A stretch of DNA of 64,000 nucleotides from the human T2T-CHM13v2.0 reference genome, Homo sapiens, in assembly GCF_009914755.1 (NCBI RefSeq), contig NC_060939.1; one strand, 5' to 3'. Below, piece by piece: positions 1 through 64,000 of the stretch. The notes below the pieces were generated by a model. It saw nothing but the letters and a program-made list of their open reading frames with translations. It made no database searches and was not told the DNA's origin. The first letter of the stretch is position 1. Each line of letters opens with the position of its first letter. A program made the position numbers and the translations under genes.

Positions 1-814
1 TTAGCTAAGGGAATAAGATCTTTTTGCTGGTGGGGCAAGGTTTTGCCTGTGTATCAGCCAGTTGTCTCTGTTCCCCACATCTGGCAGCCAACCCCTCAGT
101 GTGCATCCCTCACTACCAGAGGCCTCGCCCTGAACCCTGGAAAGCCCTCAGTAATACCAGCAGCTCCCTCTTCCTGAGTGCTTTCAGCACCAGGCATTGA
201 TTTAGGATCAACCTGCATGAGCACTGACTCATTTGATCTTACCTACAGCGCTTTATTTTTATTTTTATTTTTTATTTTTACCTACAGCACTGTGGGGTAC
301 ATGCTGTTGTCTTTACTTCTCAGGTGAACCAAAACAAGACACAGGGAGTTTAACCAGGTGGTGAGTGGCAGGACAGATTTGAACACAGGCGGGTCTATTC
401 CATCCTAAAGCCTGTACTCTTAGTAAGCAGTATGCAGCTGAAAAAGCACGGTGAGCTTTCTACATATCCATACTGCTCACATGCTGATGCTTCCACTCGA
501 CATTGGGTTGTGGATAACTTCTCAGTTCCGACAAAGTTATCTGAACCACCAGTCTTACCAACCTCAGAAAAACAGATCAGATGCCTGTGCAGTAATTTAT
601 TTAACCATTCCCCAATTATGGACATCTTGGCTTGCTTTCAATTTTATGTTTTCCAAAATATCATCATAAATATTTTCAAACATATGGAAAAGAGGAAAGA
701 ATTGTAGTCAACATACCTATGTCCACTATCTAGATTCTACAAATAACATTTTAGTATATTTGCTTTATCACATCTATCCATCTCTCCATCCCTCTGTCCA
801 TCCATGCATCCATC

Positions 815-963
815 TTTTTTTTTCATTTTTTTCTTTTTTAAATATAGAGATGAAGTCTTACTATGTTGCCCAGGGGAGCCTCGAACTCCTGTCCCCAAGT
901 GATCCTCCCTGCCTCAGCATCCTAAAGTGCTGAGATTACAAGAGTGAGCCACCATGCCTGGCT
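815..963 (-). mobile_element. Alu left monomer (FLAM/AluJ)
   Basis: T-tail followed by Alu left-arm reverse complement; flanked by atccatct. Confidence 0.85.
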
Positions 964-1320
964 ATCCATCTCATTTTTGAATGCATTTCCAAATAAGTTG
1001 GGGATTAAATAAAGAGTACCTGAGGGCCCAAAGTAGCCCCCCTGGCTTCCTCTCTAGTAGAAAGTAGGGTGAGGATATAGGTGATCTCCCTTTGGAGGCA
1101 GACTATGTGTGTGCACTTACTTACACTGGCGAACCTTCCAGGGTGGAACTTGACTTCATCATACATCTAACTTTCAATATTTGTTTACTGTTGTTCTTTC
1201 AGGTAAGATTTACATACAGTGAAATGTATGTATCTTAAGTGCACTGTTCAGTTCATTGTGAAAAGTGTATATCCCAGTGTAAAGCACACCCCTAGCAAGG
1301 CATAAAATGTTATCATCACT

Positions 1321-1614
1321 GGCTGGATGCAGTGGCTCACATCCGTAATCGCTACACTTTTGTAGGCTGAGTAGGGAGATGGCTGATGCCCAGGAGTTCA
1401 AGACCAGTCTGTGCAACATAGCAAGACCCCATCTCTAAAAAAATTAAAAATTTGCTGGGTGTGACGGTGCACACCTGTAATCCCAGGTACTTGGAAGGCC
1501 GAGGCAGGAGGGTTGCTTGAGTCTGGGAGGTTGAGTTTGCAGTGAACTATGATTGTATCACTGCATTCCCGCCTGAGTGACAGTAAGACTTTGTTCACCC
1601 CCACCCAAAAAAAT
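1321..1614 (+). mobile_element. AluJ
   Basis: Dimeric Alu with J-type motifs (atgattgtatcactgc). Confidence 0.9.
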
Positions 1615-2357
1615 TACCATCATGATCACCCCATAAAGCTCTTTTGTGCCCTTCTCAGTTGCTTTCAATTTTTGCTGATAATACACAACTTGTTGCTAAC
1701 TTTAAAGACCTGATTAAATAAAGTATGGCACCTGCTTTGTCCTCCTTTGACCGTGGGGGCAGAACCTTTGCCTGCAAAGGCCCCCAGTTGTGGTGAGCAG
1801 ACCTCATGATGAGTTCAAGTGCAGACTTTGGCTGGGGGTTCTGGGATAAGAAAGCAGCACCAAGCCATGGGTTATTCTGGGCTAAAGGGCAACAAGGTAC
1901 GGAGAGTGGTCCTGGCTATCTCTGGGCTTGGGATTAGGGTTGCAGTTTTGGGTTCTGACAGTGAGGTTAGAAACAGGCCAGGGAAGAGGAGATGGAGCAG
2001 GGGCCCCATGGGTGGTGAGCACTGTATTGAGGCTTTGTATGTCCTTGTTTATCCTGAGGGCCTCACCTGAGCCCCCATGGACCCTAAGGCCCAGTGATGG
2101 GTGCCAAGCTGTTCCCACTAGAGTTGTCCTCATATTTCCTGCTGCAGTCCAGACTAGAATGGGCATTGGAGGCAATGCATGTACCTTTCGCTAGCAAGAT
2201 GAATACAAAAACAGCACAAAATAGATTGCAGGTAGTGTCGGGCAGATGTGCTTTCAGCCGTCTGAATCGCTATGTTGTTATGAGGTGGAGAGGGGGAGGG
2301 TATAGACACAGGCATTTCTGGCTCTTGCACACTGCTGTTCTTTTCTTCCCATTGCAG

Positions 2358-2408
2358 AGGGTGTGTGGAGCACTGCGGGCGAGATGGAGCTGAGGGAAGG
2401 CAGAGCTG
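2358..2408 (+). other. Candidate 51-nt alternative upstream IL16 exon
   Basis: Acceptor ctgttcttttcttcccattgcag|A and donor CTG|GTACGT; internal ATG at 2384 (GAGATGG) is in frame with IL16 if spliced to 39304. Confidence 0.45.
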
Positions 2409-2970
2409 GTACGTGTTGAACGTCCACTGTATTTCAGGCAGTGAGAGCGTTCTGTATAAGTCTTATAATAACCCATTTTACAGATGAGGAAGCTGATGCT
2501 CAGAAAGAGGACTGGCTTCCCTCAGGTCAGACACTAGTCAGCAGCAGCCCAGGGGATAGGTACTCAGGCTGCTGGACTCCTGGACCAGTGCTCTTTTCAA
2601 TGCAAACCCCTCCTGTGACTAGGGTGTGCACGTGCATACGTATGCCTGTAACAGGTTAGATCCATGTGTTGATGTGTCTATATTGTCTCTGTGTCTATGC
2701 ATCTGATCACAAAGAATCCCTCTTTCCCTCCTTCCTTTGCCCTTCTTCCTCCCGGCCTTTTTTTCTTCTTTCTCTTCCTCTTCTCATCCCTTCCTCTCAC
2801 AGCTACTTAGCATCCAGTTTGTGTCAGGTACTATGCTCAATACCAGGGCTACAAAGAAAGATATGGCACAGCCCCTGGCAGCAAGGCTTTATTCTCTTAC
2901 TGGTAAGGCAGACACACGGATGAGAGAACTCAGCATGGAGTGCTTTGGGAGGACAGAAGGGCAGCTCCTT

Positions 2971-3587
<617 letters not shown>

Positions 3588-4649
3588 TCAAGTGATTTAA
3601 TGTGTGAGATGGGAGGGGGTGTCAGGGAAGTCTTCCTGGAGGAGGTGATTCTGAGCCAAGCCTTGAAAAACATACAAGAGTTCACTGGAGGCAGGGCTTG
3701 TTGAAGCTCTTGCTTAGAAAGGGCAGAGTGTGCTGACATGTGGAGGTGGAAGGATGCACGAAGCATCTGGAGGAACTTCAAGCGTCGGAGAGACAAGCCT
3801 GTGTTCTTGGGCAGGGATTTAAAATTTTTACTTATTGAGTCAGTCATGTCATGACAACAACAAATTAAGAGAAGAAAGTAGGGATTTCTTAATCTTTAAA
3901 AATGTTGCTTTCTGATGCAAGGCAGGAAGCGGCGTTCCTCAGATACTTGTGTGGGCAGAAAGACTGAAAGCGTGGGACAAATAACTGCTTTGCACAGCTG
4001 GGCACCATCCACCTCGAACTCCACCCTTGTCCTGTCTGAAGCCACGCAGGCCAGGGCCCCTGGCCAGGGCATCTCGGACATTCTGTGACAGCCAGAAAAG
4101 ACGAGGGACTCAACTGCCTCCACACCCTTGTAAAAGGCAAGACCCCAAACTGAACACATGGTTCCTGCCAAAGTCTTGCTGAGTGGAAACATTCTCCCCC
4201 TTCTCCCCCGGGTGTGTCACTCATTAATACCTGGCCTTTTCTTGTTGCCAGGTGGTGCTGTGCAAACCATCCTAATATTGGCCTTAAAAATAGCACCACC
4301 CAGGCACTGACCACTCCCTCCCAGTGTGGCGTTTAACCCTTTCTAAGCCCACCCATGTGATAGGGCTGAAGGGGATGGGTAGGAATCTACAGATGCTCAG
4401 CACGGCAATGTTTACTTACTCAGCTTTTGTTACAAGGACAAGAACTGACTGGATTTTGTTGTCAGATAATCCTGGGTTAACATCCTGGCTCTGTACTTTG
4501 GGCTTTGAGTTGTTTTACTCCCTGTGATGTCTCTTCCTCCCTTTCTTATAAGAAAAAGGGGAAATCATTATGGTACCAACCCTCCAAGTGAATTGTGGAG
4601 CTGGATACTGTGTGGATGGTACTTAGCCTTGTGTCTAGCTGTTCCATGG

Positions 4650-5079
4650 TGAGCAGGCCTATGCAAACCTACCCCCAAAGGCTGAGGAAGTTGAGGGGCC
4701 AAAGAAAGAAGCTGAAAAATCCAGTTTCTTAGAAAGAAATGTTGAATAGGGACTTATGTCCAGAAGCCATGTCTGTGTCTAGGACGGCGAGACAAGATGG
4801 TGAATCCCCACAATTACACCCCAGACCCAGGGTTTATATATCATAGGAGAAGGGTACAGTGCTTCAGAAGGAATGGGTAGGGTGATTGCTCAAGGTCAGG
4901 ATTTATGGTAAGTACAATAACATCAAGATTGTTTTGACCTAAGGGTAGGATAAGTACATGCTCTTATACAAGGAACAGTAGATAGACTAGAAACCTTACG
5001 AGACTTTCCTGGAACTGGAGTTAATCAGAATCCAACATGGGGGATTAGCACCCAAGATGGAGTTGCCTCAGCCTCCACA
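4650..5079 (-). mobile_element. Solo ERV-class LTR (subfamily not assigned)
   Basis: TG...CA ends, ~430 bp, ttatata (reverse TATA), terminal caagatggagtt...ccaca typical of primate ERV LTRs. Confidence 0.7.
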
Positions 5080-5429
5080 CTGGCCCACAGCAAGTGCTGC
5101 ACAAATGCTTGTTGTTGCTGTTATTAATCAGCCAAGGTTCTATATCTCTGAGTACTTTTTATTTGTTTTAGAGCCATGAATTAAACCAAGTGATTCTTCT
5201 TGTCATAACCGGAGGGTCATGAATGCTCTTGGAACTAAACTCTCTTCCCTTGGAGAGAACATTCTGTTTCCTAATCTGTGGCTTCTAGGAGCTAAGAGAG
5301 ATACTGTGAATATGTTTTTTAAGTTCCATTTAAACCTGGGCCTAATCACATAAATTACGCTAAGGAAATGTCTGGAAGAGCTCTTTGTAAACTGAAAACT
5401 ACAAACAAATGTAGAAACTCATTACATGG

Positions 5430-5995
5430 CATTAGTCATTTATTCATTCATTTATGCATTGATTCACTCAGTAAATGTTTATCAACCCTTTATGGGCCAG
5501 GCATGCTCTAGTGCTGGGGACCCCACAGTGAACAGGCTGATGAGGTCCCTGTGTGGGACCTAGATGGGGCGGATGGGTGGTATGTAAGTACCCAAGCAGA
5601 CTAACAAGACAGCTTCAAATGCTGGCAAGTTCTATGAAGAAAATAAAATAAGGAGAGGTAACGGTGAGTGCCTGGTTTAGGTTGAGTGGTCAAGAAAGAT
5701 CCCACTTAGGAGATGGAGTCAGGGAAGAGCCAGCCATATGAAGATCTGGAAGTGGAACTTTCCTGTAAGAGAAAACAGCTAGGGCAGAAGTCTTAGGGTG
5801 ACAAGGGCATGGCTTATTCAAGAAAGAGCCAGAAGGCCAGGGTGGCTGTGGGATGCAGCGAGCAGGAGAGGCAGAGGTGGAAGCTGGAGTTTGGGAGATA
5901 AACAAGGGTGAGATCATTTAGCTCCTTTGGGACACTGTAAGGAATTTGGGTATTATTTTGGAAAACAACGCAAAGCCTTTGGAAGGGGTGGAGCA
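5430..5995 (-). mobile_element. L2 3' fragment
   Basis: attcattca...gtttatc...gccaggcatgctctagtgctgggga...cagtgaaca pattern followed by degenerate L2 body. Confidence 0.7.
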
Positions 5996-5999
5996 CAGG

Positions 6000-6312
6000 G
6001 CATTTTTGGGGCAGTAAATATATCTCTCTGTCTGATACTACAGTGGTAGATCCATAACGCTATGCACTTGTCAGAACCCATAGAACTGCACAACACAATG
6101 GGTGAACCATCACGTAAGCCATGAACTTTAGCTAATAATCATGTATCAGTATTGATTTATCAATTGTAAAAAGGTACCACGCCAATGCAAGATGTTAATA
6201 GTATGGGAAATTGTGTGTGTGGAGAGGGAGATCAGTATTCGGGAGTTCTGTACTTTCTATGCAATATTTCTGTAAAGCTAAAACTGCTCAGAACAATAAA
6301 GTTTATTAAATT
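6000..6312 (+). mobile_element. Old L1M(C)-type 3' end
   Basis: cagaacccatagaactgcaca...ctgtactttctatgcaatatttctgtaaagctaaaactgctc...aataaagt. Confidence 0.7.
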
Positions 6313-6316
6313 TTTA

Positions 6317-6637
<321 letters not shown>

Positions 6638-7902
6638 AGTTTTTAAAAGTAATTCAAAGCCCTTGCAAATTTTATGCTGATCCAATTTATATTTTCAAAA
6701 AGCCTACCTGCTATTATGTGAAAAATGGATTATGAAGGTCTGCATAGGAACCAGAATCCCAGTTAGAAGGTGAAAGCTATAATCAGACAAGAGGCACTGG
6801 TAAGAGGAGGGTGGCGGCAGTGAAGATGGAGAGAAGCGGAAAGAAAGTGGGATAGCTTCTGGGGATAGAGCCAACGAGAATCACTGATAAATTGGATGTG
6901 ATGTGGAAGGTTAGAGAGATGGAGGGATCAAGATGAATAAAAACTCACAGAGGGCTTATTCTGGCAGGCACTGTTCTAAGAACCTTACAAGTATTACCAT
7001 ATTTAGCCCAAACAAACCTTGTGAGGTGGATGTTAGTGCACTAGCCAGCCTATAGATGACAAAACCAGTCCACAGAGAAGTGCCTTTTTGCCTGCCTATG
7101 ATCATGCACTTGGGCAGGGACAGACCTGCGAGATGAACCCAGGAATTTTGGCTTCAGAGCCTGTGCTATGTTCTTCCCACCTTGATACTGAGGATTTTGG
7201 CTTGGGAAATTGATGGATGCTAGTGACAATTACCAAAATGTGGAAGTTTAGGGAAGAAACATTTTATTAGGGGGGGAATCAAGAGTACTGTTGGCAGTGT
7301 TCCTTTTTTTTGCCTCACTGAATAACAGCCAGGCAATGTTACTTTTGAAATTTAAGTTAAACCCCAGCTGAAGATGTTAAGCAAGTGGTAGGAAAAAAGA
7401 GTCAGAATTCAAGGAGAAGTCCAGGCCTGGAGAAGTGAATTTGGGAGTTGTTGGCATGTGCGTGGTATATTTGCTTGTGGACTGGCTTCAGTTGCTTGTC
7501 GTGATTGTAAGTATCTTAGTGATGGAATATTACTTTGAAAGGATGCAAGCCTGATGGACAGTTTGAAAGAAAAAAAGGCCAGAGAGAGGGCAGCATGGTC
7601 TACATGGAAGTCAGCTAGAATTTTCGTATGAAGTTAAAACCCTTGGTTTGAATCTATATGTTGCTGTGGGCCAGGGAAAGAGGGGAAGAGAGCCGGGGAG
7701 CGGGAATCAAGGGACCAATGGCTTCTGACTGCACAGCCTTGGACGTGCACTTTTTGGACATGTAACTTCTCTGAGTCTCAGTGTTTGCATCCGTAAGTGG
7801 GGACGTACAATAAAATCATCAAGTTTTGGCCTCAACATTCTGTCTAAGTTGAAAGTGCTAAATGCAGAGAGAATTTATTATCATCATGTCCATTACTGTC
7901 AG

Positions 7903-8047
7903 GTTACATTACTAGTAACATTACATTACTAGTTAAAATTGTTACATTACTAGTTAAAATTGTTAAATTATATTCTGCGTCATGTTACATTACTAGTTAA
8001 AATTGTTACATTACTAGTTAAAATTGTTAAATTATATTCTGCTCATG
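7903..8047. repeat. Hierarchical tandem repeat: 64-bp unit x2, each containing 21-bp subunits
   Basis: 7921-7984 equals 7985-8047 except for one indel; subunit ttacattactagttaaaattg. Confidence 0.92.
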
Positions 8048-8389
8048 ATAATACAGTTCGCATGACCAAAAGTGTACAGCATAAAGAATTCCCAAGGCAT
8101 TTTATAGATTGCAGGACAGCTCTTTGCTCAGACCTCTGAGCAGCCCTGTCAGATTATTGGGTTATTGTTTCCATTTTGTGGACATGGAAACTGAGACTCA
8201 GTAAGGTAAAAGGACTTGCAGTTGACAGAGCCGCTTAGTACAGAAGCTGGGGCTTATTGCTCTGACCCTAAGCTCTTTATTTTGCCATTGTTTGAACAGA
8301 ATAGGAGATGACCCTGTTGTGTCATTTTAAGGACACACTTTCTTTTTGCCTTCTGAATATGTTTACTTGCCACAACAAACATGTATTAC

Positions 8390-8610
8390 TTTTATAACTA
8401 AAATTTTGAAATTAAAAATTTTTGTAATTTTAATTTTTTAAATTAAATTTAAATTTGTAATTGTAATTTTAATTTTTAAAAATTAAATTAGAATTTTTAA
8501 AATTAAAATTTTTTAAATTAATTTTTCAAAATTTATAATTTTAATTTTGTAATTAAAATTTTTGTAATTAAAAATTTACTTTTGGAAATAAAATTTTGTA
8601 ATTAAAAAAT
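8390..8610. repeat. Extremely AT-rich low-complexity tract
   Basis: Reiterated aattaaaa(a)tttt(t)gt motifs in both orientations. Confidence 0.9.
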
Positions 8611-9989
8611 AGGAGAATTAGAAGGAAATACAGGTTATTGATTATGAAACTTTAGCAAGCATCAGAATCACTTGTTGAACAGATTTCTCAGTTCCGTGGG
8701 CTGGAAGGGCCAAAAAGGTGAGCAGGCTTCTGCTTGGTTAGCTGTTGGCAGCATGCTTCCTCCTCTATTGCCTCATTCTCTCAGTAACACTGTGCAGTAG
8801 AAGTTTCTAATTTCATCTGGCAGACAATTAATTTCATCTAATTTTCATCGTAGCAAACTAAGGCTGTGAATGACCAAGATCACACAGGAAGCTCTTGGTT
8901 GAGCTTCAAGTGGTGCTTGAACTTCCTAGTTCTAACCAGGGCGGGGCTCTCTCACCTGCGTCTTCCTCCCCGTCTCTTCTGGCTTGCAGTGAGCTGGACT
9001 ATGGAGTGTTGGGCAGGGTGGAGACTCTTTCTGCAGGATGTCCTGAAGGGCAGAGGGGTGATAAAATTTCCACCTTGAAGCACAAACCACCCCGTATTAG
9101 GAAAAATCAGGGCCAAGTCTCAACTACACTTTGGAATAAATTTACCTTCTGAGAGTGAGAAAGAACAGATCTTCGGAAAATAGAGGGAGAGGCGGGAACT
9201 GGATTCAGGTGCCGATGACAAGAGAGAGCTTAGACTTAGTGGAGGAGGGGGGCTGTGGGGCCCTCCCAGGCCTCAGGATCCAAGAAGGGCAAGGCCAGCC
9301 CCCATAGCCCTGGGGTGCTGAATTGCTCCTCAGCCTCTCTGCCAGAGCAAGATGGAAGTGGGGCCTGAGTCTGTCCTGGCCCCACCGCACCCAGGCCATT
9401 GTGAGAGAGATTGTGGGTGTGAGCTGAGCAGGCGACACTGACAGAGGCGCTCACTCTCTGCAATTTAGAAATTCCTTCACTGCACTCCAGACTCACTCCA
9501 GACTCAGCCCTACAATGTCCCCTGTGCCTGCTGACAAAGGCAGCTTTATCCCCAGAGTGCTCCCTCCTCCCGTGCTTCCCTTGGGACCGTGGGCCTGTGT
9601 TCTCCAGCAGCAGCGGCTAGATCTTTGCAGCCTTGCATGGAATTTCAAGGGCTTCCTACAGGTTGCACCTACACCCTCATTAAAGCCCCCAGGAAGCCCT
9701 GAAACATTTGGTGCTGAGCGTTGGGAAACATTCCATTCTTTAGAAGAGAGGTCCATACAAAAACCTCAGCCTAGCATGTACACAGGGCTCACAGAGACTG
9801 AGCTTAGGAGAGATGTGTGGGATGCTCTTTGCGGGGCAGATGGATTAAATGCCACCTTATGATTAGATTCTCCAAGGGGCTACGTGGGGGAAAGGCACTC
9901 TGGTCTCATGACACTAATGCCAACAGGACACACACAAAAGTGCCCCATTCTTTTATGCTGCAGTTTTCAACATGCTCTGTATACGTTAG

Positions 9990-10145
9990 GTCATGGGCTC
10001 TCGCACCTGAGCACGCACCAAAATCACCTGGAGGCTTTGTGAAAACAGAGTGCCAGAGGTGCTGCTTCAGGAGGTCTAGGCCAGGGCCTGAGAACTTGCA
10101 TTTCTAGCAGATGCTGCTGATGCAGCTGGCTTGAGGACCACTGAG
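9990..10145. mobile_element. MER5A-like hAT-Charlie DNA transposon remnant
   Basis: aatcacctggagg.tttgtgaaaacagag...ggcctgagaacttgcatttctagcag...gctgctgatgc...ggaccac. Confidence 0.75.
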
Positions 10146-10419
10146 TTACATAAGCTTCTGAGAGCCAGTCTGTTGTTTTTGGGAAAGGGTGGCACAGACA
10201 AGAAATGAAATGCTATGGAAAAAGCCTGGGCTTTGGAGACAGGTGGATTTTGACTTGCTAACTTGCTAACTGTGTGACCTTGGGGAAATTCCACGGCACG
10301 TAGTAGGTGTTTAATGAACGTTTGTGCAGTGGCTTTCTTTGTCTGCAAAGCAGGTGATATATTTACCAGATTGATGGCAGGATTGTATGTGATGACTTTT
10401 TTCCTCTTTTTATTAAATT

Positions 10420-10548
10420 TTTATATAATTTGAGAGGAGTTCTTGCTATGGTTTGCCCGGGCTTGTCTTGAATCCCCCGGCTCAAGTGATCCTTCTGCCT
10501 CAGCCTCCTGAGTAGCTGGGATTATAGGCACGTGCCACAGCTTCCAGC
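10420..10548 (-). mobile_element. Alu monomer fragment
   Basis: ctcaagtgatccttctgcctcagcctcctgagtagctgggattatagg. Confidence 0.8.
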
Positions 10549-10739
10549 ATGTGATGAGGTTTATAGAAAGCTCCTAGCAGCGTGCCAGGCACATTGCAGG
10601 CACCGAGTCATGTCTGCTACCTTTCGGCTCTCCTAGTCATTTCTGTGTTGTCCAAAGAAGGCAGGGGCAACTGGGCTGGACCAAGGAACCTCACTGTGGT
10701 TCTGTGGCTCTGCACTGGGTTTGCCTCCTGGGTGTTGCC

Positions 10740-10980
10740 GGCCAGCCCAGCAGATGGTGGACCTTGTTCTGAGGCTGAGCTTCTCAGCACTGGCAGCCCC
10801 CCTTTTTGGATCAAGCCTTTTCACGTGGAGCAGTCAGATGGCTCAGATCAGGAGTCTTCGAGCAAATCCATGCCAGGTGGGACACATTTGTCCTGAGTCA
10901 CCTGTCCAGAGCAGGTGGTGAATATTGTGTCCTACTCACGGCATCTCAACTATCGGAGCCTGGGATCTGACTCAAAGGCC
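10740..10980 (+). promoter_or_regulatory. Putative TATA-less, non-CpG-island promoter of IL16 exon 1
   Basis: E-box CACGTG 10822-10827; AP-1 TGAGTCA 10894-10900 and TGACTCA 10968-10974; several CAGATG/CAGGTG/CACCTG E-boxes; adjacent to exon 1. Motif matches only. Confidence 0.45.
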
Positions 10981-11157
10981 GGCCTCCGTCTGAGAACTGA
11001 GCGTCCATTTCTCAATCCTTGCCGGCTCTGACCCAGGCCTGGGCCACAGGCTGTCCGGGAATAAGTGGTGCTGCAATCCCTGCTGGGCAGATGGAGAGAG
11101 GAGCAAGGGAGATGGCAGCCCCGGGGGACTGTGCATAGGGAGGTAGGTGGGCACCAG
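10885..11157 (+). other. IL16: IL16 non-coding exon 1 (start approximate)
   Basis: Repeat-free GC-rich segment ending in a perfect donor CAG|GTGAGT (11157/11158); the join ...GGCACCAG|GGACTCATGAAG... matches my recollection of the IL16 long mRNA leader. Confidence 0.75.
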
Positions 11158-12742
11158 GTGAGTGAATGTCTGTCAGGCAGCTGCTCTGTCCAGGTGGCCG
11201 TTACCGGAGGGAGGAAGCTGGCCTCTCTGACCTGAATGGGGAGGGTCTTGGTTGCTAGGACGTAACTTCATATTTGGAAGTGGTGCTGGGGTCAGGGGCA
11301 GGAGCAGAAGCCAGGATTGTGTTGGTAGGAATCTCTGTGTCACCATGTCACAGTTAGGTACAGGAGGAAGCAGCTTCAGAAGGCCAGAGCGGGCAGAGGG
11401 ATATCGCTTGACCTGGCTCTGCAGCACGGGGAGAATTTGGTCCTGAGATTTCTGACTTTTCAGCCTCGTCTCATCCTTGGCAATGGGGTGTGGAAGGAGG
11501 TGGAGGAAAGGAAGGCAGCAGGAGAGAGAAAGGCCACGGGGCACCTGATGGGGGCTTCTCTGCTGCCTGGCCAGACTCCTTTTCTCCAAAGTGGGCACAG
11601 CGGGTGGGCATCTCTGCAGATTGACCATGGGAAAAGTGTTCACTCTGCTTGCTTTTTGATAAGGGTCCCGTGACTAATTCCTGCATTGGTAGGTCCCAGG
11701 ATTGGTGTTTTTTTGTTTTTGTTTTTTGTTTGTTTGTTTTTTTCTTTTTTGGTCCATAGCAAGTTTGCTTTCTGTAGCTGGAGAATGAGGTAACAGCATA
11801 AGAATAGAGGTTCCCTGTGGAATACAGGGAAGCATCTTCTCCTCCTGCCCTTATCAGGTGAAATCCTCCCACTTCAGGCTGAGCCATACAAAGACGACCC
11901 CTTTGTCCCAGGAGGCCAGTTCAAGCTCCCACTGGGTTCCTGGAAGCAGCCTGGGAGCTGCCGTCTCTGTGGCTCCCCTTCCTATTTCTCCAGTTTCCCC
12001 CGGAAGGAGAAGACCGTTCAGCCTTTTTCCTCCTCTGTTCTCCTTCTTTACCCTGAAGTTAAGTGATGGTCAACATTTACGAGCACAGTAGAAGGCACCT
12101 CCCCTGCTGCAGATATGACGTGGGCATGAGCCGTCAGGTGGGTCAGACCCTTGAAGCCTCTACTGCTCATTTATTCAATCCCCAGTGAGTCTTTTAAATA
12201 AAACTTAGTACCCCAACCATTTCCTGGCCACTCTTCAAGCCCCAGGCACCAAGCTAAAATATTCACATACCTCATTTAATTTAAACCTTACAACAACCTG
12301 GAGCTTAGGGAGTATATCCCCAAACCGAGAGGTGAGGAGGCTTGCACAGGACCACTCAGCTAGACGTTCCCAGGACCCAAACCCAGCTTGACTCCAAAAT
12401 CCATGCTCTCACTGGCTTTGTGGCATGCCTCAATAAATACTTGAGTTTCCTCAACACAAAGATGGTCATATATCCATAGGGTTAAAAAATAATCTCTGTT
12501 GGATGCAATTGACTATAGAATTATTATTTTCTAATTGTTTGTATTCATGGAAACCTTTTTAGAATTAAAATCTATCATGAAAACTCATGTATAATCAGTT
12601 AAGGCAGAATTATTTTGGCAGAGGCAGACCAGGACCTTGAGACCTGCCCTTTTGTCAACCCCTCCCCCTTTCTGGTTCCCAGCAGTGGCCCAGGGGTATA
12701 GGAGTGAGAGGGAGGGAGGTACACTTTGAATTGAAATCTACT

Positions 12743-13239
<497 letters not shown>

Positions 13240-14339
13240 CTAGGAAGGCAGCTTGAAATCAGGAATTTACTTCAAGTTCTTCTTTTGAATTCCTGTTGAA
13301 ATAAGGACGAATCTATGTCAGTCTTGTAAACTAGACAGTGTTGCTCAGTGTGTGCCAGAAACACTGAGAAGTCTCAGTGGATGTCTCAGGTGGATGTGAA
13401 GGACGTTGGGTGGAAGGGCGGAGCCCATCAGGAGGGAGGCGCTGTTCTTGCCACATCTGGAGATGCTGGAGGAGAGGTTTGCTTTGAGTGGGAGCAACTG
13501 GTAATGCTGGACAGTGACCCGATGCTGGGATCCCGCGTGGAGATCTCCATCGGTCTTGCCCCTGGCTGAGTCTTGGCATGTGCAGCTGGGATGGAAATGC
13601 TCCTCCAGTGGACAGTTACAGCAGCTAAGACATGGCTACCTTGCTCAGCCAATAGGAGGCGGTCACCTACAAACATCCCTTCCAAAGGTTCAAGGCTCCC
13701 CTGAGAACTTGGATGCTGGGGAATGGTGCACCTTCCCTGCTGCTCACTGCACCTCTCACCTGGCAAAGAAAAGCCACAGGAAATCTAAGCCCTTTCTGCA
13801 GTCTGGCATCGGCATATGAAAGATTCCAACGAGGAATTTCAGAACTCATCCCAGCTCCCGAATCTGAGTAAGCACAGACCTCTTGAGTAGGGCTGAGCAA
13901 ATGCGGCAAAATCAATGCACATATGACAAGATTCAGTGGCCCAAAGAAGGGAGCTAAATGAGGAATCAAAGCAAATACCCCATATGGAATTGCTGTAAAA
14001 AATCAGAGAAAACCTGAAAGTAGTGGTTTTCAAGCATGACCCACTAGTGGATTGAAAATCAACTTAGCGGGTTGGAACCAACTTCCTTTTTCTAAAACAA
14101 AAAAAGAATAGCATACATCAGATTGCATCAGGTTCTTAGCAAAATCATATTTTATATTATCTTTTTCATACCAAAGATATTTTATATTATTTTTATTATA
14201 CCGTAGTAAAGGTATTGTTTCATGAAAGTTTTTAGTTATATATATTTATTTATTTATGTATACATATAAATCTTATGTGTATGTGATCCATGTACTATGA
14301 TGTAAAATGTAAATTATTATGGTAAGTCAAGATTTTTTT

Positions 14340-14675
14340 AATTTTTAAAATTCTTTAAAAATTATTTTTATTTATTTATCTATTTATTTTTTGAAACAGG
14401 GTCTCACTCTGTTGCCCAGGCTGGAGTTCAGCAGTGCAATCCCGGCTCACTGCAGCCTTGACTCCGTGAGCTCAGGTGATTCTCCCCCTTCAGCCTCCCG
14501 AGTAGCTGGGACTACAGGCACACGCCACCACACCTGGATAATTTTTTGTATTTTTATTAGAGATGGGGTTTTGCCATGTTGGCCAGGCTGGTCTCAAACT
14601 CTTGAGCTCGAGTGATCTGCTCGCCTCAACCTCCCAAAGTGCTGGAATTAAAGTCGTGAGCCACCATGCCTAGCC
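14340..14675 (-). mobile_element. AluJ (donor of the 26356 copy)
   Basis: TSD gtcaagatttt on both sides (~14326 and ~14679). Confidence 0.9.
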
Positions 14676-16456
14676 TAGGTCAAGATTTTAAAAGTTTCAT
14701 AAATAGTCCTGTAGAACACTGGGTGGAGTTTGGAATGGTGAAAATGTGTCAGGAGAGTATTGTAACTGAAATATTCCTGATCTTCTCTTTCAAAAAGATG
14801 GCCTTCTTCCCATTATCCAAGGCAAGGATTTCAGGCCTGAGTCAGCCATAAGCTCATCTGTCTTTTTTTCTGTACTTACCTCCTCATAAATGGATTAAGA
14901 GAGCCTCGAGCAATGGTGAGGGTTGGAGAAGGTGGACAGGTGGCCCAGTCTTATGCGCTTTCCCTCTCTTCCTTCCTTCTCCTCATCCTCCAAGGATGGT
15001 TGTAGCCAACTCCAGCCAAAGTGCAGATGCCAGAGAATCCTGCAGCAGTTGCTGAGAACACAGGATACCTGTCACATTTACTGAAGCAGTGGCAGGACAA
15101 TGCATCCCCTGCATTGAGCTAGTTGTCAGAAGCAGAAAATAAAAAGTGTGTGTGTGTCTCTGTGTGTGTGTGTGTGTATGTGTGGTGAAAAAGAGAAATA
15201 TATCTAAAAATAATCTTAAAAGACATGATATGTAATTTCTTACCAAAACTCAAGCCAAAGCAATCACACATACACCCACACACATGCACGCACACACCCC
15301 CATCCACACACACACACACAGAAGTAAATGACAGCAGTTGGACCATCAAAATCTGAAAAATTCTTTCAGGCCAAAGACTCCATAATGCTCTATAGCTGTT
15401 ATTTTGCATTTCTTTGAATCTCCTCTCAGTTCTATTTAGAGATCACGAAATGTCTAATTTAATGGCCCTGCCCTTAGTTCTCCAGGAAGGAGATCTTAGT
15501 TGTTCATCCACGAACAACTTTTTGAGCCACTTTCCTACTTCTATTTCTTCCAGTAGGCAGATCATATTTTGGGTTTCTTTGTTTTAAGTTTGTGGTTTTT
15601 GTTTTTCCCTCTTTTTCTTTTTAGGTTGTAGTTAAGTGGTGTATACAAATTTATTAGCAATTTATTATATTGCCACTTTGTATTTTAATCTTTAATATTA
15701 AATTTTGTGTTTGGTAAAAATGCTGTAATTAGTAAAATGTAGAGTAATCAGTTTTTACCCATTCTCTGCTCTTCAATAACAGCTTGTTGAGTATTCTCTC
15801 TGATTTATTCTAGCATCAGACACACACACGCGCACACACTGTGCTGCAGCATGTTTTGTTTTCCAATTCTATGTAGCACAAAAAGACTTAACCTCATTCT
15901 TCTCCATATCTCAACAGTATTCCATGTATCTTGATGATCACTTACAATATAAGGCAAGTAAGCATAGGCAATTCATCAGATTTGAACCAGAGATGGGGTT
16001 ACTAAGTGAACTATTAGTTCCCCAGAAGAATTAGCCCAAGCAAAGGTGTTGTACAGTATGTAAAATGTCTTTTCCTACTTTATACATTTTATCTGGCCAG
16101 AGAACACCTTTAAACATTAAATGCAATCATCCTTAGTCATTCAACAAATATTTACTGAGCAATTGATAGAGGCCATTCGCCAAGCTAGGCCTCATGGATC
16201 AACTCGAAATATGACAGACAGACTCTGCCCTCAGGGAGCTTAGAGTTCAGTAGACATGACCAGTGGTGACACAAGCCACTGGAGTAGCATCAGATGAGTG
16301 CTTTGGTAGTGGAAGAACCTGTTCTCAGAGCACAGACAGCTTTGGGGGTCTGTATTGGTTTGTGGTTTCATTTTAAAGAAGTGTTATCCAAAAATAGGGT
16401 TTGAAGAGTGATGAAAATTTAGCATCATCAAGGACTATAGAAAATTTGGAAGGCAT

Positions 16457-18774
<2,318 letters not shown>

Positions 18775-18974
18775 AGAAAATTTGGAAGGCATTGGAAGCA
18801 GCCTGCACCAAGTCCTGGAAGCTAGAGAGCGCATGGGACATTCAGGGGACTGAAAAGGTTTAGTGCTGTAATAGAATGGAGTTCAAGATAGGGCAGAGCA
18901 AGAGCCTGGAGGGGTTGGGGGAGCAGACCATGATGATAAAAAAATTGACAGGCCACAAAACAAGACAAATTTTA

Positions 18975-19444
<470 letters not shown>

Positions 19445-19449
19445 TCAAT

Positions 19450-20935
19450 GAAGAGGAAAAATACAGGCTCAAATATTGCTTTGAAAAATTCTTTACATAG
19501 CCACCAGTAATATCAAATAAAATGAATGAAACCTATGATTCATTAAGAAGGAAAAGAAAGTGTGAATAAGTTGACTGGAAAACAAGAAAAGGAATAATTA
19601 AGGAGCCATAATAAGAAAAACAAAACATGTGAGAAGAAAGATGAATCAATTAAGCTCTGTAGTAAGATTACACATTAAAATAAAAGAGACTCTCAGATTC
19701 AGTTTAAAAAAGGGAAACAAAAAAAGCCTAAAGAAACAAACTCTCTCTCCCCAGTCCAATTATATCCCACTTTCAAGAGACACATTTAAAACTTAATCAC
19801 ATAAAGTTACAAATAAAGGGATAGGAAAATACTGTGCAAATGCAAATTAAAAGAAAGTGAGGTGTCAGTGTTAATTTTGTCAGACAAAATAAAAATTGAG
19901 GCAACTATTAAATAGATCAAGAATTACTTTTTTACAAAATGATAAAAAGAGCACTCAATGAAGGCATGAAAATCAGAAAACTTTGGGTAAACATAAAGCG
20001 TCGAAATATGTAAAACAAAAAAATTAGAGATATACTCCAAATATGGTGTTAGATTTCAATGTACACCACTGTTAAGATTTTTTCAGATTAATTAGACAAA
20101 ATGTACATAAAGAGCTTGAATTCTATGACTTACAAAATTGAATATGTGCTTACATATATATGCAGTCATGTGTTGCATGGCAATGAAGATAAGTTCTGAG
20201 AAATTTCATCGTCGTACAAACGTTACATAGGGTACTTAAACAGACCTGGATGGTATAGCCTACTACACCCCAAGGCTATATGGTATTGCCTACTGCTTCT
20301 AGTCTACAAGCCTGTACAGCATGTTATTGTAGGCATTTGTAACACAGTGGTAAGTATTTGTGTATCTGAACATTTGTAACAAAAGGTACAGTAAAAATAT
20401 GGTATTTTAATCTTATGGGACCACTATCATATAAGCAGTTCTTTGTTGACCATAATGACTGCATTTTAATATCACATTTGAATATATACATATTTGAAAC
20501 CCAAAACACAGAATAATCATTCTTTTCAAATGTGCACAGAACACATAAAACACTTAGTCACATCACATACTGGCTAACAGAGTAAACCTCAATGAATTCC
20601 AACAAATAAAAATAAGACACATCCTGTGGCACGATGCAATTAAACTGGAATTTTCTAATAAAAAATTGTAAGAACAGCAACACTAAATCTGGGAAATTTA
20701 ACTACATGAAATTAACAATAACACCAAAAATCTCCTGAAGAACTGAGTTTAAATTGGGAATCAAAACTGCAATTACAGACCATTCCTAAAATAACATTTA
20801 GAATATTGTATTTCACAATTCCTGGGTTGGGGCCAAAAGGATGTTCAGAAGAGAATTTCGGGCTTTAAATAATGATGATGATGATGATGATGATGATGAC
20901 GATGACATGGTGGCAATAAAACCACCCAACAAACC
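19450..20935 (+). mobile_element. Ancient L1M fragment (inter-ORF/endonuclease region); continues at 30960-32510
   Basis: A-rich degenerate L1 ORF2-like sequence (tcagacaaaataaaa, cattcttttcaaatgtgcacagaaca). Confidence 0.6.
20163..20461. mobile_element. Tigger3/MER7-like (TcMar) element
   Basis: Terminal inverted repeats cagtcat...atgactg; internal gatggtatagcctactacacc...ggtaagtatttgtgtatct. Confidence 0.8.
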
Positions 20936-20956
20936 ATGCTAAGAAATTTACATCCA

Positions 20957-21285
20957 GGCCAGGTGTGGTGGCTCATGCCTGTAATCCCAACACTTTGGGA
21001 GGCCGAGGCAGGTGGATCACGAGGTCAGGAGATCAAGACCATCCTGGCTAACACGGTGAAACCCCGTCTCTACTAAAAAAACCACAAAAAATTAGCCAGG
21101 CGTGGTGGTGGGCGCCTGTGGTCCCAGCTCCCCTGGGGAGGCTGAGGTAGGAGAATGGCGTGAACCTGGGAGGCAGAGCTTGCAGTGAGCTGAGATCATG
21201 CCACTGCACTCCAGGCTGGGCGACAGAGTCAGACTCTGTCTCAAAAAAAACAAAAAAAAAAAAAAACAAAAAAAAGAAAAGAAAA
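20957..21285 (+). mobile_element. AluY
   Basis: gatcacgaggtcaggagatc.agaccatcctggctaacacgg and gaatggcgtgaacc; 16-bp TSD aagaaatttacatcca. Confidence 0.93.
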
Positions 21286-21334
21286 AAGAAATTTACATCC
21301 AATATTTCAATTTATAATCACAGTGTTGCTGTGA

Positions 21335-21399
21335 GATGGCTAATCATCTGCATCTTACAGATTTTTAAAAAGTGATTCACAAAAAGGCTAAGTAGATTA
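21335..21399. mobile_element. MIR, first half (split by the L1 insertion)
   Basis: catctgcatcttacagat...aaaaggctaagtagatt resembles MIR core cccattttacagatgaggaaactgaggctcagagaggttaagtgactt. Confidence 0.6.
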
Positions 21400-22383
21400 T
21401 TTTAAATTTCAACTTTATTTTAGATACAGGGGATACATATGCAGATTTGTTACATGGGTATATTACAACTAGATAGTGAGCATAATACCCCATATGTAGT
21501 TTTTTTAACCCACGCCCCACCTCCCACCCACCCCCTCTAGTAGTCCATGGTGTCTGTTGTTCCTCTGTTTATGTTACTATGTGGCCAATCTTTAGCTCCT
21601 ACTTACAAGTGAGAACTTGAAGTATTCGGTTTTTTGTTTCTACATTAATTTGCTTAGAATTATGTGTGGTCTCTAGCTCCATCCATGTTGCTGCAAAGGA
21701 CATGATTTCATTCTATTTTATGGCTGCATAGTATTTCATGGTGATACGTACCACATTTTCTTTACTCCACCGTTAATAGGTATCTAGGTTGATTCCATGT
21801 CTTTGCTATTGTGAATAGTGCCACAATGAGCATACAAGTGCATGTGGGTTTTTTTTTTTTTTGGTATAATGATCGGTTTTTCTTTGGGTATATATGCAGT
21901 AATGGGATTGATGGGTCGAATGATAGCTCTACCTTAAGTTCTTTGAGAAATCTCTGAACTGATTTCCATAGTGGCCAAACTAGTTTACATTCCCATCAAC
22001 AGTGTATAAGCATTCCCTTTCCTCTGCAACCTCACCAGCATCTGTTGTCTGTTGACTTTTTAATAACTGTCATTCTGACTGGTGTGAGATGATATCTCAT
22101 GATTTTTATTTGAATTTCTCTAATGATTACTGATGATAAGCATTTTTTCATATATTTCTTGGCTGCTAGTATGTCTTCTTTCAAAAAGTGTCTGTTCATG
22201 TCCTTTGCCCATTTTTAATGGGGTTATTTGGTTTTTGCTTGTTGATTTGTTTAAGTTCCTTATAGTTTCTGGATATTAGACCTTTGTCAGATGCACAGGT
22301 TGTGAATATTTTCTCTCATTCTGTAGGTTGTCTTTTTACTCTGTTGATAGTTTCTTTTGCTGTGCAGAAGCTCGTTAGCTTAA

Positions 22384-23886
<1,503 letters not shown>

Positions 23887-25049
23887 TGTCACTTCTTGTT
23901 TTTGTTGCAATTGCTTTTGGGGACTTGGCCAAAAATTCTTTGCCAAAGCAGATGTTGACAAGGGTACTTCTTAAGTTTTCCTCTAGGATTTTTATAGTTT
24001 GAGATCTTATATTTACGCCTTTAATCCATTTTGAGTTGGTTTTTGTATATGGTGAAAGGTAAGGTTCTGGTTTCATTCTTCAGCATATGGCTAGCCAGTT
24101 TATCCAGAAACATTTATTAAATAAGGAGTCCTTTCCCCATTGCTGGTTTTTGCTGGCGTTGTTGAAGAGCAGATGGTTGTAGGGGTGCAGTTTTATTTCT
24201 GAGTTTTGTATTTCGTTTCATTGGTCTGTGTGTCATTTTCTATACCAGTGCCATGCTGTTTTGGTTACTGTAGCCTTATAGTATAGTGTGAAATTGGGTC
24301 ATGTGATGTTCTTCTGTTCTTTTTGCTTAAAATTGCCTTGGCTATGTGGGTTCTTTTTTGATTCCGTATGAATTTTAGAATAGTTTTTCTAATTCTGTGA
24401 AGAAGGACACTGGTAGTTTGATAGGAATAGCATTCAATCTTTAAATTGCTTTGAGCAGTATGGCCATTTAAACAATATTGATTCTTCCAGTCCATGAGCA
24501 TGGAATATTTTTCCACTTATTTGTTTCATTTCTGATTTCTTTCAGCAGTATTTTGTAGTTCTCCTTGTAGAGATCTTTCACCTTCTTCGTTATTCATTTT
24601 CTTTGTGGCTATTACAAGTGGGATTGTGTTCTTGATTTGACACTCAGCCTGGACATTATTGGTGTATAGAAATGCTACTGATTTTTGTACATTGATTTTG
24701 TATCCTGAAACCTTGCTAAAGTTGTTTATCAGTTCTAGCAGACTTTTGTTGGAGTCTAGGGTTTTCTAAGTATAGATTCATATTGACAACGAAGAGAGAT
24801 AGTTTGACTTCTTCTTTTCCTATTTGTATGCTTTTCATTTTTTTCTTTTGCCTGATTGCTCTGGCTAGAACTTCCAGTACTATGTTGAATAGGAGTGGTG
24901 AGAGTGGGCATCCTTGTCTTATTCCAATCCTCAAGGGGAATGGTTCCAGCTTTTTCCCATTCAGTATGATGTTGGCTGTGGGTTTTCATAGATGGCTCTT
25001 ATTATTTTGAGTTATCTTCCTTAGATGCCTAGTGTGTTGAGAGATTTTT

Positions 25050-25692
<643 letters not shown>

Positions 25693-26355
25693 ATGTTTAG
25701 GTGTTTATTATTATTATTGTTATTAAGGAATGTTGAATTTTATCAGAAGTTTTTTTCTGTGTCCATTGAGATGATCATATGGTTTTTGCTTTTAATTCTG
25801 TTTATATGGTAAATCACATTTATTGATTTATGTATATTGAACCAATCTTGCATCCTAGGAATAAAGCCTACTTGATCGTGGTGAATTAACATTTTGATAT
25901 GCTGGATTCAGTTTGTTGAGGATTTTTACATCTATGTTCATTAGGAATATTGGAGTGGGGTTTTCTTACTTCATTGTGTCTCTGCCACATTTTGGTATTA
26001 GACTGATTGTGGCTTCATAGGATAAGTTAGGGAGGAGTGCCTCCTCCTCAATTTTTTGGAATAGTTTCGGTAGGATTGATACCAGTTCTTTGTACATCTG
26101 GCAGAATTTGGCTGTGAATCCATCTTGTCTAGGGCTTTTTTTTTTGGTTGACAGGTTTCTTATTACTGATTCAATTTCAGTGCTTGATATTGGTCTATTC
26201 AGAGTTTCAATATCTTCCTGATTCAATCTTTGGAGATTGTGTGTTTCCAGGAATTTATCTATTTCCTCCAGATTTTCTAATATGTTTGCATAGATTTGTT
26301 CACAGTATTCTCTGAAGAATGTTTGTTTGTCTGTGGGATCAGTTATAATACCATC

Positions 26356-26786
<431 letters not shown>

Positions 26787-29700
26787 TAAATATAGCTAGC
26801 TGTCTATCAATCTTATTTATTTTCTTGAAAAAACAATTCTTGGTTTCACTGATCTTTTGTTTGGATTTTTGCACCTCAATTTCATTCAGTTCTTCTCTAA
26901 TTCTATTTATATCTTTCCTTCTGTTAGTGTTGGGGTTAGTTTGTTCTTTTTTTGTTCTAGTTTCTTTAGGTGCAAAGGCAAATTGTTAATTTAACATCTT
27001 TTTAATTTCTCGATGAAGGTGTTTAGGGCTCTAAACTTTCCTCCTAACACTACTTTAGCTGCATCCCAGAGATTTTGGTAAGTTGTATCCCTATTTTCAT
27101 TAATTTAAAAGAATATTTTAAAATTTCTGCCTTAATTTCTGTGCTCATCCAGGAGTTATTCAGAAGCAAGTTGTTTAATTTCCATGCATTTATGTAGTTT
27201 TGAGAAAGCTTCTTGATACTGATTTCTATTTTTATTGCACTGTGGTTTGATAATGTGCTTGGTATGAGTTCAATAACTTATTTGAAGTTATTGAGACTTG
27301 CTTTAGGACTTAACATGTGGTCTATGTTAGAATATGTTTCATGTGCAGATGAGAAGAATATATATTCCGTGATTGTTGTGTGGAGTTCTATAGATGTCTA
27401 GTAGGTCCAACTGTTCAAGTGCTGAGTTTAAGTCCAGAGTGTCTTCGTTGGTTTTCTGCCTTGATGATCTGTCTAACATTGTCAGTGGGGTGCTGATGTC
27501 TCTCACTATTATTGTATGGTTGTCTAAGTCTTTTTGTAGGCCAAGAAGGACTTGTTTTATGAATCTGGGTGCTCCAATGTTGGGTGCAGTATATATTTAG
27601 GATAGTTAAATTTTCTTGTTGGATTGTATCCTTTATTATTATATAATGCCCTTCATTGTCACTTTAACTTTTATTGGTTTAAAGTCTGTTTTAAAAATAG
27701 TGACTCCTGTTCTTTTTTGTTTTCCATTTGCATAGTATATCTTTCTCTATCCCTTTATTTTAAGTCTATGGGAGCTACGTGAAATAGGTCTCTTGAAGAT
27801 AATAAATGGTTGGGTCTTGTCTTTTTATCCAGCTTGCCCCTCTGTGCCTTTTAAGTGGGAACATTTAGTCCATTTACATTTACAAGGTTAGTATTGATAT
27901 GCGTGATTTTGATCCTGTCCTCATGTTTTGATCCTGTCCTCATGTCCTCATATAGCTGATTGTTATATAGATTTGATTGTGTAGTTGCTTTATAGTGCCT
28001 GTGGGCTATGTGCTTAAGTGTGCATTTTGTTTTTTTTTTGTTTGTTTGTTTGTTTTTGTGGCAGTAGGTATTGTTCTTTTGATTCCATGTTTAGCATTCC
28101 CTTAAAAATCTCTTGTAAGGCTTGTCTAGTTAAAACAAATTCCATCAGCATTTGCTTGCCTGAGAAGGATTTTAGCTTTCTTTCACTTATGAAACCTAGT
28201 TTGCTTTACTTATAAAGCTTAGTTAGCTATATGCTTAAGTGTGTTTTCTGTGGTAGCAGGTGTCATCCTTTTAATTCCATGTTTAGCACTCCCATAAGGA
28301 CTTCTTGTAAGGCTGGTCTAGTTTAAACAAATTCATTAAGCATTTGCTAGTCTGAGAATGATTTTATTTTTCCTTCACTTATGAAGTTTAGTTTGGCAGG
28401 ATATGAAATTCTTGGTTGGAATTTCTTTGCTTTGAAAATGCTGAAAATAGGCCCCCAATCTCTTCTGACTTGTAAGGTTTCTGCTGAGAGGTCTGCTGCT
28501 GCCTAATAGGGTTCTTTCAGTTTATGATTTACCCTACTCTCTAATTGCCTTTAAGATTTTTTTTTTGTTTGCATTGACCTTGGTGAGTCTGGTGACTATG
28601 TGTCTTGGTGATGGTTGTCTTGTGTAGTATCTAGCCAGGGTTCTCTATATTTCTCATATTTGCATATCAACCTCTAGCAAAATTAGGGAAATTTTTGGGG
28701 ACTATATCCTCAAATGTATTTTCCAAGGTGCTTATTCTCTCTCCTTTTCTCTCAGGAATGCCAATGAATTGTAGATTTGATCTCTTTACATACTTTCATA
28801 ATTTTTAGAGATTTTGTTCATTTTTCTTAATTCTTTTTTCTTTCCCTTTATCTGATTGAGTGGATTCAAGGAACCAGTCTTAGAGCTCTGAGATTCTTTC
28901 CTCAGCTTGATCTATTCTGCTGTTGATATTTCTGATTGTAGTATGAAATTTTTGTAGTGAGTCTTTCAGCTCTAGAAGTTCAGTTTGGTTCTTTCTTAAA
29001 GTGGCTATTTTGTCTTTCAGCTCTTGTAACATTTTACTGGATTCCCTGGATTGATTGGGCTCCAACTTTCTCAGGAATCTCAGTGAGCTTCCTTGCTATC
29101 CAGATTCTGAATTCTATGTCTGTCATTTCAGTCATTTCAGACTGAGCAAAAAACCATTGCTAGGGAACTAGTGGACTCATTTGGAGATAAGGGGACACTG
29201 GCTTTTTAAATTGCCAGAGTTGTAACTGGTTCTTTCCCATCTGCAAGGGTTAGTGTTCCTTTAACTGTGGTGTAAGTTGATTATACTTAGTTGGCTTTGT
29301 TTCTGGATGTTTTCAGAGGATCAGAGCTCTGCACAGGATCTTTATGCTTGGGTGAATTCTTGTGTTTGGTTTCACAGATGCATATATTAGTAGGATAATT
29401 TTTGGTGTTGCAGCTTAGGCTGTGATCCAGTAGATGGTGTGGAAGAGTGATGGCCAATAGCTAGGCTGATAGCCAGTCACACTACTCTTTTGTATCTCCT
29501 CATGTTGGCAGGTGTGCTCTGCAGTCGGGGGTGGAGACAAATGGCCCCTTCACCAGGTCTGCTCATGAGCCTTGGGGAGACCCTTTTGATCACCAGTTAT
29601 GTGCCCGTGTTTCTTTTGTTAGGTGTTCCAGGATGCAGGGCCCCCTCTGGGAAAGGCTGTAACAGGAAGATGTTCTTCACCCTTTCTGGATTGACCCTGT

Positions 29701-30595
29701 GGAGGGAGGCATAGCTTGTTCCCACCCTGGCCCGGGAACCCATTTGTCTCACCCCTTGCCACACTCTGAGGGTGGGGGATCCTCCCTCACTCAAGTGCCA
29801 ACCACAGATCCTGGCTTTGTATTCCTGAGCTGCTGTACTGTGGCCCTGGGGCACCAGAACATCCCATGGCTCTGTCTGAATCCATGGTTGGATTCTGGCT
29901 GCACTGGGGATTCTATGTGCTCCAGATCACCAGGAAAGTACTCAGGTGGAGCAATGCGCTCAGGCTGGGCCAAGGAGGCTGTGCTGTGCACCTGCTCCTG
30001 CAGGGTGGCTAGGCATGGGCCCTGGGAAGGGCTAGCATGTAGGAAGGCTTGCAGAACAGATGTGCATCATTCCCAGGGAAGCCAGCCCTGCTCTCTCCTG
30101 GCTGGAAGGTCAGCTGGGGCCAGCGCCTCCCAGAGGGGAATAGAGAGTCCTGGGGGATGACCATCTGTGGCTGCTCTCTGCTGGAGCTGTCCTGTGCACA
30201 CAAACTCCTCAGCTCCATGCTGTCTGAAGGCCTGTCTTTGCCTGTTCCCTGGGGAGATCCCCCTCCAGCTCCCACGTCCTTGTGTGATGCAGGGTCCCCT
30301 GTAGCTAGAATCCCAGAGGCTGGTGGCAAGAGTGAGGCATCCTTCAGTTCCCTCACTCACTGCTTTCCCAGGAGCTGTTTGGGCCAGGAACTAGCCTAAT
30401 AGCGTTTGGGTACCCCTGCAGGGTTCCCAGCTTCTTCCCTCTTCAGCCTCAGCTTCAGCATCACTTCTACCCACCCCTGGCTTTTTCTTTTTGAAGAGCT
30501 ACCCAAATTATGGTGGCTTACTTGATAGTTTGGTCTCTCTCAGTGGGAGCAACACATCCTGGCTGCATGTAGTCGGCCATCTTGTTTCCGCCTCC

Positions 30596-30651
30596 TGCTG
30601 TCTTTGAGGAATGCTCAGCCACCATCCAGCTGGGCCACATCTGTCTGTCTT

Positions 30652-30683
<32 letters not shown>

Positions 30684-30863
30684 GAGGAAGACAGCAATGA
30701 TGAGGCTGCCTACCGAGCATTCATGAGGACCTCCTATGAGAAGAACCCAAAGCTGTTAGCATCCCTGGCTGCTGAATAGGTCTACTGTGCCTGGCACCCC
30801 AAGCAGCCCTCCTTACAGCCTTGCAGCCAAGCCTCTTCCAGCCTCCCTCCTCTCCACTGCATA
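30596..30863 (-). other. Non-L1 sequence enclosed within the L1 target-site duplication (putative 5' transduction)
   Basis: CTAAGTAGATT at 21388-21398 and 30864-30874; the two flanks rejoin into one MIR. Confidence 0.7.
30652..30680. repeat. (CAG)9 trinucleotide repeat followed by (GAG)2
   Basis: Read directly from sequence. Confidence 0.97.
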
Positions 30864-30930
30864 CTAAGTAGATTTCTTCAAGGTCAGGCATAGTAAATTG
30901 TTGGAGTGGGATTGACACCTAGGTCTACTT
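30864..30930. mobile_element. MIR, second half
   Basis: caaggtcaggcatagtaaattgttggagtgggattgacacctaggtct resembles MIR caaggtcacacagctagtaagtggcagagctgggatttgaacccaggtct. Confidence 0.6.
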
Positions 30931-30959
30931 AGGCTGTAAAGCTACAGCATGTAACCACG

Positions 30960-32510
30960 ACATGATATGCTATCATTTCTAAAATAGAATAAATTTAAGG
31001 AAACTAAATATTCAATTCTTGAAGATAGAAAAAAAATAAAACAAATAAAAGCAAGAAGGAGAAAAGTAGCTAAAGCAGAAATAAATATGTTGGAAATCAA
31101 ACCCCAAAAAGCAGATGTTTTCACTGCTTCTAAGAATGAGTCCTTGGAAAGGACTGATAGAACAGATAGCCCTCAGTGAAGACAAAGCAAGGCAAACAGA
31201 AGGGGAGGCCAACAGAAATGCAGAGCACTGGTCAGGAGAGCATATGCACAGATTTTAGAAAATATTTAAAATTATGAGTCTGTGATGGACAACTTTATAC
31301 TAACAAACCTGAAAATCTGGATGAAAGAGTACTTTTATGACAATGTAAGTGATCAAAATTAACAGAGGAAATTTTTTTAAAAATTAAAATAGACCAACCA
31401 AGGAAGTAATGGAAAAAGTTTCAAAGAACTACCTAAAGGGGATGCCAGGACCAAAAAATTTTATGGAAAAAATATTTCAAGCTTTTAGGACTAGGTGTAC
31501 TTTAAACTATTAAACTATTTCAGAAAGTAAAAGAAATGTCCAGCTTCTCTTTGCTCTTTTTATAAAACCTAAGACAACCCAAATGAGATGGCAGACCATT
31601 CCTATTTGTGAATATAGATATAAAAGTCCTAAATAAAATGTTAGCAAACTCAATCCAGTTATCTATTGAAAGAGACGCACACTGTGATCTAATGGGACTT
31701 AAAACAATAACAAAATATAAGTAGCTCAATTGTAAGAAAGGCATTAGTTTATTTCTTCATTTTGACAAATCAAAAGAGGAAAGACACCTGATAGTGCCAA
31801 ACAGCTAAAAAAGCATTTAATAAACAACCACCCGTTCTTGATGAAAATGCTTCCAAAATTATCATTAGTAACATGTATTTCCTTAATATGATAAAAAAAT
31901 TATGTCTCAATATATCGGTCAACATTCTACATACTAGAAAACACTGCAGGAATTTCCATTAATGTCTGGAAAGAGAAATGAAAATCCTGTATTGTCATCA
32001 TGATTTACTAAGGTTCTAGAAACTTTAGTCAGTAAAATTAGAAAACAAAATGAAATAAGTGACCCAAATATTTGTAAATGAAGCAAGTTTGTTAATGTTC
32101 AGAGGTTACATGATTGAAAATTCAAAATAACCTACTGAATAGTTATTAGAATTAATATGAGATCTGCAAGTTTGCAAGTTATGAAGTAAATATACAAAAG
32201 TCACTTATGTATATACAAAGACTAACCAATTAGAAAATATATTTTACAAATAATTCAATTCAAAATAGAAAAAAATGTTCCGGAAAAATGTAATTAAAAA
32301 TATTTAGAGCCCAAATAAAGAAGAGTGTAAAATGTTATTGAAAGTCTGAAAAGAAAATTTGAACGAATATAGAAACAAAACAACAATTTTCTAAAAAGTC
32401 CCTGGATGGGAAGACTTTCTCCCCTAATTCATCTATAAATGCAAAGCAATTCCAATCAAAATTTCCACCAGACATTTTAGAACCTGATAAAATTATTTCA
32501 CAACTACTAG
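30960..32510 (+). mobile_element. Ancient L1M ORF2 remnant
   Basis: aaagcagaaataaat, aaactttatactaacaaacctgaaaatctggatgaa, ctaaataaaatgttagcaaact motifs in L1 order. Confidence 0.7.
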
Positions 32511-34091
32511 CTGACAAAATTAAGCATAAATTTCTATTTTGTTCCTGCAAATAGCAAATCTTTATTTTCTCATCATAATTGAGACGTGATTGTTGTAAAA
32601 AGAAATCAAGTGTAGGAAATTACGCAGAAAGGAAAGACTCCTTGTAAATATCATCCCCCAGCACCTTGCTGTACCTTCCCAAAAAGTTATTAATAGTTTG
32701 ATTTTATTGATGCAAGTAAGTTTTTTGTAAATAAAACTCAACTCCAGCTATTTTATGCTTTTTCAGCTTTACAATATATTGCAGACATATTTCCATATCT
32801 ATATATGTATCTATTTTATTGTTGTGATTGGCTGCATGGTATTCCATCATACAAATGTATCATAATATATTTAACAAAATCTCCCATTCATATACATTTA
32901 GGTTTTTTCTCCTCTTTTACTGTTTTTTTGAGTAACAATTTTTTTTTTTTTAGTCCATACTACGTGCAAGGCAATAAGCTAAGTATCTCTCAGAATTATT
33001 TTCTTTAGCCTTCACGGTCGTTAGCATTGTTACCTCTAAGCCATAAAGGTGTTAAATACTTTGCTTAAGTTGTCCAGATACTAAGCAACAGATCTGGCAT
33101 ACAGAGCAAGGTCAATTTCAGAGCCTAAGCCTTTAAGCGGTATATTTATAATTCTGCTTGTCCATCTTCCCAATTATTAACAATTACTAATTAACGACAC
33201 TGTGTGGACATCCCTATGTGTAGCTTTGTGCAGTTGACCTCTCATTTCATTCTGCAGTGACATTGACTGAGTGCGTCCTAAGTGTGAAGTCCTGCTGTGG
33301 GCACTGGGATTCCATGAGGAATGAGCTTTAGCCAGTCTTTCAAGAACAATGATGAGTGGATATGCCCTTATCTATCTGGGTGGAAATGCCTTTATTTATC
33401 TAGCTCCTTCTTGCGATTGACTATATAGCAGGCCTTTGGAGGTAATATATTACCTCCATATTGGAGGTAATATATACTGATTGGGAAATCCCTTTCCTGA
33501 CTTATCCTGTGCCCCAGGGGCCTGGATCTTGTTGAGGCCCACCTGATGCCCCGCTCATGCCTGTGCACTGATGGTTAGGTTCTCCTTCCAGGATGCTGAA
33601 AGTGCAATGGTCCCTGTGAGGGGCTTCTCCAGGATCTTAAGGACTTTTCTGAGGAGCAGCATTGAGAATCTTCCCTGATGGCTCTTGACTTGTCTTCTGC
33701 TCTGAGGTCAGCCCACTGTGGCTCCTTGTCACTCTGATGTTGGTTGGTTACCTGGAGTGCATCATTCTGTGGTCCTAGCTGAGATGGTTTCCTTGAGAAC
33801 ACTTCACATGATGTTGGTGCAGGAAAAGTCTGTTGGAAAGGGCCTCTGAAACACTCATCTGCCGTTCATTCACTGAACATGCAAATGCCCCTTCTTTGTG
33901 TCAACCCCCATCAAAGCTTTGGGGACAAAAAATGAATGAGACTATGTCTATCTCTCCTCTCCAGGAGGTAACAGTATAGAGGAAGAAAGATAACAGATAT
34001 GAAACTAACTTCAACACAACTTGCTTAAATTACCAGTTGGGAAACTGAGGCCCAGAGACACTGTCTTCCTAGTCCTGTGTACAATGTATAG

Positions 34092-34472
<381 letters not shown>

Positions 34473-37400
34473 TAGAAAGAGAAAGAACCATACATTTCTT
34501 CATTTCTTATCATTGAGTTATTCTTTAATTGACAAAGACAAAAATTACCCCCTGGGCTAGAGTGACCAAACTTTAAAAATTGCCTTTGATGTAGGACACT
34601 GTTGGAGAATTCAGCAATTTGAAACACATTTTACCAGCTAGTTCTTCTCTCTCCATGTGGTTATTTACCCTCCCAAAGATCTCCAGTGAGTTAAATGTAT
34701 TTTATCCAGGTGGAAATACTGTGGCCTTTCCTCCGGTAGGTTAGCTTTGCCTAGCACAAAAACAGGCACATGACAGTTTCTCAACAAGTGCTTGTTGAAT
34801 GAAAAAAAAAAAAAAATGAAAAGGAAGGAAGGAAGGAGGAGGAAGGGAGGGACAGACTAACAGATCCTGCTTCACAGTACATATTCTGCAAGTTTTTTGA
34901 ACTTCTTTAAAGGAGAGGAACTATCCATTTCTTTTCAATTCAGCTCTATCCTTTTGGCTCTGCATTTTCTAAATAAATGACAGCTCTGCCATGGTAAAAA
35001 CATATACTGATAACTATGATGATGAGTCAGTCCTGCCCCACTTTTTTTTTGGCACAGTGTCCTTACCCAAGATGTGATGGGGAGACCCCTTCCAGATCTA
35101 GTATTCTGTGGAAGATATAACCAAAGAACAAATACACTAGCTCTGTTGGGGAGGTGTGGGGAAGCCTCCAGGGAGTTGGAGAGCAGTTTTCTAGGGAGCT
35201 GCAGAACTTCTCGGTTTTTCTGCTTGGAAGTAAAACAACTGATCGCATTAGCTTAGCCATGTTAGAAACCTTCATTGTGCTTCCCCCCCGGAATCCTCTG
35301 GAGGAGACCCACAAGGCTGTCTTGTGGAGGGCCCACCAGAGGCAGAGAAAATCTGGCAAGAGTTTGACAAGTCGTCATAGAGCCTGGGGAAAGATAAGGG
35401 AAAGCTCATTAGTTCCAACCTTTCGAAGGCAGCTGGACTGGAGGAATGGCATGGGCTTGCCCCCCAGCTCTGCTGACATTTGGTTCCATTAGGGAGCAAT
35501 AGCTGGTTCCAATGTCCTGAGCTCAATTACTGAAGCTAAGCTGAACCATGTGACCACAGCACTGTGTTTTCAATTATTCTCTCTCCCTTCCTCCCTCTCG
35601 ATGCCAGGCCTGGAGGGAAGGCAATCTCCCACAGAAGTCCAATTCTGGCTTCTCTACTACAGCTCTTTTGCAATTGTTCTCTTCCTTTAAAAAAAAAAAT
35701 CCATAATGACAAGGCTCATTTTGAAAACTGCCTTCACTCTTAACCAAAGTGTTAATGCCTTGCCCCCTGGTTCATTGCCATCTCCCATCCCATGGGCCCT
35801 GCCATCCCACATGAGAGCCTAGGTCATGAAAGTGGTGATTCTCTTGGGAAGAGCTTGTTTTTTCAAAGCTGCCGGTACTCATCAGACACTCCTGCAAATG
35901 GTGCATTGGGATTAGCACAGTTTCCACCAAGGAATTTGATCCCTCTGTTCTCTTAAATGCTACATGCAGCCAACTATTCCACCACTGAGTGAAGCACACA
36001 GCCTTGCACCTAGCCCCAAAGGCCCCCAAATGTTTTTTTGTCCTGGAAAATGCCTAGTGAGTGACCTTACTATTGCTGGGACAGTTATTGTACATTGGAA
36101 GAGGATGTGGAAGGGAAAGGGAATTGGGTTTGCATTCCAAGAACCCATGCAGACTGTGGCAATTCTTGGTGGGACAAGAATGCGAGAGGCTGTTATACCA
36201 GAATCTGACACTGGAGGATGAAGGGGGCAGAGTTGAGGCCTTGACTGGGTATGATGGCTTCTCTCCTAGGCTTGGGGTGGGATAAGAGAGTTTCAAAAAC
36301 CCTCTCGGCCCTTGGATGTCACTGTTTTCCATGCCTTATGCCAGCAACGGCAAAGAGAAGAGCTACTATTCCAGGAGGGTTTTTTTTTTTTTTTTTAAGC
36401 AAAAAGAAAGTCTTTTGGTTTGCATAACTGCATAGGTCAATGCAGTTTCAGGCATGGCTGGATCTAGATGCCCATATGATAATGTCTGAACTCAGTCCCT
36501 CTCAGATTTTCTCTCTGTCCTCCTTCCTTTATCTCTACCTCTCTCCCCACCTCTATGAGTTCTGTACCTTCTGTGTTGGCTTCACTCACAGGCAGCCTCT
36601 CTACATGGTCGCCCTCAGCATCCCCATGTTTATATCTTTCCTGTTTAGCACCAGCAAAGTCCAGAAGGATTTTAACACAGCACTGATTATCTTACAAATT
36701 TCCAAATGCCTAATGGACCAGTGTTAGCTGTGACCAACACACACTCACAGACACACACACACACACACACACACACATACCCACACACATCTTTCCCTGT
36801 GAAACCCTGGTGAACTATGGAACTCCTAAGGAAGTGATCAAAATGGAAAGAAGTTTGGACATATTAATATTTATAGCGACATTTGTGTGGAGAGTTACTA
36901 GTTTTGGGAAGTGGAATTGGCAGGATGCAGAGAAACTCTTGGATTGGGGATGGGGGCAGAGGAACATTCACAATTTGCATTTGGAAGATGACATCTGGAA
37001 CTAAAGGCAATAATGAGGTAAAAGAGAAAACTACTCTAAAAGCTTAAAACGTATGTATTCTTCTGCCAATGGATCTGAGCATTGATATACTGGTTAACAA
37101 ATCCTCTCAAAATGCAGCAAGCTTTTTAACCAAGCAGATTTGGCCTCTGGACTTTGGTTCATGGCACTGGGGTTTGTAAAAGGCAGACCTGATACAACAG
37201 TTTCAGTGGCTGTAGGGAAAGGAAGCTGACTCTGTGGGCTGAGGCTTGAAGAGGAGGTAAGCATGAGGGGAGGAAGTACAAAGTGCAGAACATTTTCTCA
37301 AGAAGACATGAAGGGGATAAAGGAAAAGCAAGTGACAAGAGGAGGACATGGAGTTAACATATAGTGTTTGAAAGACAGAAAATGTTTGAGTGTGTTCATG

Positions 37401-39303
37401 TGCTGAGGATAAAGATCCAGCACAGAGGAAGAGACTGAGGCTAAAGGTGAGAAAGGCAATAATCAATGAGACGGTAGAGCCAGGGTAAAGCATGCAGGCT
37501 TAAGAGCCAGATTGCCTGGTTTGATTCCTGCTTTTACTGAGTCCTAGCTGTGTGATCTTGAGAAAGTCACCTAACCTCTCTGTGCCTTAGTATCTCTTCT
37601 GTAAAATGAGGATATTGATGGAGGCTACCACAGAGTTTATGAGAACTAAATAGTAAAGCAATGAGAGCAATGCCTGGCACACCATAGTGAAGTTTTCAAA
37701 CAGACATTGTTGGAAATGTGTTATCAAGCTGATTACTGAAACAGTACTACTGTTGGCCAGAGCTGGAGGCCCAGTTGGTGGCCACGAATGTTTCATGATA
37801 CCAATCTGTTCAGGAGTGAGAGTGTCTCCTTCAAGGCTTAGAGACCCACAGTCAGGCATGAACTCTGCAGAGGCTTGGATTTGTCTGTGATTGGAGTTTT
37901 ACTATCATTTGAGATGGAAGGACATGGAGTACAAAACTTAGGCATGTTGACAAGAGGGTGCTTGATAAAATGGATCAAAACCGAATTAATTTATACTAAA
38001 GCATCAAACACAGTGCCTGATATATTGTAGACTTTCAATCAATCATTAATTCATTTTTGTTTATTGCTATTGATTACTGGGATGGTTGGTGAATAAATTG
38101 ATAAAATCAAAGAGCTAATACAGAAAACAATAAATGTGTGCAATTCGAGTGCTGAAAAACAGTCTATTTTTAGGCAGAAATTCTCCTTTTGGAGGATATG
38201 TGAAAGGGTTTTGATGTAATGAAATGTTATTAGGTCTCTGCTATTCCTTATTCAATACTGGATGTGCGCAAACAGCAGTACCAATGGGCCAAGAGCATCC
38301 CACAATTTGTTGTTCTGGCCACAGCCTCTCTTTTGTGGCTTGGGCCTGAGTCAGAACTTTTTAGGATACAGCATCAGGGCTCCTTTCACCACCTGCTTCA
38401 TGGAAACTGAATCCATGGGAGGCTCCTCTTGGCAAAGCTGAGCCAGGATGTTGGCCTGACTGGAAAGCCCATCTTTGGTCTCTCTGGCTGTGAGAGTTTG
38501 ACCCAGTGGGGATAGGTGATGAAGCAGGAGCCCCTGGGCCTGACTGTGACTCTGGCCAAGTGTTTGACTTTAGGCCTGGAGAAAGGCACTCATGTTTGCC
38601 AGGAGCCTGTTATGTGCTCATCCCTTTGGCAGGCACTTGCCAAGTGTCACCTTCTTTTATGCTCACATCAACTCTGGCAGGTCAGTGTTAGGTAAGACTT
38701 CCAACCTTCCTAGCCTTGGGCTCTTCATCTGTCAATGGAGGACATAAGACATCAGTGGTCTTCAGACTCAGCTCCATGGATTCTGGGGTTTCTTTGGAGA
38801 TGCCATGGGAGTTATCAAGGGTGAAGTTACCAAGGGGACCAGGAAAGTGGAACTTAGTTTTGGTTTTCCCATCTTTGGTCTGCTCTATAGACTGGAGTTC
38901 ACTGCACACTTTTGTTTAAAGAATGGCTTCCAAGTTTAAAAACCTCACAAAGTACTGGCCTCTAAGATCCCTAAACTGTCTCCTGTAACTTATTACTGGC
39001 TCTTCTGCTAGTGCCTTGGGTTGGTACTTCCCCTCTCTGCACCTCAGTTCCCTTGTCTATAGAATGAGAAGCTCTGGGGCTAGGTCTCCATGACACTGGG
39101 AGTGGAGTGGGTGTTAACCGCTTGGGTTAACTGAGCCCCATTTGGCTGGCACACTGGAAGGGCCAGTGATCTTAAAGGATGATCTGCCCATCTGTCCTGC
39201 TTCACGGGCACCAAGAACCCGTGGCTCAGATCCAGGACTCGTGTGCAGCTCCACTTGTCAGCAGCAAGTCACATTGCTTCTTCCCATTTCCTCTTTCCTC
39301 TAG

Positions 39304-39404
39304 GGACTCATGAAGTGGCAGCTAAGCCCTGTCCAGTGGCCACCCGTCAGCCAAGGGCCAGAGACCAGGAAAGGAAGAAAGGCAGCTTCACTTCCTCTTT
39401 GAGG
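39304..39404 (+). other. IL16: 5' UTR part of IL16 exon 2
   Basis: Strong acceptor ttcttcccatttcctctttcctctag|G (AG at 39302-39303), 101 nt upstream of the ATG. Confidence 0.88.
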
Positions 39405-39716
39405 ATGGAGTCGCACAGCCGCGCTGGAAAGAGCAGAAAATCTGCAAAATTTCGGTCCATCTCCAGGTCCCTGATGCTCTGTAATGCTAAGACCAGTGAT
39501 GATGGCTCTAGCCCTGATGAGAAATATCCTGATCCCTTTGAGATTTCCTTGGCCCAGGGCAAGGAGGGAATTTTCCACTCATCTGTGCAGCTGGCAGACA
39601 CATCGGAGGCTGGGCCCAGCAGTGTTCCTGATCTAGCACTGGCCTCGGAGGCTGCTCAACTCCAAGCAGCTGGGAATGATCGAGGCAAGACCTGTAGGAG
39701 GATATTCTTCATGAAG
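39405..39716 (+). CDS. IL16: First coding exon of interleukin-16, long (neuronal, PDZ-containing) pro-IL-16 isoform; codons 1-104, phase-0 donor; remaining exons lie beyond the window
   Basis: Translation [57 protein letters not shown]...RRIFFMK recognised as the IL-16 long-isoform N-terminus; strong Kozak context (AGGATGG); donor AAG|GTATGC after 39716; 312 nt. Confidence 0.93.
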
Positions 39717-41154
39717 GTATGCCCAGGCTTTGCAGGCCTGAACTAGCCTGCAGTTGGTTTCTGGTGCTGTGAATTAAAGTCTTTGAATCCATTTATTCAA
39801 AAATCATGAAGCTGCAGAGTTATAATTCTGAAAGAGAGCAAGAAAAAAGTTGAGGCAGGGCCCACTGGAACTGTAACAATGAGTATGGGAGTGAATCAGG
39901 CTCAGTTAACACTCTTGCTTGAGAGGTTCAGGGAAGCACTATGTCACTCCAAGGTAAACTGAGCCTAGATCCCTGATGGAAAATGCCAGATGCAGTAGTC
40001 AATACACTGGGAAGCTCTTTTCTCTAGACAGGCATTATAGAGCATACCATAGGCAGGCCAAATCACATCTTTCTTGTAGACTTATAGAAACAGACTTATA
40101 GGGCCTGGGCAGAGAAGGAGGCCTTATGGCAAGCAAGGTAAGGGGTGCCGGATGAGTGAGTTTGTTCCCTGAATGCTGACTGTGAACATTTTCCAGGTAC
40201 CTTCTGCCATTTTCAACATAGGTGTAGATGCTGAAGGTGGCAAGTGGAGCCATCAATAGGGGAGGGGGAAATAAGCAGTGTCTGGGGACCTGCCAGAATT
40301 CAGAATGTTTTCCTTTCTGTTATATCATATTTCAATTTTTGTCATCATAATGAGATGGAGATTGCAGAATACCAGAAATCTAGACCAAGTAAAATATTTT
40401 GCTATCAAGTGCTGTGGCTTCTATCAAAGGTGAGATTTTTCAAGAGTCCAGATGGCCCTAAACCATGGGATCAGTGCTGCTAACGCAGTGATAAGCCAAC
40501 ATACAGACATTTCTCCTATAGCCTACTGCCAGTCTATGCATTTAAATAGGGAAGACATTCCAGTACCTTTGAAAGGGGTCTGTCACCTCTGTACAGCTTG
40601 CCTTCTTCAGGAGGGAAATCACTATTTAACACACATAATAAACAACATTTGTGTTAAGGGCCTTAAGGACTCCACAGCATCCTTAAGAGCCTCACCCAGC
40701 CCAGTCTGCTCTATAACCCATGATGTGACTTCTATTAATATGTCCTGCACTCACTTAATTGGGTAGAAGGAGAAGCCATCAGCCCAGTGGGTTTGGGGGA
40801 GGCTCGCCAGGCTCCCAGGCTGCCATTAATGATGTGAAAAAATCTAATCCACCAACTGAGAGTCAAATTTATTAGTGACATTATGAATGTATCTAGATTA
40901 GCGCTCACCTAAATGAAATTCAAAAAGTATTTCAAGACCTCAGCAGAATCCTAGAATGGATTATTCACATGCTTCCTCTTAATATCATAGGTATTTCCTG
41001 AGCACCTATTATCTGCAAGGCACAGTGGGGGTCCAGTCTTTGCCCCGAAATAACTCACTTAAGATAGAGTGAAAAATACACTACAAGAGGGGTGTAGGAG
41101 GGCTGTGGGAGGCTCAAAGGAAAAAGGCATCATGTCTCTGGGGATGCTGTCATT

Positions 41155-41930
41155 CCTTCCTTCATTCAGTAAATACTTAAGCCAGGCACGGGAGTGAGCA
41201 AAACAGACTCAGTCCTATTGCAACTTTTATTCTGATTTGGGGATATAGATAATAACAACTTGATATATAATATAATATTATATTAAGTAGTGAAGGACTA
41301 TGAAGACATATTAAGCAGGATAAGGGGATAGAGAGTGATGAGGAGGGGTTACTGCTTTTTATTGAAAAGGTAATCACAAAGGCTTCTCTAAAGATGTGAC
41401 ATTTTGGCAAGGACCTGAATGAAGTGGAGGGGGGTGCATCACGTGCCCACCTGGGGAAGGGCATTGCAGGCAGTGGGAACAGCATGTGCAAAGACAGGAA
41501 GCAAGAGTGTGCCTAGGAGCATCAAGGAGACCGGTATGCCTGGGGTAAAGAGGAAAGAGGAGGATGGTAGAAGACCAAGTTGAGGTGGCAGCCAGGGACC
41601 AGAACAAGGGCTGTGGCAAGGACTTGGAGTTTTATTCTACGAAGGATGGGAAGCCATGGGAGGATTTTGAGTAAGAAAGTGACATGCTCAGATTGGTGCT
41701 TTAAAAGGAGCACTCTGACTGCTGAGTGGAGAATGGAGTGTAGGGAGACCAGTGAGGGGGACTGCAGCAATAACCCAGGCCAGAAATGACGTGGCTTGGA
41801 CTGAGGTGGTGGTGGTAGAGGCACTGAGAATGGCCAAGGTAGGGATTTGTTGATGCAAGGATGTAGCATGTGAGAGAATGAGAGAAGTAAACTTCAACTG
41901 CAAGTTTCAGCCTGTGAGCACCTGGGGGTA
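41155..41930 (-). mobile_element. L2 fragment
   Basis: cattcagtaaatactt...gagtgagcaaaacagac...gggaagccatgggaggattttgagtaagaaagtgacatg. Confidence 0.75.
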
Positions 41931-42231
41931 GAAGTTTCAGCTTGAGCACCTGGGGGTAGTAGGGGAAGGAGGTGCCCTGTCCCAACATGCAAAACAGGAG
42001 GGGCTGGAAAAATGGTCAGGAAAATGGTGAGTTGTGCTCTTAAGGGTGCGCAGTTGTACTAAGCAGAGGTGGAGGGGAGAGAATTCCAGGCGAAGGGACA
42101 TGCGTCTGCAAAGACAGGCGAGGAGAGGTCTGAATGCTTATGCTGGGGTCTCCGGGCACAGGTGAGCACGTCTATCACTCTGTCCTTGTACCTATTCCAC
42201 AGCAGGAGGCTGGATACTTGAGAATGGCTAG

Positions 42232-43893
<1,662 letters not shown>

Positions 43894-45062
43894 GAGGCCC
43901 TGTGATGTTAGCCTCTCCTCTGGAAACGCCTAATATAAAAATTAAAGAAGAGGAAGTTATATAAACAGCCAACTTTTTTTTTTAAAGCCTTATTGGATGG
44001 GTTGTGTTTGGCCCAGAAAAGACTGGGTAAATTAATGCCCCAGGATGTGCCAAAGCGGGGCATGGGCGTGAAGAATCCAAACTAATTAAGCATTTGAATC
44101 TGTGTTGTGCATGAAAGTACTGATTAGGGCTGTTTGTTCTGGGGGAGCTTCTAGACCCCTGGAGATGAATTCAAATGGGAGAATGTCAAAAGTCAGGCTT
44201 CCTAAGTTAATAAACAAAAGCAAATACAATTTATCAGACTTAGAACTTTGAAAGAAGGAATACAGGGACTTACTGGCTACTCCAGCCCCTGTCTGTTTGC
44301 AAATGGGAAGAGTATTTTTAAATGCCCTTTAAGTAGGATGTTAAGGCCAAATGGAAGGCAGCTCAGTTAGAGGGAACGAAAGGTCAAACTCTCCCTCTCC
44401 TCTTTCCTCTCTTCCTTCTCCTTTCTTCCTTATTTCTTTCTCTTTCTTCAGACATTGGCAGGGACTTGTTATGAGCTGTCCTCTGGAGATAAAGAAATAG
44501 ATTTGATATTATACCCTCAGGGAACTTGCAGTCTAGAGAAGGGGGCAGGTGTAAGCATAGTTAATTCTGTCCCTTATCTCTTCCCCAACCTGAATGGCAT
44601 TCCTTGCTCAGTTTTCTTAAGGAAAGGTCTCAGCCAGAGAATGAGTAGTGGGGGAATTATATCCTACAAAGAGACTTCTAGGTTACCTTTCATTTCCCTA
44701 GAATATTCCACAATAATAGGATTTACACCCTTCATTATGGAGCTTCCCTAGAAGGAATGGGTACAGCTAAGATTTCTGTGAAATCTAAGCAATCTTAGAA
44801 ATCAGCAAATGAGCTCTGGTCAAGCTGACTCTCCTGTCCACCTCTCCAGGAGGCTCAGTATACATGGGTGGCGGACAAAGGTAGGATTCCCTGGAGAGTT
44901 AAAGGGCATCAGAGCATGGGGGATGCAGGTGAAGACGGAGGTGAAAATGCAGAGGGAGACAGTGGAGGAAGGGGAGAGAAAGCTGGAGGCAGGAGTGAGA
45001 GGGATCACTCCTACATCTCAGAAGTCAAACCTGGCCCCAGATTCACAAATAAATCATTTTCT

Positions 45063-45325
45063 GGCTGGGCACAGTGGCTCATGCCTGTAATCCCAGAATT
45101 TTGGGAGGCTGAGGTAGGTGGATCCCTTGAACCCAAGGAGGTTTTGAGACCAGCCTGGGCAGCATAACAATATAACATAATATAACAATAACATAACATA
45201 GCAACATAACATAACAATACCTTGTCTCTGAAAAAAGGAAGGCAAGCAGGCGGGCAGGAAAGGAGAGGAGAGCTGAGGAGACCAGAGGAGAGGAGGGGAG
45301 GGGAGGGGAGATCTACCCAAGGTCG

Positions 45326-45404
<79 letters not shown>

Positions 45405-45689
45405 CTTAAGACAGGGTCTTGCTTTGTCACCCAGGCTGGGATGCAATGGCATGAACATGGGCTCACCACAACCTCAACCTCCCAGGCTCAAGTGATCCCC
45501 CCTTTCAGCCTCCTGAGTAGTTGGGACTACAGGCACATGCCACCATGCCTGGCTAATTTTTGTATTTTTTGTAGAGGTGGGGTTTCACCATGTTGCCCAG
45601 GCTGTTCTCAAACTTGTGCATTCCAGCAATCCACTCACCTTGGCCTCCCACAGTGCTGGGATTACAAGAGTGAGCCACTCTGCTCGGCC
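45063..45689. mobile_element. Tail-to-tail Alu pair: left monomer (+, 45063-45235, with internal (CATAA)n) and AluJ (-, 45410-45689), separated by a GA-rich tract and (CT)n
   Basis: Read directly; (CT)n at ~45330-45400. Confidence 0.88.
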
Positions 45690-45699
45690 TACCCAAAGG

Positions 45700-47472
45700 T
45701 CATAAAGATATTTCCTCATGTTTTTTCTAGAAGCTTGGTTGTTTTATCTTTCACAATTGGATCTTTAATTCACATTAAATAAATTTTTGTATATGTTGTG
45801 AGTTAGCTGCTAACTTTTTTCCTACGTGAATATCCAATGTAGTCAACACCATTTTTTGGAAATCCTGTCCTCACCCCACTGCATAGCAGTGTCATCTCTC
45901 TTATAAGTCAAGGATCACATATGTATAGGTCTATTTCTGGTTTCTCTATTCTGATCTATTAGTCTTTTATTTTTCCTATTTTTGCACAGTTCAATTTACT
46001 GAAGCTTTCTAATAAGCTTTATGATATTTGGTCATGTAAGTCCTCCACATTTGTTCTTGTTTTTTTTTTTTTTTTTTTTTTTTTTCTTTTTTTTTTCACA
46101 TTTGTTCTTAAAACTAGACTTGGTTTTTCCGTTGGAATTTTTATTGGAATTGCTTTGGCTTTATAGATCAATCTGAAGAAGACTGACATCTTTACAGTAC
46201 TTGATATTCCAGTCCCTTTACATGATATATTTCTGCAAAGTTTGATTGGAGATTTTTGTTGTTGTTGTTTATTTTTCAGCATATCCAATCATTACCTACC
46301 ATTTCTGAATAAGCGGAGCTCTATTTCTCCCCTTCCAATTTTTATACTTTTTTCCCCTTTATTTTACAGGCTAAGGCCTACAGTGCAATGTCGAATAGAA
46401 GTGGTGATAACAGGCATCCTTGTCTCATTCCTAATCTCAAGGGGAAAGTTTCATTATTATTATGTCTGTACATATGATGTTTGTTGTAGTTTTTTTGTAG
46501 CTACCCTTCATTAGATTAAGGAAGTTTGCCTCTGTTCACAATTGGCAGAGGTTTTATTTTGCCCGCCACCCCCACCGCCAACATAAATTGTTGAATTTTG
46601 TGAAATGATTTTTTCCTGCATTTATTGAGATGCTCGTATGGAGTTTTATACTTTACTTTTTCATGTAGTGAATTGCACTAATTGACTTTTTTGAATGTTG
46701 AAACAACTTTGTCTTCCTGGAATAAACTCAATTTAGCTATGATGTATTGTCCTTTTAATATAACTCTGGATTTGATATGCTAATATTTTGTTAGTAATTG
46801 TTGCCACTTGTGTTTATGAGAGAGATAACCTAAAACTTTCCTTTCTGGTAATGTTTTGGTCTGGTTTTCAAACTATGGGTATTTTGACCTCATGAAATGA
46901 GTTAGGAAATACTTTCTCTTTTCCATTTTCTGGAATACTTTGACTTACATTGGTGCTATACTTTTTTAAAATGGTTGAAGAATTCACCTATGAGCCATCT
47001 GGGACTAGAGATTTCTTTTTGGAAAGGTTTTAAATTATCACTGTATTTATTTAGTAGAAATAGGACTATACAAATTTTCAACTTCTTTTGATATCAGTTT
47101 TGGTAAGATGCATTTTTCTTCTGAGAATTTGTTTCATTTGAATTTCCAAATTTATTAGCATGAAGTTGTTAATAAAAATCTTATATTTTTACTCAAATTT
47201 TGAGATAGTTGTAGATTTACATGAAGTTGTAAAGAATAATAGAAAGATCCTGTGTACCTTTTCCCAGTTTTCCCCAAAAGTAACATTTTGCATAACTCTA
47301 GTACAGTAGCACAACCAGCATATTGATTTTGATGCAAACCATTAACGTTACTCACATTTTCTCAGCTTTACTTACATTGATGTGCGTGTGTGTATACTTG
47401 TTATTTTTTAGGCATTGGTAAAAACCATAGTGATGTTCATTTTTCATTCCTAATATTGATACATATGTCTTC

Positions 47473-47516
<44 letters not shown>

Positions 47517-48750
47517 TTGATTGATTCCTAGACTAATTGTTCCATAGTTAAAGAAGAGAATGTATTGCGAATGATTTTAATCACTGGAAATTTGTTGAGA
47601 ATATATATACATGCATATACACACACACACATATATACACACAAAAAATGTGTATATATGTCTGTGTATGTGTATGCATATATATATCTGTATATACATA
47701 TATATTTGTTGAGTGCCATCTTCTATATTTGTCTATTAGGTCAAATTCCACAATAACCATTAATTTGCATGAATAGTCAAATAGAGAAGATATTTGTCTA
47801 CCCATTTCCCCTATGAATAGCTTGTTAGCTATTTTCCCAATCTTTTTTAACTTTATCAATTCCAGCTCTCAATTATTTGCTGAAAGAAGCATGTTAAAGC
47901 CTCTCATTATTATTGTAGATTGGTCTGTTTCTCCTTTTAGTTCTGTCAATTTTTGCCTTATATATTTTGAAGCTATACTCTATGTGCATAGACCTTTATA
48001 ACTTTTTATGTTTTCTTGGTTGATAAATGCTCTTACAATTTCGAAATATTCTTTTGACTAGTGCTGATTTTTTTCTGAAAAATTGTCTGATACTAGTATA
48101 GCTTCACCACTATCTTTTGGTGAGTGGTTGCGTGGTATATCTTTTTTCCTTCTTTATCTTCAATCTGTGTTCACATATTTAAAGTATATCACATGCAAGC
48201 ATCATATAATTATGTTGTTCTTCCTTCAATCTTTGTCTTTAGAATTGTAGGTGTTTACACTATTTACATTTAATATCATTTCAGATGTGTTTGGATCTAT
48301 GTGTACTCTCTTATTATTTAGTGTCTAATTGTCTCAAGTGTTTTATATTCTGTTTTCTCTCTCATCTTGCCCTCTTTTGGACTAACATAATTTTTACTAT
48401 TCCATTTCCCCTATGATTAGCTTGTTAGCTATAATTTTTTTACTTTTTTAATCATTAAAATATACAACATACAGTCTTAATATATTAGTCTTATATAAAT
48501 TTGTACTTTTTACTAGTTCTCAAATAATGCTAAAACCTTAGGACACACAACTCCATTTATACTTGCCCACTTTTTGGTATTATTGTCATGCATTTTAATT
48601 CTACATATATTTAAAACTCCAGACTATATCATTATTATTCTATAGAGTCAATATTCATGTACATTAATTTAAATGTTTACATTTTCCATTATTTTTCATT
48701 CCTTCCTGCATTTATGTGTTTCTCGGTAAGATCACTTCCTTTCTGCCTGC
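45700..48750 (-). mobile_element. Patchwork of ancient L1M fragments with (TG)n at 47479-47514
   Basis: T-rich degenerate L1 antisense motifs (tctatttctggtttctctattctg, aattcacctatgagccatctggg). Confidence 0.7.
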
Positions 48751-49208
48751 AGCAGGCTGCCTCTAATACAGGTAGGCCCTAGAATGAAAGTACACATGAG
48801 ATCTACATGTTAAGTGTCTAAAAAGTTATAAGTCAAGGTAAAATATGTTAAAAATACATGTTCTACCTTCCTACCTTGACAAATATACCTTGATAAGAAC
48901 TTGGATGGCCAAGTTCAACTGATTTCTTGGACTCCTCAGAGTTTTCCACTGGAAGGTGATGGTGTAGGAAAAGCCATTTCATGGCTCCTGGCTGCCAGCT
49001 AGGATTCTCTTTCTTGTACCACTCTCAGCACTGTTCATCACCACTAGGGGCCATAAATGCATGTATGTGAACACCTGTAGTTCTCTAATCACTGCCCCCA
49101 TGCCCAGTAAACAGCTACCCTGGTACCTCTCCAGCCTTGAACTGTGCATACCAGTGGTGTGATTCTCCATTGATAGCACAGACCCAGAGAAAAGATAAGG
49201 TTGGGGGC

Positions 49209-49611
49209 TGTGTTAGTCCATTTTGCATTTCTATAAAGGAATACCTGAGACTGGGTAATTTTTAAAGAAAAGAGGTTTATTTGGCTTACCATTCTGCAAG
49301 CTATACAAGCATGGGACCAGCATCTACTCGGCTTCTGGTGAGGTCTCAGGAAGCTTTTACTCATGATGGAAGATGAAGAGGGAACAGTTGTGTCACATGG
49401 CAAGAGAGGGAGCAAGAGAGAGAGAGGAGATCCCAGACTCTTTTTAACAACCAGATCTCATGTGAACTCATGACCACAAAAAGAGCACAAAGCCGTTCAT
49501 GAGGAATCTGCCCCCAGTGACCCAAACACTTCCCACTAGGCCCCCCCTCCAACACTGGGGATCACCTTTCAGCATGAGATTTGGAGGAGACAAAACATCT
49601 AAACTGTATCA
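49209..49611 (-). mobile_element. MaLR solo LTR (MST family)
   Basis: tgtgttagtccattttgcat...aaactgtatca; perfect 5-bp TSD GGGGC (49204-49208, 49612-49616). Confidence 0.92.
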
Positions 49612-50655
49612 GGGGCACAAGCTCTCCTGATGGAGTCTCATGCCTCCCATTTCTCAATTTCTCTCCAGTTGAATGTGAGCAGGTCACAAAGTAGACCTGG
49701 AACCCCATGTTTTACGACACGGTGGAGCACAGAACTGAATGAGACTGGGAACGGCACATAATAATGGCTCTATAAATGTTTGTGAAAGGAGTGGCATTAT
49801 ACCCATAAAAGGGTATAATGAGACCACCCTTAAGGCAGAGAGTCTATTCACATGGCCCAAACTTGCATTTGTTTATTTGAATCAACACATGGCTTTACAC
49901 TGAATATTGCTTTGGGCATTCCCATTGGGTGGGATATGGAGTTACAGGACACTCGATCTGGAAGAAGGACAGCAGCAGATGAGACCGAATGTGTGGGAGG
50001 TCCCCACTTCAGAGCTGCCCTCCTAAAAAGATGTGAAATGCTTTATCCACATGAGAATGACCTCCATAGAGTGGAAAATCTTGCTTTCTTTAAAAATTCA
50101 AAGTAATTGGTCAGACAGTGTCACCACTCATATAGCATGACTCAGGATTTGATGAGGTCAGATCAGTCGTCTGAATCTCTGGCATGTGCTGTGGTTGGAG
50201 AAAAGGTGGTCAAGGCCTTCCTTCAGCAGACAAAATCCTTTGCTTTGCTGCCTGTGAGCAACTCAGCCTGTGGCTTTGGGGCCTGGGCCTTCTTGGCAAG
50301 TGGGAAACCCAATCTTTTGGCTGCCTGCCTCTTCCTGCCGCAGAAGAGCGACTTATGGATGCTGAGAGCAGCCACTGAGAGGGAAGCTTAGGGCTCCATG
50401 ACTCCCACAGAGCCAGCTGTATCCCCTGAGTGTGTGGGAGGATGAGCAGGGAGGCAAGGGTGGTCCATGTGCAGGAAGCAAGGAGGGGCTGCCCACAGGT
50501 ATGATTAATCTTCACTTGCTGACTGTCTCCCCAATTCAATGTGATTTCTAGTTGCTGTTTTTATTGCCAGAAAACATTTTGTACTATTCCTGAAAGCTAG
50601 TTTTAGGAGTTGGCCTTTTGAATTTCATTAGCTCTGGCAGAACTTCATTTGGTTA

Positions 50656-50985
<330 letters not shown>

Positions 50986-51894
50986 AAAGGAAACTGGGAA
51001 GAAGTAGTAAACCATCTACCTTTCCAACTCTATTTCTCAATACGGCCCTTCATTTGTACATTACAACCCATGTAGGCTTCTCCCTGTTCTTCACATATAA
51101 CCCACTGGTTACTGCCTCCAAGCCTTTGTCCTTGTGGCTCTCTGCCTGGAATATCTTCCTCACTCTCATCTTTATGAACCCAAGTTTTAGTTATCCTCTA
51201 AGGCTCAGCTTCAGTGGAGCATCCGCCATAAATCTTTTCCTGATCCTCCTCTTATCCTGCACCCTTAGTTTCCACCATCCCTGCTTGAAACAACAAACAA
51301 TTAAGAAACTTACATATTCCCATTGAAGAATGGCAACTAGCTGCAGGTAGGAGGAATTTACTGTAACAATTTGTGTTTCCACCCCCAGTTTAGAAGAATG
51401 TCTGAAAAAAGGTTTAAGGCTGCATGAGATTCTATACATCACACACATGTATCATAGTTTATTATTTTAAGATCTTCAAAGTATTTTATTAAATATTGAA
51501 CATATAAAAATGAATTTGTAAGATGTATACACACTCTAAAAAATAAAGATGCCCTATACACCGGTGTGTCAATTATCAAGTTTAAGAAACAAACCTTACC
51601 GTTAACTTTGAGATTATTTGAATGTTCCTACCTGATGCCTTTCCATTCTCACTCCTCTCTAAGGTAACCACTTAATTTTGGGTTATTATTCTCTTGCTTT
51701 TCTTTATACTTTATTATACCTGTTTGTATATCTGAATGTTTTATTATTTAGTTCCACTTATTTTTGATTAGCATTTACATGGTGTCTATTTTTTATCCTT
51801 TTATTTTCAACCTATTTGTTATGTTTCAAGTGAGTTTCTTATGGATGGCATATAATTGGGTCATTTAGAAATTTTTATTCACTCTACCAGTCTC

Positions 51895-52220
51895 TTTATT
51901 TTATTTTTTAATTTTATTTATTTTATTTATTTATTTATTTTGAGACGGAGTCTTGCTCTGTCACCCAGGCTGGAGTGCAGTGATGCAATCTCGGCTCACT
52001 GCAACCTCCGCCTCCCAGGTGCAAGCAATTCTCTGCCTCAGCCTTCCGAGTAGCTGGGATTACAGGCACCTGCCACCAAGCCTGGCTAATTTTTGTATTT
52101 TTAGTAGAGATGGGGTTTTACCATCTTGGCCAGGCTGGTCTTGAACTCCTGACCTCGTGATCCACCCACCTCAGCCTCCCAAAGTGCTGGGATTACAGGC
52201 GTGAGCCACTGCGCCCGGCC
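51895..52220 (-). mobile_element. AluS (Sg/Sc-like)
   Basis: cctgacctcgtgatcc; (TTTA)n tail; TSD agtctct.tatttt. Confidence 0.92.
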
Positions 52221-55200
52221 TAGTCTCTGTATTTTAACTGGTGTATTTAAGCAATTTATATTTAAAGTAATAACTTGTATGTTAGAACTTAAGTCTGTCA
52301 TTTTATTATTTGTTTCCTGTTTGTTCCCTTTATTTCTTGTTCCTCCATTTATTTTCTTTTGCCATCCGGTGTAATCCTTGAACATTTTAAAGAGTTCCAC
52401 TTTGATTTATTTATTATGCTTTTGAGTATATAACTTTTTATAGTTTTCATAGTGGTTGCTGTATATATTACCATATATGCACATAACTTGTTATGCAGCC
52501 TATTGGTACTGACATTTTACCACTTCGAGTAAAGTGTAGAAGTCTTACTTATATTTAGATCACTTTACTTTTCTCCATTTCTTAAATATTATTGTTTTAA
52601 GTACTTTCTCTATATCTATTGAACACCTCATTAGGTGTTGTTATAACTTTTGCCCCAACCATAAAATATAAGTAAAAAAACTCATAAAGGGAAAGATGAT
52701 CTATTATGTTTATTTATATTTTTACTCATTCTATTCTTCTTCTTTCCTTTCCAAAGGTTCCAGACATTTTATCATTTTCTTTGTATTTGAAGAATTTCCT
52801 TTAGCCATTCTTTAAGGGTAGGCCTGCTAGCAATGAATTCTTTTAGTTTTTTTTTTTTTTTACCTGAGAATATCTTTATTTTCCATCATTCCTGAAGGGT
52901 AGTTTCAATAGATATAGGATTTATGGTTGACATGAATTTCTTTATGCTTAAAAAAATGTGTCCTGACTTCTGACCTTCATGTTTTCAGATGTGAAATCTG
53001 CTGTCATTTGAATTGGTGTTCTTTTTTTTTTTTCTTTACAGGTAATGTGTCATCTTTTTGTTATTTAAACAAATTTTCTTCATCTTTAGTTTTTAGAAGT
53101 TTAATTATGATGTATCTAGTTGTTGATTTATTTGGGTTTATTTTAGTTTATCTTTTCTCACATGACTCGTGAATTCTCAGTTCTTGACATTATAAGTGAC
53201 TCAATTGTATCTTGGACATTTTGATTATTATGTGAGAAGACTCTTCATCTGACTTAGATCTTTTGTTTTAGTAGGCAGCCACTCTGTTTAGGATTAGCAT
53301 GTAGTTCTGGCCTACTCTTATGAGCTTTTGTTACAATGGCATTTCAGTGTTCAGAGCCCTTGCAGTGCTATTCTGGTATGCTTCATTTTCTGGCACTACC
53401 AGTGGTCTTGCTCAATCCCTGCAGTTCTGTCTACTGGGGTGAAAAGACCTTTCCTGGGCTGCCTGGTACCACTGGGTGACCATCTGCTGCTTAGGTTTGG
53501 GGACAGAAAAAACCTACAGGGCCTGGGCCTCTTTTTCTACTAGGTGGAGAGCAGAAAAAAATGAAGCACTCAGCTGATGCTGCCCCTGAAGATGAACTGG
53601 ACCACTTGCCAGTGCCCCAGTGATAGAGTGGGGCTGAGTTAACCTAGGATTTTGCTGCTGCTAAAGTAGACATATCAGACCACATCTTGGCACCCTGGTT
53701 GTGGAACAGAGGCTGGGATTCCCCACTAGGTCTTTGCTGGTCTTCCTCCTTTCCTGGTGTTTTAGCCAGGCTGGCGAGAACAGGCTTGTCTTTGTTTGTT
53801 TGTTTGTTTGTTTGTTTGTTTTTGGCTTTGCCTATTGGCAGTTCTGGGTTGCAGGCCTCTCCAGCCTCTAGTTTGGGGTAGATAGTAGATAGAAAGAAAA
53901 TCCAGGGAACTCACCCTATTGTTGTTTCCCAAGTCCTGAGGTAACTAACCAGTTCATTCTGACTTTCAGAATCTTTATATTGTTGTCTATTAAATAATTC
54001 CCAGGGTATTTAGTTGTATTTAGCAAAGAGGAGGAAAGTCAGTCTCTACCATCTTGTCCTGGAATTGGAAGTCTCCGTTCTTCTTATTTGTGAACATGAT
54101 ATCAATGCTATTGCACTGTGATTCCTCTTTGGTAAATTTGTTTATGTTATTCAATATTATGTTCCAGGAATTCATTCATATTATTTCATTTTGTTGTAGT
54201 TCATTGATTTTTCTCTGCTCTTGAGTTTTCCATTGTGTGAAAACCACTCAATTTATCCATTCTACTATTGGTGGACGTTTGAGATATTTCCCCTTTCCCC
54301 TCACCTACTTTAAATTAGAGACTATACTTCCATGGGCATTCTTGTACATACCTCCAGTGGCATCTGTGCAAGTTCAGTAGAGTATAAATCTAGGTGTGGA
54401 AATGGTGAGTCAAAGGGTATGGGAATTTTCATATATACTAGATAAAGCCAAATTATTTTCTGAAGTGGTTATACCAATCTACCCTTCCATCAGCAGGTGT
54501 AAGTTTCTTTGTTCCTTTGCATCCTCATCAATCCTTGATAACATCAGATTTTAAACTTTCTCCAATCTCAGGGCAATGAAATTGTTTCTAATTTTAGTTG
54601 CAACTTTCATTTCCCTGATTACTAATAACGTTGTACGTATATAAACCTTTTTTCATATTTTATAGAAACTTCAATGTTATATACTCATTCAAACCTTTTT
54701 CTATTTTTCTTTTGGCTTGCTAGTCTTCTTCCTTCTTTTCCCAGCTTTCTCTATTTTCTCCCAGCTTTTAATTTGTCATTTTTACTCTTTTAATCGATGA
54801 GTAGAAGTTCCTAACTTTAATGTGGGATTTATCAATCCTTTCCTTTATACTTTATGCTTTTGTATCTTATTAAAAATTGTTACCATTTCCTAAAGTAATA
54901 AACATTATTTTATAATGTCTATTCTTTTTTGTTGTCTTCTAAACATCTTAGAGTTTTGCCTTTTGTGTTTATGTTTTTAGTCTACCTGGAATTGATGTCT
55001 GTGGGGTATAGGGGTACATTATTTTTTTTCCATACAGTTAGCCCATTGTTCCAGCGCCCTCTGTTGAAAAGTGTCTCTTTCCCCACAGATCTAAAGTATT
55101 AGTTTTGTCAGAATTCAGGTTTCCTCTTATGAACATGGGGTTGTTTCTAGGCTCTCTATTCTATTCCATTTGGTCAGTTTTTAAGATTTGTATGCCAATA

Positions 55201-57100
55201 AGCCATTGTCTTAATCACTATATTTTAAAACAAGTATTGTTCTCTTGTATGAAAGTATCTCCTTCCTAGTGTTTATTTAGATATACTTATTTATTTGAGG
55301 CCCTTTGCTTCTTGATAAATATTTAAGGATAAGCTTAAATCTAAAAAAAAAAGACTTGAAAGTTTGATACTGCATTAAATTTGTAGATAAATTTGGGGGA
55401 GAATTGACATCTATTAAGCCTACCACTTTAATAGACATGATATATTGCTGCATTATTCAGGCCTTATTTAATGTATTTCAGCAATTTTTATAATTTTCTT
55501 CAGCAAGGGCTTACATATCTTTCATTAGATTAGTTCCCAGGCATTCCTCATTTTCTGGTGCATTGTAATTCTTATCTTTTTAATAATTCTATTTATGAAC
55601 TGCTATTTGCTGGCATATGGAATGCAATTTTTAAATAGTTATTTTAATTAAACATTTTATTTTGCAATTATGGTAGATTCACCAAAAGTCACAAGAAAAC
55701 AATACAGAGAAGTCTGTGTATAATCCAGTTTCCCCCAATGGTAACATCTTGTAAAATTATAGTAGAATATTACTGATGTTGATGCAGCCAGTATATAGAA
55801 TATTTCCATCATCGCAAGGTTCCCTCATGTTACCTTTATATAGCCACAGTCACTTCCCTCCCAACCCCACCTCCACCTTTTCTCCTATTTTTTCTAGAAG
55901 TTTCATAGTCTTACATTATACTTGTAAGTCCATTTTGAGTTAATTTTTGTGTGAAATGTGAAACTTAAACCAAGCTTTTTTTTTTTTTCTCTCCTGTGGA
56001 TATCCAATTATAGCACCATTTGTTGAAAAAAACTATCTTCCATTGAATTCCTGCTGCATCTTTGTCACATATCAGTTTGGTATATGCTTCAGGCTTATTT
56101 CTGTGTTCTCTATTCTATGTATATCTCTTACCAAATATCACACAGTGCTGAATTCTGTAGCTATACATTAAGTCTTAAAATTGGGTAGACTGATTCCGCC
56201 CATTTTATTCTTCTATTTCAGTCGTTTTAGCTAATGTAATCCCTTTGCATTTACATATAAATTTTGGAATAATTTTGTCTATATCTACAAAAAGTCTTAC
56301 TGAAGTTTTGGTAGGAATTGCGTTAAACCAGCATATCAGTTTGGGAAGAATTAATCTTTACTATGCTGAGTTTTTCAATCTATGAATATGGTATGTCTCT
56401 GTATTTATTTAGATCATCTTTCATTTCTCTCATTAGTGTCTTTGTAGTTTGTAGCATACAAGTCCTATACATGTTTTGTCAGATTTATGCCTAAGTATTT
56501 TGCTTTCTTTTGAGTGATTATAAATGGTATGCATTTTAATTTGGGTGTCCAAATATTCATTGATAGTAGATAGAAATACAATTGATTTTTGTAAGCTAAT
56601 TTTATACCTATGAATTACTGAAACTCATTAGTTCTAGGCATTGAGTTTTTCTGTGTAGACAACAACATCATCAACAAACAAGGACAGTTTTATTTCTTCC
56701 TTTCTGATCTTTATGCTTTTTATTTTCTTTTGTTTCCTTATTGTAGTAAGTAGAACTTCCAGTAGTATGTTGAATGAGAGTGTTGAGATTGGGCATTCTT
56801 TCTTTGTCCCCAGTCTTGGTGAAAACGTTTAGTTTTCATTATTAATTATGGTTTTAGCCACAGGTTTTTTGCAGATGTTCTTTATGAGGTTGAAGATATT
56901 CTCCTCTAGTCCTAGTGTACTGACAGCTTTTAATCATGATTGGGTACTTAATTTGGTCAAAAAATTTTTTTGCATTCATTGATATGATCATGTGATTCTT
57001 CTTGTTTAGCCTATTAATAGAGTGAATAACATCAATTGATTCTTGAATATTGAGCCATCCTTGCATTCCAAGAATAATTCCACTTGGTCATCATGTATAA

Positions 57101-57628
<528 letters not shown>

Positions 57629-60600
57629 TAATAAGATGAATTGGGATGTATTTTCTGCCATTTTCTGGAAAAGACTGTGTACAATTTATGTTAATTCTTT
57701 AAATGTTTGATAGAATTCTTCAGTAAAGCCATCTGACCCTAGAGGTTTATCATTTGGAAGTTTTGAAATTACAAATTCAATGTTCTTAATAGTTATAGAA
57801 CTATTCAAATTATGTTTTTCATATTTGTAGAGTTGTGGTAGTTTGTGCTTTTTGAGGAATTGGTACATTTCATTTAGTACATTTATGTGTGTAGAGTGGT
57901 TTGTAGCATTTCATTATTATCCTTCAGAAGTCTTCAGGGTTTGTAGTGATAGCTTCTCTTTTATTTCTGATATTAGTAATTTGTGTCTTCTATTTTTTAT
58001 TGTTTTAATGTTGCAGTCTTGCTAGAGGTTTGTTTCATTGATTGTCTCTATAAAAAATCTTGTATAGCTTTTTTAGTTGTTGTTGTGGGCTTTACATTAT
58101 ATAGACATAACTCATTATAGTCTACTAGTGATCATTTTACCAATTCAAGTGAAGTGTAGCAAACTTATTTCCCTTTACCTACCTCGTTTATGCTATAATT
58201 GTCTTAAAATATTTCCTTTACATACACTTAAAACCACATCACAGTGTTAACATTTTTTGCTTCAACCATCAAATACAACTTAGAAAACTCAAGAGAAGAA
58301 AAGTCTATTGTATTTACTCATATTTTGTTTGCCATGTGTTTTTCCTTCCTGACGTTTTAAGATTCTTTTTGTTTGTTTGTTTGTTTTCCTTCTGTTTCGT
58401 GAATGTGCTTTAGCTGTTTTTTTGGGATAGTTCTGGTGGTGACAAATTCTATTCATTTTCCTTCATCTCAGAATCTCTTAATTTCTCTTTCATTTCAGAA
58501 AAAAATATTTTTTGCTACATAAAGGACCTTAGGCTGACAATTTTTTTCTTCCATTACTTAAAAATATACCACATCCTTCTGTCCTCTTTCAGATAAGAAA
58601 TCTACTGTCATCTGAATTGAGTTTCCTTTATAATTAATGTGTTATTTCTTTCAGCTTGTTTTTAAGATAATTTTATGTGTCTAGTTTTTAAAGTTAAATT
58701 ATAATGGGCTTTTATGTATGTTTCTTTGGATTTATTGTTTGGAATTCTCTAAGCTTCTTGAATCTGTAATTTCATCTCTTTTCCTAAATTTGTGAAGTGC
58801 TCAGCCATTATTTATGAATCCCATTCTCTTTCTCTCTCCTTCCACAACCCTATGACACAAATGTTAGCTCTTTTGTTATAGTATCACAGATCCCTGAGGC
58901 TTGGTTCATTTTTTTCCCAGTCTATTTTTCTCTGTCTTGTTCAGATTGAGTAATTTCTGTTATTCTGTATTCTGATTAATTGATTCTTTCCTCTGTCCCC
59001 TGAGTTCATTCCTTTAGTTTATTTTGATAATTATATTTTTTAGTGATAAGGTTTCCACTTGATTCTTCATATCTTCTATTTATTTGTTGAAACTTTCTTT
59101 TTCATTGTTTTGAGCATGTTTGCAATTGCTTATTTAAAACATTTTATGACAGCTGCCTTAAAATCTTTGTCAAATATTTCTATATTTTCTATCATCTCAG
59201 TGTTGGCATCTATTGATGGTTTTTCTTCTATCCTGTTCAAAATATTTCTGGGGTTTGGTATGATTAGTAATTTTCAATTGAATCCTGGACTTTTAAAAAT
59301 TGTTATGAGGCCCTGGATCTTATTCAAACCTTCCATTTTAGCTGCCTTTGACATTATTCTTGCGAGTGTGGGGAAGGGGCCACCATTTGTTACTGCCAGG
59401 TAAAGGTAGAAGTCCAGCTTCCCCATTCGGTCTTTGTTGACACCCAAGGTGAGGGACTTCTCATTAATGTTGTATAGAGATGTGATTTACAGTTCTCCAG
59501 ATGTTTTACACTAAGGCTGTGGGTGAAAAGGGCTTTTTGCCGTATGGCAGGATGAAAGTCCCATCGCTCTACTCAGCCTTCTCTGACAGTACCCCAACGG
59601 CCGGGTTGGAGTAAGTTGTTACTACCTGGGAAAGATGGAAGTCTAGCCACTGCTGGCATGGGTGGGACAGGGCCCCATTTTTCTTTGGTGGAGTGGAGCA
59701 GTTATTGTCTAATGTTTTCTGTCTCGCTGAACAGTCCCTTCATGGTCTTTTGGCTAGAGAGATCAGACTTTTGTTTTGGCTTTTTTTTTTTTTTTTTTTT
59801 TTTTGCCTGTACCTACTGGCAATTCCAGATTGCCAGCTGCAATTCTGGAATACATGAGGCAAAAGAATTCCTAGAGAAGTCATCTTGTCATTCCTTGGGT
59901 ACCAAGGTTCCTATCTGATCTGTCTTCTTGCTACCTTTCAGAGTCTTCTTATGTTTGTTTAACATCAAATATCTAGAGTTTTTAGTTGTACTTACTGGGA
60001 GAAATAGGGAAAAGTCTGTCTACTCCATCTTCCCAGAGTGGAACTGCAATTTATTTTTGTTCATTGTTGTTATATTCAGCATCTTCAGGCTCTTTGCAAA
60101 TCTTTTATCTATAGATTTTATTTTCTACATAATCATATCATCTATGAATAATAATGGTTTTGTTTCTTCAAACCACCTTTCTTTTAATTTTTTACAAGCC
60201 TGTAAAAATTAAAGAAACAGAGTGGTTTTAACTCTTTCCGCAAAGAAGTTTGCCACCCTTCTAAAATGCGAGAGTTTTATGAATTTTAACATATGCAGGG
60301 TCGTGGAACCACCACCACAATCAGGATACTGAAGAGTTGGTTCTGTCACCTTCGAAAGTTCCCTTAGGCTGCCCTTTTGTCCTCCAACCATCTCCCCACC
60401 CCTAACCCCTGGCAACCACTTACTTTTCTATTCTCTCTTTCTTTTTCTGCCTTTTTCAGATAGCGTATAAAATGAATACATACACTTTGTGATCTTTTAA
60501 GATAATTTTTCTTCTTAATCTGTTAAAGTGGTAAATGATTTCATTTATTTTCCAGTGTTCAACAAATCTTTGAATCCCTGGATTCAGTCGACTATGATTT

Positions 60601-62759
60601 TATTTGTAATTTTTATATTCATGAGTGTGATGGCCTTGGAATTTTTCTCCTGTACTGGTTCCAAGGTTACACTGACCTCACACTGATACCATGCTCATCT
60701 CTTTTACTGATATCAATGTTTTCTTTTTACTTGCCAGGTAACTAAGTTTGCCACCCTTCTAAAATGTGAGGTGTGGTTTCTCATTATCTACATTCTGGAA
60801 TTCGTATTCTAGGTTTGGAATTATTTATTTCTTCAATGATTTATAGAACTTACTGTTTAAAACCATCTGGTACCAGTGTTTTCTTTGTGGAAAGAGTTAA
60901 AACCACTCTGTTTCTTTAATTTTTACAGGCCCCTAAAAGTTTCCTTGTCTTTCTTGAGTTGATTTTGATACAGTTTATTTTCCTCAGAACTTTCTCATTT
61001 AATCTAGTTGTTCAAATTTATGCTATACAGTTATTTGTAATATCTTCTTGTCATCTTTTAATCTTTACTGTATTTGTAATTGTGTCCCCTTTCAACCCTC
61101 ATTTTATTTGTGTTTTCTTTCTTTTCTTTTTCTTTTTTTTTTTTTTTTTTTTTGATCTTGAGTGACCTTGCTGGAGCGTCATCAGTATTTTAAAATCTTT
61201 TCACAGAACCAGCTTATAATTTTGTCAACTCCCCTATTATACGTGTATTTTTATTTAATAAATTTTGTCCATATCTTTATCGTTTTCTCTACTTTCTTTG
61301 ATGATTAGCCCATTATTTTCAGCTTTTCTTCCTTTTTAATATAAGCACTTGAGATAACTTTTCCTGTAAGCACTGTTTTATCTTTAGCTGCATTCCACAA
61401 GATTTAATATGTAAAATTTTATTATCATTCAGTTCTAAATGCCTTTAAATTTCCAGTATGATTTCTTCTTTGACCCATGAGTTATTTGGAGGTATGTTTC
61501 TTGATTTTCAAATATGTAGTTATTTTCCAGTTACCTCGAAGACAAAAATCAAAACCTTTTTCTTTTCGAGTAACTACATATTCACAAGAAGTTGCAAAGA
61601 TAGTACAGAGAAATCTCATGTACCCTTCACCCAGTTTTCCCCATTGGTTCCCTCTTACATAACTATAGTAAAACATCAAAACCACAAATTTGACATTGCT
61701 ATGGTGTGTGTGTAGTTCTATGCTATTTTATCACTTGTAACCTCTACTTCAGCGAAGATACCAAAGTGCTCCCTCGCCACTAAGATCTCCCTAATGCCAC
61801 CCTTCAGAATCACACCCCACCCCTCTTCCCACCATCCTTAACCTCTAGCAGCAACTCATCTGTTTTCTCTCTCCCCAGTTAACATTTTTAAGTGCCTTAT
61901 AATTAATTGTGGTGTTGTCAGAAAGCATGGAGTGGGTCATTCCAGTTATTCAGAATTGTTGAGAATTATTTGATGACCCCGTATAAGATTATTTTCATAT
62001 TTTGTTTATGTTTAAAGAGACATTGTATATAGCTATTAACCTTACTGCTTTTTGTCTGCTTGATCTATCAGTTTCTTAAGGAGTCGGTTAAAAATCTCAT
62101 GCTAGATTTTCCTTTTAGTTATTTCAGCATTATGAGGCTATGTTATAAGGTGCGAACATTTAGAATTGTTATATATTCTTTATGATTGAAAGCAGTTATA
62201 ATTTATATCCTGAGTTTATCTCTATTATTTTTGTTTGAATCTACCTTGTCTATAAAGTGGTACTAGCTTTAATTTTATTAGCAGTTGTCTGAGCTATCTA
62301 CCCACCTATCTGTCTATGTCTGTATCTATCTACTTCTATCTAGTTTTTATTCTTTTGTTTTCAACTACACACACACCTACTTATGTATGTGTGAATGTGT
62401 ATGTGAATGACTTTTTCTTTTTGAACTGTTTGTCTTCTTTTATTTTACCTGTATATTTCTTAAATGGTTTATGGTTGGATTTACAATGTAAATCTGTCTT
62501 GACAATCTTTGCTTCTTAGATGAATCTCTTTAAAATTATTTTTATTATTATATTTAAAATTATTAAAAATTATCTTTAAAATTATATTTATCTTTAAAAT
62601 TATATTTAACCTCTTAAATTATAAGTAAAATTATTTCATGTTTAATACTTATTCCATTTTCCCTGTTTTATTCTCTGCTTTCTTATCTTTTTATTGATTA
62701 TATTTTCTCATTCCCTTTCTCCTCCTCTATTGATTCTGTTTCTAATTCTATTTCTGTGA

Positions 62760-63083
62760 TTTTTTTTCTTTCTTTCTTTTTTTTTTTTTTTTTTTTGAGG
62801 CAGAGTCTCACTCTATCACCCAGGCTGGAGCGCAGTGGTGCAGTCTCCATTCACGGCAAACTCCACCCCCTGGGTTCAAGCCGTTCTCCTGCCTCAGCCT
62901 CCCAAGTGGCTGGGATTACAGGCGCCCACCACCACACCTTGCTAATTTTTGTATTTTTAGTAGAGTTGGGGTTTTGCCATGTTGCCCAGGCTGGTCTTGA
63001 ACTCCTGAGCTCAAGTGATCTGCCCGCTTCTGCATCCCAAAGTGCTGGGATTACAGACAGACATAAGCCACCGCACCTGGACC
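62760..63083 (-). mobile_element. Alu
   Basis: TSD tatttctgtgatttt on both sides. Confidence 0.92.
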
Positions 63084-64000
63084 TATTTCTGTGATTTTAT
63101 GGTGAACTCAGAAAATTTGGCATGTATATGAAGGTTTTCAAAGTGCAAAAGTTATTAATTTTTACTTTTACCCTCTTCCTGAATAACAGAAAAACCATTG
63201 AATATTTTCACCCCAATAGTATGTTTTCCTGGTTCATATCCTTTTGTTAATAGGTAAATTGCTCCATTTTTATTTGTAAAACCATAACATATTATTATTA
63301 CTTCAGTCACTTTTTGTTTAGATTTACCTGAATATCAACTCTTTCTTTTAATCATCATTCTTTGCCTCACAGGCCTTCATCTTGGGTCACTTCTCTTCTT
63401 TCTAAAGAAAAAAATATTTTTGGAATTTCTTTTAGTGAGAGTATATTGGTGGCAAACTCCCTTGGGATTTTTTTTTTCTGTCTGTAAAGACCTTTATTTT
63501 ACTCATTTTTGAAGATATTTTAGCTGGTATACAATTCTATGTTGATGATTACACTGAACTAATCATTACACTGCTATATGACTTATACAATTGCTGTTGA
63601 GAAATGAGCTTTAAGTTTGATTTTTGCCCTTTTGAAGTTAATCTGTCTTTTCTCTCTGGCTGCTGTTTTAAAATCTTCTATATGTTTTAGTGTTTTGCAG
63701 TTTTGCTAAGAACTATCTAGATATGCTTTTTTAATTTATCTTATTTGGGATTTGTTGGGTTTCATGAATTGATGCATTTCTTCAGGACTGAAAGATTTTT
63801 AATAATTACGTGAAGTATAATTCTACCTTATTATTCCTATTCCCTTCTTGTGGAACACTGATTAGATGTTAGGCTTTGTCACTCTATCTTACATGTTTCT
63901 TTACCTCTCTTTTATGTTTTCTTTATGTTGCCATCTGAGTATTTTGTTAGATATATATTCCAATTCTTTCATCCTCTCTTTAACACTGTCTAATACACTT

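What the first reader, a model, noticed from the sequence alone, without database searches (positions are those of the whole stretch)
30596..30881. Ancient L1 5' transduction: ~270 bp of foreign, first-exon-like sequence carried in front of a full-length L1
Seen: the minus-strand L1 begins at ~30595 (GGAGGCGGAAACAAGATGGCCG). The duplicate of its 3' flank (CTAAGTAGATTattttAA, 21388-21405) occurs only at 30864-30881 (CTAAGTAGATTtcttcAA). Removing everything between the two copies rebuilds one continuous MIR, itself inside a continuous + strand L1M. So 30596-30863 arrived with the L1. On the L1 strand it reads ...GCAGTGGAGAGGAGGGAGGCTGGAAGAGG...CCTCCTCC(TGC)n TAAGACAGACAGATGTGGCCCAGCTGGATGGTGGCTGAG CATTCCTCAAAGACAGCA. 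It is GC-rich and TpG/CpA-rich. Established: L1 5' transductions arise when an upstream host promoter drives the source element, and they are much rarer than 3' transductions. Inference: this is a CpG-decayed CpG-island first exon of another gene, possibly spliced at ...GGCTGAG| to just upstream of the source L1. It would record which host promoter drove an old primate L1.
Basis: partly seen in the sequence, partly recalled or inferred. Interest (0 to 1): 0.85.

Follow-up and report, generated by a model that had tools for sequence, protein, structure and literature searches.

The report
Ancient L1 carrying a spliced host leader
An old full-length L1 retrotransposon in an IL16 intron brought along about 265 bases copied from a spliced transcript that ran antisense through the CpG island of the testis gene NT5C1B on chromosome 2, which records the host promoter that once drove a source L1 that is no longer there.

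Summary
A minus-strand full-length L1 (21406-30595) and 268 extra bases (30596-30863) lie between two copies of one target-site duplication (11 bases exact, 13 of 16).

The leader is not L1 sequence. None of 29 sibling L1 5' ends shares it.

It is made of two pieces from the + strand of chromosome 2, in order and in L1 sense.
- Piece 1 (30620-30860) copies C2:18616556-~18616770. This is the antisense of a coding exon and about 76 nt of the adjoining intron, inside an 800-bp CpG island of a cytosolic 5'-nucleotidase-I gene (NT5C1B by recall). Identity is 79%, and CpGs fall from 18 to 1.
- Piece 2 (30596-30619) copies C2:18621226-18621249, 4.45 kb downstream. It starts directly after a strong polypyrimidine-AG acceptor.

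Chromosome 2 has no L1 after piece 2. It does have an endonuclease-like site with a 10-nt would-be duplication.

Best reading (0.65): a spliced 5' transduction from an antisense CpG-island transcript into a source L1 that has since been lost.

This kind is known: Law and Burns 2026 list 17 cases, and this one is not among them. It is a new member of that kind. Interest is moderate.

The parts
21388..21403 (.). Target-site duplication, copy next to the L1 3' end (16 nt; up to 18 nt if 21404-21405 are counted)
   Evidence: The exact 11-mer is shared only with 30864 in the window. The copies agree at 13 of 16 and 15 of 18 positions.
21406..30595 (-). Full-length old L1, decayed, 9190 bp including later insertions of short ~300-bp repeats (Alu by recall) at about 22388-22637, 25054-25695 and 26441-26792. 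The 3' end has an AATAAA signal, and only an A/T-rich remnant of a tail survives.
   Evidence: The 5' end is colinear with 29 of 29 sibling loci from 30595-30541 down to about 28700. The body is colinear with other L1s on chr2, for example window 21613-29236 against C2:18665052-18671003. Pfam RVT_1 was found in 1 of 16 minus-strand ORFs, at 24719-24985, E 4e-07. The 3' end was read.
30596..30619 (-). Leader piece 2: 24 nt copied from chr2 + strand, G000:C2:18621226-18621249. This is the stretch between a 3' splice site and the inferred insertion point of the lost source L1.
   Evidence: Identity is 19 of 24. The 19-nt core has 2 substitutions and is the only hit with 4 or fewer substitutions in 264,626 bases of loci, both strands. 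Of 1000 shuffled 19-mers, 1 found a hit that good in the 160 kb. AG with 15 of 18 pyrimidines lies directly upstream in chr2.
30620..30771 (-). Leader piece 1, exon-derived part: the reverse complement of the 3' part of a coding exon of the chr2 5'-nucleotidase-I gene (NT5C1B by recall). It includes a (CAG)9 run where the source has (CAG)5. On the window + strand it survives as a 41-codon open frame, 30654-30779.
   Evidence: DNA match. (frames); 12 of 18 residues identical, E 1e-06. The piece 1/piece 2 boundary is uncertain within 30614-30620.
30772..30860 (-). Leader piece 1, intron-derived part: the reverse complement of the first ~76 nt of the intron that follows that exon. It is colinear with the exon part, so it was copied from unspliced sequence as far as the sense gene is concerned.
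   Evidence: The alignment runs without a break across the exon/intron border at L002:1576/1577.
30861..30863 (.). Three bases between the duplication and the start of chr2 homology. They are either untemplated or decayed homology.
30864..30879 (.). Target-site duplication, copy beyond the leader. It is followed on the + strand by AA, which gives an endonuclease-like site TTCTTC/AA.

Best explanation
The leader is a spliced 5' transduction. In an early primate, a full-length L1 that no longer exists sat on the + strand of chromosome 2 at about C2:18621250. That is 4.7 kb from the CpG island covering a coding exon of the 5'-nucleotidase-I gene there (NT5C1B by recall; reported as highly expressed in testis).

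A transcript started inside that CpG island at about C2:18616553-556 and ran antisense to the gene through ~76 nt of intron and ~140 nt of exon. It was spliced across 4.45 kb to an acceptor 24 nt upstream of the L1 and then read through the whole L1.

The L1 machinery copied this RNA into an IL16 intron in one target-primed event. This produced: duplication, 3 nt, piece 1, piece 2, L1, duplication. The copy then lost its CpGs.

Shown: the two-piece origin, the order and strand of the pieces, the acceptor, the duplication, and the absence of the leader from sibling L1s. Inferred: the start site, the donor, and the lost source element.
For: - The leader lies inside the duplication, and there is no duplication at the L1 start.
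- Of 29 sibling L1 5' ends, 0 carry it, and their upstream flanks are unrelated to each other apart from three duplicated loci.
- Genome-wide searches in both directions find only the window and C2:18616556-18616772. Identity is 71% by the search tool, and 176 of 223 ungapped columns in my alignment.
- The source is a CpG island: L002:1301-2100 has GC 0.672 and CpG observed/expected 0.67. The source segment has 18 CpG and the leader has 1. Ten of 47 mismatches are CpG to TpG/CpA.
- The last 24 nt match C2:18621226-18621249 at 19 of 24, on the same strand and 4.45 kb downstream. Only 1 of 1000 shuffled 19-mers did as well in 160 kb. That chr2 stretch is unique in the genome by the tool.
- Piece 2 starts right after AG with 15 of 18 pyrimidines and T at -3. 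Sites that good occur once per ~1019 positions on that strand.
- Where piece 2 ends, chr2 continues with unrelated sequence. Ten nt before that point lies TTC/AAAG, an endonuclease-like site. Such variants are listed in Table S5 of Law and Burns.
- The ages fit. The window L1's own branch is about 0.11 substitutions per site over its first 600 nt. Leader and source differ by 0.21 summed over both lineages.
- There is a precedent. RAP1GDS1 exons are spliced to a cryptic acceptor 15 bp upstream of an intronic L1PA2 (PMC13174262, passages).
Against: - No L1 stands at C2:18621250 today. No + strand L1 5' UTR of this type lies anywhere in C2:18556001-18716000. The source is therefore an assumption.
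- At the gap-free junction the chr2 donor reads GC, not GT (gag|GCGGGG at L002:1716). The nearest GT (ggg|GTAGAT at L002:1721) requires a 5-nt deletion in the copy.
- No data here show an antisense start site at L002:~1501, or that such a transcript exists.
- The would-be 10-nt duplication and endonuclease site at chr2 could be chance.
- In the published catalogue 15 of 17 leaders are sense to their gene. The two antisense ones were read as twin priming.
- The L1 poly(A) tail is not recognisable.
Confidence: 0.65

Rival explanations
1. The same spliced antisense chr2 transcript was involved, but it was joined to an L1 RNA in trans, with no L1 ever at chr2. The joining could be trans-splicing, RNA ligation, or a reverse-transcriptase jump from the L1 RNA's 5' end to an internal point 24 nt into the transcript's second exon.
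For: The chr2 site is empty and no source L1 lies within 160 kb. Law and Burns found no intronic L1 at 15 of 17 donor genes and raised trans mechanisms.
Against: Nothing but an L1 insertion explains why the leader stops 24 nt into the exon, at a point preceded at 10 nt by an endonuclease-like site. There is no splice donor at the end of piece 2, where the sequence continues 'actgtt'. A low-abundance antisense RNA is an unlikely partner in trans.
Confidence: 0.2
2. Twin priming. The second DNA end at the IL16 target primed reverse transcription on a sense pre-mRNA of the 5'-nucleotidase gene. This would give an antisense-oriented piece, later joined to the finished L1 cDNA.
For: The leader is antisense to the gene and crosses an exon/intron border. 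Law and Burns favour twin priming for their two antisense mRNA chimeras. Their ANKAR row looks similar: exon plus 78 nt of intron, a full-length L1, and 12 unassigned nt.
Against: The leader has two colinear pieces 4.45 kb apart, joined at a 3' splice site that exists only on the antisense strand. A sense pre-mRNA would not lose that stretch. The L1 is complete to its first bases, which twin priming does not require. No primer-template microhomology is seen at the duplication/leader junction.
Confidence: 0.05
3. DNA-level event. A fragment of chr2 DNA was captured as filler when the L1 5' end was joined. Alternatively, the leader was inserted before or after the L1, independently of it.
For: None specific. 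Filler DNA at repair junctions is known in general (recalled).
Against: The two pieces are joined at a splice acceptor, which points to RNA. The leader starts 3 nt from the duplication and ends at the first L1 base. The leader's divergence matches the L1's age.
Confidence: 0.05
4. The extra bases belong to the L1 subfamily's own, longer 5' UTR.
For: Old L1 families have varied 5' UTRs (recalled).
Against: None of the 29 sibling 5' ends extends into it. It is single-copy apart from its chr2 source.
Confidence: 0.01

Closest known systems
RAP1GDS1/L1PA2 promoter co-option (Law and Burns, Cell Genomics 2026, PMC13174262)
   Same: Host exons are spliced to a cryptic acceptor a few bases upstream of an L1 (15 bp there, 24 nt here). 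The spliced leader plus the L1 then retrotranspose with a target-site duplication and an endonuclease site.
   Different: There the source L1 still sits in the intron, the exons are sense first exons of the gene, the L1 is young (L1PA2), and there are two offspring. Here the source is gone, the transcript is antisense to the gene, the L1 is far older, and only one copy exists.
The 17 mRNA/lncRNA-L1 5' chimeras of Law and Burns 2026, Table S5
   Same: A unique non-repeat leader lies in front of a mostly full-length L1, inside the duplication. Most have no source L1 at the donor locus.
   Different: This locus is not among the 17 rows. I read all three parts of that file, and 'NT5C1B' has 0 occurrences in the 4 supplementary files held. 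Its only chr15 row is at 70.7 Mb in hg38. Fifteen of the 17 are sense to an annotated gene.
ANKAR/L1 chimera in that table
   Same: An antisense copy of an exon plus adjoining intron (78 nt), a full-length L1, and 12 nt between them called untemplated.
   Different: There the 12 nt are unassigned and the authors lean towards twin priming. Here the corresponding 24 nt map 4.45 kb downstream, after a splice acceptor. That row may deserve the same check.
SVA 5' transductions, for example the MAST2 CpG-island exon in SVA_F1 (recalled; only the search listing was seen)
   Same: A host CpG-island exon is spliced onto the 5' end of a retrotransposon RNA and carried along.
   Different: In SVA the composite became a propagating subfamily. 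Here there are no progeny.
Classical unspliced L1 5' transduction
   Same: Transcription starts upstream of the element, and the leader lies inside the duplication. [quoted passage not shown]
   Different: Here the leader is not contiguous genomic flank. A 4.45-kb stretch is missing.

Membership tests
L1 5' transduction | Non-L1 sequence directly 5' of the L1 and inside the same target-site duplication | tested here: met
   The duplication is at 21388 and 30864 and the leader lies between it and the L1 start. There is no duplication at 30596.
L1 5' transduction | The leader maps to a unique locus elsewhere, in the same sense as the L1 | tested here: met
   only chr2 and the window match each other. 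Both pieces are on the chr2 + strand in L1 sense.
L1 5' transduction | A source L1 lies directly downstream of the leader's source locus | tested here: not met
   Chr2 continues with unrelated sequence after piece 2. No matching L1 5' UTR lies in C2:18556001-18716000. A lost, unfixed source is inferred.
L1 5' transduction | Hallmarks of target-primed reverse transcription: endonuclease site and poly(A) tail | tested here: inconclusive
   An endonuclease-like TTCTTC/AA is present at the target. Only an A/T-rich remnant follows the AATAAA signal.
Spliced host-exon/L1 chimera (cis-splicing type) | Leader pieces are colinear on one strand and joined at a 3' splice site | tested here: met
   Piece 2 starts after AG with 15 of 18 pyrimidines. 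Sites that good occur once per 1019 positions.
Spliced host-exon/L1 chimera (cis-splicing type) | A canonical GT donor at the end of the upstream piece | tested here: inconclusive
   GC at the gap-free junction (L002:1716). GT lies 5 nt further on (L002:1721) and needs a 5-nt deletion in the copy.
Spliced host-exon/L1 chimera (cis-splicing type) | The leader is sense to an annotated gene and includes its first exon | tested here: not met
   The leader is the reverse complement of a coding exon and its downstream intron. Whether an antisense transcript is annotated there could not be looked up.
CpG island (source of the leader) | At least 200 bp, GC at least 0.5, CpG observed/expected at least 0.6 (thresholds recalled) | tested here: met
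   L002:1301-2100: 800 bp, GC 0.672, observed/expected 0.67.
Twin-priming chimera | One continuous piece copied from a sense RNA, in opposite orientation, with no splice signature in L1 sense | tested here: not met
   There are two pieces 4.45 kb apart, joined at an acceptor on the L1-sense strand.
L1 subfamily 5' UTR | The sequence is shared by other copies of the subfamily | tested here: not met
   0 of 29 sibling loci. The subfamily name itself was not tested, because no Dfam or RepeatMasker is held.
Cytosolic 5'-nucleotidase I gene (NT5C1B) | The neighbouring exon encodes the family's domain | tested here: met
   L002:1151-1318 (minus strand) hits PF06189 at 1.2e-15, 57.6 bits against a cut-off of 28.2. 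The gene name is recalled from the chromosomal place, not returned by a tool.

The most novel reading that the evidence does not exclude
The CpG island over this 5'-nucleotidase exon has, or had, a germline-active antisense promoter that produces a spliced non-coding transcript with exactly this junction (C2:~18616770 to 18621226). It drove a short-lived L1 that left one offspring and then vanished. This would be a fossil of the route by which L1 lineages try out host CpG-island sequence as new 5' ends. The same reading may apply to the 'untemplated' linkers in published antisense chimeras such as ANKAR.
Probability: 0.3. Interest if true: 0.55.

Novelty: new member of a known kind. Interest (0 to 1): 0.45.

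Why it matters
L1 5' transductions are rare. The first systematic catalogue has 17 cases, and only one source element in it is known. This is a further and much older case in which every base of the leader except three can be assigned.

It names the promoter region that drove a long-extinct source L1: the antisense side of a testis gene's CpG island. It also pins the empty site where that source should have been. That makes the 'lost source or trans joining' question testable in other primate genomes.

It also shows that short 'untemplated' linkers in such chimeras can be a second exon. This is a practical point for anyone re-reading the published cases. It has no known effect on IL16.

Tried and rejected
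- MIR/L1M continuity of the flanks. Whole-genome search with the right flank, nhmmer with each flank, and nhmmer and blastn with an in-script empty-site join found only the window itself. The claim stays untested.
- Continuation of chr2 homology through the last 16 nt of the leader. This was rejected: 3565 of 5000 shuffles scored as well. That result led to the wider scan that found piece 2.
- An unspliced source L1 inside the exon. Rejected for the same reason.
- Twin priming was my leading idea after reading Law and Burns. I dropped it.
- Pfam on 16 minus-strand ORFs of the L1. Only one RVT_1 hit came back. A 71-aa ORF gave four sub-threshold coiled-coil-type hits, which I took as noise.
- A 9-nt word shared between the linker and the upstream flank of L013. 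I judged it chance, because it sits about 35 nt further from the L1 start and L013 is not a closer relative.
- Coordinate phrases in the supplements gave no occurrences. The tool may not match across ':', so I rely on the full read of file 4 and on the 'chr15' and 'NT5C1B' counts.
- Searches for print mentions: 'NT5C1B'+'LINE-1'+'chimeric' gave 1 unrelated paper. 'NT5C1B'+'antisense'+'lncRNA' gave 2 papers, neither about this.

Full report
THE OBSERVATION

The window's minus strand carries an L1 whose first bases lie at 30595. Its 3' end, with an AATAAA signal, lies at 21406.

The word next to the 3' end (21388-21398) recurs exactly only at 30864-30874 in the 64-kb window. The two copies agree at 13 of 16 and 15 of 18 positions. 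On the + strand the far copy is followed by AA, giving TTCTTC/AA, an endonuclease-like target.

An exact 11-mer between the 40-nt flank and the 800 nt beyond the L1 arose in 36 of 2000 resamples. The word alone is therefore not overwhelming. What makes it convincing is that it ends 3 nt from the point where foreign homology begins. No alternative duplication adjoins 30596, where the longest shared word is 3 nt.

It rests on recall.

IS THE LEADER PART OF THE L1?

No. A genome search with the first 400 nt of the L1 plus 22 nt of leader gave 258 candidates. Of these, 40 were scored and 30 loci were returned, including the window itself.

In the 29 other loci:
- The match starts between window 30578 and 30596 in 25.
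- It starts at 30604 in two copies that are duplicates of one insertion.
- Two copies are 5'-truncated.

Aligned with their flanks, the siblings become alike at the same point. Upstream of it they are unrelated, except for three sets of duplicated loci.

All 29 are colinear with the window L1 for up to 1.9 kb, at 68-74.5% identity. The body is colinear with other L1s fetched from chr2. One of 16 ORFs still hits RVT_1.

The element is therefore full-length, and the 268 bases are foreign.

WHERE THE LEADER COMES FROM: PIECE 1

The window's own assembly could be searched. The leader has two places in it: itself and G000:C2:18616556-18616772, + strand in L1 sense, at 71% identity and E 6e-25. The reciprocal search with the chr2 stretch again finds only these two.

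My alignment has 176 matches, 47 mismatches and 26 gap columns. It spans window 30860-30612, so its last few columns run into piece 2. Ten mismatches are source-CpG to TpG/CpA. The source has 18 CpG (observed/expected 0.70) and the leader has 1.

The chr2 place lies in an 800-bp CpG island with GC 0.672 and observed/expected 0.67.

On the chr2 minus strand it is a coding exon followed by a GT intron. The next exon hits Pfam 5'-nucleotidase PF06189 at 1.2e-15. From its place on chromosome 2 I take the gene to be NT5C1B; the name is recalled. A paper passage calls NT5C1B highly expressed in testis (PMC9498395).

So piece 1 (30620-30860) is the antisense of the 3' part of that exon plus about 76 nt of the following intron. 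The + strand frame 30654-30779 is its relic, with 12 of 18 residues identical.

WHERE THE LEADER COMES FROM: PIECE 2

The last 16-19 nt before the L1 did not continue the chr2 homology; 3565 of 5000 shuffles scored as well.

Scanning everything fetched (264,626 bases, both strands, up to 4 substitutions) gave one hit with 2 substitutions. It lies at C2:18621231-18621249, on the same strand, 4.46 kb downstream of piece 1.

Extended, 24 nt match at 19 of 24, which is the same identity as piece 1. Only 1 of 1000 shuffled 19-mers found so good a hit in the 160 kb. The chr2 stretch is unique in the genome by the tool.

In chr2 the 24 nt are directly preceded by AG, T at -3 and 15 of 18 pyrimidines. 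Sites that good occur once per 1019 positions on that strand.

The junction falls in three bases shared by both chr2 pieces.
- With the acceptor as read, the donor in today's sequence is GC (gag|GCGGGG).
- A GT lies 5 nt further on (ggg|GTAGAT) and would need a 5-nt deletion in the copy. The leader has several other indels, so this is not far-fetched.

After the 24 nt, chr2 runs on with unrelated sequence and has no L1. Ten nt before that point stands TTC/AAAG, which would be an endonuclease site with a 10-nt duplication.

No + strand L1 5' UTR of this family lies in C2:18556001-18716000.

MECHANISM

The leader consists of two colinear same-strand pieces. A 4.45-kb stretch has been removed at an acceptor that exists only on the antisense strand. 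The leader ends where an L1 could have been inserted.

The economical reading has four steps:
- An antisense transcript started in the CpG island.
- It was spliced to a site 24 nt upstream of a source L1.
- It read through the whole L1.
- It was retrotransposed in cis.

The source was never fixed or was lost. Law and Burns consider the same for their cases.

The ages agree. The window L1's own branch is about 0.11 over its first 600 nt (24 siblings used; duplicates L014, L016, L015, L027 and truncated L022 were left out). Leader and source differ by 0.21 over two lineages.

The main rival is joining in trans to the same spliced RNA (0.2). Twin priming on sense pre-mRNA, which I favoured, does not explain the splice (0.05). 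DNA capture or independent insertion gets 0.05, and the subfamily's own 5' UTR about 0.01.

WHAT IS KNOWN

For Law and Burns I read:
- the bioRxiv version (10.1101/2025.02.02.635956): outline, one section and passages;
- the Cell Genomics 2026 version (PMC13174262): passages and the whole of supplementary file 4.

They list 17 mRNA/lncRNA-L1 5' chimeras. Fifteen are sense and six end at annotated donors. One source is known: RAP1GDS1/L1PA2, with an acceptor 15 bp upstream of the L1.

This locus is not listed. 'NT5C1B' has 0 occurrences in the four supplementary files. All five 'chr15' strings in file 4 belong to a row at 70.7 Mb, whereas IL16 is near 81 Mb in hg38 by recall.

Their ANKAR row resembles this case (antisense exon plus intron, full-length L1, 12 unassigned nt) and might yield to the same downstream search. 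Two further literature searches found nothing on an NT5C1B/L1 chimera or an NT5C1B antisense RNA.

VERDICT

This is a new and unusually well-resolved member of a known, rare kind.

It has no progeny and no evident function at IL16.

Still open:
- the subfamily name and an age in years;
- MIR continuity of the flanks;
- the empty site in other species;
- the donor;
- any evidence for the antisense RNA.

Noticed in passing
window 30654-30680 versus L002:1667-1683: The CAG run is 9 units in the retrotransposed copy and 5 in the coding exon of the source gene (a Gln stretch). The repeat has changed length in one lineage since the event.
   Followed up: no
window about 22388-22637, 25054-25695, 26441-26792: Short ~300-bp repeats (Alu by recall) were inserted into the L1 after its arrival. 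They were seen as many-copy hits to both strands of the chr2 region. They explain part of the element's 9.2-kb length. The remainder, about 7.9 kb, is still long for an L1 and was not dissected.
   Followed up: partly
L013, L014, L016; L011, L015; L024, L027: Three sets of sibling L1 loci share their upstream flanks as well. They are duplicated copies of one insertion (segmental duplications: C2/C15/C15, C12/C12, and C24/C23), not independent insertions.
   Followed up: no
G000:C2:18609568-18613127 (L038-L039): A 5'-truncated + strand L1 with an inserted short repeat lies 3.4 kb upstream, on the + strand, of the leader's source. It is on the wrong side to be the source element.
   Followed up: partly
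Table S5 of PMC13174262, ANKAR row (chr7:7388030-7394394 in hg38): This published antisense exon-plus-intron/L1 chimera has a 12-nt 'untemplated' linker. By analogy with this window, the linker may be a short second exon from downstream of the source.
   Followed up: no
window 21000-21295: A + strand Alu-like element (by recall) with a long A-rich tail sits directly left of the flank that holds the 3' duplication copy.
   Followed up: no
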